A stretch of 64,000 bases of DNA from Candidatus Poribacteria bacterium (GTDB taxonomy: Bacteria > Poribacteria > WGA-4E > WGA-3G). The position numbers and the translations under genes are program-made. How positions within the stretch are numbered: position 1 is the first letter of the stretch; every line of letters starts with the position of its first letter. The stretch lies in NCBI GenBank assembly GCA_965205025.1, contig CBDBFU010000026.1:107984-171983 (forward strand), read 5' to 3'. Of this stretch, positions 1 through 64,000 are shown piece after piece. The notes under the pieces are model-generated. The model was not told the DNA's origin. It saw only the letters and a program-made list of their open reading frames with translations, and ran no database searches.

Positions 1-2
1 TG

Positions 3-698
3 ACAACGGATGAAGATATACACTTTATCGACTGGTATATAGATGATGAATATAGTTTCACGAGTTTGCACGGTAACACACAAAGTGTGTATGTATACCT
101 GGGCACGTTTGACGGTAACATAAAAGGCATAAAGTATGATGTTAGGGCAGTCGTGTCATTTGTGGAATCCTCTGATGCGGATGGTTCCGACACGTTCCGC
201 GTCTATAAACCGATCTATTTGTCTCGAACAGGCGAAGATACGGGTGCCCAGGGATACGCAGAGATTTCAAGTTTCTACTATACCGGTTCGCATATTATTA
301 TGTCTTCTTACGCCTATGCCTCTAACCCAAGAGATAACCGCAAGGCGGATGACCCAAACAATAACACGCTAAGAGTGGCGCCGTGGTTCTGGACGCAGAA
401 ATACACTGCACCCGATGGTAACGGGGGAGATGAACGTCGAGATACCAAAGTCCCCGAAGATATTGAAGTGGGTGAAACCTCTCAGTATTTTTACGGCGGT
501 CCTCATACTGACGAGGGTCTACCCTTCGATCGTTGGATCGGCACACTGGAAAAAGATGAGGAGGTTTATTATAAAGCGCATACGCACCTTAGGGTGTCTA
601 CAATACAGGGCAATCATAAGGAGGACAACTGGGAAGTAGATTCACAACAGCAGACAAGCACAGCTGCTGTGACGTTTACTGCGGCGGATGGGCCATAA
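3..698 (+). CDS. Hypothetical protein, 5' end lies outside the window
   Basis: The frame of the 66..698 ORF is open back to position 3 (TTDEDIHFIDWYIDD...); no family recognised. Confidence 0.6.
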   Translation, partial: TTDEDIHFIDWYIDDEYSFTSLHGNTQSVYVYLGTFDGNIKGIKYDVRAVVSFVESSDADGSDTFRVYKPIYLSRTGEDTGAQGYAEISSFYYTGSHIIMSSYAYASNPRDNRKADDPNNNTLRVAPWFWTQKYTAPDGNGGDERRDTKVPEDIEVGETSQYFYGGPHTDEGLPFDRWIGTLEKDEEVYYKAHTHLRVSTIQGNHKEDNWEVDSQQQTSTAAVTFTAADGP

Positions 699-710
699 CC
701 CTATTGCAAC

Positions 711-732
711 GGCAGGGGCATGCACCCCTGCC
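711..732 (+). terminator. GC-rich hairpin, possible terminator or attenuator
   Basis: GGCAGGGG-catgca-CCCCTGCC followed by a pyrimidine/T-rich tract, just after the stop at 698. Confidence 0.5.
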
Positions 733-757
733 ATTCCTTCTTTTAAGGAGCAGAACC

Positions 758-1795
758 GTGAAAAGACACAAAGTTTTCTTGTTGTCCTTGCTGCTACTGC
801 TTGTGTCAACTGCAGCGGACACCAAAATCGTTTTCACTTCAGAACGCAACGGTATTGATGGGGTCTACGTGATGGACGATGACGGTAGCAACGAGACACT
901 ACTTACCGACCTGTTGGACCCCGGCCTACCGAGTTGGTCTCCCGACGGCAGACAGATTGTATTTAATAGATATGTGCATCGTAGTAGTGTTCTTTGCTTG
1001 ATGAATCCGGACGGCACAAACATTCGTCAACTCACAGAAGCTGATCATATCAATAGAGCTTCATTTTCACCGGACGGCAAATTTCTCGTTTTTAAGAGAC
1101 GCATTGAGGATCCCGGTGATTGGAAAGACCGCACCATCGTCCTCAATATAGAAACGGGAAAGATGAAAGAGATCTCGGATTTCTGGGGTAACCAACATGA
1201 TTGGTCGCCAGATGGCAAGCATATAATCTGTGCAGAACCTTGGACGCACGGTGTCAATAATACGATTTGGATTATGGATGCTGATGGTGACAACCTACGC
1301 AAACTGATACTCGCAGTGGCTTTTGACGGAGAATTCACGATTCGCCGTCAATGTCCGCGCTGGTCGCCAGATGGCAAACAGATTGTGTTCCTTCAGGTGG
1401 AGTGGAAAACTGTGCGTCCTCTGAATGGCAGGGAAGGACCTTTCTTCAAGGCGTTTCGGTATATGACATGCAATCGCAACGGAGAAAACCTCAGACCGCT
1501 CCATATACCGAAGGACATGGAAGGGCGTAACGTTGACTGGATGGATGACGGTGAATCAATCGTTTTTAGTGCGCGTGCTGCTATCCCTTTGAACCAACCG
1601 CTACCGCATGATTTTGAGTTTCCACCACCGAATATCTACAAATATCATATTCGGACACGCGATATGACACGGATCACAAACCATCCGGGCCGTGATTATA
1701 CAATAGATTGGATAAGTGATGATGTGCTGCCTGTGTCGCCGCAAGGCAAAAAAAAAATAACGTGGGGGCAGGTGAAGCAACAAGACAGTGATTGA
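758..1795 (+). CDS. Secreted TolB-like (PD40/WD40) beta-propeller protein
   Basis: Repeated WSPDG/FSPDG motifs; signal peptide; AAGGAG RBS before GTG at 758; C-terminal PVSPQGKKKITWGQVK. Confidence 0.85.
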   Translation: MKRHKVFLLSLLLLLVSTAADTKIVFTSERNGIDGVYVMDDDGSNETLLTDLLDPGLPSWSPDGRQIVFNRYVHRSSVLCLMNPDGTNIRQLTEADHINRASFSPDGKFLVFKRRIEDPGDWKDRTIVLNIETGKMKEISDFWGNQHDWSPDGKHIICAEPWTHGVNNTIWIMDADGDNLRKLILAVAFDGEFTIRRQCPRWSPDGKQIVFLQVEWKTVRPLNGREGPFFKAFRYMTCNRNGENLRPLHIPKDMEGRNVDWMDDGESIVFSARAAIPLNQPLPHDFEFPPPNIYKYHIRTRDMTRITNHPGRDYTIDWISDDVLPVSPQGKKKITWGQVKQQDSD

Positions 1796-1819
1796 CCGCT
1801 GGTATAGTATAGAATTTTC

Positions 1820-1855
1820 AGGCAGGTATCCGTTGTGGTATCTGCCTATTTCTTT
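1820..1855 (+). terminator. Rho-independent terminator
   Basis: AGGCAGGTATC-cgttgt-GGTATCTGCCT stem (G-U pairs) followed by ATTTCTTT. Confidence 0.6.
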
Positions 1856-1878
1856 GCGTAGTGTGAAAGTCTATATTT

Positions 1879-1898
1879 ACGACTTGTGTCAGTTAACT
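1879..1898. mobile_element. Solo terminal repeat of the IS982-family element
   Basis: ACGACTTGTGTCAGTTAACT matches the IS end at 40394-40413 at 19 of 20 positions. Confidence 0.65.
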
Positions 1899-2036
1899 GA
1901 TTGTTCAACGGTATGAATGCCATACGCGCATTCTACCGAGTGTATTTGGCGTTGATTTTGACTTGGAAATCCAATCAAAAATCATATATGGAATGACGAA
2001 AGTTCTTGCATTGTCAACATCTGTCTGATTTTTCCG

Positions 2037-2065
2037 TTGACATTGTAGGGTTCACATGATATTTT
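2037..2065 (+). promoter_or_regulatory. Putative sigma-70 promoter
   Basis: TTGACA-17 bp-TATTTT with an extended TGn, upstream of the S55 peptidase gene. Confidence 0.5.
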
Positions 2066-2221
2066 AATACATCAATACATTAACTGATTTTTGAAAAACA
2101 AATTTGTTAAGCAACTTAATCTTATACATCTAATATCACAAGATTATAGTTATCAACCTCTGAATCATCGTTAGAATCAAAATGAATATATAAATTTTCA
2201 AAATCAGAGAGGAGTAAAATA

Positions 2222-4111
2222 GTGAAAAAGGTTTTGCTTTGTGCACTTGTAGTTTTTTGTCTGGTTACAGTCCACACAAATGCACAAATTGAATGGGACG
2301 CAAATAAGTTTATGCCATTAGCTGAAATAAAACCAGGCATGAAAGGTAAAGGCTATACTGTATTTAATGGAACAAATGCTGAAGAGTTTACCTTTGAAGT
2401 TGTCAGCATTATATATAATGACGCCTCCCCAGGATGGCATGTGGTATGGGCAGAAGGGACAAGTGAAAACTTTAAAAAGACTGGTGTCGCTGGTGGAATG
2501 AGCGGTAGTCCTGTTTATATTGATGGTCGGCTGATGGGAGCAATTTCTCTTGGATATTTCAATCAACGAGAACGTTCAAACATCTTTGGCATTACCCCAT
2601 TTGAATTAATGGTGAAAGTTACTGAACATGGGATGAAACCCAACCTACTCTATGCAGGTGAACAATTCTTGCACATGGGATCGGAATATGTTAATGAAGG
2701 ACTCAATATGATTCCTTTACCTGGTAACGAAAGTAGAATTGAGAGAACTAATTCACATAAGACAGATTCACTAATACATCCAAGAAACGACATTGATTGG
2801 AAGATGACGCAATTAGCAATACCTGTCACACTGCCACGTCTTGATGCAGCAACAATGCAAATTCTGAAACCATTCTTTGAGCGAGGAAATATGATACCTT
2901 TACAAGGACTGGGGGGTGGTGGTCCAGTTAAAGAGTCTCCAGTTGAAGGTGGACAAACGGTAGGTAATGAGGTCTTGCGTGGTGATGTCGCAGGATTCGG
3001 GTTTGGGACAATTACATACGTTGATAAAGAAAAGAAACAATTACTTGCCTATGGACATCCCGCATTTAGTGAAGGAAATGTCAATCTACCACTTTCTGGT
3101 GGTCATGTACATTTTATTCTTCCAAGTCGTACGCGTTCATCTAAAGTTGCCTCCGCAACACAACCCATTGGCACTTTAGTACAAGATAGAGTGCCAGCTA
3201 TTGCAGGAATAATTGAAGAAGTACCAAATACACATCACTATCTACCGGTGTCTGTAAAGATACAAACATCAGATATGAAAGTACATGAAAAGTACTATGA
3301 AGCAGCACGCGATAAGATGTTTACAGCAGTATATGCTTCTTCTGGCATTTCATCTCTTATTAATGCAATGGAATTCAGTGGGAATGATTACACTATTGAT
3401 GTTAATGCAAAAATTAAGCTTAGAGATCAGCCGGAATTAAATACCAATGAATTAGTGCTAAACAACACCTATTCTTCATCCGGATCTCCTGCTTTTAATG
3501 CCTCACAGTTAGTCATGGGACCGTTGATGGACTTGATAGTAAATCCGTATACAAAAGTTAGAGTAGAATCGATTGATTTCAACGTTAAAGTTGAGGACAG
3601 ACGTAAAACAGCTTCCATCTTAACCACTCAGGTAGATAAACAGGTCTACCGTCCAGGAGAAGAGATTACTGTCACCCTTAGTATCCGTCCTTACCTTGAG
3701 AAACCCAAGACTATGACTGCCTCAATTAAAATTCCTGATGACACTGCTGATGGAATTGTCTTGCTACGTGGAATGAGTGCCGGAACATACCGGTCATGGA
3801 GACTCTCACGAGCTCCAGGGAATTTTCAAGCGAAGAATATCAATCATCTGATGGAATTGTGGCAAAATGATCGTCAACCTAATACTGATCTTATATTGGA
3901 GATTTCTCAACAAAAACCGGGATTAACAGTTCAAGGACAGGAATTCCCGGATCTACCAATATCTGTTATGTCGGTCATGAATACTGGATTGCGTATCGGG
4001 GAAAATAGGTATACCAATGGTACAGAATTACAAACTAACAATGTGAAAACAGATTATATCATATTTGGTAGTTTTACATTTCCTATCGCAATTGATAGTA
4101 ATGCTCAATAA
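2222..4111 (+). CDS. Secreted SpoIVB peptidase S55 domain protein
   Basis: IKPGMKGKGYTVF, GVAGGMSGSPVYIDGRLMGAIS, GTITYVD...LLAYGHP motifs; signal peptide; GAGGAG RBS. Confidence 0.85.
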   Translation: MKKVLLCALVVFCLVTVHTNAQIEWDANKFMPLAEIKPGMKGKGYTVFNGTNAEEFTFEVVSIIYNDASPGWHVVWAEGTSENFKKTGVAGGMSGSPVYIDGRLMGAISLGYFNQRERSNIFGITPFELMVKVTEHGMKPNLLYAGEQFLHMGSEYVNEGLNMIPLPGNESRIERTNSHKTDSLIHPRNDIDWKMTQLAIPVTLPRLDAATMQILKPFFERGNMIPLQGLGGGGPVKESPVEGGQTVGNEVLRGDVAGFGFGTITYVDKEKKQLLAYGHPAFSEGNVNLPLSGGHVHFILPSRTRSSKVASATQPIGTLVQDRVPAIAGIIEEVPNTHHYLPVSVKIQTSDMKVHEKYYEAARDKMFTAVYASSGISSLINAMEFSGNDYTIDVNAKIKLRDQPELNTNELVLNNTYSSSGSPAFNASQLVMGPLMDLIVNPYTKVRVESIDFNVKVEDRRKTASILTTQVDKQVYRPGEEITVTLSIRPYLEKPKTMTASIKIPDDTADGIVLLRGMSAGTYRSWRLSRAPGNFQAKNINHLMELWQNDRQPNTDLILEISQQKPGLTVQGQEFPDLPISVMSVMNTGLRIGENRYTNGTELQTNNVKTDYIIFGSFTFPIAIDSNAQ

Positions 4112-4171
4112 ACCACATTACGGATTAATATTACTCTATATAATAGTGCAGTATAACAGGAGGAATGTTCT

Positions 4172-6281
4172 ATGCACCGTGCGTTTCGTTTTTGTATCCT
4201 AATAACAACTGTTTTAATTTATGTAAGTCTCGCTTCAGCTGTGACAACCTCGTTGTGGGAACAACAATCCCGTACAGATTTTTGAAGCGGGAGAGATCAA
4301 GGATATATCAGTTAGTAGTTTGGGAGATGCAATGTTATCTCTCAAGATTGAGGAATTTTCAGAAGTCAAAGAAGCTCAAGTATGGGCGCTTGCAGAAGAT
4401 TCAGATGGAAATATATATGCTGGAACCGGTATTGAAGGAAAAATCTATAAAATTAGTGCAGATGGTAAAACGGTATCACTGTATTACGATTCACCCGAGG
4501 TAACTATTTATAGTCTCGCAATTAAAGATGATGGGACACTTTACGCAGGTACAGGACCGGACGGCCTCATATATAAAATCACAGATCAAGATACACCACC
4601 TAAAACAATACTCAGTAAAGGTGATAAATATGTATGGGCACTGCATTTAGATGGAGATGGAAACCTATATGCAGCAACCGGTACTGAAGGTAAGATATAT
4701 AAAATCACACCTGAGGATGAAGTAAATGTATTATTTGATGCAGAAGAGAAAAACATCAGATCTTTAGTCGCAGCCGATGAAGGATTCTATGCAGGTAGTG
4801 GTGATAACGGCATCATCTATAGGATAATGCAAGATGGTTCTGCGAATGTTGTATATCAAGCAAAAGAAAAGGAAATACGAGATCTTGTCACAGACAGTGA
4901 AGGAAATGTATATGCTTCAGCAATTACTTCACTGCCGGTAGATAGAGGAAATCGAGCACAGAGTCGAGGTCCTGCTGTTCCAAGTCCACAACCACCAGGA
5001 AGTGGACCACCTAAAGAAAATAAGTCTTATATATATAAGCTGCATCCTGATGGAACAACCGCATTAGTTTGGACTTCTACAGAACCACTTATCTTATCAG
5101 TTGTTTTAGAAAATGACGAACAACTCTTAGTGGGTACTGGAGATAAAGGGAAGTTATACCGTGTCAACACGAAAACAGGTGAATTTGCATCAATCGGGAA
5201 ATGCTCAAGTAAAGAAGTGGTTACTATACATCAAATAAAGCAAGATGATGGAATGAGGACTGTTATCGGAACTGGAAATCCTGGAAAACTCTTTTCTGTA
5301 ACTTCATCCTATGTTGAAGAAGGAACGCTTGAATCTTCGGTTCATAACACCCAAAGTCTGTCACGTTGGGGTAAACTTTCTTGGGAAGCCAATGTTGAAG
5401 ATGGTACATCACTGACTTTTTCTACTCGTACAGGGAATACCAGAAAACCTGATGATACATGGAATGATTGGTCAGAGGAACTTACAACCGCTGAAGGATC
5501 ACAAATTCCTAATGCTGATGCTCAATATATCCAATGGAAAGCTAAGTTCACTACTACTGAAGTAGGGAAGACACCTATTCTGAAGAAAGTCTCACTCGCT
5601 TCAGCACAAGCCAATATTAAACCTTTGTTTTCTGGAATCAGTATTAATACTGGTAGTGGTAGTAGTAGCAGAAGTAGTGCACAAAGACCAGGACCACCGG
5701 CTCCAAGTGGTTCGAGTCGGGGATCATCACCTGCAACACCGAAAAAGTGGAAAGTTGAATGGAAAGTAGCTGATGCTAATAAAGATACTTTGCAATTTAA
5801 CCTATACTATAAAGGTGTTGATGAGGAGAATTGGAAACTCCTGAAGAAGGAACTTTCCGCACCAAGTTATGATTGGGATATTACTACCGTTGCTGATGGT
5901 AGATACGAGTTGAAAGTAAATGCTACAGATAAATTAAGCAATCCGGTAGGATGGGAAAAATCTGCTGAAAAGATGAGCACACCATTTAATATTGACAATA
6001 CCGATCCCGAGGTGGGAGACATCGAAATTGCTGACAATGGTGACGGAAGCTATAAAATCACATGTAGTGTTTCAGATATGATGAATACTGTTGAAAAAGC
6101 AGTTTACAAAATTGATAACGATGAAAAATGGAAAGTGATCTTCCCTGAGGATGGTATCTTTGATTCCAAGGAAGAAAATCTTCTATTAGAAACTGGTAAA
6201 TTGTCTGAAGGTCCACATAGTATTATAATACGTGTAACCGATAGAGCAAAGAATGTAGCAACTGGACGCGCAAGTTTCTAA
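4172..6281 (+). CDS. Secreted beta-propeller protein with C-terminal Ig/FN3-like domains; apparent +1 frameshift at the T5 run 4279-4283
   Basis: AGGAGG RBS; ATG 4172 gives a signal peptide and VTTSLWEQQSRTDF, continuing as EAGEIKDISVSSLG into the 4320..6281 frame; repeated (L/I)YAGTGxxGxIYKI blades. Confidence 0.8.
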
Positions 6282-6303
6282 ATTTTCATCTATTGTATTA
6301 ATC

Positions 6304-6344
6304 AACAGAGAAGGGCAGGTAATCTACCTGCCCTTCTCTGTTTT
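6304..6344. terminator. Bidirectional terminator between convergent genes
   Basis: Perfect 18-bp stem AACAGAGAAGGGCAGGTA/TACCTGCCCTTCTCTGTT. Confidence 0.85.
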
Positions 6345-6413
6345 CGTAATGGAAAACTTCTCAGATTTTGGTACGTTTCCTCATAAAAATTTAATATGGG
6401 AATAGTCTTCAAT

Positions 6414-7784
6414 TCATGGATTAAACTCTGTCACTTCAGCAATCGCCTTATAGGTAATATCCAGCAGAGAGTCTAATTCCGAAATTGTGATCTGCAATGG
6501 TGGCATCAATACAATTGTATTCACCAAAGGACGGAGAATCGCGCCACGTTCAAGTGCAGCCTTGCAAACTCTAAGTCCAACTTTTTCTTCAAATGGATAT
6601 AGAGTTTGTCTCTTAGTATTTTCCATTAATTCTATTCCTACAGCCAGACCACAAACACGAATATCCCCGACATGATTCAAAGTGTAGAATTCTTGAAGTC
6701 TGTCCTGTAAATGCTGTATTGTCACTTGTATTTTTCCGATAAGATTTTCACGTTCAAATATAGAGATATTCTCCAATGCTACTGCACACCCTAAAGGGTT
6801 TCCAGTAAAAGTATGTCCATGAAAGAAAGTCTTAAGGTCGCTATAATCCCCAAGGAACACTTCATAGATGTCATCTGTAGTTAGGGTTGCAGCAAGTGGA
6901 AGATAACCCGCTGCTAATCCTTTAGCAGTACATAAAATATCCGGAGATACATCCTCATGCTCACATGCCCACATCCTTCCAGTCCGTCCAAATCCTGTCA
7001 TTACTTCATCTACGATAAGAATTGTTCCATAATGACTTGCTAATTCTTCAACACCCTTTAAAAACCCTTTAGGTGAAATTAACATTCCACCTGCTCCTTG
7101 TATAAGGGGTTCTAAAATAATACCGGCAATACGACCTTGATTTTCTGTTAGAGCCCGGTCAACCGAATTAAGCCACCCTTCCTTTTCTAACGTAACATCA
7201 TATTCTTTTCCTTGTGCTGTATATTGTTTTGGCACATTAACTCGGACATTTTCAAAGAGCAGGGAATTAAATGTACTATGAAAGGTGTGAATACCACCTA
7301 CACTCATAGCTCCTACTGTATCTCCGTGATATGCATTATCAAAGTGAATAAATAATTTACGTTCTGATTCACCCTTATGTTGCCAATACTGAATTGAAAG
7401 TTTCAGTGCTACTTCAACAGCAGTAGACCCGTTATCTGAATAGAATACTTTGTTTAGTCCTGAGGGTGTAATTTCAACAAGTTTTTTTGCAAGCTCAATG
7501 GCGGGAATATTACTATAACCCAGCAATGTTGAATGTGCAATCTTATCTAACTGATTTTTTAGGGAGGTATTAAGTTGAGGGTGGTTATGACCGTGGATAT
7601 TCGTCCACATTGATGCTATACCGTCAAGATATTGATTTCCATCAATATCAATCAGGTAAACACCTTCACCACGTTCAATAATTACAGGATCATCTGAAAG
7701 CCAATCCTGCATCTGTGTAAAAGGATGCCAGAGATAACTCTTATCCCATTCAACTAACTTCTCTCTATCCCTTAAGTTTCGCAT
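6414..7784 (-). CDS. bioA: Adenosylmethionine-8-amino-7-oxononanoate aminotransferase
   Basis: LWHPFTQM, SDNGSTAVEVALK, AYHGDTVGA, DEVMTGFGRTG, AKGLAAGYLP, FFHGHTFTGNPL. Confidence 0.92.
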   Translation of the reverse strand: MRNLRDREKLVEWDKSYLWHPFTQMQDWLSDDPVIIERGEGVYLIDIDGNQYLDGIASMWTNIHGHNHPQLNTSLKNQLDKIAHSTLLGYSNIPAIELAKKLVEITPSGLNKVFYSDNGSTAVEVALKLSIQYWQHKGESERKLFIHFDNAYHGDTVGAMSVGGIHTFHSTFNSLLFENVRVNVPKQYTAQGKEYDVTLEKEGWLNSVDRALTENQGRIAGIILEPLIQGAGGMLISPKGFLKGVEELASHYGTILIVDEVMTGFGRTGRMWACEHEDVSPDILCTAKGLAAGYLPLAATLTTDDIYEVFLGDYSDLKTFFHGHTFTGNPLGCAVALENISIFERENLIGKIQVTIQHLQDRLQEFYTLNHVGDIRVCGLAVGIELMENTKRQTLYPFEEKVGLRVCKAALERGAILRPLVNTIVLMPPLQITISELDSLLDITYKAIAEVTEFNP

Positions 7785-9063
7785 AGTGGACGGGAGATTC
7801 TATAGAGAGATCATCATACGTTCCTGTTTTCGGTACGATGATTTCAAGCATCCTATTTTGATACTTTGCGTAAAAGTCTTCTGGTTGGCACGGAATTGGG
7901 AAGATATTTCTGAAGCCATCAGGGAATGAACTGGTACGTCCAACCACCTTCTCAAAACGAGGATCAGCAAATTCCATTGGCTTTTCTGGATCCCTTGGAA
8001 GTTGGGTTTGAACAGTCACCACACTCTCTTGATCCAGTGGAGATTCATCGGGGGCAAAAGGTGAACTGATTGATACCTCATAATCGTAGTGAGGCATTCT
8101 ATCCGGCAGTTCATAAGTGTTTTTCGCTGAAGAATCTGGTACCCAACGTGGGAATTCTATTTCAATCCGATAATAGTCTGCTAACTCTGAGACACGGTTC
8201 ACCATGCCATAACGACGGTAACGTTCTTTTATATCATCCGAGTATATAGCACCTTCGGTTTCAACTGCCCCTGGCATTGTTTTTCTTAATCCAACATCAT
8301 CGTTTACCAAGGTCGAACGTAACCCTATAAGAAGTGGGGTTGCTACTAATGAAGCAAACCACCCATAGATTGATGCTCCATAACGCGCATCTTCTGATTC
8401 ACTTGTAGAAGTCAACTCAGATTTAAAACGAACCATTCCCTCAACAATAGCAATAACTATTCCCAAGAAGATCATCAAATTACCAGATGGAGTAAAAAGA
8501 CCTACTGTTCCCTGCTGCATTCCAATGAAAAACAGAACAAGCGGGTATAGAACCAGATTGATAAGACTATTAATACCTGTAGAAATGGCAGCACTAAATA
8601 TTCGAGGATTACCTGCCATCTCCTCTAATCGGGACTTAAATCCCGCTGAGAACGCACCTAACAAAGGTTGTCCCAGCATTACAATCAATCCGTAGGGGGA
8701 ACGTAATGACGATCTGGCTGCATTTGGTAACTGAACAAATTCTTCTGGTACACCTTGTTCTTTTTTCTTTTTAGATTGTCCCGCATCATCAGCGCCGTCA
8801 TCATCTGACTCAGGTTTAACAAAGGTTTCAAAGAACTTGCTATTTACTTCTATATATGATTCCCATTCACTCGGAACATCACTCTGCATAAAGATAGCAG
8901 TGACAGGACATACAGGTTCACACGCTGCGCAATCAATACAAACGCTTGGATCAATATACAGTTGGTTTTCACCTTCAGAAGTATGTATGCAATCCACTGG
9001 ACAGACATCAACACATGCCGTGTCTTTTACATCAACACAAGGTTCACAGATAACATATGCCAT
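7765..9063 (-). CDS. FdxA-type 7Fe ferredoxin fused to a membrane region and an HSP20-like C-terminal domain
   Basis: AYVICEPCVDVKDTACVDVCPVDCI...CIDCAACEPVCP; acidic linker; 3-4 hydrophobic helices; C-terminal FRNIFPIP...AKYQNRMLEIIVPK. Confidence 0.75.
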   Translation of the reverse strand: MAYVICEPCVDVKDTACVDVCPVDCIHTSEGENQLYIDPSVCIDCAACEPVCPVTAIFMQSDVPSEWESYIEVNSKFFETFVKPESDDDGADDAGQSKKKKEQGVPEEFVQLPNAARSSLRSPYGLIVMLGQPLLGAFSAGFKSRLEEMAGNPRIFSAAISTGINSLINLVLYPLVLFFIGMQQGTVGLFTPSGNLMIFLGIVIAIVEGMVRFKSELTSTSESEDARYGASIYGWFASLVATPLLIGLRSTLVNDDVGLRKTMPGAVETEGAIYSDDIKERYRRYGMVNRVSELADYYRIEIEFPRWVPDSSAKNTYELPDRMPHYDYEVSISSPFAPDESPLDQESVVTVQTQLPRDPEKPMEFADPRFEKVVGRTSSFPDGFRNIFPIPCQPEDFYAKYQNRMLEIIVPKTGTYDDLSIESPVHYAKLKG

Positions 9064-9371
9064 ATCAACATTACTTCCTTTAGAATATATATATACAATA
9101 ATTATAATATCATAATTATACCTAAGATAGCAAGTTTCACCCACGGTACCTGATCCATAGTAACGGAATTCCGTTATATCAAATCTAACGAACCTTGAAA
9201 AGGTGTTTTAGCAGTAAGTATACATCAAATGTATGTCTTTGATTTTACTATGAAAACGGCACCTTCTATGATATACTGCATAGGAAAGAGGAGAATTTAG
9301 TTTAGATCAGCTATAAACTTCAACTGATAACAACGTTGACTATATAGGAACCCTTGAATATAACTGAGAAA

Positions 9372-10454
9372 ATGTTAAAGCCAAACCCAGGTATTGATAC
9401 AATAAAAGCATATCAAGGTGGAAAACCGATTGAAGAAGTTAAAAGAGAACTTGGTATCTCTAACATTATCAAATTAGCTTCAAATGAAAATCCACTCGGT
9501 CCTTCCCCTTTAGCACAACAAGCAATCAAAGAAATATCAACGCAGGTACATTTCTATCCTGATGGAAATGCATACTATCTTAAAGCCGATTTAGCAAAAC
9601 ATCTTAGTGTTACCGAAGATCATCTGATACTGACCAACGGTTCAAACGAAGTGCTACAGCTCGTGGGGGAAACTTACTTAGGTCCAGGCGACGAGGTAAT
9701 CTATGCTGAGGGAGCTTTTGTTGTGTACGGCCTCGTCGCAACCGTCACAGGCGCAACTCCGGTTGTTGTCCCAATGCAAAATGATACGCACCATTTACCA
9801 GCAATGGCTGCTGCAATAACAGATAAAACCAAAGCAATCTTCATTGCAAATCCAAACAACCCTACTGGTACAATGGTCACTGCTAAAGAAACAGCACATT
9901 TTATGGCACAAGTTCCAGAAGATGTGTTAGTTATATTTGATGAAGCGTATTATGAATATGTAACACATCCAGATTATCCACATACACTACCATACGTTAT
10001 GGATGGTCGTAATTTCATAATCACTCGAACATTCTCTAAAATATATGGACTTGCAGGTTTGCGTATTGGTTACGGAATCGCACCACCCCCCGTAATCGCA
10101 ACCATGAATCCTGTTCGACAACCATTCAATTGTAATGCAGTCGCCCAAGCTGCCGCACGCGCCGCCATCACTGATACTGAATACATCAAAGAAAGTCAAA
10201 TGCTAAACGAACAGGGTAAGGTATTCCTATATCAGGCTTTCGAGGATTTAGGTCTTCGTTATATAAAAACTGAAGGGAATTTCATCATGGTTTTTGTTAA
10301 CCAACCCGGTGCAGATATGGTAGAAACAATGATGAAGAAAGGTGTAATTGTAAGAGCAATGGCTGGCTACGGTTATCCTGACGCAATTAGAGTCACAATT
10401 GGCAAACAGAGGGAAAACGAACGATTCCTTGAAATCCTTTCTTCACTTGTATAA
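9372..10454 (+). CDS. hisC: Histidinol-phosphate aminotransferase
   Basis: KLASNENPLG, NPNNPTG, DEAYYEY, RTFSKIYGLAGLRIGY. Confidence 0.92.
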   Translation: MLKPNPGIDTIKAYQGGKPIEEVKRELGISNIIKLASNENPLGPSPLAQQAIKEISTQVHFYPDGNAYYLKADLAKHLSVTEDHLILTNGSNEVLQLVGETYLGPGDEVIYAEGAFVVYGLVATVTGATPVVVPMQNDTHHLPAMAAAITDKTKAIFIANPNNPTGTMVTAKETAHFMAQVPEDVLVIFDEAYYEYVTHPDYPHTLPYVMDGRNFIITRTFSKIYGLAGLRIGYGIAPPPVIATMNPVRQPFNCNAVAQAAARAAITDTEYIKESQMLNEQGKVFLYQAFEDLGLRYIKTEGNFIMVFVNQPGADMVETMMKKGVIVRAMAGYGYPDAIRVTIGKQRENERFLEILSSLV

Positions 10455-10530
10455 AGGAAATAAAGTAACAACCAATTCATAAGTAAATTAAAAACTTTCA
10501 ATTAATTACCATACTTAACAACAATCAACT

Positions 10531-11643
10531 ATGAAAGAATTGATTCAGATAAACAATAGAAAGTTAACCGAAAAAATAATGGTCGGCACTGTACCTATAG
10601 GTGGTGGTAGTCCAATTTCTATACAAACTATGACTACCACACTAACCCATGATGTTGATGCAACTCTGGCTCAGGTTGAACGATGTGCAGAAGCTGGTGC
10701 ACAGATTGTTCGAGTGGCTGTACCTGAGGAAAAAGATGCAAAAGCATTGTCCACATTAGTAATACGATCACCTGTTCCCATAGTCTCAGATATACATTTC
10801 AATTACAAATTTGCTCTTGCAGCTGTGGATGCTGGGGTAGCAAAAGTACGTATTAATCCTGGTAATATCGGTAATAAAGACCGTATCGCACAAGTATTGT
10901 CTGCTGCTAAATCTGCAAATATACCAATTCGTATCGGTGTGAATGAAGGATCCCTTGAAAAGGATCTATTGGAGAAATACCCCTCACCAACAGCTGAGGC
11001 ATTAGTTGAAAGCGCATTGCGACATGTCAATATCTGTGAAGAACACGATTTTACCAATATTGCAATTTCTGTCAAATCAAGTGATCCAATCCGCATGATA
11101 AAAGCAAACCGATTACTTTCCGCCAAGGTTAACTACCCATTACATCTCGGTGTAACAGAAGCTGGAACACCACGCCGCGCACACGTCAAATCAACACTCG
11201 GCATTGGGACATTGTTGCAAGAAGGTATTGGTGATACCATTAGAATCTCTATTACGGGAGATCCTGTTGAAGAGGTATTAACCGCAAAAGAACTCTTACG
11301 TGCACTCAACATGGCTGATGATATTTTAGATGTTATCTCATGTCCTTTCTGTGGACGAGGAGATCCAGAGGCAAATTATGAGAATATAGTGGTTACCGCC
11401 GAAGAACTATTAGAGAAGAATGGTATCAACATACCTGTCGCTGTGATGGGATGTGAAGTCAATGGTCCAGGTGAGACACGAAACGCTAAACTCGGTATAC
11501 ATCTTGGTGGTAAAGAACTCGCAGTTCTAAAAGTAGACGGTGTAAAAGTTCGAACATTCCGTGGAAAAGATGAGGTTAATCCAGAATACTTAGCAAACGC
11601 ATTACTCAAAGCAGCACAACAATTCCAAGTGTCAGAAACCTAA
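10531..11643 (+). CDS. ispG: HMBPP synthase (flavodoxin-dependent)
   Basis: DIHFNY, RINPGNIG, IRIGVNEGSL, YPLHLGVTEAG, CPFCGR, MGCEVNGPGE. Confidence 0.95.
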   Translation: MKELIQINNRKLTEKIMVGTVPIGGGSPISIQTMTTTLTHDVDATLAQVERCAEAGAQIVRVAVPEEKDAKALSTLVIRSPVPIVSDIHFNYKFALAAVDAGVAKVRINPGNIGNKDRIAQVLSAAKSANIPIRIGVNEGSLEKDLLEKYPSPTAEALVESALRHVNICEEHDFTNIAISVKSSDPIRMIKANRLLSAKVNYPLHLGVTEAGTPRRAHVKSTLGIGTLLQEGIGDTIRISITGDPVEEVLTAKELLRALNMADDILDVISCPFCGRGDPEANYENIVVTAEELLEKNGINIPVAVMGCEVNGPGETRNAKLGIHLGGKELAVLKVDGVKVRTFRGKDEVNPEYLANALLKAAQQFQVSET

Positions 11644-11690
11644 CCCAGTTGGTAAATATTCAAACCCTAATTTATATTGGAATATACCCA

Positions 11691-13199
11691 ATGCAGTTCC
11701 TCCGTAAAGCTGTTCGATCTATAGTTGGACAAATAGTTTTATTCACGATTTTCTTCTTTCTATATCATAAGTTTATAGTATACATCATGCGTGAAACAGG
11801 ACTGAAGCTTGGAGCGGTTGGGTATAACGGTGTTTTTACGCCTCTCTATGCTGTAATTCAACCTGACCTGAGTTGGTGGATCGTCCCCGCTATTCTAATC
11901 TGTATCGGTTTCTTATTTCTCTGCCATAAATATCTCCTATCCAATAAAATAAATACCCCTGAACTCATTGGAATAGCCATAATTTGCTTTCTCGCAATCA
12001 CTATCAGTGTTACCCTGATTGATGGATACAATAATATTGGTAATGAAGAGAATCCAAATTGGATTCTTGCTCTTTTGGAACCTTATACACGTACAGGATT
12101 GGAATATTATGGGGATGTGCCACGAATTGAAGATTTAGGTCTTCAAGCATTCCTACGCGATTTCAGCAAACCAGAACTATTTAATACGCTTTCAGGTCAT
12201 ACCCGAACACATCCAGCAGGTGGGGTAGTGTTTTTATGGTTTGTTAGTAAAGTATTCGGTTATAATCTCCTCTCAGCTTCCTTATTCTCAATTTTCTTTA
12301 CCGCAGTTGTTGTCATACTCATCTATAAACTTGGTGAACATCTTTATGGAGAAACAGTTGCTCTATACGCTCTACTGCTGTTTCTGATTACACCTAATTT
12401 CGTGATGTTCACAGGTACATCAATGGACGGTCCATTTAGTGTATTTCCAATTCTTAGCCTTTACCTATTTTATATAGCCAGAGAACGAGAAACTAAACCA
12501 GATATTGATCTGACTTCATTCCGACCCTATAGCCTTTTAACTGGTATTTCACTTGCCATCGGTATGTTTATGACATATGCCACTGTTGTTATCGGTGTTT
12601 TCTTATGTGTCATAGCAATATTAGAATATAGACAGTTTAAACAGTATTTAAAAGTATTAGCATTTGCAGCAGTAGGCTATATAGGATTCTATGTACTGCT
12701 ATTTATAATCACCGGTTACGATCCGATTACCTCAACATGGGCTGCTATAAAAAAAGATGAAGCAGGCTTAGGAACAGGTTATGAAAGTATTGATCGGTTT
12801 TTCCATCTGAGTATTGGAAATCTATTTGCATTTCTAATCGGTGTAGGTATCCCTATTACTGCTGTCTGGTTCCGTCAAGTTATAAGTACATTCAGCGACT
12901 GGAGGAAGAACGCCACTGTAGCTGAGAAAGATTCTGGTCCGTCAGTAATACCTTGGCTATTACGTTTTGATAAAGCAGATTCCTATATCATCGGATTCTG
13001 TATAACATTATTCTATTTTACATTTTCGACACTGTTTACAATGGAAGTAGAACGTATCTGGATTTTCATGGTTCCGTTTTTCGTAATTCCAGTAGCAAAA
13101 TTCCTCACATCCCGACCTCGTTCAGATTTATATTGGGTGGGATGTCTTCTCGTCGTACAACTCATTCTATCAGAAGTACTACTCTATACATATTGGTAG
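11691..13199 (+). CDS. Polytopic membrane glycosyltransferase (GT-C, GT39/ArnT-like)
   Basis: Many TM helices, HTRTHPAG and EVERIW motifs, next to GT4 and deacetylase genes. Confidence 0.6.
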   Translation: MQFLRKAVRSIVGQIVLFTIFFFLYHKFIVYIMRETGLKLGAVGYNGVFTPLYAVIQPDLSWWIVPAILICIGFLFLCHKYLLSNKINTPELIGIAIICFLAITISVTLIDGYNNIGNEENPNWILALLEPYTRTGLEYYGDVPRIEDLGLQAFLRDFSKPELFNTLSGHTRTHPAGGVVFLWFVSKVFGYNLLSASLFSIFFTAVVVILIYKLGEHLYGETVALYALLLFLITPNFVMFTGTSMDGPFSVFPILSLYLFYIARERETKPDIDLTSFRPYSLLTGISLAIGMFMTYATVVIGVFLCVIAILEYRQFKQYLKVLAFAAVGYIGFYVLLFIITGYDPITSTWAAIKKDEAGLGTGYESIDRFFHLSIGNLFAFLIGVGIPITAVWFRQVISTFSDWRKNATVAEKDSGPSVIPWLLRFDKADSYIIGFCITLFYFTFSTLFTMEVERIWIFMVPFFVIPVAKFLTSRPRSDLYWVGCLLVVQLILSEVLLYTYW

Positions 13200-13286
13200 A
13201 CATAGTGCAGTTTGACATTCTGTTCCAAAATTACACTCCAAGTACCATCATTCTATTGCAAAATTAAACCCAGGATAACGTATTTG

Positions 13287-14378
13287 ATGCGAATTCTATA
13301 TGTGATTGATTCTATGGCAAAGGATGGTGCGGAATCTCAGCTCCTAAAAACTTTGGAACGATTGAAACCTGATGAATATGAAGTCTATGTCATTCTAAGT
13401 CGCACTGAAGGAGAACGGATCAAAGAACTTACTGCACTACCATGTGTTCGTGATGTAACTATACTTAAAAGTGAAGGTAAGAAAAGAAAGGTATTAAAAA
13501 ATACATTCGCTCTTGGTGGTGTAATTAAAACAATACAACCTGACTTAGTACATAGTTGGTTGTGGTATTCAAACTTTCTTAGTGGTTTATCCAACAGATT
13601 GGGATTATGGCGTCGTATTCCATTAATCGTTTCGCAGCGTGGGGATTATCATGCAAGATATTCGAAATTCCGACTCTGGATTACAGAAAAATTCATATAT
13701 AATACTGCAGATCTTCTTTTAACAAATTCAGAACAGATTCAACAACATCTCCAAAATCTATACCCCAAGAAAACAATATATAGTATACCGAATTTATTGG
13801 AACTCCCTACAGAAGAATGGTCACCAAATCAAAGAGACAGTTCAGAGAAAAGGATAGTATGTGTTGGCAGATTCGCACCAGAAAAAGGGCATCGGTTTCT
13901 AATTGAAGCATTAAACAGGTTAGACTGTGATGGTATCTCTTGGCAATGTGTTTTTCTGGGTGAAGGGGAATTACAATCTGAACTGAGTGATCTTGCTAAG
14001 AATCTCAATCTAACCGATAAGATTACATTTCCAGGATTCCGTGAGGATGTGTATCCAGTATTGCTACAGGCAGATCTCTTTGTTCTACCATCACTTCATG
14101 AAGGCTCTCCGAACGCATTAATTGAGGCGATGGGATTAGGATTACCGTGTATCGCTTCAGATGTAGGTGGCATTAAGGATTTAATGGAAAATGAAAAAAA
14201 CGGTATCCTTGTTCCTCCCAAAGATCCAGACTCTTTATCCAAGGCATTACATCATCTACTCACAAATCAAAATATCGCAATGGATTTAGGAAGAAACGCT
14301 CGCACAACCATTAGAGAAAAATTCGACAATACTGAATCCATTAGAAAATTAGAAGAAATTTACAAGAGTGTCACTTAG
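13287..14378 (+). CDS. Glycosyltransferase family 4
   Basis: MRILYVIDS..GAE, VGRFAPEKG, FVLPSLHEGSPNALIEAM. Confidence 0.9.
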   Translation: MRILYVIDSMAKDGAESQLLKTLERLKPDEYEVYVILSRTEGERIKELTALPCVRDVTILKSEGKKRKVLKNTFALGGVIKTIQPDLVHSWLWYSNFLSGLSNRLGLWRRIPLIVSQRGDYHARYSKFRLWITEKFIYNTADLLLTNSEQIQQHLQNLYPKKTIYSIPNLLELPTEEWSPNQRDSSEKRIVCVGRFAPEKGHRFLIEALNRLDCDGISWQCVFLGEGELQSELSDLAKNLNLTDKITFPGFREDVYPVLLQADLFVLPSLHEGSPNALIEAMGLGLPCIASDVGGIKDLMENEKNGILVPPKDPDSLSKALHHLLTNQNIAMDLGRNARTTIREKFDNTESIRKLEEIYKSVT

Positions 14379-14383
14379 TAAGT

Positions 14384-15292
14384 ATGAATCCTAATCGACT
14401 TACACAATTTGCCAAAAATGTTGTTGCATTCGTAATCTATCTTCTCGGTATTCCATGGATAGTAAGGGAGTGGCTCTGTAGGAACAGGGTGACAATTCTC
14501 CTTTATCACGACGTTTCATCAAAGGTATTTGAAAAACATATAAAATACCTGATTCGCAATTACAATATCATCAGTTTAGAGTCGCTCGTTTCAGCAATTT
14601 ACAATCAAGACTTTACAGAATTACCACAGAGAAGTGTTGTAATTACTCTTGATGATGGACACGCCAACAATATCAAACTCTTACATATCTTTCAAAAGTA
14701 TTCAATTCGTCCAACAATATATGTTTGCACACAGATAATCAACACTAATAGACATTTCTGGTTTAAAATTGACGGACTATCCAAGAGAGAGAAAGAACAT
14801 CTTAAGAGAATACCAAATCAACAACGGATAGCATATTTAAGAGATTCCTCAAATTTTGAGCACATAGTCGAATATAATCATAGACATGCACTGAATTTAG
14901 ATGAATTGAAACAAATGTTAGAGAGTGTTGATTTTCAACCACATACTCAAACCCACCCTATACTACCTAATTGTACGGAACTCGTATGTAAACAAGAGAT
15001 TCTTGAGAGTAAGAAGGATTTGGAGACAATGTTAGATCTTGAGTGTCTACATTTTAGTTATCCAAATGGGGATTACACAGAACGGGAAATAGAGATTGTG
15101 AAACAAGGAGGATTTCGTTCCGCTCGTACAACAGATGTTGGATGGAACACCATAAATACATCCCCTTATAGACTAAAGACAATTCCAATTACAGATACTG
15201 CTGGGAACATTAGACTTCGGGCAGAAATGACATCAATACCGCAACGGTTGGCGAGAATAGTGAATACCATCTTATGGAAAAGAATGATATAA
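14384..15292 (+). CDS. Polysaccharide deacetylase (CE4) family protein
   Basis: ILLYH, ITLDDG, HTQTHPIL, FSYPNG. Confidence 0.85.
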   Translation: MNPNRLTQFAKNVVAFVIYLLGIPWIVREWLCRNRVTILLYHDVSSKVFEKHIKYLIRNYNIISLESLVSAIYNQDFTELPQRSVVITLDDGHANNIKLLHIFQKYSIRPTIYVCTQIINTNRHFWFKIDGLSKREKEHLKRIPNQQRIAYLRDSSNFEHIVEYNHRHALNLDELKQMLESVDFQPHTQTHPILPNCTELVCKQEILESKKDLETMLDLECLHFSYPNGDYTEREIEIVKQGGFRSARTTDVGWNTINTSPYRLKTIPITDTAGNIRLRAEMTSIPQRLARIVNTILWKRMI

Positions 15293-15969
15293 CTAAATGG
15301 CATCACGCCTACATTCAGAATGCTTACCAAGAGTTAGCACAGGGATATACAAAAGAACAGATTGATAGACTTAATATCAATGCAAGGAATAAAAAAGTAC
15401 TGGATGTCGGTTGTGGTCCAGGAAATCTACTTGCTGCGTTATCTTCTAATAATCCAAAACTATTAATTGGTGTGGATACAGATAAGATATTTCTTCTATA
15501 TGCACGCGAAAAAACCAAAAATATCTTAGAACCTCCTGCAGTTCACCCATCATTTATTCAGGGAACATTACCCACATTACCTTTTCAAGATGAAACTTTC
15601 GATATTGTCACCTGTTTTCTTGTAATGCCACATGTGTCTGACGATGAAATCGCTATAAGAGAACTAACACGTGTTTTGAAATCGGGTGGAACACTGGCAA
15701 TTTCCGGGCACGGTTTCGGTTTCCCGTTACGATATCTCAAAAAGTTCAAAATGAAGCCATTGCAGATGTATATTGCGAGTCTAATTTATCGATTTACTGG
15801 CAGAAAGTTAATAAGGAATACACTACAAAATTTAAAAAAGATAGGTAATATCTTGGGGCATTTAGGTATGGAAATAGATGTTCAATATCAGAAAAGAGTT
15901 TTTGGATGTATCGCAACCTATTGGATTAAAACTACTAAGAGTGACGCGAATCCTAAGGCTACACAGTAA
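15274..15969 (+). CDS. Class I SAM-dependent methyltransferase
   Basis: VLDVGCGPG, LPFQDETFDIV, RVLKSGG. Confidence 0.85.
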   Translation: MEKNDITKWHHAYIQNAYQELAQGYTKEQIDRLNINARNKKVLDVGCGPGNLLAALSSNNPKLLIGVDTDKIFLLYAREKTKNILEPPAVHPSFIQGTLPTLPFQDETFDIVTCFLVMPHVSDDEIAIRELTRVLKSGGTLAISGHGFGFPLRYLKKFKMKPLQMYIASLIYRFTGRKLIRNTLQNLKKIGNILGHLGMEIDVQYQKRVFGCIATYWIKTTKSDANPKATQ

Positions 15970-16757
15970 TATGTAAAAAGAGAGAATTTTCCTCTGTTTA
16001 ACACCACCAGTAGAAAACGTAAAGCAATATACCCAACAAGAAATGATGCAAACATACCACTACCTAATATATAAGGTGAAATAGTAGTATCTCCAATATC
16101 ACGAAGTTTAAGTACAACTGCACCAAGAATCGCGGGAATTGAGAGAAGGAAGGAATATTCCGCTGCTGTTTTTGCAGGAATACCCAAAAACAGGGCAAGA
16201 GATATCGTTGTACCTGAACGGGATATACCAGGTGTAATTGCACATCCTTGGGCGATTCCAATGATTGGAGCATGCCACGATTTTAATCTTTTACTTATAG
16301 CTTCCTTGTTATCACTATATCCTTTTTGAAGTCGTGGTAATTGCAAGATAATTCCCGTTACAATTAACATTAAGCTAACAAGCCATACTTTATCAAAGAA
16401 GGATTCTAATTGTGATTTAAACAACACAGCTATGAGACCCGTCGGAATAGAACCAAGTAGTAGCAACCATATAAATTTCAGATCATCAGATGTTCTAACT
16501 TTTTGTACTGGATTACGAAAGAAATCTATATCTACAAAACTTGATACACCGTTGAATAACAGCCTTGCGATTGAATGTCGATAGACAACAATTACTGCAG
16601 CTAATGTTCCAACATGCAGCATCACATCAAAAAAGACAAGTGGCTCATTTAATCCAAGGAAATGTTGTGCTAAGACGAGATGTCCAGAACTACTAATAGG
16701 AAGGAATTCGGTTAAACCTTGTAAAATACCCAGTAGAATCGCATCAAGAAGTGTCAT
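15918..16757 (-). CDS. uppP: Undecaprenyl-diphosphate phosphatase
   Basis: QGLTEFLPISSSGHL, PGISRSG, AAEYSFLLSIP. Confidence 0.95.
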   Translation of the reverse strand: MTLLDAILLGILQGLTEFLPISSSGHLVLAQHFLGLNEPLVFFDVMLHVGTLAAVIVVYRHSIARLLFNGVSSFVDIDFFRNPVQKVRTSDDLKFIWLLLLGSIPTGLIAVLFKSQLESFFDKVWLVSLMLIVTGIILQLPRLQKGYSDNKEAISKRLKSWHAPIIGIAQGCAITPGISRSGTTISLALFLGIPAKTAAEYSFLLSIPAILGAVVLKLRDIGDTTISPYILGSGMFASFLVGYIALRFLLVVLNRGKFSLFTYYCVALGFASLLVVLIQ

Positions 16758-16859
16758 ACAAATAGTATAACAATGAAGAGTATAATGAGCAAGAATATAC
16801 TTCACATTATCAAAACCAATAATTGAGTGGTTTGATAACTATAGACTATAGGTAATCTA

Positions 16860-16888
16860 TTGACAACGACACTATTTTTTGTTACAAT
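16860..16888 (+). promoter_or_regulatory. Near-consensus sigma-70 promoter
   Basis: TTGACA-17 bp-TACAAT with TGn; TAAGGAG RBS downstream. Confidence 0.7.
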
Positions 16889-16920
16889 ATTCTCAATTAA
16901 CTTCTAATAAGGAGTAAGAT

Positions 16921-17700
16921 ATGTTAAGAATACTATTACTGTTTAACATCTTAATGATGTTATTATTTACATTCACTCATGCTGATGCTGTTGAAAAGGA
17001 AGATATAGTTGTCTATTATTCTTTCGATAAAATTGATGGAAAGAAATTCAAAGACAACTCTGGTAATGGTAATGATGCAGAATTATCTGGAAATGGGAAG
17101 TTAGTTGATGGTCAGTTTGGAAAAGCAATCAACCTAAGTGGTGGGATTGTACAGATGGTTCCAGCAAATGACTTTATCGTTCCTATTGGTGAAAATGGAC
17201 AAATTACAATGGAAGCATGGTTCTATCTTAATGAACATGCAGCCTACGATGGTATCATCTCTATTGAGACTGAAAGTGGTGGATGCTGTGAATTCCGAAT
17301 AATGGTGAATCCAACTTTTAATCCTTTTTGGGATGCGGCACACCATGCTGACAAGAGTTTAGGAAATTTCAAATTTGAATTAGATGAATGGTATCACTAC
17401 GTTTTAGTTGCTGACGGTAAAGATGGAAAAATATATGTGAATGGAGAATTCATTGGCTCACAAGTTGAAAATTTTGAATTCCCAAAATTCAAAAAAGCAG
17501 CAATTTACATAGGCGCAGGTGAAAATCCAAATGTACACCGGGTTGAGGATGCTATTATTGATGAAGTCGTTATTTATTCAAAAGCACTAACTGAAGAGGA
17601 AGTTAAAACCTCTATGGAACTTAGCATTCCAGGTGTTTTGTCTGTTGAAGCAAGTGATAAACTGGCAGTCACTTGGGCAAAAATGAAGTCATCATTTTAA
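16921..17700 (+). CDS. Secreted LamG-like jellyroll domain protein
   Basis: YYSFD...DNSGNGN, ITMEAW, WYHYVLV, IYVNG, IDEVVIYSKALT; C-terminal SVEASDKLAVTWAKMK. Confidence 0.88.
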   Translation: MLRILLLFNILMMLLFTFTHADAVEKEDIVVYYSFDKIDGKKFKDNSGNGNDAELSGNGKLVDGQFGKAINLSGGIVQMVPANDFIVPIGENGQITMEAWFYLNEHAAYDGIISIETESGGCCEFRIMVNPTFNPFWDAAHHADKSLGNFKFELDEWYHYVLVADGKDGKIYVNGEFIGSQVENFEFPKFKKAAIYIGAGENPNVHRVEDAIIDEVVIYSKALTEEEVKTSMELSIPGVLSVEASDKLAVTWAKMKSSF

Positions 17701-17738
17701 CATTTGATATAATTCAACTATTTTTAGAGTATTGTTTT

Positions 17739-18200
17739 ATGAAATTAGGGTTTCTTTCAAGAATATTTGAAGGCGCTTTGAGCATTGAAAAAACATATAA
17801 TCAATGTGATAAAGCAATAGGTGCTTTGCGTGCATATAATGAAAATCAAGAAAAGGAAAATGCAGCTATTTCTACAGCTGATAAGGCTGAACTTGATAAT
17901 ACTGTAAACACTGCTATTGAAAATGCTACACGTATTATTGAAAAGGAAGGTGAACGAAATTGGCCTGGTGTTTTTCGTGAAATGCACAAGAATTTAGCAA
18001 ACATCTATTTAGAACTTGATCAATACGATAAAGTTCGTGAGAAGTGTGAACATCTGCAAGACTATGGAGAGGTAGGTAAATTGGATGCAGAAGAAGTACT
18101 CAAGAATCTGAATGAAAGAGAGAATGGAGATTCAGATAGTACACATTCTGAATCACAACCCACTGATCCAAATCCAGATGTTGATGTAGATGCTTCATAA
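17739..18200 (+). CDS. Hypothetical helical (TPR-like) protein
   Basis: HKNLANIYLELDQYDK resembles a TPR helix; acidic tail. Confidence 0.6.
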   Translation: MKLGFLSRIFEGALSIEKTYNQCDKAIGALRAYNENQEKENAAISTADKAELDNTVNTAIENATRIIEKEGERNWPGVFREMHKNLANIYLELDQYDKVREKCEHLQDYGEVGKLDAEEVLKNLNERENGDSDSTHSESQPTDPNPDVDVDAS

Positions 18201-18334
18201 TGCAATACCTATATTTTTCATGTATACATTTATTAGATGTAATGGTGATTACAAAGTCTGGATATATTGACTGAAATCGTTTGGAGCATTGAATCAATTC
18301 GATTTAACTAACCCTATCTGTTCCAACTAACTAC

Positions 18335-20215
18335 ATGTCATTTCTGAATCCAACTGCATTTTACCTTTTAGGGGCAATCCCAATTGTGATTGCCCTACAC
18401 TTTTTGAGGTTACGCAGACAACGTCACCTTGTACCGAGCATAATGCTATGGCGTACAGGAGTAGAGGATCAGAAGGCAAATGTACCATTTCAACGTTTAC
18501 GTAACATACTCCTTCCGATATTACAAAGCCTTTTTTTGCTAATCATCATTATAAGTGTGGCGCGTCCAGCCATACGGATACCCAGTATAATACAAGGTAA
18601 AATTGTCTTCATAATTGACAATTCTGCAAGTATGTTGTCAAAGGAAATGGGACAAACACGATTAGATCTAGCAAAAAAGAAAGTATTGAAAATCCTTGAT
18701 GAAATCACCGCAAGTGGTGGTGTAATGATAATGACAACCCATTCCACAGAACAGTATATCCAACAACCGTTTACTACCGATCATGAGAAGATAAGAGAGG
18801 CAGTCGAAAACATCAATCAGACACATGTAGCCGTGAAATCCACAGGTGTATTTGAAAATGCATCCCGTTATTTAGATTCACCACAGGATAGAATCTACTA
18901 TGTAAGTGATTCTGTTGAGGACATCCCAGTCACATCAACTACAATTGAAAAAATGACTGTGGGAGAAAAAGCTGATAATATCGGCATAGTTCAGTTCAGT
19001 GTGGAGAGAATTGACGATCAATATACTATCTTAGCTGTAATACAAAATTGGACAGATACCGATAAAGAAATTGCAACTCAAATTGAGATAGAGGGAGGTA
19101 GTGTAATCGCTGAAAAACCAGTCTCAATAACTGCAGGCAATCATAAATCCGTTATTTATTCTATAAATGCTGACGGTATGTCTGATACCTCTATATGTTT
19201 GAATCTTATTGGCACAGATGATGACTTTGAAGTTGATGATTCTGCATGGGCAATTATAAATGAAGTTAAGCCTTTCAACATACTACTAATCAGTAATAGA
19301 AATCCGTACTTATTGAATGCACTCTTGAGAAATTACGGAAACCATGTAGAACTACAAACCATCTCAGAAGATGAATTTCATGGAACTCTCAATACTGATC
19401 TCATCGTATTTGATGGAAATATATCAATTCAAGATCACCTATTGCAGGGAATGGATACAAAAAATATCATCTATATTAATTCTGAGAGTTTATTATTTCT
19501 AAAAGAAAAGGTCGATTATGAATCTGTCAGAACTCCTGTAACCATTACCAGTGAAAACAAGACACATCCAATTATGCAGGATATATCTATAGTAGGACTG
19601 ACAGTAAAAGGATCTATAAAACGGGAATTGCCTTTGTGGGGAGAATCCTTAATTGAGTCTAATCAGGCGGGAATGGTATGGATAGGAATAAAAGAAGATA
19701 GTAGATATCTGGTTTTTGAATTTGATGCATTTAATACAGATGTTTCATCTTTTCCACTTAATATTCCTGACGGTCCACTGATGTTCTATAGGTGTCTGGA
19801 ATGGTTAGAGTCTAACAGTAGATCAATTAAATCTATTCCATATCGGAAAGGATTGGATGATTCGTTTCGGACTGGTGAACTGATAAAAATTACTTATCCT
19901 ATTGCTCAAAATACGGATTTATACTTGAAGAAACCAGATGGGAACAGTGTTGCCTTAAGTGATACGGTATTCCGTCAAACTGACCAAGTCGGTGTATATA
20001 CTATATTTGCTGAAGATATCCAACTTGGGAGATTTGCAGTCAATTTACTGGATGAAACGGAATCATCCGTAAAACATTCTAAAACTGAAGATGGATCACA
20101 AGAGAGAACAAGTCCGGAACAATTGCAATCAATAAAGAAAGAGATTTGGCAATGGACAGCATTATTCGCTGTTTGCTTGCTCCTGTTCGAGTGGTTCATT
20201 TACCACCGTAGTTAA
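18335..20215 (+). CDS. BatA N-terminal/vWA domain membrane protein
   Basis: MSFLNP...PIVIALHFL...VPSIMLW, IIDNSASM MIDAS motif, C-terminal LLLFEW TM. Confidence 0.85.
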   Translation: MSFLNPTAFYLLGAIPIVIALHFLRLRRQRHLVPSIMLWRTGVEDQKANVPFQRLRNILLPILQSLFLLIIIISVARPAIRIPSIIQGKIVFIIDNSASMLSKEMGQTRLDLAKKKVLKILDEITASGGVMIMTTHSTEQYIQQPFTTDHEKIREAVENINQTHVAVKSTGVFENASRYLDSPQDRIYYVSDSVEDIPVTSTTIEKMTVGEKADNIGIVQFSVERIDDQYTILAVIQNWTDTDKEIATQIEIEGGSVIAEKPVSITAGNHKSVIYSINADGMSDTSICLNLIGTDDDFEVDDSAWAIINEVKPFNILLISNRNPYLLNALLRNYGNHVELQTISEDEFHGTLNTDLIVFDGNISIQDHLLQGMDTKNIIYINSESLLFLKEKVDYESVRTPVTITSENKTHPIMQDISIVGLTVKGSIKRELPLWGESLIESNQAGMVWIGIKEDSRYLVFEFDAFNTDVSSFPLNIPDGPLMFYRCLEWLESNSRSIKSIPYRKGLDDSFRTGELIKITYPIAQNTDLYLKKPDGNSVALSDTVFRQTDQVGVYTIFAEDIQLGRFAVNLLDETESSVKHSKTEDGSQERTSPEQLQSIKKEIWQWTALFAVCLLLFEWFIYHRS

Positions 20216-20794
20216 AGCATTGAGAATCTGATTAAGTAATTTCTCTCTTGGCATAGCACCTTCTATTGTTTCAACTATCTTTCCTTTGTAGAATAGAATA
20301 TAGGTTGGTGTTCCACGAATATGGTATTCAGCAGTCTTGAGAGGATTTTCATTTATCTCTAATTTTCCTACATGGAATACATCACGATATTCTAAGGCAA
20401 TTCTTGCAATCGTAGGTCTCATCAGAAAGCAATAGAAACAATATTTTGATTCAAAATCTACTAAGATTGGCAGATTTACATTCTGTAGCACATTGTCGAA
20501 TGTTGCATCGGTTAATTTCAGTGGGAATCCGCTATACTTACCAAAATTTCCTGCTATTAGTGTTAAGTCAAGAATGTTAACACTACCATCTTGATTCACA
20601 TCAGGATTAGGGAATTGATCTGCTGATATATCCTCACCAAATTGTGAAGCTACAAACACTAAATCAAGGATATTGACAATTCCATCCGCATTAACATCGG
20701 AATCAAGAAGAGGATCTCTGATCTCTTCGGCATGGTTTAATGTAATGGTTAAGGTTATAAGTAGTATGTAAATAGACTTCTTAATTAACATCAT
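20162..20794 (-). CDS. Secreted dockerin type I + thioredoxin fusion
   Basis: Two DVNxDGxVNILDL repeats; ILVDFESKYCFYC; IRGTPTYILF. Confidence 0.8.
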   Translation of the reverse strand: MMLIKKSIYILLITLTITLNHAEEIRDPLLDSDVNADGIVNILDLVFVASQFGEDISADQFPNPDVNQDGSVNILDLTLIAGNFGKYSGFPLKLTDATFDNVLQNVNLPILVDFESKYCFYCFLMRPTIARIALEYRDVFHVGKLEINENPLKTAEYHIRGTPTYILFYKGKIVETIEGAMPREKLLNQILNALTTVVNEPLEQEQANSE

Positions 20795-22160
20795 TTATAC
20801 GAGTAATAGATATGGGTTCTGTATATATTGAGATATAGTTTGTAGGAACTGTGCGGCAGGTGCTCCGTCAACAATACGATGGTCGAATGTTAAACTAAGT
20901 GCCATCATACTCCGAATGACAATTTCCTCACCCTGGACAATCGGTTTCTTGACAATCCGTCCAACACCAAGAATTCCACATTCAGGAGGATTGATAATGG
21001 GAGTAAACGCATCAATACCAAAATTACCAAGATTTGTTATGGTAAAAGTACCACCTTGAAGTTCTCCCGGGTGTAAGTTGATTATTTCGTGCTTTCTCTG
21101 CCGCAGTCCTGATTTGTTCTGAGATCGTAGCCAAACCTATATTATCCACATTCCGGATTACTGGTACCACGAGTCCATCCTCTAATGCAACTGCAACTCC
21201 GATATTTATATCCTTTAACAGCTCGATTTTGTCATCTGTTAATGTCGCATTGAGTCGTGGATGTTTCTGTAACCCACTTGCAGTTATCTTAACAATTAAG
21301 TCAGTGTAGGTAAGTTTAACATCCTGTTCCTGTAAACTTTCGTTGAATTGTTCCCGTAATTCAACAAGTGTTGTAGCATCAACCTCAGTATGTAGTGTGA
21401 CACTTGCATTCGTTTGAACGCTCATTGTCATCCGTTCTGCGATTATCTTACGGATACCACTAAACTCAATAGACTCTAATGGAGTAGGTTCCGTATGAAA
21501 TACTTGTGCTGGTATTTCAGTTGTTGCTTGTAGCACATCATCTCTAACAATCCTGCCATCCGGCCCTGATCCATCAATAGATGTTAGATCCAATCCAAAT
21601 TCTTTTGCCAATCGCCGTGCAAGAGGAGTAGCTTTTAAGCGTGTCGTTTCAGTAAGTATAGGTCCTCTTGTCTCAATATATCGGTGTATATCACTCTCAA
21701 GTATTCTACCACCTGGTCCCGAAGCCTTTATTTGTGATAAATCTATGCCGAGTTTCTCCGCTAACTGTTTAGCTGCTGGAGAGGCTTTGAAATTATTCGC
21801 CGCTTGCGTAGAATCTTGAGGTATGGTTTTCTGTGTTGTGGGTTCTGATATAGACTCCTCAGGTTCATCTATCTGCTCTTGATCCAGTATAGTGTCAACT
21901 TCAACTCGTTCTACCTCTTCTCCAGGGGCCGCAATAATCGCTAATAACGCATTAACTGGAACATCATTACCCTCTTCTGCGAATAATTGTGCAATGACAC
22001 CATCACAAGGGGATTCCTGTTCATGTACAACTTTATCTGTTTCGATTTCCAGTATAGGTTGTCCTTCGGTTATGGCATCGCCTTCCTTAACAAGCCATTT
22101 CCCGATCTTACCCTTTGTCATTGTCTGATCCATCTGGAGCATTCTTAGTTCAACAGCCAT
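20795..22160 (-). CDS. pdhC: Dihydrolipoamide acyltransferase E2 (PdhC/AcoC-like); apparent frameshift at 21066-21071
   Basis: Lipoyl motif EIETDKV; two peripheral-subunit-binding domains; the other frame continues GELQGGTFTITNLG...TFDHRIVDGA to TAA at 20795. Confidence 0.85.
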
Positions 22161-22237
22161 CAAATATCTCCTATCTTCAACGAATTCTTTGGACTGTAGT
22201 ATAGTGTCTTATACTATGGGGTTTATAGTAAAATTTA

Positions 22238-22543
22238 TCAATCTGTAGATTGTTCAATAAGCTCAATGAGTAATTCTACGTTTTCATCTTTCTCAAGAAT
22301 GAGTGCGACTTTCTGATATTGTTCTCCCTTGAAAAACGCTTGTATAAAAGGACTAAAAGCGATCAACAATTGAGATCCCAAAAAGTTCAGAGGCTTCCCT
22401 GTTTCTAAAAACAGAATTGCAGGTGTAGTCAGATTCTTGCTCACAACCCATTGTGCCAATTTTTCAAGTAAGGCACGCTGTTCATCTTCAGGAATATCGT
22501 CAATAACTGTAGGTATGTCTGAATTTTGATTATACATGTCCAA
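22238..22543 (-). CDS. Conserved hypothetical protein
   Basis: LTTPAILFLETGKPLNFLGSQ, co-oriented with neighbours. Confidence 0.7.
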   Translation of the reverse strand: MDMYNQNSDIPTVIDDIPEDEQRALLEKLAQWVVSKNLTTPAILFLETGKPLNFLGSQLLIAFSPFIQAFFKGEQYQKVALILEKDENVELLIELIEQSTD

Positions 22544-22686
22544 TTAGCCAAGTTATCAATTGTTTTTTACCATAATTCTTTAGAGAATTTGAATTAAGTT
22601 AGCAGGATATCGGTTCTCAAATAATCATATCTATAAGAATATAACTATTTAGTAAGCAGGGAAACAAACTTCAATAATTGTTGAGA

Positions 22687-23726
22687 TCAAAGATCTAAAT
22701 CACTTAGGTATTCAGCAATATGTTTTGGTTGTCCGTCAACTGTAGTTTCCATTGCAGCAATTACAAGAACAAAACTCTTGATGTTATCTTCTATTCGCGT
22801 ATCAGACGGTTTTCCACCTTCTAACCAGTTAAGAAACTCATCAAAAAGATGCTGGTGAGCATAGTATGGAATCCCAGGAGCTTCATATACCTCTTTTTCA
22901 CCACCTACACGATGAATCGTTATCTGGTTTCCTCCCGCAATTTCGACAGTTCCTTCTTCAAATTCAACACGGTAGTGTTCACCATTCCAACAATTGGTTA
23001 TACCTGCGGCAGTACTATTACCTTCATAAGATGCATGTACACCATTATCCATACGCATCAAATAATAACCACTTGAGAAATGTTTAAAACTTGACCATTC
23101 AGGATTCCATCCAAAGCCTACAAAGTTTCACAATTTCCACCTGAGAGAAACCTAAGCATATCAAGATGATGTACCGACGCCTCAAATAAAAGGCTAAAAT
23201 CCATATCATGCCGCCAATCAACACCCCAAGATAGATAACGTCGATAATCACAGGCATATCTACCAACAATGTGTTGAATTCGTCCCAATTTACCTTCTTC
23301 ACGGATACGGACTAATTCCTGCTTATTGTTTGCATATCGATAGTTTTGGATAATAGCACATGGTAATCCTGTCTTCTGAGATGTACGAACCATTGCTTTT
23401 GCTGCATCTAAGGTATCTGCAATCGGTTTTTCACAGATTACAGGCATGCCATTTTCCATGGCTGCAATTGCAGCAGGACTGTGAAATGGAGGAGGTGTTG
23501 CAACCCCACAGAAATCTGCTTTGACTGAAGCACATGCTTCGTTAAAATCCGTGAAGAGTTGAGAGGAATTTAGACCTAATGCTTCACCTTGTGATTTTAG
23601 AACATTCTCCTTAACATCTGCTAAACCAACGATATCTATCCGGTCACCGAAGTTTGATCTGAAGTTATTTATCCAACCCCCAGCCATTCCACTTCCACCA
23701 ATCATTAGACATGTGTGTTTTGCCAT
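22687..23726 (-). CDS. Gfo/Idh/MocA oxidoreductase; apparent 1-base deletion near 23121
   Basis: GGSGMA, CEKPIA, QNYRY, SVHHLDMLR; joins via (V)GFGWNPEWSSF to the 22687..23061 frame. Confidence 0.85.
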
Positions 23727-23774
23727 AAAAACTCCTTTAAATAGAATCAGGACGTCAATTTCTTTTAATCTCAA

Positions 23775-24290
23775 TTATGTTGATAGACTATCCTGCATTA
23801 TTTTACTTCGTACTACGTAGTCATCTTTACCATGTCGTACACGTTCCAGTTCTTCTTCTGTAACCTCTCGTCGTACTTTCGCAGGAACTCCCATTGCAAT
23901 CGTACCAGCAGGTATATCTTGACCTTCTCTGACGAGCGTTCCAGCTGCAACAATAGCGTGTTCCCCAATTGTACAACCAGTTAGGAGAATCGCACCCATT
24001 CCTATTAACGCTTCATTGCCAATGCTACAACTATGGAGGATCGCACTATGTCCAATTGTAACATCATCACCTATGAGGCAAGGTATCTCTTTATCCATAT
24101 GTATCACAGTTCCATCCTGTATATTGGTCCGACAGCCAATCAGTATCGGTTCTAAATCACCACGCAAAACGGTGTTAAACCAGACACTTGAATCTTCACC
24201 AATTACAACATTTCCAATTATCATTGATCCAGGTGCGACGAATACTGTTGAGTGAATATCAGGTGTTATACCTTCATATTTTATTAACAT
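23775..24290 (-). CDS. Gamma-carbonic anhydrase family (YrdA/PaaY-like) hexapeptide-repeat protein
   Basis: SSVWFNTVLRGD, NIQDGTVIH, VTIGHSAILHSC. Confidence 0.9.
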   Translation of the reverse strand: MLIKYEGITPDIHSTVFVAPGSMIIGNVVIGEDSSVWFNTVLRGDLEPILIGCRTNIQDGTVIHMDKEIPCLIGDDVTIGHSAILHSCSIGNEALIGMGAILLTGCTIGEHAIVAAGTLVREGQDIPAGTIAMGVPAKVRREVTEEELERVRHGKDDYVVRSKIMQDSLST

Positions 24291-24329
24291 AATTTCTATT
24301 CCAATTATTTCACAAGATATTTATTATAA

Positions 24330-25963
24330 CTAATGTTGGGCAACTAATAACTTACGTATATTACCTAAACCATAAATATATGATATGACGAACACTATAA
24401 GAAGTATGAATATCATAAGAATAAATATCAAAACATTATTTGTATACCATGCTATTACAGGTATGATGACAAATGCAACATCAATTAATAGAGTGACGGA
24501 AAAAGATAATACTCTTAGAAAAGGTTTAGGTTGATTGTTTAATTCAGCATCCAAGGGAGTGTACCGATCATCGTGTTCATCACACAACCCACAGGTAAGG
24601 TAATAATAGGTGTGAGTAGTATGAATAACCGATTATGTGTTGGAATATTGAGTAGAAAAATAGCTATCAATGACCAGAATTCGGCATATATTATTGAACA
24701 GAGAAGAGCAGTAAGGAATTTACTTGTGAATATCAATTTTGGTGATATCGGAGCTGTTTTCAACATCCACCATGTCTTGATCTCATCACGTAGGCCATTA
24801 CAGCTAATCCCGAAGGTAATAAGTAAACTATACAGAACTATCTGGACTGTTAGTATCTCAGATGCATTTGATTCTGATACATTCCCTTGATACCATAAAA
24901 CAAGGATATGCACAACAAGGAATAGGGTCAACATGATTATTGCGATTAACCTACCCGTATGTCTCATATAGATTAGAAAATCCTTCAACATCATGGATTG
25001 GATTTTTCCGCGGAAGATAGCAACTACAACACCATTTAGGTTAGCAGAAGATGTCGTGTTGGTACGAGCAGCCCTGCGTTTAGATTTCAATTGACGGACA
25101 TTTTCCCATCCGCGTTTGTATATCAATTGGGCGGTTAACATAGCAATTCCGATAGAGAGAATAGTAAAACCGTACACTGCTATACCCCAACTGATACGTT
25201 CCCATGTTGATGATTCAGTATTTAAACTTACCAGTATTTGCCCTATCCATTCATGTGGAGATCTGACAGCAGTCGTTTCTCCCGTTTTTACTGCTGCCCA
25301 ATTAAGTAAATATTTCTTTATAGGTACAACCTCAGATCCTAAAAATAATGAAAATGATAGTAAGAATCCTACAGACACACTTAAAGCAGTACCAGCGATT
25401 TTTATAATAGATAGAAGTCTGGTGGAAGCAAAAAAACGAGCAATTATCATCATACTGATTGTTACATAACTCCCTATCATGATAAGCAAGGAGATGGCTA
25501 TAGGAAGGAGAGTAAGATAAAAATGCCAAGGTAATTTGTATATGACACCAAATACTACCCACGGTGGACTTAAGAAACAAAGAATACTTAAGAAACGTGT
25601 CGTCGTTATATGAACGAACTTATAGCCGAAAATAGATACTGGTTGAATTGGTGCTGCATGTAGGATAGTTGTATCAGGTGCTTCAAAGAGAATTCTCAAC
25701 GAACTTTCCATTAATTCCTTCGCAACAATAAGCACTCCAAATAATAAAAAACCATTAATCACATTCAATAGAAGTTTAGAAGGGGCATCGAAGGATCGTA
25801 GATGTGAGAAAAGAGAATAACCTAAGAATGATAAAGCAAGGACAATTATTATATAGCCAAATAACTTTAGAAGACTTTTACGCCAAGCTTGTTTGTTATA
25901 TTTAAAGTTATTCAACCATCCATTACAATCCGCCTGTATGAGGATTCTAATGTCTTTTACCAT
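24330..25963 (-). CDS. Putative ABC transporter permease; apparent 1-base deletion near 24548
   Basis: Polytopic; ILHAAPI and WWMLKTAPI motifs; last two TMs lie in the 24330..24587 frame; follows an ABC ATPase. Confidence 0.75.
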
Positions 25964-26051
25964 TTGGATACCTAATTCTAATCTAAATAATTGTGTTAAA
26001 CTAAAAATGATATGATATACAAGGATTGGGTTGAAATATGATGTATTACCA

Positions 26052-26810
26052 CTACATATCAGAGGTGAGGTCAAGAAAGATATCCTCTAATGTTTCTACG
26101 TGATGCTCGTTTGGAATTACAGATTGTGATAGCATTTCACGCTTCTGTTTTTGCAGTTCAGATAAAGTACCAACAGCAATTAACTGTCCTTTAGTGATAA
26201 TTCCTACTCGGTCACAAATACGTTCAGCAATTTCGAGGATATGTGTTGTCATAAAGACAGTACAACCTTGTTCACATCGTTGACGCATGATTTCCCTGAC
26301 AGTTCGTGCACTTCTTGGATCAAGTCCACTTGTTGGTTCATCAAGGAATAGAATTTGGGGATGATGAATCAGCACGGAAATGAGAAGGATCTTTTTCTGC
26401 ATTCCATAGGAATATCCTTTAATTTGATCATCTGCCGCATCAGCCAATTCGAGCTGTTCAAGTAAAGTACCCATTTCATTTTCTGCTTGACGTGGTGGTA
26501 CTTCATACAGATCCCCGATCATCCGTACGAATTGTCTACCCGTTAATGCCTCATAGAGTTGTGGTGTATCGGGCATTAGTCCGATTATTGCTTTTGCTTG
26601 TAAGCTTTGTTTTTGGATATCGTACCCAGCGAGGGTTGCTGTGCCAGAGGTAGGTCGGATTAATCCAGTTAGCATATTGATTGTGGTTGTTTTGCCTGCC
26701 CCATTTGGTCCAAGAAAACCAAAAATCTCACCAGAATCAATTTGGAGTTTTAGTGAATCAACAGCACATAATTTACCGAAATTCTTCGTCAAATTAAAGG
26801 TTTCAATCAT
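26052..26810 (-). CDS. ABC transporter ATP-binding protein
   Basis: GPNGAGKTT, YSYGMQKK, LFLDEPTSGLDP. Confidence 0.92.
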   Translation of the reverse strand: MIETFNLTKNFGKLCAVDSLKLQIDSGEIFGFLGPNGAGKTTTINMLTGLIRPTSGTATLAGYDIQKQSLQAKAIIGLMPDTPQLYEALTGRQFVRMIGDLYEVPPRQAENEMGTLLEQLELADAADDQIKGYSYGMQKKILLISVLIHHPQILFLDEPTSGLDPRSARTVREIMRQRCEQGCTVFMTTHILEIAERICDRVGIITKGQLIAVGTLSELQKQKREMLSQSVIPNEHHVETLEDIFLDLTSDM

Positions 26811-27454
26811 TTTGACCACTGCCAAGAATATCGCGCTTGAGTTCATCAAGTGCATCATCAATGTTTAAAACCTCTTCGTTGTCTTTCGTCTTATTGATGT
26901 ACTTCCTGTTCTTCTGTTTTAACATTTTTGCCTTTGCTTCAGTCTCTTTTAGTTCATTTTCGGCTTGTTGAAAAAGCGATTTTATGGTCTGGCAAACTAA
27001 ATTCTGATAACCTCCTATAGAACTCAACTTGTGTTTCTGCTTGTTTTTGACGTATTGATAGCTTTTTCGCTTGTTTCAATGCATTCTGATATGCTTGATA
27101 GAAATTAAAGAGATCAGATTTTAATTCAGCAACCACTCTTTCTTGCTCCCCAATTTGCCGGTCTAATTCATTAATTTTCCGTAGATATTCTTTTTTCCAT
27201 CCAGAGTTTGTGTCAACTTCATCCTGACTTATGTTCCCACCTGATATCTGACCTATTTTGAGAAGTTCTCTATATTCATACTTAAGTTTTTTCTCCTCTG
27301 CTATTGCTGTGGCAACAAGATCTATTGCTTCTGGTATCCGATTTTTCATATCAGAAAGAGTTTTATCAATCTCAGTCTCGTTATCCTCTAAATCCTCAAA
27401 GAATTGGTCAATACCTTCTCGAATTTTTTCAGATATCTGTTTAATCTTATTCAT
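26803..27454 (-). CDS. PspA/IM30-like coiled-coil protein; apparent +1 frameshift at 26971-26975
   Basis: LVATAIAEEKKL, coiled coil, C-terminal IDDALDELK in the second frame; stop overlaps the ATPase start. Confidence 0.65.
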
Positions 27455-27632
27455 AATATTCCTCCGATTTTAATATCATCACCTCGTAATTCCAAATGGT
27501 GACTTTGAACTAATAGTTCCATACGGATATAAGTGCATAAATAGTGCTTCTTCCTAATAAATAGAGACATTTTGCTTATAAAAAGATAGAGAATAATGTT
27601 GCTATCTTAATATCAAAATTAGATGTATAGAA

Positions 27633-28496
27633 CTATAACTTTTTGTAATCTGCATTTACAAGTTCAACACCAAAAATTGCTAATCTTGCCATAATGCTAT
27701 GGATTGCAGTAAGGTTACTATCAATTAAGATTGAGGAACAATTATGTTGTGCAGCCGCTTCTCCTAAGGTGCCGCTCCCTGCAAAGAAATCCAAAAGTAA
27801 ATCACCGGGTGATGAATGTATTTTCACGATTCGATTTAGAATCCCAAGAGGTTTTTGCGTAGGATAACCCGTTTTTTCTTCACCGTTTGTACTCACAATT
27901 GTATGCCACCATACATCGGTCGGGGTCTTTCCACGAGCAGCTTTCTCTTTACCTACCAACCCTGGTGCCATATAAGGTATCCTATCCATCTCATCAAAAT
28001 TGAATGTATATTGTTTTGGATTTTTGGTATACCATAGAATGTTATCATGTTTAGCTGGCCACCGAGATTTAGATCTTCCTCCGTAGTCGTAAGCCCATAT
28101 AATTTCGTTTATAAAACAGTCTCGACCAAATATCTCGTCAAGAATTATCTTACAATAATGTACTTCTCGGTAATCAATATGTAGAAAAAAACTACCTTGC
28201 GGATGCAGGACACGATATGCTTCTTCAAGGCGTGGACGTAAAAACTGTAGATATACATCCGAGTTTGCAAATTTATCTGAGTAGTGTCGGGTCTTTCCAA
28301 TGTGAGTTTTATATGTCTTACCTTGAAATCCTACTCGATCCCCTTCGTCATCTTGCTCGACTTGCATTTCAGTTCGAAATTGGTATTTTCCTGTATTAAA
28401 CGGTGGGTCAATATAAATGAGATTGATACTATCATCAGGAACATACTGCTTAAGAACAGATAGGTTATCCCCATAATAGAGATAGTGTTTAGGCAT
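27633..28496 (-). CDS. Orphan amino-DNA methyltransferase (beta class, N6-A/N4-C)
   Basis: YIDPPFNTG precedes YPTQKP and LDFFAGSGT; no adjacent endonuclease. Confidence 0.9.
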   Translation of the reverse strand: MPKHYLYYGDNLSVLKQYVPDDSINLIYIDPPFNTGKYQFRTEMQVEQDDEGDRVGFQGKTYKTHIGKTRHYSDKFANSDVYLQFLRPRLEEAYRVLHPQGSFFLHIDYREVHYCKIILDEIFGRDCFINEIIWAYDYGGRSKSRWPAKHDNILWYTKNPKQYTFNFDEMDRIPYMAPGLVGKEKAARGKTPTDVWWHTIVSTNGEEKTGYPTQKPLGILNRIVKIHSSPGDLLLDFFAGSGTLGEAAAQHNCSSILIDSNLTAIHSIMARLAIFGVELVNADYKKL

Positions 28497-28699
28497 AGGG
28501 ATTTATATTCACTTTAATATTAGTATTTGTGGATTGGTATATACTACTATTTAATGGTAAAATTGTAGCAGAATATGTACAATTTAGCAACCTGATTGTA
28601 TTGAGCATTATCAAAATACTATCGTGAAAAACACACATTCACTTCAAATTGGTATCTATTTTTATCTTACCTTCATTATGAAATGAGGTTATATTATTC

Positions 28700-28728
28700 T
28701 TGACGGTATGTAGAGTTTTATGTAAAAT
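28700..28728 (+). promoter_or_regulatory. Putative sigma-70 promoter of the ruvX-mltG-lpx cluster
   Basis: TTGACG-17 bp-TAAAAT. Confidence 0.55.
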
Positions 28729-28779
28729 TACGGTTATCTGTTAATCTGATTTTGTGCCTGAAATGCCAAAGGAGTGACA

Positions 28780-29214
28780 ATGTCTGTTTTATTAGGATTA
28801 GATGTTGGTGACGTGAGGATTGGTGTCGCCATTAGCGATATCCTTGGTAGTGGTGCTCATCCTCTTTGCACACTAACGCGAACTAATCGACAGAGAGATA
28901 TGACTGCAATAGGTGATCTCGTTTCTATCCACAATGTAGAACGGATTATCATCGGATTACCAGTTTCACTTGATGGAACTCTGGGGACACAAGCCGAAAA
29001 AGTCCAACAATTTGGCAATCGTCTTTCACAAACACTTGGCATAACTGTAGAATACTTTGACGAAAGGTTTACAACAACAGAAGCAGAAGAGATTTTAGAT
29101 AAAGTAGAAATAGATTCTAAAAACAGAAAAAATATAATTGATCAAGTTTCAGCTGTAATTATTTTAGATGAATATATGCAAGGTAATACTGCAGATAGTA
29201 TAGATGAAGAATAA
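28780..29214 (+). CDS. ruvX: YqgF/RuvX pre-16S rRNA nuclease
   Basis: LGLDVGDVRIGVAISD, IIGLP, FDERFTT, IDQVSAVIIL. Confidence 0.92.
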   Translation: MSVLLGLDVGDVRIGVAISDILGSGAHPLCTLTRTNRQRDMTAIGDLVSIHNVERIIIGLPVSLDGTLGTQAEKVQQFGNRLSQTLGITVEYFDERFTTTEAEEILDKVEIDSKNRKNIIDQVSAVIILDEYMQGNTADSIDEE

Positions 29215-29279
29215 TATGTATCAATAGTCCGCTGTTTTTGGCGATCCTACTTAGAGCAGCGTTGAATTGGGGGTCGTCC

Positions 29280-30332
29280 ATGTTTATACGGAATATATGT
29301 CGAATATTTTCTTGGAAACGATTTCGGAGGTATGTCTTATACGGATTTGGATGTTTTGCAATCGTATGTTTTAGTTGTATCCTTATAGGGGGATATTATC
29401 TATCCCCACCTTCAACTTCAGAAGATATTGTCTCAGTTACAATTGTGCCTGGGAGTAATACCACAACAATAGCTAAGCGTCTTGCCTCTGAAAATCTAAT
29501 TCGTAGTTCCTTTGTTTTCAAACTGGTAGTTCGTTATCAAGGTATTGACAAACAACTTCGGGCGGGTAAGTATCAACTAAGTCGTGATATGCGACTTACT
29601 CAGATCCTTGATGAACTTCAGAAGGGGCAAATAGAATATCAAACTTTCACGGTTCCAGAAGGTCTTACCGCTACGGCTATTGCTGAACTGTGGGAAAAAA
29701 CCGGATTAGGAACAGCAGAAGAATTTCAAAAAGCCATAGAAATACCTAATTTACTGCAGAAGTATATACCAGATAGAGTCTCTGCAGAAGGTTATTTGTT
29801 TCCGAATACCTATAAATTTACCAAGGGTGCTACGGCTGAAACAGTTGTAAGAATGATGTTATCTGAATCTGATGCTGTTTGGAATGATTCATTGGCAGAA
29901 GAGGCAAAGGCATTAGGTCTTACACGGCATCAAGTTATAACACTTGCATCTATTATTGGCAGAGAGGCAGGATCAAAATCTGAAATTCCTGTTATTTCCA
30001 GTGTGTTTCACAATAGACTTAAACATAATTGGCGACTACAAGCAGATCCTACAGTGCTTTATGCATTAGGAGATCCAAAACATCCATTGACAAGAGAAGA
30101 CTTAAAAACTGTTTCTCCATATAACACATATCTTCATAAAGGGTTACCCCCTGGACCGATTGGTAATCCTGGAAAGGCTTCAATTTTGGGGGCACTTAGA
30201 CCGGAAAAGACATCTTTTTACTATTTTGTTGCCACTGGACCAGGAAAACACCATTTTTCAAAGACACTTGAAGAACACAATAGAATGATATACCAGATTA
30301 GGCGTAACAGAAACTCATCAAGTAAACAATAA
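29280..30332 (+). CDS. mltG: Endolytic murein transglycosylase
   Basis: TVPEG, EGYLFPNTY, LASIIGRE, LQADPTVLY, SPYNTY..GLPPGPIGNPG. Confidence 0.93.
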   Translation: MFIRNICRIFSWKRFRRYVLYGFGCFAIVCFSCILIGGYYLSPPSTSEDIVSVTIVPGSNTTTIAKRLASENLIRSSFVFKLVVRYQGIDKQLRAGKYQLSRDMRLTQILDELQKGQIEYQTFTVPEGLTATAIAELWEKTGLGTAEEFQKAIEIPNLLQKYIPDRVSAEGYLFPNTYKFTKGATAETVVRMMLSESDAVWNDSLAEEAKALGLTRHQVITLASIIGREAGSKSEIPVISSVFHNRLKHNWRLQADPTVLYALGDPKHPLTREDLKTVSPYNTYLHKGLPPGPIGNPGKASILGALRPEKTSFYYFVATGPGKHHFSKTLEEHNRMIYQIRRNRNSSSKQ

Positions 30333-30394
30333 AGTATTTATATGGTGCATCAACAATGAATAAACCTACTCATGATCGGAGTTTTTAATCATAC

Positions 30395-31688
30395 ATGGGA
30401 AATGTTGAATCTCAACAAACACTTCAGTCTGAAATTACAATATCTGGAATAGGATTAATGCTTGGAGAACAAGTTGACCTAACAGTAAAAACCTGCTCCA
30501 GTTGATTATGGAATTGTCTTTCAGCGTACAGACCTTTCTGGTACACCCGAAGTGAAAGTAAGTCCAGATAATTGGGTCGATGTTATCCCCAGATGCACAA
30601 GTTTGCAACAGGGAGAAGTGACAATTAGTAGCATTGAACATATCTTGTCTGCTCTCGCAGGATATAGAATTGATAATGCTGTAGTAAAAATGAACGCACA
30701 GGAACCTCCAGCTCTTGATGGTAGTGCATTACCGTATATCGAGAAATTTCAAGAAGTTGGTTTATCACAGTTAGATTCTCCTCGTAAGTACATTGAAGTA
30801 TCTGAACCATTTGCTGTTTGTAATGATAACAAACAGCTTATTTTTATGCCGTCCGATACCTTTGAAGTCACCTTTGCTTATGACCACCCAAATGTATCAC
30901 CACAGTTTGCAACATGGGAAATGACTGATGAGAACTATATCAACGAAATTGCACCTGCACGTAGTTTCTGTTTTGAATCTGAAATTGAAGCATTACAGGC
31001 TTTAGGAATAGGTAAAGGAGCAAGTTATGACAACGTAGTGGTAGTAAAAGGGGATGCGGAAACAAGTTCGGATCTTAGGTTTTCTGATGAATTTGTTCGA
31101 CATAAGACGCTTGATCTTATAGGTGATCTTTACCTTGCCGGTTACTTGCCAAGAGCGCGGGTCATAGCAATGCGTACAGGACACACATTTCATGCTGAAT
31201 TTGTGCAAGCTTTGTCAGAGAAAGGATTTCTTGATTTTAGCAATGATGCTGACCAAATTGTTGAAGCACAGGATATTTATCGAATATTACCACACCGTCA
31301 TCCGATGTGCCTAATTGACAGAGTTATAGAATATGAAAACGGGAAGCGTGCTGTAGGAATTAAGAATCTTACCTATAATGAACCTATCTTTGAAGGACAT
31401 TTTCCAACGCAACCGGTTATGCCTGGTGTATTACAAGTAGAAGCACTGGCACAACTTGGGGCATGGTTGCTACTACACGAGATTGGAAAGGAGGATCAAC
31501 TGGGTTATTTTCGATCCATTACAAATGCAACATTTCGTAGAATGGCTATACCAGGGGATCAACTCAGATTAGAGATTGAGATCGTACAAAGACGAAGAAA
31601 TTTAGCGCGTATATCAGGGGAAGTGTATGTAGATGATGCTCTTGCTACCGAAGCAGAATTATCTATCGCACTTGCTTCAGAAGATTAG
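30395..31688 (+). CDS. lpxC: Bifunctional LpxC/FabZ; apparent +1 frameshift at the A5 run 30487-30491
   Basis: QQTLQSEITISGIG N-terminus; IEHILSAL, PALDGSA, RHKTLDLIGDL; FabZ motifs LPHR.P and GHFP..PVMPGVLQVEALAQ. Confidence 0.9.
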
Positions 31689-31743
31689 AAGCTTCAAGAT
31701 TAAATTTTAGTCGTATGAATTAATTTGAAAGCAGAGGCAACTT

Positions 31744-32574
31744 TTGACATCGAATAAAATTCACCCAACAGCGATTATTTCACCAAAAGCGGAATTAGGA
31801 GATGGTGTATCCATCGGACCTTATACTATAGTTGAAGACCATGTAGAAATAGGGGCAAATACAGTCGTCGGTCCGCATGTACAGATAGATAAATGGACGA
31901 TAATTGGTGAAGATTGCCAAGTTTTCTTTGGTGCTTCTCTCGGTAACCCACCAAAAGACCTAAAGTATAACGGTTGTCGGAGTTTTGTACGGATAGGGGA
32001 TCGTAATGTACTACGCGAATACGTCTCAATTTCTCGTGCAACTTTTGAGGATGAAGAAACTGTAATTGGTGATGATAATCTGTTAATGAATTGGGTAAAT
32101 ATCGCACATGATGCAATCATTGGAAACAGAACGATTATGGCAAATTTTGCTACGCTTGCAGGTCATGTAACCATTGAGGATGATGTTCGACTTGGGGCTT
32201 ATGCTGCGCTACACCAATTTGTCCGCGTTGGTAAAATGGCGATGGCAGGTGGGTGTTCTAAAATCGTTCAGGACATACCTCCGTTTGCCTTGTCTGCAGG
32301 ACAACCTGCGCGTGTACGCGATCTCAATCGTATAGGTATTAGGACATCCCAGATTAATCCGTTAGCCAAATTATCTTCTGAAACATTTGCACTTCTCAAA
32401 AAAGCCTTCCGTATCTTATTCCGTTCCGGTTTACCCTTAAAACATGCAGTAACAAGAGTCAGAGAGGAAGTAGAGATAGTTCCCGAGGTAGAATATCTTC
32501 TCAATTTTATCGAATCCTCTAAACGGGGTATCGGTTTCAGCCAACCAAATCGTCCTGTGAAAAGCGATGGGTGA
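31744..32574 (+). CDS. lpxA: UDP-N-acetylglucosamine O-acyltransferase
   Basis: IHPTAII, PKDLKY, NIAHD, LAGHV, HQFVRVG, SKRGI. Confidence 0.95.
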   Translation: MTSNKIHPTAIISPKAELGDGVSIGPYTIVEDHVEIGANTVVGPHVQIDKWTIIGEDCQVFFGASLGNPPKDLKYNGCRSFVRIGDRNVLREYVSISRATFEDEETVIGDDNLLMNWVNIAHDAIIGNRTIMANFATLAGHVTIEDDVRLGAYAALHQFVRVGKMAMAGGCSKIVQDIPPFALSAGQPARVRDLNRIGIRTSQINPLAKLSSETFALLKKAFRILFRSGLPLKHAVTRVREEVEIVPEVEYLLNFIESSKRGIGFSQPNRPVKSDG

Positions 32575-32603
32575 TTTGCTGCCCATATACACAGGAGAAA
32601 ATC

Positions 32604-33467
32604 ATGGATACCATTCACGACTATACACTCAAACAAAAAAAATATATGCCAGTCTTTCCAAAGGCAAGTGGTAAACCGACTCCCTATATTGAAGGTTATC
32701 CGTGTGAGGACGACGAACCGATGGCTGAAACCGATTTTCACGCTGAACAGATTATTACGTTATCTGACCAACTCAAGCGATACTTTGCAATCAACGAGCT
32801 GGTTCACATTGCTGTTGACAGTTTTATCTATTATAGCGAAGGCGACATAACAAAATGTGTTGCCCCTGATATCTACATCGTGTTCGGTGTTGATAAATAC
32901 CCGTTGCGCCGCAGTTTCTATACGTGGGCGGAGGGTGCAGCACCTGTTGCTGTATTTGAGTTTCTCTCTGATTCAACAGCACATCGGGATCGAGATAAAA
33001 AAGTTGGGTTATATCTAAATGATATAGGTGTTCAAGAATACTTTATCCATCAACCGGAACTGAAGAAACCTGCAGAGTTTCGCGGGTGGAAGCGAAGTCC
33101 ATCGGGTGACATCGTTGAGATTGAGCCGGATGCGGAAGGTGGCTTGTTCAGTGAAGCGTTAAATCTCTGGTTTCGGTGGAAGGACGATCACACAACGGAC
33201 GTAAGGCTTTTGCGTCCCTATCTACCTGACGGCACCCCGATAACAACATCTATGGAAGAAGCACGCCTTCGAGAACAGGAAAAACACCTACGAGAGCAGG
33301 AAAAACATCTCCGAGAGGAAGCCGAAGCAATGGCTGCAGCAGAAACTGAACGCAGACAGGAAGCGGAAATTATCGCAGCAAGAGAAGCAGAACGTAGGCG
33401 CGAAATGGAAATTGAGTTAGAAAAACTTCGTACTCAACTTGCAGACAGACAAAACGAAACATCATAA
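32604..33467 (+). CDS. Uma2 family (PD-(D/E)xK) endonuclease, copy 1
   Basis: EPMAE..H, VAPDIYIVFGV, VFEFLSDST...DRDKK..Y, GVQEYF; coiled-coil tail with two LREQEKH repeats. Confidence 0.88.
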   Translation: MDTIHDYTLKQKKYMPVFPKASGKPTPYIEGYPCEDDEPMAETDFHAEQIITLSDQLKRYFAINELVHIAVDSFIYYSEGDITKCVAPDIYIVFGVDKYPLRRSFYTWAEGAAPVAVFEFLSDSTAHRDRDKKVGLYLNDIGVQEYFIHQPELKKPAEFRGWKRSPSGDIVEIEPDAEGGLFSEALNLWFRWKDDHTTDVRLLRPYLPDGTPITTSMEEARLREQEKHLREQEKHLREEAEAMAAAETERRQEAEIIAAREAERRREMEIELEKLRTQLADRQNETS

Positions 33468-33580
33468 GAGAGAAAATTCCCAGCATACCAGTAGTTGAAT
33501 ATAATCCACTTTATAGATATTTTCAAACGTTGTATCAGTTTTAGCCATCCGAATCGTCCTGTGAAAAGCGATGGGTGATT
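33465..33580 (+). repeat. Degenerate duplicate of the lpxA 3' end (copy 2)
   Basis: AATCGTCCTGTGAAAAGCGATGGGTGATTT is identical to the lpxA end; upstream part reads REKIPSIPVVEY versus REEVEIVPEVEY. Confidence 0.8.
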
Positions 33581-33617
33581 TACTACCTATATACATAGGT
33601 ATACACAGGAGAAAATC

Positions 33618-34439
33618 ATGGATACCATTCACGACTTTGTACTCAAACAAAAAAAATATATGCCAGTCTTTCCAAAGGCAAGTGGAAAACAGACTACCTA
33701 TATTGAAGGTTATCCGTATGAGGACGATGAACCGATGGCAGCAACTGGATTTCATGGTATACAGATTACTACCTTTTATGACCAACTCTCACGATATTTT
33801 TCTATCAATGAACAGATATACATCGGCGTTGACAGTTTTATTTACTATTCTGAAGGTGACATCACAAAGTCTGTTGCTCCTGATATCTACGTTGTTTTCG
33901 GGGTTGCTAAAACCCCCGAACGCCGCAGTTTCTATACGTGGGCAGAAGGAACAGCACCTGTTGCTGTATTTGAGTTTCTCTCTGATTCAACAGCACATCG
34001 GGATCGAGATAAGAAAGTTGAATTGTATCTAAATGATATAGGTATTCAAGAATACTTTGTCCATCAACCGGAACTAAAGAAGTCTGCAGAGTTTCGCGGA
34101 TGGCAGCGAAGTCCTTCTGGTAACATTATTGAGATTAAGCCGGATGCGGAAGGTGGCTTGTTCAGTGAAGCGTTAAATCTATGGTTTCGGTGGAAGGATG
34201 ATCACACAACGGACGTAAGGCTTTTGCGTCCCTATCTACCTGACGGCACCCCGATAACAACATCTATGGAAGAAGCACGCCTCCGAGAGCAAGAAAAACA
34301 CCTACGACAGCAGGAAAAACACCTACGAGAGGAAGCCGAAGCGATGGCAGAAGCTGAAGCAGAACGCAGGCGCGAACTGGAAATTGAAATAGAACGACTT
34401 CGTACTCAACTCGCTAACGAACAAAACGAAACACCTTAA
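33618..34439 (+). CDS. Uma2 family endonuclease, copy 2
   Basis: Paralogue of copy 1 with long identical blocks and the same RBS context. Confidence 0.88.
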   Translation: MDTIHDFVLKQKKYMPVFPKASGKQTTYIEGYPYEDDEPMAATGFHGIQITTFYDQLSRYFSINEQIYIGVDSFIYYSEGDITKSVAPDIYVVFGVAKTPERRSFYTWAEGTAPVAVFEFLSDSTAHRDRDKKVELYLNDIGIQEYFVHQPELKKSAEFRGWQRSPSGNIIEIKPDAEGGLFSEALNLWFRWKDDHTTDVRLLRPYLPDGTPITTSMEEARLREQEKHLRQQEKHLREEAEAMAEAEAERRRELEIEIERLRTQLANEQNETP

Positions 34440-34557
34440 GAGAGAAAATTTTTAGCATACCCAAAAGTTGAAAATCTATTCCAGTTTATATAAGTCTTCA
34501 AATACTGTATCAGTTTTAGCCAACTGAATTGTTCTGTGAAAGACGTTGGGAAATTAT
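34437..34557 (+). repeat. Degenerate duplicate of the lpxA 3' end (copy 3)
   Basis: TAAGAGAGAAAATT...TGTATCAGTTTTAGCCAACTGAATTGTTCTGTGAAA parallels 33465-33570. Confidence 0.7.
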
Positions 34558-34601
34558 AACATTTAGATAGGATAGTTATTATAAAATATAGAAAGCTGTA
34601 G

Positions 34602-34703
34602 ATACTCACTGGTAATTGCACCGATCAGCAGAATGTCTTTAATTGGTGGATTGTTGAACATAATTCAGACATACCAAGATTGACAACTACCTATCCATTG
34701 TAA
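34602..34703 (+). pseudogene. Remnant of a DUF6883-like toxin gene
   Basis: Reads WIVEHNSDIPRLTTTYPL*, resembling the C-terminus of proteins that precede DUF4926; in-frame stop upstream. Confidence 0.55.
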
Positions 34704-34721
34704 ATTCCGGAGGAATCAACT

Positions 34722-35027
34722 GTGAAAACCAATTATTCTAATAATGCAGATCTAAGAAACTTGCCTGATTACCAACCAAGGCAAACAGATGTTAATCGAA
34801 TTGAACTATTTGATATTGTTGCACTCACACACGACTTGCCAGAACATAATCTATGGCGAGGTCAAGTCGGAACGGTAGTTGAAATACTTTCAAACGGCGA
34901 CGCGTTTGAAGTTGAATTTAGTGACCGAGATGGGCGCACCTACGAATCTCTTGGATTTCGACCTTCACAACTTATGGTACTTCATTACGAACCAATGCAG
35001 CAACCTCCAGCAGCTACCAGTGAATAA
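34722..35027 (+). CDS. DUF4926 domain protein
   Basis: LFDIVALTHDLPEHNLWRGQVGTVVEIL..AFEVEFSDRDGRTY; GGAGG RBS. Confidence 0.88.
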   Translation: MKTNYSNNADLRNLPDYQPRQTDVNRIELFDIVALTHDLPEHNLWRGQVGTVVEILSNGDAFEVEFSDRDGRTYESLGFRPSQLMVLHYEPMQQPPAATSE

Positions 35028-35249
35028 ACACAGAATGATGCGACGATGCACACTTAATGCTACGCATGAAAGTACACTTAAGGAGTATATCTATAAATAT
35101 ACCACAAAATATCTTATCTGGATTATTCCTATAATAATCCTTATCACAAGCGGTTGTTTTTCTTGTCCAATGGGTACCGAGCACAAACTAAGCATGTAAA
35201 TTTGGTTCAATTAGGGCACTGATAGGTAACATAGAAAATAATAGATAAT

Positions 35250-35357
35250 AGGAAGTTGAAATTATCGCAGCAATAGAAGCAGAACATAAGCGCGAACTGG
35301 AAAGTGAGTTAGAACAATCTCATACACAACTTACAGACAGGCAAAACGAAACACCTT
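35250..35357 (+). pseudogene. 3' fragment of a third Uma2 gene
   Basis: Aligns with 33358-33467 (GAAATTATCGCAGCAA...CAAAACGAAACA). Confidence 0.75.
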
Positions 35358-35422
35358 CCGTATGAATGTTACCACTTTCGTCGGTGGTAAGGAAGGATAG
35401 CATAAAATAAGATAATTCCATA

Positions 35423-35965
35423 ATGAGCCGATCCATAGCAATGACAGGATGTTTTTGTCCCAATTGTAAAGAATATGTTTTTTATAAAATGCGAAATGGT
35501 GATGATGTCTTATTTGACAACTTGAGCACCACACGCTTTATACGTCACATTTGTGGGAACGAAACAACTCTCCAGATGCAAGCGACTCAAATAATACCAA
35601 CAGAAGGAGAACCTACATGTGCAGCTGATTACAATAATCGCGGGATGTGGCAAGCAGAACGGGAATATTACGATATTGCTATTAGTGAATACAATATTGC
35701 GATCCGCCTTTCTCCTAATGATGCGACTCTCTATAATAATCGGGGTCGGGCAAAGGCAGCACTTTGTCGTCAGTATCCTGAGAGACCACTAGCTTACTAC
35801 TATCGTGGAAAGGCGAAAATTGAACTTGAGCAAATAGATGCAGCAAAAGAGGATTTATATACTGCATTGAAATTCGTATCGAATGTGGGTGATGATGTTA
35901 AACTCAAAAACAAAATTGAAATCAAAATTAAAAACGCCCTGCGCCTTATTAACACGCGAAATTAA
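35423..35965 (+). CDS. TPR-repeat protein with an N-terminal Cys/His motif, possibly internally deleted
   Basis: CPNC...HIC; YNNRG, AIRLSPNDATLYNNRG, AYYYRGKAK. Confidence 0.65.
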   Translation: MSRSIAMTGCFCPNCKEYVFYKMRNGDDVLFDNLSTTRFIRHICGNETTLQMQATQIIPTEGEPTCAADYNNRGMWQAEREYYDIAISEYNIAIRLSPNDATLYNNRGRAKAALCRQYPERPLAYYYRGKAKIELEQIDAAKEDLYTALKFVSNVGDDVKLKNKIEIKIKNALRLINTRN

Positions 35966-36105
35966 AGACTTACGGACAGTAGTAGGGATACCCTTACGTG
36001 CCGAAAACTTTGTCATCGTATTTAACACTGTTATTAAATTCGACATGATGCGGACACAGACCTTTAGCTGAAAAGAAAACGCGATTATTTTAGTAGGAAA
36101 ACATA

Positions 36106-36381
36106 GTGAGCGATTTAAAATGGTATGTAGAAAAACGTAAAATGAGGGATCCTGAATTTGCAGAAAATTATGAAAAAGGGTACTTAGAATTCAAACTTGG
36201 TGTCCTTCTCCGCCAAGCTCGGGAAGAGGCAGGATTAACACAAGAAGATATGGCACTAAAGTTGAATACCAAAAAATCTGCTATCTCAAAAATAGAAAAC
36301 CATGCAGAGAATGTTACGCTTTCAACTTTAAGAGAATATGCGGAAGTTGTCGGCAAGAAGATACATCTTTCGGTAGGATAA
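36106..36381 (+). CDS. XRE-family HTH antitoxin (HigA-like), toxin missing
   Basis: DPEFAENYE...[16 protein letters not shown]...SAISKIEN. Confidence 0.85.
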
Positions 36382-36422
36382 TTAAGGATCAATTTGAACT
36401 GGACAAAGCAGGAGTACCAAAT

Positions 36423-37334
36423 ATGAACGGAGAATGTCTTAATCACCTAATAACAGAAGATGAAAGGGATCATTTTGAAAAACAAGGATACCTTTATATC
36501 CCAAATGCTCTTTCATCTGAGTTGAGAGAACGTCTATTAAATGCTGTGGATAAACTCTATGATGATGCACTTGCTACTGGTAGAGCCAATCCACAGAATC
36601 AATGGGGATACTCGAATTTTATTGGAAAAGATGACGCGTTTTTAGATCTTGTTGATCATCCAACAACATTACCGAAAGTGTGGGGGATACTGGGTTGGAA
36701 TATCTATCTCTATCATGCACATCTACATGTCAAACCTCCTGCCCCAGAAGATGCACAAGTGGGTGATGGATGGTTGGAATGGCATCAAGACAGTGGCCGT
36801 GTGAATATTGAAATGGAAACACACCCACGTCCACGCCTATCTATGAAGGTCGCATATTTCCTTACGGATGTTTCTGAACCGGGACGCGGTAATTTCTATA
36901 TCCGTCCGGGTAGCCACTATTCAGATGTACCTATACCAGAATCAGAAATCAGCCGTGACCCACGCGAAAAAACTTCTTCAGATATACCTGATGACGCTAT
37001 ACCCGTGTGTGTAGAACCTGGAACTGCTGTTCTGTTTGATAGAAGGCTCTGGCATTCCCGCAGTCCAAATACTTCAGATATTACCCGAAAGGCATTATTC
37101 TACGGATATGGATATAGATGGATTCGTCCCAAAGATGATATGGTAGTTGAACATTTGTATGAACGAAGTGATCCAATTCGGAGACAATTACTCGGGGATG
37201 CTGTGAAGAACAATGGACGATATGTTCCTTCAGATGACGATGTACCATTGCGTGGATGGTTGATTGAACAGTTTGGTGAGAATTCAGTGTATTCGCAAGC
37301 ACCCCTCGGTGGTTCGTCTAACCTTCAGGTATAA
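36423..37334 (+). CDS. Phytanoyl-CoA dioxygenase (PhyH) family protein
   Basis: FEKQGYL, WHQD, PGSH, LFDRRLWH..SPN...R. Confidence 0.9.
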   Translation: MNGECLNHLITEDERDHFEKQGYLYIPNALSSELRERLLNAVDKLYDDALATGRANPQNQWGYSNFIGKDDAFLDLVDHPTTLPKVWGILGWNIYLYHAHLHVKPPAPEDAQVGDGWLEWHQDSGRVNIEMETHPRPRLSMKVAYFLTDVSEPGRGNFYIRPGSHYSDVPIPESEISRDPREKTSSDIPDDAIPVCVEPGTAVLFDRRLWHSRSPNTSDITRKALFYGYGYRWIRPKDDMVVEHLYERSDPIRRQLLGDAVKNNGRYVPSDDDVPLRGWLIEQFGENSVYSQAPLGGSSNLQV

Positions 37335-38367
37335 GACAGACTTTTCCAAAATTCCTTCGCGATTCAAGTAATTGGTGTGCTTCTGCAGCTTGCTTTAAGG
37401 GAAGTGTTGAATCAATGATGGGAACCAATTTCTGTTGCTCAGCAAGGCGGACAAGTGTTCGGAGTTCGGAGGGTGTTCCTAATGCTGATCCCATAAGTGT
37501 GAGTTGTTTCTGATACATTTTACGGATGTTGATTTCTCCGATATTCCCTGTTGTTACGCCACATGACACAAGCCTTCCATTTTTTGCAAGACTGCTGATA
37601 CTTTTTTCCCATGTAGCAGCACCGACATGCTCTAACACAACATCCACTCCACGACCATTTGTCTCCTCAAGTATCACTTCAGAGAAGTCCACATCTTTGT
37701 AGTTAATGGTAACATCGGCACCATGTTGTTTTGCACGCTCTAATTTCTCATCCGTACTTGCAGTAGCGAAGATTCGGGCACCAACGAGTTTTGCTATCTG
37801 TAGACCAGCACTACCAACACTACCCCCAGAACCGAGTATCAATATATCATCACCAGCACTTAATTGTGCTCGTGTAATGAGCATATGCCATGCCGTTAGA
37901 TAAGCAATCGGTAATGCTGATGCTTCAGTAAAAGATAACGTATCTGCTATTGGAATAGCGTTTTTAGTAGGTGCTTTGACATACTCTGCATACCCACCGT
38001 TGGTTTGAAACCCTAATAATTCTTGGGTATCACACAAGTTTTCATATCCACCTAAACAATCAGAACATATACCGCATGGAATACATGGAGCGAGTAGAAT
38101 ACGATCTCCGATTTCGAGATGAGGATGGGTGCCAGAAATATCAGCAATTTCACCTGCAATGTCAGAACCGAGGATATGCGGTGTACCTGTCTCTTCAAGT
38201 TTCCGCTTTATCTCTGGTCTGTTGCGTCGCGCGTGGATATCAAGATAGTTAACAGAACATGCTTTAACTTTGATGAGGATTTCATCAGGACCAATGACAG
38301 GATCATCAATTTCTTGATACTGTAAAACGTCAATTTCACCCTGTTCTGTAAAAGCAATTGCTTTCAT
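37318..38367 (-). CDS. Zinc-binding dehydrogenase / quinone oxidoreductase family
   Basis: SVNYLD, PHILGSD, CxxCxxC-x7-C, GGYAEY, LTAWHML. Confidence 0.88.
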   Translation of the reverse strand: MKAIAFTEQGEIDVLQYQEIDDPVIGPDEILIKVKACSVNYLDIHARRNRPEIKRKLEETGTPHILGSDIAGEIADISGTHPHLEIGDRILLAPCIPCGICSDCLGGYENLCDTQELLGFQTNGGYAEYVKAPTKNAIPIADTLSFTEASALPIAYLTAWHMLITRAQLSAGDDILILGSGGSVGSAGLQIAKLVGARIFATASTDEKLERAKQHGADVTINYKDVDFSEVILEETNGRGVDVVLEHVGAATWEKSISSLAKNGRLVSCGVTTGNIGEINIRKMYQKQLTLMGSALGTPSELRTLVRLAEQQKLVPIIDSTLPLKQAAEAHQLLESRRNFGKVCLIPEG

Positions 38368-38371
38368 TGCA

Positions 38372-39049
38372 TTATTGTTCCGATGAATCAGAATAGGTAC
38401 GCCAGATTGAATCTGCCAGACGACTTCCCGCGCCAACTAACCGGGCTAAAACGCCAATCTGATCTCGACAAGTCACACTGTCAGTTGGTTCGGGATAATT
38501 AAGCAAGTGAGCGATTTCCCCCCAAATTTCCTCAAAAAGAGTTCTGACTTGTATCTCACAAGAAACAGGCGAATCTTCTCTGGGCTTAATCACGTAGTGA
38601 ATGCTGGTGTATAAACTTTCTCTTACCTCAACACTTAGTCCATGAGCAGCAAAGAAATCTTGTGATTCTGGGTCCCAGGTAAAGGCTTTAGGTCGTTCAT
38701 AAAGCACCCAATCTTGACTGTCCAATTTTTCATTTATTGCAGTGTGAATCTGTGTGAATTGCGTTTGAAATAGATGAAGCACTCGAGCTCCAGCGATGTC
38801 GGTTATCCGATCAAAGATATTCTCTGGTGTGATTGGGTCTTCAGTTGACGACTTACGGTGGACTTTTTCACGGAGAGGTTGCAAGTCTTTCATCCGACTT
38901 TTGACTGAATGAACGATTGGGGGCGATTGGGTTAGGTTTGGATGTGTTTCAAAGAAGCGAACTGTATTCTCACGAAAGAGATTTATACTGTGAAGTTCAC
39001 TTTGAACTCGTTCTATAATAGCCTCCATACTTGCCTCATCAACCATCAT
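38372..39049 (-). CDS. RelA/SpoT synthetase-domain protein (small alarmone synthetase-like)
   Basis: KSRMK..LREKVHRK, ITDIAGARV, YTSIHY, CEIQVRTLFEEIWGEIAH..NY; no hydrolase domain. Confidence 0.88.
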   Translation of the reverse strand: MMVDEASMEAIIERVQSELHSINLFRENTVRFFETHPNLTQSPPIVHSVKSRMKDLQPLREKVHRKSSTEDPITPENIFDRITDIAGARVLHLFQTQFTQIHTAINEKLDSQDWVLYERPKAFTWDPESQDFFAAHGLSVEVRESLYTSIHYVIKPREDSPVSCEIQVRTLFEEIWGEIAHLLNYPEPTDSVTCRDQIGVLARLVGAGSRLADSIWRTYSDSSEQ

Positions 39050-40151
39050 TAACCTCCAGTTGATCCAGGCGCGTTAAAAGGTCTTTAGCGAAAATATGGA
39101 AACCTATTTTTGTATTTTCATATAGTTGTCTATTGCCCGAAATTGTGCTCTTATCTTCCTTCTCCAAGTTTTCACAACTTGGGACTTCCCACATCGGCAT
39201 TCTGTATTTTTGAGCCATATTCGGACGTGTTGAATAGGAGTGCATAATAGCCGTTGCTCCGACAGGATCTTCTAATTGTTCGTTAGTTAGATGTTTTCTG
39301 TGGTCAGGGTCAATATATTCTTGAATTGTGGTAGGAATCTGTTTGGCATAGTTCTGATGTGCCTGAGATAAATCCCATTCCCCTGATCCGGCGTATCTCT
39401 TTGCATTGAAAATTGTGAATCCCAAAAAGCTGACGAAATTTTCAGGAAAATGGCTTAATTTTGCATCGGAGAGTAGGTTAAATATCGTATCAAAGTCGCG
39501 CTTCCAACTTTTAAGGGATTTACCGATATTTTGTATGCCGTAAAGCGAAAACATATCTGGCATACAAGGAATGAGAAATCCATCTACAGTGGATATGATG
39601 ACTTTATTAAGTATGCCAAGACTTGGTGATGTATCAATTACAACATAGTCATAGGAATAATTTTTTGCATAGACTTCGCAAAAATTTCGGATTTGTGTTA
39701 CAGTCCGAATTGCAAGTGGGTCCCCGCCATATACATCGTTCCATCGACTCGCAATTTTGTCTTCGTAAGTATGTATTGAAAGTCTGCCCGGAATCATTCC
39801 TAAATTATTGTGTAGTTTAAGAGGTTGTGCAAGATGTCTCGGTGTATCCGTTCCGTCTTCTGTTGGCTTTAAACTAAAATGAATAGAACGGACACCACAG
39901 ACGATCTCTTCAAACTCATCCTGGGATTTTTCATCACGTGCTTGAACAAAATCATCTATAAATGCCTCCTCAACCTGCCAGATGTTGTGTAATTCTTCTG
40001 GGTCCAATCCAAATAGTGTTAGATTCGATTGTGGGTCTAAATCAATAAGTAGTGTTTTATAACCTAACTCGGCAAGTGCGTACCCAAGATGATAGGTCAA
40101 AGTTGTTTTACCAACGCCTCCTTTATTGTTGAATACGGCGATTGACTTCAT
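39039..40151 (-). CDS. ParA/MinD-family ATPase (orphan, extended)
   Basis: FNNKGGVGKTT deviant Walker A, IDLDPQSNLT, DYVVIDTSPSLG; AAGGAGG RBS. Confidence 0.9.
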   Translation of the reverse strand: MKSIAVFNNKGGVGKTTLTYHLGYALAELGYKTLLIDLDPQSNLTLFGLDPEELHNIWQVEEAFIDDFVQARDEKSQDEFEEIVCGVRSIHFSLKPTEDGTDTPRHLAQPLKLHNNLGMIPGRLSIHTYEDKIASRWNDVYGGDPLAIRTVTQIRNFCEVYAKNYSYDYVVIDTSPSLGILNKVIISTVDGFLIPCMPDMFSLYGIQNIGKSLKSWKRDFDTIFNLLSDAKLSHFPENFVSFLGFTIFNAKRYAGSGEWDLSQAHQNYAKQIPTTIQEYIDPDHRKHLTNEQLEDPVGATAIMHSYSTRPNMAQKYRMPMWEVPSCENLEKEDKSTISGNRQLYENTKIGFHIFAKDLLTRLDQLEVNDG

Positions 40152-40393
40152 TTTTGTTTCCTCCTTTGTCAGTGCACCATGTATCATTGCTATCTGTAGA
40201 TTACACAGGTGTTTATTAAAATTGTTCCTGATAGAATTCCTTAACGTGAGTTGTATAATCAATAGGAATGTGTGAGAAAGAAGAATCTTAAGGTATAACA
40301 AAGTAAGCAGTCACTAAAGAGATTTTCATTATAACACTTTTATTGTATATAGACAAATTTTTTGCATCTATCATCTGAAATTGAATTAATCCA

Positions 40394-51900: not shown

Positions 51901-52921
51901 GACAACGGGTGAGAAATGTAAGTTCAACTTGATTATCTGCAAAACGCGTAATATCTATAGTATTTTCATTCCAACTACACTCATTTGATAGTGATTCAAA
52001 AAGTTGTTCACCTGAGATCTCAATAGAATAATTGACACCCCCTGGTTGTTTTTCTGGATTATCAAACACAACACCATCACGAAGACCAATGCTGAAATGT
52101 AGTATTAGGGATTCATTTTCAGATACGGACGGTAAGGTAAGTTCATACGTAATTCGTGAAGTATCATTTGGAGAGGGGTGTTCAAAGAGGGAAGGTTTTG
52201 TTACACCACCAGATGTATCTGCTGTATTTGCAGAGATATGTTCTCCACCTGTAGAATTACTTTCTTCAAACATCTGAACGAAATCGTATAATAGTTCGCT
52301 TTCACCAAGGGAATATGGGACGTGCGGGACAGTATCTAGTGGTATTTCTTCTACAACAGGATCGACATTTTCCTCCTCACCTGTATCTTGTGGTTCTGAT
52401 TGTTCGTCTGATTCGAGATGTTCTTCAGTTTCAGAAATATCTTCTGTTGATTCATCCGTTTCTTGTGATTCTTCTATTTCAGATTCTTCTTTATTTTCTG
52501 GAAGGTCTTCCATAGAAAGATTTACCAATGGTTCGATCTCAATTTGTGGTGTCTCATCTTTATCAGATATTTCTTGTAATTCTGATGGATCTTCTGTATC
52601 AGGTGTATCTTCTATTTCAAGAATTATGTCATTCTCTTCTGTTTCAATATTTTCTGGTATTTCTTCAATATGATGTTCGTCTGTCCCATCAGTTGAATCA
52701 TCATCGATTTCTTCTGTATGAATATTGTCATTTTCTGATTGTGATTCATCATCATGAGAGGATTCTTCCGTAGTTGTATCTTCAACAAGTTCTGTAGTGT
52801 CAGGTTCGGGTGACTCATCTGAATGTTCAGACTCCGGTTGTTCTTGATCAACTACCTCCTCGTCGTTTTGAGTATCTTCTTCCATTTTTCCGATGAAAAA
52901 ATGTTGGAAAAAGGTCAGCAT
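48932..52921 (-). CDS. Large hypothetical protein: acidic low-complexity N-terminus, CARDB/Ig-like middle, putative (alpha/alpha)-barrel glycosidase-like C-terminus
   Basis: About 190-aa E/D-rich tract; GEAFEVQCTIKNTG; QSEDGSW, PRGAQAWECP, YLKRAEYWA; start may be 52885. Confidence 0.65.
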   Translation of the reverse strand: MLTFFQHFFIGKMEEDTQNDEEVVDQEQPESEHSDESPEPDTTELVEDTTTEESSHDDESQSENDNIHTEEIDDDSTDGTDEHHIEEIPENIETEENDIILEIEDTPDTEDPSELQEISDKDETPQIEIEPLVNLSMEDLPENKEESEIEESQETDESTEDISETEEHLESDEQSEPQDTGEEENVDPVVEEIPLDTVPHVPYSLGESELLYDFVQMFEESNSTGGEHISANTADTSGGVTKPSLFEHPSPNDTSRITYELTLPSVSENESLILHFSIGLRDGVVFDNPEKQPGGVNYSIEISGEQLFESLSNECSWNENTIDITRFADNQVELTFLTRCHVEGNSSYAWALWGHPKLLKLTQNNVAEPEEKTGKQKPQSLEIQCGLAIANLPEDHTAVFEFNRDDFTPAHEIAADIYNQFETDSIELTLYVAQPKLEIVSIGSTAAVVTTGEAFEVQCTIKNTGSGPLGKNSKTRLTINDIKLRRGRNAHNLKPLAVGDTVTYVWYARGVSRQTDQNFSVSLKSRTHQVDERIKGVIQIRPAQPKLEAQVVPELHTYIENKHIVIGNKHLRVILVHNDDQSRSKNGKAKINKSSQAPSQVGYEYIAIYVAKGSTYQQIATTKMIAEVSYLSKGNSQEFRFIPNDVQLVGNSLGESIIRITGEHTDTDGVKWTLLVQLILTEDVKRIKAKYNLSTDQERDLLSFRSAEIYAGHKSTREKKTAAIFPGLEFLEDDEPSSNIRDAAPPLNNRLVPHPYKITIPVMAVEIQKSVVGVTWDPMHCWDGEAQSLSATFASPNWYHQERNHLMGLFIPTIPEWVKENTLVAEKPYTIKPDRPINMDCEIIADGNASILEAISHWTSAYGSPEPLEPPRNDEEELLLSRHGFMYSVWDEETRQSRHCVDWSANNEPGFATLLWYDYLITKSDEVLERVKEIGEKTIADAGPRGLAARGSCHILSGEFPFYYGHIEDALEYYDSEIYPIIESQSEDGSWGFQHTTEQTKSLGTEGDVVLGTCASNALKLLKHARITGNKSSLEAGKKALSYMDRFVVPRGAQAWECPLYEPDILAAAHAIGAYVEAHEVLGNKSYLKRAEYWAQVGLLFLYHWNLPDRPGMRYASIPVFGTTFYTHSWLGVPVQWNGLVYAYFLQRLNQHSKDEKWQKVAEGITISAMYQQWEDGDLKGTYPDGFYGYCTEGKGPHLNPEDIMVNVYTLRGLDPCVKTVISGSIHLSSGATPTLANTSRNGEFKWTLNYADNEVSYTLITGHEQAPSNIRAQVAESDDDRDDSAFEIPQVDSLEEVSSGWCYLPERDAILIKQIHITAEMQFLLVND

Positions 52922-52964
52922 TATATATCTCCTATGTTCATTTCTCAGCAGGAAAATAGGTGGC

Positions 52965-54110
52965 TTATCTATCTTGCCACTGTTTCTTCATATTCTTCAT
53001 TTCATCATTGATAATTACGTCTGATGTGGGTGTTTGGTTTGCCTCATCGATAATCCAATTTCCCTCTTCATCCTTCAATACAGGTTTTCGTTGTAATACT
53101 GGGAGTATACTGAAAGGTTTATGTGGTTCCATTTGATACCAATATGCAACAGATGAAGTCTCATTACTCAGGTGATTACCGTGTCCGTGCTCTATAGTTA
53201 CTCGAATTTCTTTCTCAAAACGGATTGGATTCTCTAAATGATAGACATACGAAGTCTGGTATCCGTTGGTATCGTTTTCATGAATGGATGAACCGTTATG
53301 TGCAAATGCATTCTTTTGCATTCCCCATGCCTGATTAAGGTAATCCTCAGATCCAGTTCCGTGTAAATCTGGTGGCCATTTATAGCCATCAATCCATATC
53401 ATATCATCACCTTCACCCCACCATGTCCCTTGAAAATTGCTGACAGATAGGTTACAACCAATGTAATGTCCCTTACCTTCAGCAGAGAGAATCAAATAAT
53501 TGGTATCCCAGGCAAGACGTTCCGCATTTATGATATTTGCTTCAGCGGTGTTGACTTGTATTTCATGTCCCCATCCATCACAGGGATTTTCACGATGAAA
53601 TTGTGCATGGAAATAAGCTACTTCCTCACTATGTGGGTTGGGGTAAAGTTCATAATCAACATAGAAGTATTGACGGTGTGATGTATCACTTTCATTGACA
53701 AGTTCGATCCGAGCAGAACGATTGAATGGCATTTGCAGATAGCAGTTTAATGCACAACCGGTATTAAACTGATTATTGCTATGGGTAGATGCAGAGAATG
53801 GAATAGAATCATAAGAGTTGACGATCTCGTTTCCAAGTCCAAAAAAGTCTCCTAATGGACATATTACACTTGGATGTTCCTCATCATCCCAAAACATCTG
53901 TATTAGTACATTTCTGTAACCGTTTGGTTGTGTCATCCAGATGTGGTTGATGCAACCTGTACCTTTTATGTCTGCAATGACGCGTGTTTCACCAGGAGCG
54001 ATATCCCATGCATCGTTATTCCGTCCTGTAGTATCCCATGAAGATGATCGTAATGATTTGGCATCTTTTAGATGTGTTAAAGACGACAATAATCCGTCAA
54101 TATAACTCAT
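52965..54110 (-). CDS. DUF2961 (glycoside hydrolase family 172) protein
   Basis: SSWDTTGRNND, GCINHIWMT, PLGDFFG, WWGEGD, HGTGSEDY, TIEHGHGN. Confidence 0.9.
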   Translation of the reverse strand: MSYIDGLLSSLTHLKDAKSLRSSSWDTTGRNNDAWDIAPGETRVIADIKGTGCINHIWMTQPNGYRNVLIQMFWDDEEHPSVICPLGDFFGLGNEIVNSYDSIPFSASTHSNNQFNTGCALNCYLQMPFNRSARIELVNESDTSHRQYFYVDYELYPNPHSEEVAYFHAQFHRENPCDGWGHEIQVNTAEANIINAERLAWDTNYLILSAEGKGHYIGCNLSVSNFQGTWWGEGDDMIWIDGYKWPPDLHGTGSEDYLNQAWGMQKNAFAHNGSSIHENDTNGYQTSYVYHLENPIRFEKEIRVTIEHGHGNHLSNETSSVAYWYQMEPHKPFSILPVLQRKPVLKDEEGNWIIDEANQTPTSDVIINDEMKNMKKQWQDR

Positions 54111-54299
54111 TCACTAATTCCTTCTAATTTTTTTGGTGGGTTAGACTGATGTCAATATGATTTTACTATTATACCATATACCCAGGGAATATCAACATCT
54201 TTATTCAGTAGTACAATACAGATAAGCATAGGACAGACTATAAGGAAAAAGTAAGGTAAATTCGGTAGGATATTCAATTTTTCTAATAAATGTATTCGA

Positions 54300-54500
54300 T
54301 TAAAAATAATCAGAGAAAATGCCATATAACCAATCAAGCAGGTTTGTATCATTGAGAATCCCAATAACAAATATGATAGCAAATATAATCACAAACAGTA
54401 TTGCCAAACGCAAGGAGCGTTTGGCAATACTAATCATGAGGATTATAATACATACTAATAGGATGATAAGGTATGGTGTAGAACGGAACAGCTCATCCAT
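54300..54500 (-). CDS. Small two-TM membrane protein
   Basis: 66 aa, two hydrophobic helices, RBS-like AGGA, co-oriented in the cluster. Confidence 0.55.
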   Translation of the reverse strand: MDELFRSTPYLIILLVCIIILMISIAKRSLRLAILFVIIFAIIFVIGILNDTNLLDWLYGIFSDYF

Positions 54501-54594
54501 ATCAGATCCTACATCTGTTTAGCAATGGTTAATTGCTTGAATAGAGTTCCTGATTTATGTCAATAAACTATCAACTAAAACCAATTACTTACAA

Positions 54595-55410
54595 CTATAC
54601 AGACTCTATGATAGCTTTCATCTTTTCCAATCCGATTCGAGCAACTTCCTCTGGGTCTTCCTCCCAATAGCTTGGATTGAAGAGTTCTAAGGAAATAACA
54701 CCCGAATAATCAGCATCTTTTAATATAGAGATCATCCGTGTAAGATCAAGGATTCCGTCTCCAGGGTACACCCTATCCGCATCTGACTGTTCTGCACGGG
54801 CAGGTTTCGCAGGGGCATCGTTGAAGTGGAAGACTGCAATTTTATTTCCTGGAATTCCTTCCATATCCTCAATTTCTCCACCACCACGGTAGATATGAAA
54901 GGGGTCAAGTACGATAGTACTGTCCGGATGATTAGCGACTTCCATAACTTCTAAGGCATGTTTCACCTGATTCACACCATCAACAAAACCGAGGAATTCC
55001 ATGGCAGGTTTAACACCGAACTCACGACCGAGTTCAAGTAATTCGCGGTAATTCTCACCACCTAATTGTAAATCTGCGACTTCACGTGGTGGACTTGAGA
55101 TAATATAGGTTGAACCCACAGCAGCTGCTTGTTCCATTTTTATTTTTGCATCTTCTATTGCATTTTTATGTTCTTCACCTGTGGTATTAAGCCATCCGTG
55201 TAATGCAATGACAGTTGGCACTGAAAGTCCATTATCATCAAGTGCTTTTTTCACATCACTCAGCGAACCACCTTGTTCCTCATATTCTGATAAGTCGTTA
55301 TTCCACAACTCAATTGCAGTATAACCTGTTTCACCTGCAATCCGAATCTTATCCATTAAACTTGCCGGTCTAATTGTACTTGTGTTTAACCCTAATTCAA
55401 ACTGTGCCAT
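54595..55410 (-). CDS. Sugar phosphate isomerase/epimerase (xylose isomerase-like TIM barrel)
   Basis: AMEFLGF, LDPFH, HFND, RVYPGDG, SLELFN. Confidence 0.88.
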   Translation of the reverse strand: MAQFELGLNTSTIRPASLMDKIRIAGETGYTAIELWNNDLSEYEEQGGSLSDVKKALDDNGLSVPTVIALHGWLNTTGEEHKNAIEDAKIKMEQAAAVGSTYIISSPPREVADLQLGGENYRELLELGREFGVKPAMEFLGFVDGVNQVKHALEVMEVANHPDSTIVLDPFHIYRGGGEIEDMEGIPGNKIAVFHFNDAPAKPARAEQSDADRVYPGDGILDLTRMISILKDADYSGVISLELFNPSYWEEDPEEVARIGLEKMKAIIESV

Positions 55411-55419
55411 TCTCTCTCC

Positions 55420-56221
55420 TTATTTGTTTATCAATGCTCTAATGAAACGGACATCTACACGTGCCAGATCAATAACACTGTCAATAGGTTCACCACCATA
55501 TTCACTATGGAAACTCACAGGGACCTGTATAATCCATACCTTTTAATGTAGCAAGAGTTGTTTCCCAATCAACAAAACCTTTACCCATACGAACGACTTG
55601 TCCACCGCGCATGCCGGGGGAACGTGCAAGATCTTTAAATGCTATCACAGCAAGGTGGGACTTCACAATGTCCAGAGCCATATTTATCGGTTCACCCACT
55701 ATGGATAGATGTCCTGTATCAGCGAAAACACCGACATGTTGTGGATCAAATTCTTTAACTAAGTTCATGACCGCACAGGAATTAAGTCCCATTGAAGTGC
55801 CAGAGTGGTTATGAATACAGGTTCGGGGTCCGTATTTCTCTGAAAGTTTGGCAAACCCATCAAGTTCACCACGAATGAAATCAACCTGATTCCAGTAACC
55901 ACCATTATCAGCGTGCCAATGCCAATACCCTAATTTGATGTTTTCAACCCCTGCCTCTCCCGCTGCTGCAAATACACGTTCGGTTTCCTCTTTTGATGGA
56001 TCTAAAAAATCACCCGGCGTAGTGACAAGTGGCACAGACAAACCTGCATCCGCAAATTGCTTAGCAGCTGCAGGAAGTTCCTTTGTGGCATTTTCTGGGT
56101 TAACAGGATATCCAGGACGAACACATAGGTCAGGTCCTTCAACTCCAACGGATTGCAATGCGGTGATAATCTCTGGAATTTCTAAACCTTCCAGATGTTT
56201 TGTGAACATTATAAATTTCAT
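55420..56221 (-). CDS. Sugar phosphate isomerase/epimerase; apparent +1 frameshift at 55520-55522
   Basis: DLCVRPG, IHNHSG, DTGH, FKD, GKGFVDW; the other frame continues GPVSFHSEY...LINK*. Confidence 0.82.
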
Positions 56222-56276
56222 GTGATTTCCATATGATTATGACACATTAGTTTGTGCCTATTTCTATAAAAGGTGA

Positions 56277-57382
56277 TTACCAATCTACAACGGAACCGTC
56301 ATCTGGATGGTATGTCATAGGATTCAACCAGTCATGATCAATCTTATCAGCGATTGCGTCTTCATCAAGTTCTATACCGAGTCCAGGACCTGTTGGCAGT
56401 TCGACAAATCCATCTTTAAAGACGAATGGATTTTTTAGGTAACCTTCACCAAGTGTTGTATGTTCCTGCATCACAAAGTTTGGTATAGAGGCATCTAACT
56501 GAATACATGCTGCTAAAGAAATTGGACCGAGTGGATTATGTGGTGCGATACCCCCATAATAGGCTTCTGCCATGCCTGCAATGATACGTACTTCGTTGAT
56601 TCCACCGGCATGACATAGGTCAGGTTGTAAAATGGAGGCAGCCTGTTTTTCCAATATCTCACGGAAACCCCATTTGGTAAAGATCCGCTCTCCTGTTGCA
56701 ATTGGTAGGTGTGTACCACGAGCAATTTCTGCCATAACATCAACATTCTGACACTGAATTGGTTCTTCAACAAACATCGGTTGGTACGGTTCCAATGCCT
56801 TGATGAGGAGTTTCGCTGTTTGGGGACTAACTGCACCGTGAAAGTCGATAGCAAGGTCTACCTCTGTACCTGCTGCTTCGCGTAATGCAGCAAAATGGTC
56901 AACGGCTCTATCAACAAAAGCTTTATTCTCAATAATACGAGGTGCTCTACCACCTGCAACACCAGTTTTAAAAGCGGTAAACCCTTTATCGATCCACTCT
57001 TTAATTCCATCAGGATCACCGCCACCTTTATATAACCTTATACGGTCTCGTGTTGGGACCACCGAAGAGTTGGTAGACCGGTACATCCAAAGCTTTTCCT
57101 GCAAGATCCCAGAGTGCCTGTTCTACTCCGCTCAATGCACTTGTTAGGATAGGGTCCTCCACGGTAGAATGCATGTCTATACATTGCTTGCCAGTGGTGT
57201 ACAACCCGTCTTGGATCTTCTCCAATTAGATATGGAGCAAGTTCATCAACAGCTTGTGCACATGTCTTGGCACGACCTTCTAATATTGGTTCACCAAGTC
57301 CTACTAATCCTTCATCTGTATGAATTTTCAGAAATAGCCAACGTGGTTGAACAAGAAACGTCTCTAATTTTGTTATTTTCAT
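56277..57382 (-). CDS. dgoD: Galactonate dehydratase; two apparent +1 frameshifts (57152-57154, 57055-57057)
   Basis: [23 protein letters not shown]|[18 protein letters not shown]|[45 protein letters not shown]. Confidence 0.9.
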
Positions 57383-57637
57383 CAGTGGTTACCTTAGAAT
57401 GAGATTGATATTAGAACTATAAGTGATTGAAGGTTTATGCTATCATTTTGCTTCCAATTTGTCAATCCATTTCCAGAATTGGTACGATGAGTTTTTGGAA
57501 TATTATGACTCATTATATTGAGGGTTATTTGTACCTTGCCAAGTACTATATATTGAATCAAGGGAAATTATTCAGTAAATTTACTCATTTCCACCCATTC
57601 ACATAAGTAATATATTTATTATCATATTGCTTAAAAT

Positions 57638-58221
57638 GTTACACTTTTTGTCACATTGTGTGACATTGGAAAAACCTCTCTTCCGTCAGTACTACACTGG
57701 GTTTAGATCCACTTTTTTAAGGTAATCAGAATTTTCCAAAATGATGAATTTTGTGTCTTTACTTTCTTTAAATCCATTGATTTAGAATCGTTTGAATGTG
57801 AAATATCTTAATCACCCATTTTGACATGATCAGGACTTACGCAATATAAGCAGAAAAAGGTGAAATTTGACTTAAAAAGTCGTCATTTCAGCATTTTAAC
57901 CCCCTAAATCCCCCTTATCAGGGGGACTTTAAGATGAAATGCGTAAGTCCTGATGATATTAGAATATATCCAATAAATCATAGATTTTGAGGATAGTTTG
58001 ATCTTGACATTTGCCAAATTTTTAACCAACAGTGAGATGACGTTTCTATTTAAAGGAATTATACCGATAAGAACGATTCCTAATAATGAGACACACTGTG
58101 GCAAAATGAAAAAGTTACACTTTTCGTTACATGGTGTAACTTTGTAAAATCGCTCTAATCCCTGTAATATAGTGGGTTTATGACATTTTTCTTGAAATTC
58201 TAAAATTTTCATTTTTGTGTC
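57638..58221. repeat. Two degenerate direct repeats of about 110-120 bp (57638-57757, 58114-58221)
   Basis: Both read GTTACACTTTT.GT.ACAT..GTG...TGGGTTTA...TTTTGTGTC. Confidence 0.55.
57831..57952. mobile_element. MITE (122 bp)
   Basis: 13-bp perfect IR CAGGACTTACGCA; 5-bp direct repeat ATGAT on both sides; internal TCCCCCT-tatc-AGGGGGA hairpin. Confidence 0.85.
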
Positions 58222-58335
58222 ATTTTCTGGTGTTTCTAACCACTGAAGCCATCGGTTATTTTTTCTTTGTCTGATTGATTTTTTATGTTCAAAGACCATC
58301 GCCTTTAGTTCGGTTGTATGTTCATTGGTTGACAT
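57904..58335 (-). pseudogene. Hypothetical ORF interrupted at its 3' end by the MITE
   Basis: AAAGGAG RBS before ATG 58335; the stop lies inside the MITE. Confidence 0.4.
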
Positions 58336-58555
58336 TGTAGTTCTCCTTTATAGGTAGTTATATTTTTACAACACAATTTTTAAAGAGCAATGTTTTAAAA
58401 CTGCTCTAAAGTTAGTCCCAGAAAGGGTTTTCTTGGAAATACTTAAAAAATGTATTTTTTTTATTTTTTAAGTATTTCTTTACTCCGTATTTGTTTGAAG
58501 TGTTCTAAACCCTGTTCTGGTATAGGTTTATATGGATATACGATTATGATTTTCT

Positions 58556-58594
58556 TTTTACAACTGTTGTAAAAGTTTTACAACAGTTGTAAAA
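58556..58594. promoter_or_regulatory. Tandem pair of 19-bp palindromes (putative operators)
   Basis: TTTTACAAC-T-GTTGTAAAA G TTTTACAAC-A-GTTGTAAAA. Confidence 0.65.
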
Positions 58595-59031
58595 GTTTCA
58601 TAACTACATTCAGATATAATTTTAATGTTATACATATAGTAACATAATAAAATGCATGTATCAAGATAAAAATTGTATATTGTGATTTATTTTATTATTA
58701 TATTTACTAATATTTGTAATTTGTTATGGATATCTCTACAATATTATATCTTTAGTTGTGTTATAGTTTGGTTTTCTTCAATATTTTTTCATTAATTTTG
58801 GGTTATTATATTTTTAGTTGTATTTTTCTATGTGTTAATTCAAGGAAGTATGGAAAGGATGTCAGAATCGTGGATTACGCGGAGGAGAGGGGTTTTGGGT
58901 GCGGATGGTTTTCTATTCTGAATCGCGGATTACACGGATTACACGGAGGAGCTGGTTGATCTAAATTAATGATTGTGTGGTATCTGGTTAATTATTGTTG
59001 GGTAGTCTGAATACAGAAGGGGAAGAGAAGA

Positions 59032-59093
59032 GTCGGGAATCGGAGTTCCCTCCTACAGAAGAGAAAAGATCGAGGATCGGAATCCCCTCCTAT
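59032..59093. repeat. Two REP-like hairpin units
   Basis: TCGGGAATCGGAGTTCCCTCCTAC and TCGAGGATCGGAATCCCCTCCTAT. Confidence 0.55.
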
Positions 59094-59250
59094 TAAGAAC
59101 TTAATACTTAAATTGCCGTCTACCATGGGTATGGTAGATACAGGAAAATACTTGCATAATAATCCTTGTTAGGTTATTCTTATTAGGTATATGTGTATCT
59201 TAGACCTTTGTTAACAAGGTTTAGATCATAATTGATGATTAACTGGAGAA

Positions 59251-59956
59251 ATGTGGATGGCATCTAAACTATCCATTGTGATTCCGATTTACAATGAGGC
59301 TGAACATTTAGAAGAGATTCTTCGTCAAATTGAAGCTGTGGAAATCGGCATGGAAAAAGAGTTGATTCTGGTAGACGATTGTTCTACTGATGGCACACGT
59401 GACATATTAAAGAAACTTGAAGAATCAACAGAAAATAAAGCAAAGATTTTCTATCATGAAATAAACCGTGGTAAAGGTGCAACTGTACGTACAGGGTTTG
59501 AACATATTTCGGGTGACATTACGCTTGTTCAAGATGCTGATTTGGAATATGATCCAAACGATTATCCTAAACTCCTTCAACCGATCTTAGAAGACAAAGC
59601 AGATGTTGTATACGGTTTCCCGTTTTATGGAGGGACGACAAGAGGGGTTGTTACGGAGTTATCTTGCGAACCGTTTCCTGACTTTCCTTGCTAATGTTGT
59701 AAATGGTACAAATTTAACAGATATGGAGACCTGTTATAAGGTCATTAAAACAGACATTCTTAAAGACATATCACTTAGTTCAGACAGATTTGGTTTTGAA
59801 CCTGAAATTACTGCTAAACTCGCTAAACGAAAATGTAAAATTATTGATGTTCCGATTAGTTATCGTGGTAGAGATTATGATGAAGGTAAGACAGTCAGTT
59901 GGAAAGATGGTATTGCTGCAGTAATTCATATATTTCGTTTTAGATTTTTCTCATAG
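59251..59956 (+). CDS. Glycosyltransferase family 2 (DPM1-like); apparent +1 frameshift at 59616-59618
   Basis: SIVIPIYNE, VDDCSTDGT, NRGKG, QDADLEYDP, VVYG|SRF, TDMETCYK, FGFEPEIT. Confidence 0.9.
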
Positions 59957-59987
59957 ATTCTGATTCCCACCATTAGGTTGTTCATTT

Positions 59988-61751
59988 ATGGGTAATTTAC
60001 AAGATCTACTCAAAGAGGTAGATGAGATCCTGAATACATCTCAGAACGATAAAGATAACTCTATAACAGACGTTGAACAACACTTTGATGATGAACTTAT
60101 CTCCAACCTTAGTACATACTTCTCATATACCGAATTTCGTAAAGGTCAACGTGAAATAATTGATGCTATCTTAGCAGGTGAGAATGTATTTGCGGTTTTT
60201 CCTACCGGTCATGGTAAATCGTTATGTTATCAGCTTCCTGCCTTAATGCTGCCGGGATTAACAGTGGTTGTTTCACCGTTAATCTCTCTCATGAAAGACC
60301 AAGTGGATGCGCTAAAATCCCGTGGTATTACGTCTGTATCTCTATTAAACAGTTCTCAAACTTGGGATGAATATCGTCATGAAATTACTCGCCTAAGACA
60401 AGGTAAGATTAAACTACTCTATGTATCTCCAGAAAAGCTTAGAAGTAGGCGTTTTTTAGATCTGCTGAATACTGTCCTAATTTCCCTATTTGTAATTGAT
60501 GAAGCACATTGTATTTCGCAGTGGGGTAGAGATTTTCGTCCTGCATATTTGTCAATTTGTGATGCTATCAATGCACTCTATCCAAAAACTATCGCACTCT
60601 TTACAGCAACTGCCCCACCTGATATTAGAGAGGACATATTAAGTGTCTTAGATATTTCTGAACCGAAAGTACTGATAGAGGGAATTGAGAGAACCAACCT
60701 ACGACTTGCAGTACATGAAAGCCGAAAGAAAGATGAAAAATATACTTTGTTAGAAAAGTGTATTGGATCACTCTCTGGTAAAGGTATAATCTATGCAGGA
60801 AGACGCGTTGAAACCGAAGAGATCGCGGCACAACTAAAAGAATACAAAATCCGTGCTGACTATTATCATGCGGGTCGCGAACCTGATGAACGTAGTTATA
60901 TACAGGATGCATTCTTTGATGATAGTGAGGATGGGTTGGATGTTGTTGTTGCTACAAATGCATTCGGAATGGGGATTGATAAGGCGAATATACGGTTTAT
61001 TATTCATTGGACGATGACGGGAACACTTGAGGAGTATTGTCAAGAATTTGGTAGAGCAGGAAGGGATGGTGAGGATTCGGATTGCCTACTGTTCTATTAT
61101 CATGATGATCGTAAACTACACGAGTATTTTATTCGGGAGAGTTCACCCGATAAACCTGCTCTATTAAAGCTGCTTAAGGAACTTGAACAGTATAAAGGTG
61201 TTGACGGTTATCGGATGATGGCGATGGATGAATTGGAATGGAAAACTGGCATTAAGGAAGCGAAAGTCCGAGTTTGTCTGTCCTACTTAGAAAAGTTGGG
61301 TTTTTTGAAAAGATGGTTTAATGTCCCTTCTCGTTTTTCGGTAAGACTAAGACATGATGCGAATGCTAATCAGACAGCAAATCCTGAATTGTTCTTACAA
61401 CTTCAAAAGCAACAAGCCACAGATCTGTTGACGTTTAGTCAGAGTATCAATCTGAATCCCCGAATTGTGATGGAGCAACTTACTGAAATTCAAAGTGAAG
61501 GACATCTTCAGTATTGGGGTCAAGACGATCTCATGTTAATTCAGCTTCTATTAGATAGCGATCTGTTTGAATCACTATCTGAAGAGCAGATGGGATTTGG
61601 AGATTATGTTGAAACCAGAAAACGTAGGATAGATAGGATGGTGTATTATGCAGCATCAATGGATTGTCGGATGAAGGTTATTCGGGAATACTTCGGGGAA
61701 GATGTACCAGTGGATTACCAGTGTGGTACATGTGATAGGTGTCAGGAATAA
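59988..61751 (+). CDS. recQ: RecQ family ATP-dependent DNA helicase
   Basis: PTGHGKSLCYQLPA, DEAHCISQWGRDFRPAY, ATNAFGMGIDK, QEFGRAGRDG, C-terminal CR...CGTCDRC. Confidence 0.9.
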   Translation: MGNLQDLLKEVDEILNTSQNDKDNSITDVEQHFDDELISNLSTYFSYTEFRKGQREIIDAILAGENVFAVFPTGHGKSLCYQLPALMLPGLTVVVSPLISLMKDQVDALKSRGITSVSLLNSSQTWDEYRHEITRLRQGKIKLLYVSPEKLRSRRFLDLLNTVLISLFVIDEAHCISQWGRDFRPAYLSICDAINALYPKTIALFTATAPPDIREDILSVLDISEPKVLIEGIERTNLRLAVHESRKKDEKYTLLEKCIGSLSGKGIIYAGRRVETEEIAAQLKEYKIRADYYHAGREPDERSYIQDAFFDDSEDGLDVVVATNAFGMGIDKANIRFIIHWTMTGTLEEYCQEFGRAGRDGEDSDCLLFYYHDDRKLHEYFIRESSPDKPALLKLLKELEQYKGVDGYRMMAMDELEWKTGIKEAKVRVCLSYLEKLGFLKRWFNVPSRFSVRLRHDANANQTANPELFLQLQKQQATDLLTFSQSINLNPRIVMEQLTEIQSEGHLQYWGQDDLMLIQLLLDSDLFESLSEEQMGFGDYVETRKRRIDRMVYYAASMDCRMKVIREYFGEDVPVDYQCGTCDRCQE

Positions 61752-61798
61752 AGTTGTGGTATGTGGGTATTTAATTAGCATGAGTTCGGTGTAAACAA

Positions 61799-63070
61799 TT
61801 ATAATTCTCTGATTGCATCTTGGTATACCGATTGGAATGGTATACCATTTTTTTCTGCAATAGTCTTACAGTCTTCATATTCTGGGACAGTTTTAATTAG
61901 GTTTCCATTCAAATATCCTTGCTTTGCTCGAACAATTCCCCATTTGGTTTTTATTTCAATAATGTCTCTGTCAAGGATGACACGATCCGCAGCATAGAAT
62001 CTGACACCGAAGGTAGTAGTTTCAGTCAACAGGAGTTGTATAAGTTGACCTCGAATATCCGATGGACAGAGTACACTTATTTGTGTACTGGGTCTTCCTT
62101 TTTTCATTTGAATAGGAATAAAGAACACATCCAATGCCCCCTGCTCAAAGAGTTTTTCCATGACGTATCCAGATATTTCAGGGGACATATCATCAAGGTT
62201 AGTCTCAATGATATCTATACTGCTACTATCACCAGATGTGGTATTTTCTTCAGTATTTGATGATGTCTGCTTGGTATTTAGATTGACCTGTTTATTATCC
62301 TTTTGTGTAGTTTTTTCCCCAATACAGACTCTTAGCAGATTTGGTTGTTCTTCAAGATCTCGTGTTCCCGCACCATAGCCGATAGTTTCAAGAGTCATAT
62401 CAGGAATAGGACCGAAATCTTTGGAAATTGTTGTTATGATGGCAGCACCAGTTGGTGTGACTAATTCTTTTGGTATATCTGTTTGTCTAATTGGGATACC
62501 GTTTAGCAGTTCCATTGTTCCAGGAACTGGAACAGGCATAAGACCGTGTGCACAACGTACAAAACCGCGTCCTAAAGAAAGAGGGGATGCGAATACCTCT
62601 TTTATACCCAGGAGGGATAATCCTATTACCGCGCCAACTATATCTACGATGGAGTCGATACCGCTTACTTCGTGCAAATGAACTTTGTTTTTGTCAGTAT
62701 TGTGAACTTTCGCTTCAGCTTCAGCGAGTCTATCAAAAATCAGTTTTGAAGTCTCCAGAATTTCGTCATTTAATCCACTTCTATCAAGGAGTTCAAATAT
62801 ATCTGAAATATGGCGGGAAGGACCATGGGAATGATTGTGATGGTGGTGATGATGTCCAGTTGTGTTCTCTTCTGCTGTTTCTACACAAGCTTGCGTACCG
62901 GAAATATTGTGCTTCTTTGCTTTCTGAAAATGTAAATTGAATTCTGCTTCTACGTTGAGTTTTTCTAATTGTAAAGACAGTTCATTAACATCTGCTCCTG
63001 CATCAACAAGAGCCCCGAGTACCATGTCACCACTAATACCAGAGAAACAATCAAAGTATGCGATTTTCAA
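61799..63070 (-). CDS. larC: Nickel pincer cofactor biosynthesis protein LarC
   Basis: YFDCFSGISGDM, His-rich tract, AEAKVH, HEV..IDSIVD, ELVTPTGAA, ETNLDD, MKKGRP, PEYEDC. Confidence 0.92.
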   Translation of the reverse strand: MKIAYFDCFSGISGDMVLGALVDAGADVNELSLQLEKLNVEAEFNLHFQKAKKHNISGTQACVETAEENTTGHHHHHHNHSHGPSRHISDIFELLDRSGLNDEILETSKLIFDRLAEAEAKVHNTDKNKVHLHEVSGIDSIVDIVGAVIGLSLLGIKEVFASPLSLGRGFVRCAHGLMPVPVPGTMELLNGIPIRQTDIPKELVTPTGAAIITTISKDFGPIPDMTLETIGYGAGTRDLEEQPNLLRVCIGEKTTQKDNKQVNLNTKQTSSNTEENTTSGDSSSIDIIETNLDDMSPEISGYVMEKLFEQGALDVFFIPIQMKKGRPSTQISVLCPSDIRGQLIQLLLTETTTFGVRFYAADRVILDRDIIEIKTKWGIVRAKQGYLNGNLIKTVPEYEDCKTIAEKNGIPFQSVYQDAIREL

Positions 63071-63175
63071 TATGTGTACCTTTAGTGAATCCTTCTTGTA
63101 GTGATTAATGTGAGGTCAGTATAAGCAAATATTGAAATTAGTGTGGTGAATCAATGTAGAATGTGTGCTTGATAT

Positions 63176-63200
63176 TAGGAGCGGTTAGAAACCGCTCCTA
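63176..63200. repeat. REP-like perfect palindrome / terminator
   Basis: TAGGAGCGGTT-AGA-AACCGCTCCTA. Confidence 0.6.
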
Positions 63201-63285
63201 CCGAGGATGTGGAAAAATCGGTGAATCCGCATGAAGAAGTCACCGTAGTAAGAAACCGAACTCACCTTGGAGGATGATAAATTGC

Positions 63286-64000
63286 TTATTTTCGGAACAG
63301 TTCCATCAATAATTCTTTTGGCTCATGCCGTCTGAGTTTATTCAATGCTTCAACTTCAATTTGTCGCACACGTTCACGACTAATCTCAAGTTTCTTTCCA
63401 ATATCAGCCAAGGTATATTCAGTACCATCAATTAATCCATATCGTAGAACAATCACATGTGTTTCACGTGGATTTAGAGTCTTGTTTAGCACTTCTTCAA
63501 TAGCTTCAATTTTTGAGAAGTTAACCAACTCAGTTTCCGGTGAAATTTGTGCATTATCAGGAATCATATCGCGAATCGGCACTTCCGGAGATGCTTCATT
63601 TATAGGTGCATCTAACGAAATAGGATCTTTGGTTGCTTGTAGTATTTCATCAACTTTTTTCTCAGTAAGATCCACTTCCCCTGCGATCTCTTTTAGAGTT
63701 GGTTCACGACCAAGTGTCACCGTTAGGTTCGACTGGACCTGTTTAATTAATCTTCTTGTTTCCCCAATATAACATGGTACGCGAATGATCTGTCCTTGTT
63801 GGTCTAATGCTCTTTTTATAGACTGCATTACCCACCAAGTTGCATAAGTACTAAACCGAAATTTGAGAGAATGATCGAATTTCTCAACAGCCTTCATGAG
63901 ACCAATGCTACCTTCCTGCATCAGATCAAGGAAAGATAAAGAGGTCTTGTTGAAATGATGTTGTTTAGCAATACTCGCCACTAAACGAAGATTTGCCTCC
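63286..64000 (-). CDS. RpoD/SigA-family sigma-70 factor, 5' end outside the window
   Basis: [43 protein letters not shown]. Confidence 0.92.

Follow-up and report, generated by a model that had tools for sequence, protein, structure and literature searches.

A ParA-like ATPase and a RelA/SpoT synthetase in a conserved two-gene cassette: a probable, so far undescribed module of phage defence or toxin-antitoxin type

Why should the gene of a ParA-like ATPase overlap that of a lone alarmone synthetase on a poribacterial chromosome, and does the pairing amount to a system in its own right? The question is raised by two genes in a window of 64,000 nucleotides (the whole stretch of DNA analysed, from contig CBDBFU010000026.1 of a Candidatus Poribacteria bacterium), in which a first-pass annotation had proposed a nucleotide-based conflict or defence cassette. 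Toxic alarmone synthetases form a group of immune effectors that is only now emerging. Those known so far are under the control of small antitoxins, of a sensor domain fused to the enzyme (CapRel) or, in PANGU, of a nucleoid protein; a catalytically intact ParA-type ATPase as obligate partner would, if our reading is true, represent a new control principle, i.e., an ATP-driven dimer switch. We take the cassette for a probable module of phage defence, or one resembling toxin-antitoxin pairs, that has so far gone undescribed.

Two overlapping genes, their products and their neighbours

The features of the locus are as follows.
37318..38367, minus strand: Zn-dependent alcohol dehydrogenase (Pfam ADH_N and ADH_zinc_N), its start 4 nt beyond the stop of the synthetase
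38372..39049, minus strand: RelA/SpoT small alarmone-synthetase-type gene, 225 aa, SYNTH domain only (ORF call)
39039..40151, minus strand: ParA-like deviant-Walker-A ATPase gene, 370 aa (ORF call, protein start MKSIAVFNNKGGVGKTT)
39053..39057, minus strand: Shine-Dalgarno GGAGG of the synthetase, within the 3' end of the ATPase gene (from sequence)
40160..40164, minus strand: Shine-Dalgarno GGAGG of the ATPase, 8 nt 5' of the ATG (from sequence)
40328..40356, minus strand: candidate promoter-like site (TTGTCT, 17-nt spacer, TATAAT, plus an upstream TG), about 177 nt 5' of the ATPase start
40436..41404, minus strand: DDE transposase ORF of an insertion sequence (IS; Pfam DDE_Tnp_1_3, 6e-16)

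The overlap of 11 bp and the strong ribosome-binding site on which the first-pass annotation had built are both present. Counted from the first synthetase ATG, positions 39039-39049 are shared by the two reading frames (an alternative in-frame ATG at 39046 gives an overlap of 8 nt), and GGAGG stands 8 nt before the ATPase ATG; the GGAGG of the synthetase is spaced 3 nt from its first and 6 nt from its second ATG. The promoter-like site reached 10/12 in a consensus scan that, taken as a whole, was not above chance (11 sites vs 9.4 expected), and TTGT... and TGT.ATA.T blocks are kept upstream of the pair in five Poribacteria species. The window copy is a chromosomal, apparently intact member of its family that carries a candidate promoter.

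The description of the first product as a 370-aa deviant-Walker-A ATPase with inserts, a long C-terminal extension and no parB nearby agrees with its motifs, its Pfam matches (AAA_31 at 1.5e-31, plus further ParA/MinD-type families), the comparison with Soj/ParA structures and the absence of any ParB-like gene adjoining the pair, whose neighbours in the window are the Zn-dependent alcohol dehydrogenase and the DDE transposase. The signature lysine K10, G11-G14, K15 and the Walker A' and Walker B aspartates (D37, D39 and D173) are all invariant in an alignment of 62 homologues. The closest structure to the protein (AF2 model, pLDDT 93.3) is 3PG5 (DIP2308, uncharacterised), which aligns nearly end to end (profile 1-340, E 1.2e-36), followed by Soj/ParA. 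With the ParA/Soj/MinD ATPases and DIP2308 it has KGGVGKT, the Walker A' and B aspartates and the fold in common; it differs from ParA/Soj/MinD by the lack of a ParB partner, by its inserts and by some 120 extra C-terminal residues relative to the ca. 250-residue Soj/ParA structures. In the genomes searched this C-terminal region occurs only beside the synthetase, and in the ESM Atlas its best score (0.87, to generic "ParA family" clusters) was under the meaningful level. The ATPase scored 73.3 bits against the cut-off of 180 of the ParA partition equivalog (NF041546) and stayed below the equivalog cut-off for every NCBIfam match.

For the second gene, the ORF, Pfam and motif reading all agree with the 225-aa, synthetase-only RSH with five SYNTH motifs that had been proposed. 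RelA_SpoT (PF04607) is the sole Pfam match (58.9 bits vs a cut-off of 27), and HD hydrolase, TGS and ACT domains are absent, as defines a small alarmone synthetase (SAS). The motifs read S51-R52-x-K54, D84-IAGA-R89, Y147-TSIHY152, E165-IQVRT170 and W176-GEIAH181, and their residues are invariant or nearly so among 68 homologues, which have 32 invariant residues in total and a median net charge of -4, i.e., acidic to neutral. The AF2 model (pLDDT 91.8) is a single domain with the SYNTH core between long N- and C-terminal helices. Against this model RelP/RelQ are the best PDB folds in Foldseek (6e-10 to 5e-9, TM 0.52-0.66) and CapRel ranks 40th (1.4e-6); the family profile agrees (RelP/RelQ 4e-11, CapRel 0.35), which makes the earlier likening to CapRel and tRNA-modifying toxSAS enzymes the weaker comparison. 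It had also been asked whether the synthetase is simply a housekeeping RelP/RelQ enzyme, and at 36.6 bits it falls far below the cut-off of 320 of the RelQ/YjbM equivalog (NF053588). Two of ten longer relatives scanned (synthetase domain ca. 40% identical) are fused to TPR arrays, which is a sensor-type architecture, and the host Poribacteria genome also encodes a long RSH. Complex prediction for ATPase plus synthetase gave 0.20 and 0.27, below the mark of 0.32, and was counted for neither side.

The surroundings of the pair proved less informative than the pair itself. It does abut a metabolic gene, the dehydrogenase that starts at 38367, 4 nt past the synthetase stop; we rejected this gene as a part of the cassette, as it is found in 40 of 40 genus genomes with the pair present or absent and adjoins the pair in Poribacteria only. 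A DDE transposase does adjoin on the other side, at 284 bp (transposase ORF end to ATPase start) rather than the ca. 240 bp first given, and the Pfam labels of its ORF are DDE_Tnp_1_3/DDE_Tnp_1 alone. No transposase lies between the ATPase and PhyH genes in relatives, so that this insertion is specific to the source genome, and the IS/LRR block is missing beside the pair in five related Poribacteria. The supposed patch of toxin-antitoxin remnants and nucleases contains real ORFs (Uma2, DUF4926, HTH_3) that are not kept beside the pair elsewhere, and in every other lineage the neighbours are different. Neither the IS nor the Uma2/DUF4926/HTH genes were thus retained as system parts, and IS, toxin-antitoxin remnants and nucleases, first taken as a defence context, are incidental.

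Linkage, distribution and the P2 prophage hotspot

The neighbourhood comparison suggested in the first-pass annotation as a check on linkage returned a conserved, coupled cassette. Among the 80 genome loci that we examined (of at least 485 confirmed), a ParA-like gene lies directly 5' of the synthetase at 77, and the same holds directly upstream in 30 of 32 viral contigs, i.e., the synthetase has a cognate neighbour as in the bicistronic toxSAS modules. The linked ATPases are of the same type in 75 cases (48-88% identity) and of a shorter type in two (27%). Of the three loci without such a gene, one lies at a contig edge, one has a truncated copy and one encodes a longer RSH. The 80 loci come from Poribacteria, Pseudomonadota, Bacillota, Bacteroidota, Acidobacteriota, Chloroflexota, Desulfobacterota, Myxococcota, Campylobacterota and two archaeal MAGs, and the nearest homologues outside Poribacteria include an archaeal MAG (among the matches listed). 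The spacing of the two genes, as extrapolated, runs from -35 to +44 nt, and no third conserved gene was seen beside the pair outside Poribacteria in the neighbourhood comparison of the loci examined. The pairwise identities of ATPase and synthetase are correlated (Mantel r = 0.75, 58 loci, 0/999 permutations as high), also for pairs below 70% identity (r = 0.52), and catalytic residues are kept in both proteins throughout the family. The pairing is more than local chance.

At three loci the ATPase gene is broken, by a stop at about codon 270 (L064) or by frameshifts at about codon 40 (L070) and codon 305 (L079), next to a synthetase with all 19 checked residues. Such a state, as read from the sequence, argues against an ATPase that would be an obligate antitoxin; sequencing errors or lost translational coupling could be other causes.

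A more telling position is occupied by the pair of E. coli J31, whose genes carry the annotations "ParA family protein" (50% identical to the window ATPase) and "RelA/SpoT domain-containing protein" (49% identical to the window synthetase). This pair is cargo of a P2-like prophage, with the replication endonuclease gene (gpA) and then two small genes on one side and the portal gene (gpQ) on the other. The same gpA/portal bracketing is seen at L122, L109 and L071 (= L098 = L100), and at L096, L097 and L099 the pair adjoins the portal gene. The gpA-gpQ interval is described as the main defence hotspot of P2 (PMC9122126, PMC13586616), and it is the homologues, not the chromosomal copy of the window, that lie in it. 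As this P2-like slot is filled in E. coli and in other hosts, we read the pair as a mobile two-gene conflict module, and its residence in a published anti-phage hotspot makes the conflict or defence reading the best at present. The first proposal of such a role therefore stands on hotspot residence, the conserved pair and the lack of a PADLOC match, without the local IS and toxin-antitoxin context.

The distribution of the cassette is rare and patchy. The synthetase is present in 6 of 24 other genomes of the genus and the pair in 7 of 5426 complete E. coli genomes; the ATPase C-terminal region was matched in 2 of 400 gammaproteobacterial genomes, a count that includes the centre genome, known beforehand to bear the pair. 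Most copies are chromosomal. Among 72,556 plasmid records a single close copy occurs, on a Caballeronia replicon of 1.68 Mb that lacks usable annotation, and cultured phage records gave no close copy and two distant matches (30-35%). In Poribacteria the pair is chromosomal and syntenic, with a divergence about equal to that of its flanks. At the one fixed site of the genus, 30 loci comprise 8 with an intact pair, 16 empty, 3 decayed and 3 other, and closest relatives also show empty sites. Two decayed copies (G007, G460) keep the ATPase and have lost the synthetase core, the third (G009) has lost the ATPase along with synthetase residues 1-65, and none of the three leaves a lone intact synthetase.

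In ordinary genome loci the neighbours were mostly metabolic and PADLOC matches scattered, and so a defence-island signal is not shown there. These are family tallies rather than per-locus counts, from up to three ORFs per side of the pair at 52 non-Poribacteria loci (the scan omits the nine loci without a recovered synthetase ORF, i.e., L033, L040, L051, L054, L069, L079, L080, L093 and L095), with HerA in 2/130 upstream, mad2 in 3/133 downstream and the others single.

Comparison with known alarmone-synthetase systems

The nearest precedent in gene organization is given by the toxSAS toxin-antitoxin modules (FaRel, FaRel2, PhRel, PhRel2 and CapRel; Jimmy et al. 2020, PMC7229694), in which, as here, a SYNTH-only enzyme and its cognate regulator form a conserved two-gene operon, often with overlapping genes, and which likewise spread horizontally and are carried by prophages. 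The partner in our cassette differs, being a 370-aa ParA-type ATPase with intact motifs (the word "ATPase" occurs nowhere in the main text of PMC7229694), and the enzyme is nearer to RelP/RelQ, reported as non-toxic by Jimmy et al. (PMC7229694), than to CapRel, the sole validated toxSAS subfamily compared, via its PDB structure. CapRel SJ46 (PDB 7ZTB) is a prophage-borne anti-phage effector of RelA/SpoT fold, as we propose for the prophage homologues described here, but it unites the enzyme and a C-terminal antitoxin/sensor domain in one chain and acts on tRNA, whereas the window synthetase has no fused domain. The housekeeping RelP/RelQ enzymes (SAS2/SAS1) are the best matches in sequence and structure and also place the SYNTH core between long helices; the window family differs from them by an identity of only about 20%, by its pairing with an ATPase and by its patchy, mobile distribution.

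In logic, rather than in sequence, the cassette recalls PANGU type I, which the bioRxiv preprint (10.64898/2026.04.06.716658) presents as a two-gene anti-phage operon of a synthetase effector, Pag1B (a GRel synthetase), and a DNA-associated controller, Pag1A (a YejK-like nucleoid protein). There the synthetase is described as non-toxic on its own and activated by its DNA-binding partner, a model for an activator ATPase here. The partner in our cassette is ParA-like (AAA_31, Soj/ParA fold) and not YejK-like, and Pag1B is said in the same preprint to carry a DNA-mimic domain, whereas the 225-aa window synthetase has no extra C-terminal domain in its model.

The pairing could earlier not be matched to a named system, and neither PADLOC nor the literature searched has supplied one. 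PADLOC-DB 2.0.0 gave only weak partial matches, to PDC-M28B (residues 3-41) and PDC-S33 (2.4e-4), and no full-length system. In the literature searched, no paper was found to describe a ParA-like ATPase and a RelA/SpoT synthetase as a pair, and word searches for it were negative in the text of PMC7229694, PMC10440598, PMC12691689, PMC9122126, PMC13586616, PMC13092281, PMC9519451 and PMC7159879; supplementary tables, outside this scope, may list the arrangement, the likeliest places being Table S5 of PMC9122126 and the PMC7229694 and PMC13586616 data sets. The text of PMC7159879 names RelA and (inactive) MinD/ParA effector domains separately and not as a pair.

A proposed mechanism and its rivals

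We lean toward a conflict module of two genes that is complete in itself and moves horizontally, most likely an anti-phage system of the abortive-infection type, and hold this reading with somewhat more confidence than doubt. Its toxicity, product, protein-protein contact, trigger and protection against phage are things that we only infer, along the following lines. The RelP/RelQ-like synthetase, predicted to be active, would be the effector; once on, it would transfer pyrophosphate from ATP to a purine nucleotide, yielding (p)ppGpp and/or (pp)pApp, and this production would drain ATP and GTP until growth stops. The ParA-type ATPase, likewise predicted to be active, would control the synthetase as an ATP-dependent dimer switch, either as an antitoxin that keeps it off or as a sensor or activator that permits its activity once a trigger is received. 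More tentatively, and by analogy, the cassette may have arrived at the PANGU logic a second time and independently, on a partition-type ATPase that senses the state of the cell: an ATP-bound dimer would sit on the nucleoid like Soj/ParA and, upon degradation of the chromosome by a phage or collapse of ATP, leave the DNA and license an otherwise inert RelQ-like synthetase, with an alarmone flood as the outcome. We regard this version as possible though on the unlikely side; the three loci with a broken ATPase and an intact synthetase (L064, L070, L079) fit an activator rather than an antitoxin.

The same loci weigh upon the most familiar alternative, a classical toxin-antitoxin (addiction) pair without a dedicated anti-phage role, with a constitutively toxic synthetase and, as its protein antitoxin, the ATPase, whose gene comes first as it does in most modules of type II. 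Regulator-first order, overlapping genes, the absence of a third conserved gene and the toxSAS precedent (PMC7229694) would all suit it, as would the decay in the genus (G007, G460, G009), which leaves no intact synthetase without its ATPase. Set against an intact-looking synthetase beside broken ATPase genes, a 370-aa ATPase with all catalytic residues conserved, which is more than a plug requires, and a P2 gpA-portal position that points to defence, we consider an addiction pair unlikely. The chemistry could also be another within the same architecture, the synthetase pyrophosphorylating the CCA end of tRNA as FaRel2, PhRel2 and CapRel do, with no free alarmone. Several toxSAS enzymes are described as acting on tRNA in this way, and the CapRel fold match is significant, though lower (Foldseek 1.4e-6); RelP/RelQ lead CapRel by profile (4e-11 vs 0.35) and by fold ranking, and the family's net charge speaks weakly against a basic tRNA-binding surface, so we find a tRNA target improbable.

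A role in segregation or in the service of a phage, with the ATPase partitioning a replicon or prophage and the synthetase as an accessory of the element (e.g., in lysogeny control), would make sense of the ParA/Soj fold and motifs and of the copies on prophages. It sits poorly with the lack of a ParB-type partner and of a third conserved gene, with the single close copy among 72,556 plasmid records and none among cultured phage records, with the chromosomal location of most copies and with a partition-equivalog score of 73.3 bits against 180, and we regard it as very unlikely indeed. Finally, the pair may be neither toxin nor defence but a physiological module that makes (p)ppGpp for host stress control, tuned by a ParA-like reporter of nucleoid, ATP or cell-cycle state. 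The housekeeping RelP/RelQ enzymes are its nearest relatives by sequence and fold, its genome neighbours are mostly metabolic, and in Poribacteria it is chromosomal, diverges like its flanks and abuts a core dehydrogenase. Yet the pair is rare and patchily distributed, sites are empty even among the closest relatives, an archaeal MAG is among the nearest non-Poribacteria homologues listed, copies occupy accessory slots of prophages and a long RSH is already present in the genome, all of which leave a general physiological role quite improbable.

The mobile conflict module that we favour could, because a copy sits in the E. coli P2 hotspot, be examined for defence by standard phage-challenge and nucleotide assays. 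If true, this reading would also give a first function to the uncharacterised ATPase clade with the crystal structure 3PG5, in a cassette that occurs in prophages of E. coli as well as in archaeal MAGs and in sponge symbionts. The Poribacteria copy, chromosomal and syntenic, has a core dehydrogenase gene 4 nt downstream of it and so may have been domesticated for a physiological role; as part of a conflict module it would be an accessory immune-type locus, repeatedly lost at one fixed chromosomal site.

The gene pair and its surroundings

The ParA-like ATPase and the small RelA/SpoT synthetase are encoded by a coupled operon on the minus strand of the window:

40356..40328, minus: promoter-like TTGTCT-17-TATAAT with upstream TG (consensus scan)
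40164..40160, minus: GGAGG ahead of the ATPase gene (read from sequence)
40151..39039, minus: ParA-like ATPase gene (ORF, 370 aa, begins MKSIAVFNNKGGVGKTT)
39057..39053, minus: GGAGG ahead of the synthetase gene (read from sequence)
39049..38372, minus: RelA/SpoT synthetase gene (ORF, 225 aa)
Start 4 nt past the synthetase stop, synthetase side of the pair: Zn-dependent alcohol dehydrogenase
33618-36381: Uma2 putative endonuclease, DUF4926, short TPR and HTH_3 (XRE-type), upstream of the PhyH gene
40436-47504: DDE transposase ORF and two LRR proteins, between the ATPase gene and a PhyH gene (47559-48368)

The genes overlap by 11 nt (39039-39049) counting from the first ATG of the synthetase, or by 8 nt from an alternative ATG three bases inward. 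The ATPase protein matches AAA_31 (1.5e-31) and further ParA/MinD-type families in Pfam, while RelA_SpoT is the sole Pfam match of the synthetase (58.9 bits, cut-off 27); ORFs, Pfam and motifs thus bear out the two genes overlapping by 11 bp, an ATPase and a synthetase-only RSH, described in the first-pass annotation. One long RSH is additionally encoded in the genome, on a different contig. Neither protein reaches any curated NCBIfam equivalog: the ATPase scores 73 for ParA_partition (cut-off 180) and 70 for RepA (cut-off 348), and the synthetase 36.6 for YjbM/RelQ (cut-off 320), a score on which we rejected the RelQ equivalog. In PADLOC the pair matched just two models, PDC-M28B at its P-loop tip (residues 3-41) and, weakly, PDC-S33 (2.4e-4).

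Past the dehydrogenase lie a PhyH dioxygenase and HTH_3, TPR, DUF4926 and Uma2 proteins, and on the ATPase side the DDE transposase (284 bp off), the two large LRR proteins, one of 1067 aa with a lamin-tail domain and the other of 830 aa, and a second PhyH gene. The dehydrogenase and PhyH neighbours are common to the window and five related species, and since the second PhyH gene directly follows the ATPase in four of these five, the IS/LRR block is an insertion private to the window genome. The Uma2, DUF4926, TPR and HTH_3 genes show no conservation beside the cassette in other lineages. Thus, the local context (IS, TA remnants, nucleases) that had initially been read as pointing to defence is incidental. 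The promoter scan gave 11 sites in total vs. 9.4 in shuffled sequence, i.e., no excess, so the weight of the promoter call rests on conservation: five species keep the core bases ahead of their ATPase gene. This site is likely the native promoter, and the IS would have landed upstream of it.

Conservation of the pairing and of its proteins

A full-library search recovered 1711 representative relatives of the synthetase at E <= 0.001 (93 at <= 1e-30), and a locus search with an alignment of 52 relatives, run on a single genome of each species, gave at least 485 confirmed loci, the best 80 of which underlie the linkage counts. The partnership is strict: in 77 of these best 80 the gene directly preceding the synthetase is ParA-like, which answers the question of pair conservation raised by the first-pass annotation. 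In the remaining three loci the match lies at a contig edge (L030), the copy is truncated (L034) or the RSH is longer (L088); this last one, from a Candidatus Uhrbacteria MAG, is a 424-aa form that is extended at its C terminus and lacks an upstream ATPase gene. Nearly all upstream genes (75 of 77) are of the same type as the window ATPase (48-88% identity), two of them cut by contig ends, two frameshifted and one with an internal stop; the other two are of a shorter type (27% identity). Three loci (L073, L074, L124) have this shorter ATPase of about 335 aa, which shares 27-28% identity with the window ATPase and accompanies the same synthetase family in likewise overlapping genes, so the ATPase partner exists in at least two forms.

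Hosts among the best 80 loci are Poribacteria, Alpha-, Beta- and Gammaproteobacteria, Bacillota, Bacteroidota, Acidobacteriota, Chloroflexota, Desulfobacterota, Myxococcota, Campylobacterota and two archaeal MAGs, Methanothrix and Methanobacterium; contamination is possible in MAGs. The top-scoring copies outside Poribacteria in this set belong to an unclassified MAG (ATPase 66.5%, synthetase 72%) and to the Methanothrix MAG (66% and 67%). The extrapolated spacing between the genes ranges from -35 to +44 nt (68 loci). All-against-all clustering of 901 neighbouring ORFs gave no third conserved gene outside Poribacteria; on this and on the ParA_partition score, a partition ParA acting with ParB was rejected for the ATPase. 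Across 58 shared loci the pairwise identities of the ATPases rise with those of the synthetases (r = 0.75, a value reached in 0 of 999 permutations; r = 0.52 for pairs below 70% identity), which shows inheritance and transfer of the pair as a unit, binding not being implied by that alone.

The pair encodes two intact enzymes. Invariant in 62 ATPase sequences are N8-N9-K10-G-G-V-G-K15 (signature lysine and Walker A), D37, D39 and D173, along with many residues of the C-terminal part, e.g., W216, K231, Y268, Q314, P319, W321 and P324; in 68 synthetase sequences R52, K54, K62, K66, D84, R89, Y147, S149, E165, Q167, R169, E174, E178, H181 and Y185 are invariant. Both proteins look active. AlphaFold2 models built from family alignments are confident, with pLDDT 93.3 (ATPase) and 91.8 (synthetase). 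The nearest PDB entry to the ATPase is 3PG5 (profile E 1.2e-36 over positions 1-340), followed by Soj/ParA structures. This near full-length homologue is the uncharacterised structural-genomics protein DIP2308 of Corynebacterium diphtheriae, with no described function found in the literature searched. For the synthetase, the nearest folds are RelP/RelQ (Foldseek 6e-10 to 5e-9, TM 0.52-0.66), with CapRel well behind (1.4e-6), and the family profile gives 4e-11 for RelP vs. 0.35 for CapRel. Its modelled SYNTH core is flanked by long helices, N-terminal (5-35) and C-terminal (192-223), and the family is acidic to neutral (median net charge -4). Based on the RelP/RelQ-like sequence and fold, the helices and the charge, we favour a free nucleotide as the probable product instead of modified tRNA.

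Prophage residence, rarity and loss

At ordinary genome loci the neighbours of the pair are mostly metabolic, PADLOC families are just scattered and no integrase or transposase family recurs, so no defence-island signal emerges from this crude test (up to three ORFs on each side of 52 non-Poribacteria loci, as family tallies, not per-locus counts). On viral contigs, the pair is found in 30 of 32 loci with a synthetase relative, and the families that recurred in a PHROG scan of 126 flanking ORFs from 23 viral loci (near-identical copies left out) include P2-type portal, large terminase and replication gene A. Gene orders were obtained from per-protein scans and tblastn with portal, terminase and gpA proteins: gpA, pair, one unknown gene, portal and terminase in L122, and terminase, portal, pair and gpA in L109 and an Edwardsiella ictaluri prophage (L071=L098=L100). 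The pair adjoins the portal gene in three others (L096, L097, L099), and in L115 it lies on the terminase side of terminase-portal, hence outside the gpA-portal slot. Among 5426 complete E. coli genomes, at least 7 contain the pair (by DNA similarity to the Edwardsiella copy only). In E. coli J31 the RefSeq order is replication endonuclease, hypothetical protein, DinI family protein, ParA family protein and RelA/SpoT domain-containing protein, then portal and terminase on the opposite strand, the ParA and RelA/SpoT proteins being 50% and 49% identical to those of the window over their full length.

The pair is mobile and in such prophages resides in the gpA-to-portal gpQ interval, described as the principal hotspot for defence genes in P2-like phages, where old and tin are located and most tested cargo turned out defensive (Rousset et al. 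2022, PMC9122126; 2026 NAR, PMC13586616); the words RelA and ParA are absent from the main texts of both papers. Pair conservation and hotspot residence support the central idea of the first-pass annotation, a coupled conflict/defence cassette, and we lean towards regarding the pair as a defence module.

The cassette is rare and patchy in distribution. Of 24 other genomes in the genus, six have the synthetase, five of them with the ATPase adjoining. The ATPase C-terminal region, a specific probe, gave one match in each of five known carrier genomes and matched 2 of 400 gammaproteobacterial genomes, one a known carrier; in this small sample (5 carriers, 400 gammaproteobacterial) it never occurred without the synthetase. 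Each of 40 genomes of the genus contains the flanking dehydrogenase, and the 30 loci fetched around it comprise eight intact pairs, 16 empty sites (dehydrogenase directly beside the PhyH gene), three remnants and three otherwise different. Empty sites include two of the three closest relatives ranked by dehydrogenase identity. The remnants retain either an intact ATPase with synthetase codons about 16-208 deleted (L151, G007), the ATPase with a synthetase reduced to its two ends (L155, G460), or a synthetase without residues 1-65 and no ATPase (L159, G009). In our judgement, recurrent loss at one site is a pattern typical of accessory conflict genes. These remnants are three independent decay states at one chromosomal site in the genus. 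In a very close relative (L137, G447), about 1.4 kb of unidentified sequence replaces the cassette between dehydrogenase and PhyH, whose visible residues 236-269 (34) are 100% identical to those of the window.

Possible directions of control and relation to known systems

We infer that the synthetase would be the effector, controlled by the ATPase via an ATP-dependent dimer cycle. The gene order suggests that the ATPase acts like an antitoxin, and so do the three decayed copies in the genus, as no intact synthetase is left on its own in any of them. Three loci suggest activator-like control instead, as their ATPase gene is disrupted by a stop near codon 270 (L064, Sphingomonas faeni) or a frameshift near codon 40 (L070, Caballeronia pedi) or 305 (L079, a MAG) and the synthetase keeps all 19 checked residues. 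An activator would also agree with the RelP/RelQ-like synthetase fold, given that Jimmy et al. (PMC7229694) found no toxicity for RelP and RelQ, and has a precedent in PANGU, where the GRel synthetase is described as an inert tetramer until activated by a nucleoid protein freed from degraded DNA (10.64898/2026.04.06.716658). However, all three disrupted loci, of which only L070 is severe, could be explained by errors in sequencing or by lost translational coupling, and we therefore consider the two directions about equally probable.

In its supposed working the cassette may be likened to a toxSAS module or PANGU type I, yet it lacks the membership features tested: CapRel has a fused antitoxin domain, whereas the synthetase has none, and the partner is not YejK-like, unlike that of PANGU type I. 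PADLOC has no model for the cassette, and no paper describing a ParA-like ATPase paired with a RelA/SpoT synthetase was found among the main texts searched, an entry in a supplementary table or recent database being possible. We rate the cassette as a probable conflict module built on an alarmone synthetase, with a partner of a new class. It is widespread, unnamed in the literature and databases searched, and directly testable in E. coli, and it brings two well-studied protein families together in a new combination.

Two of the ten long synthetase relatives scanned are fused to TPR arrays, which agrees with a recurring use of the synthetase as output of sensor modules. These relatives (P0182 and P0235, about 40% identity) carry long arrays (619 and 813 aa). 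Further long forms have a methyltransferase or CBM_3 domain and may be gene-calling artefacts. Distant relatives (33% identity), annotated as RelA/SpoT domain-containing, occur on Bacillus anthracis plasmids of about 181 kb (99 Bacillus records).
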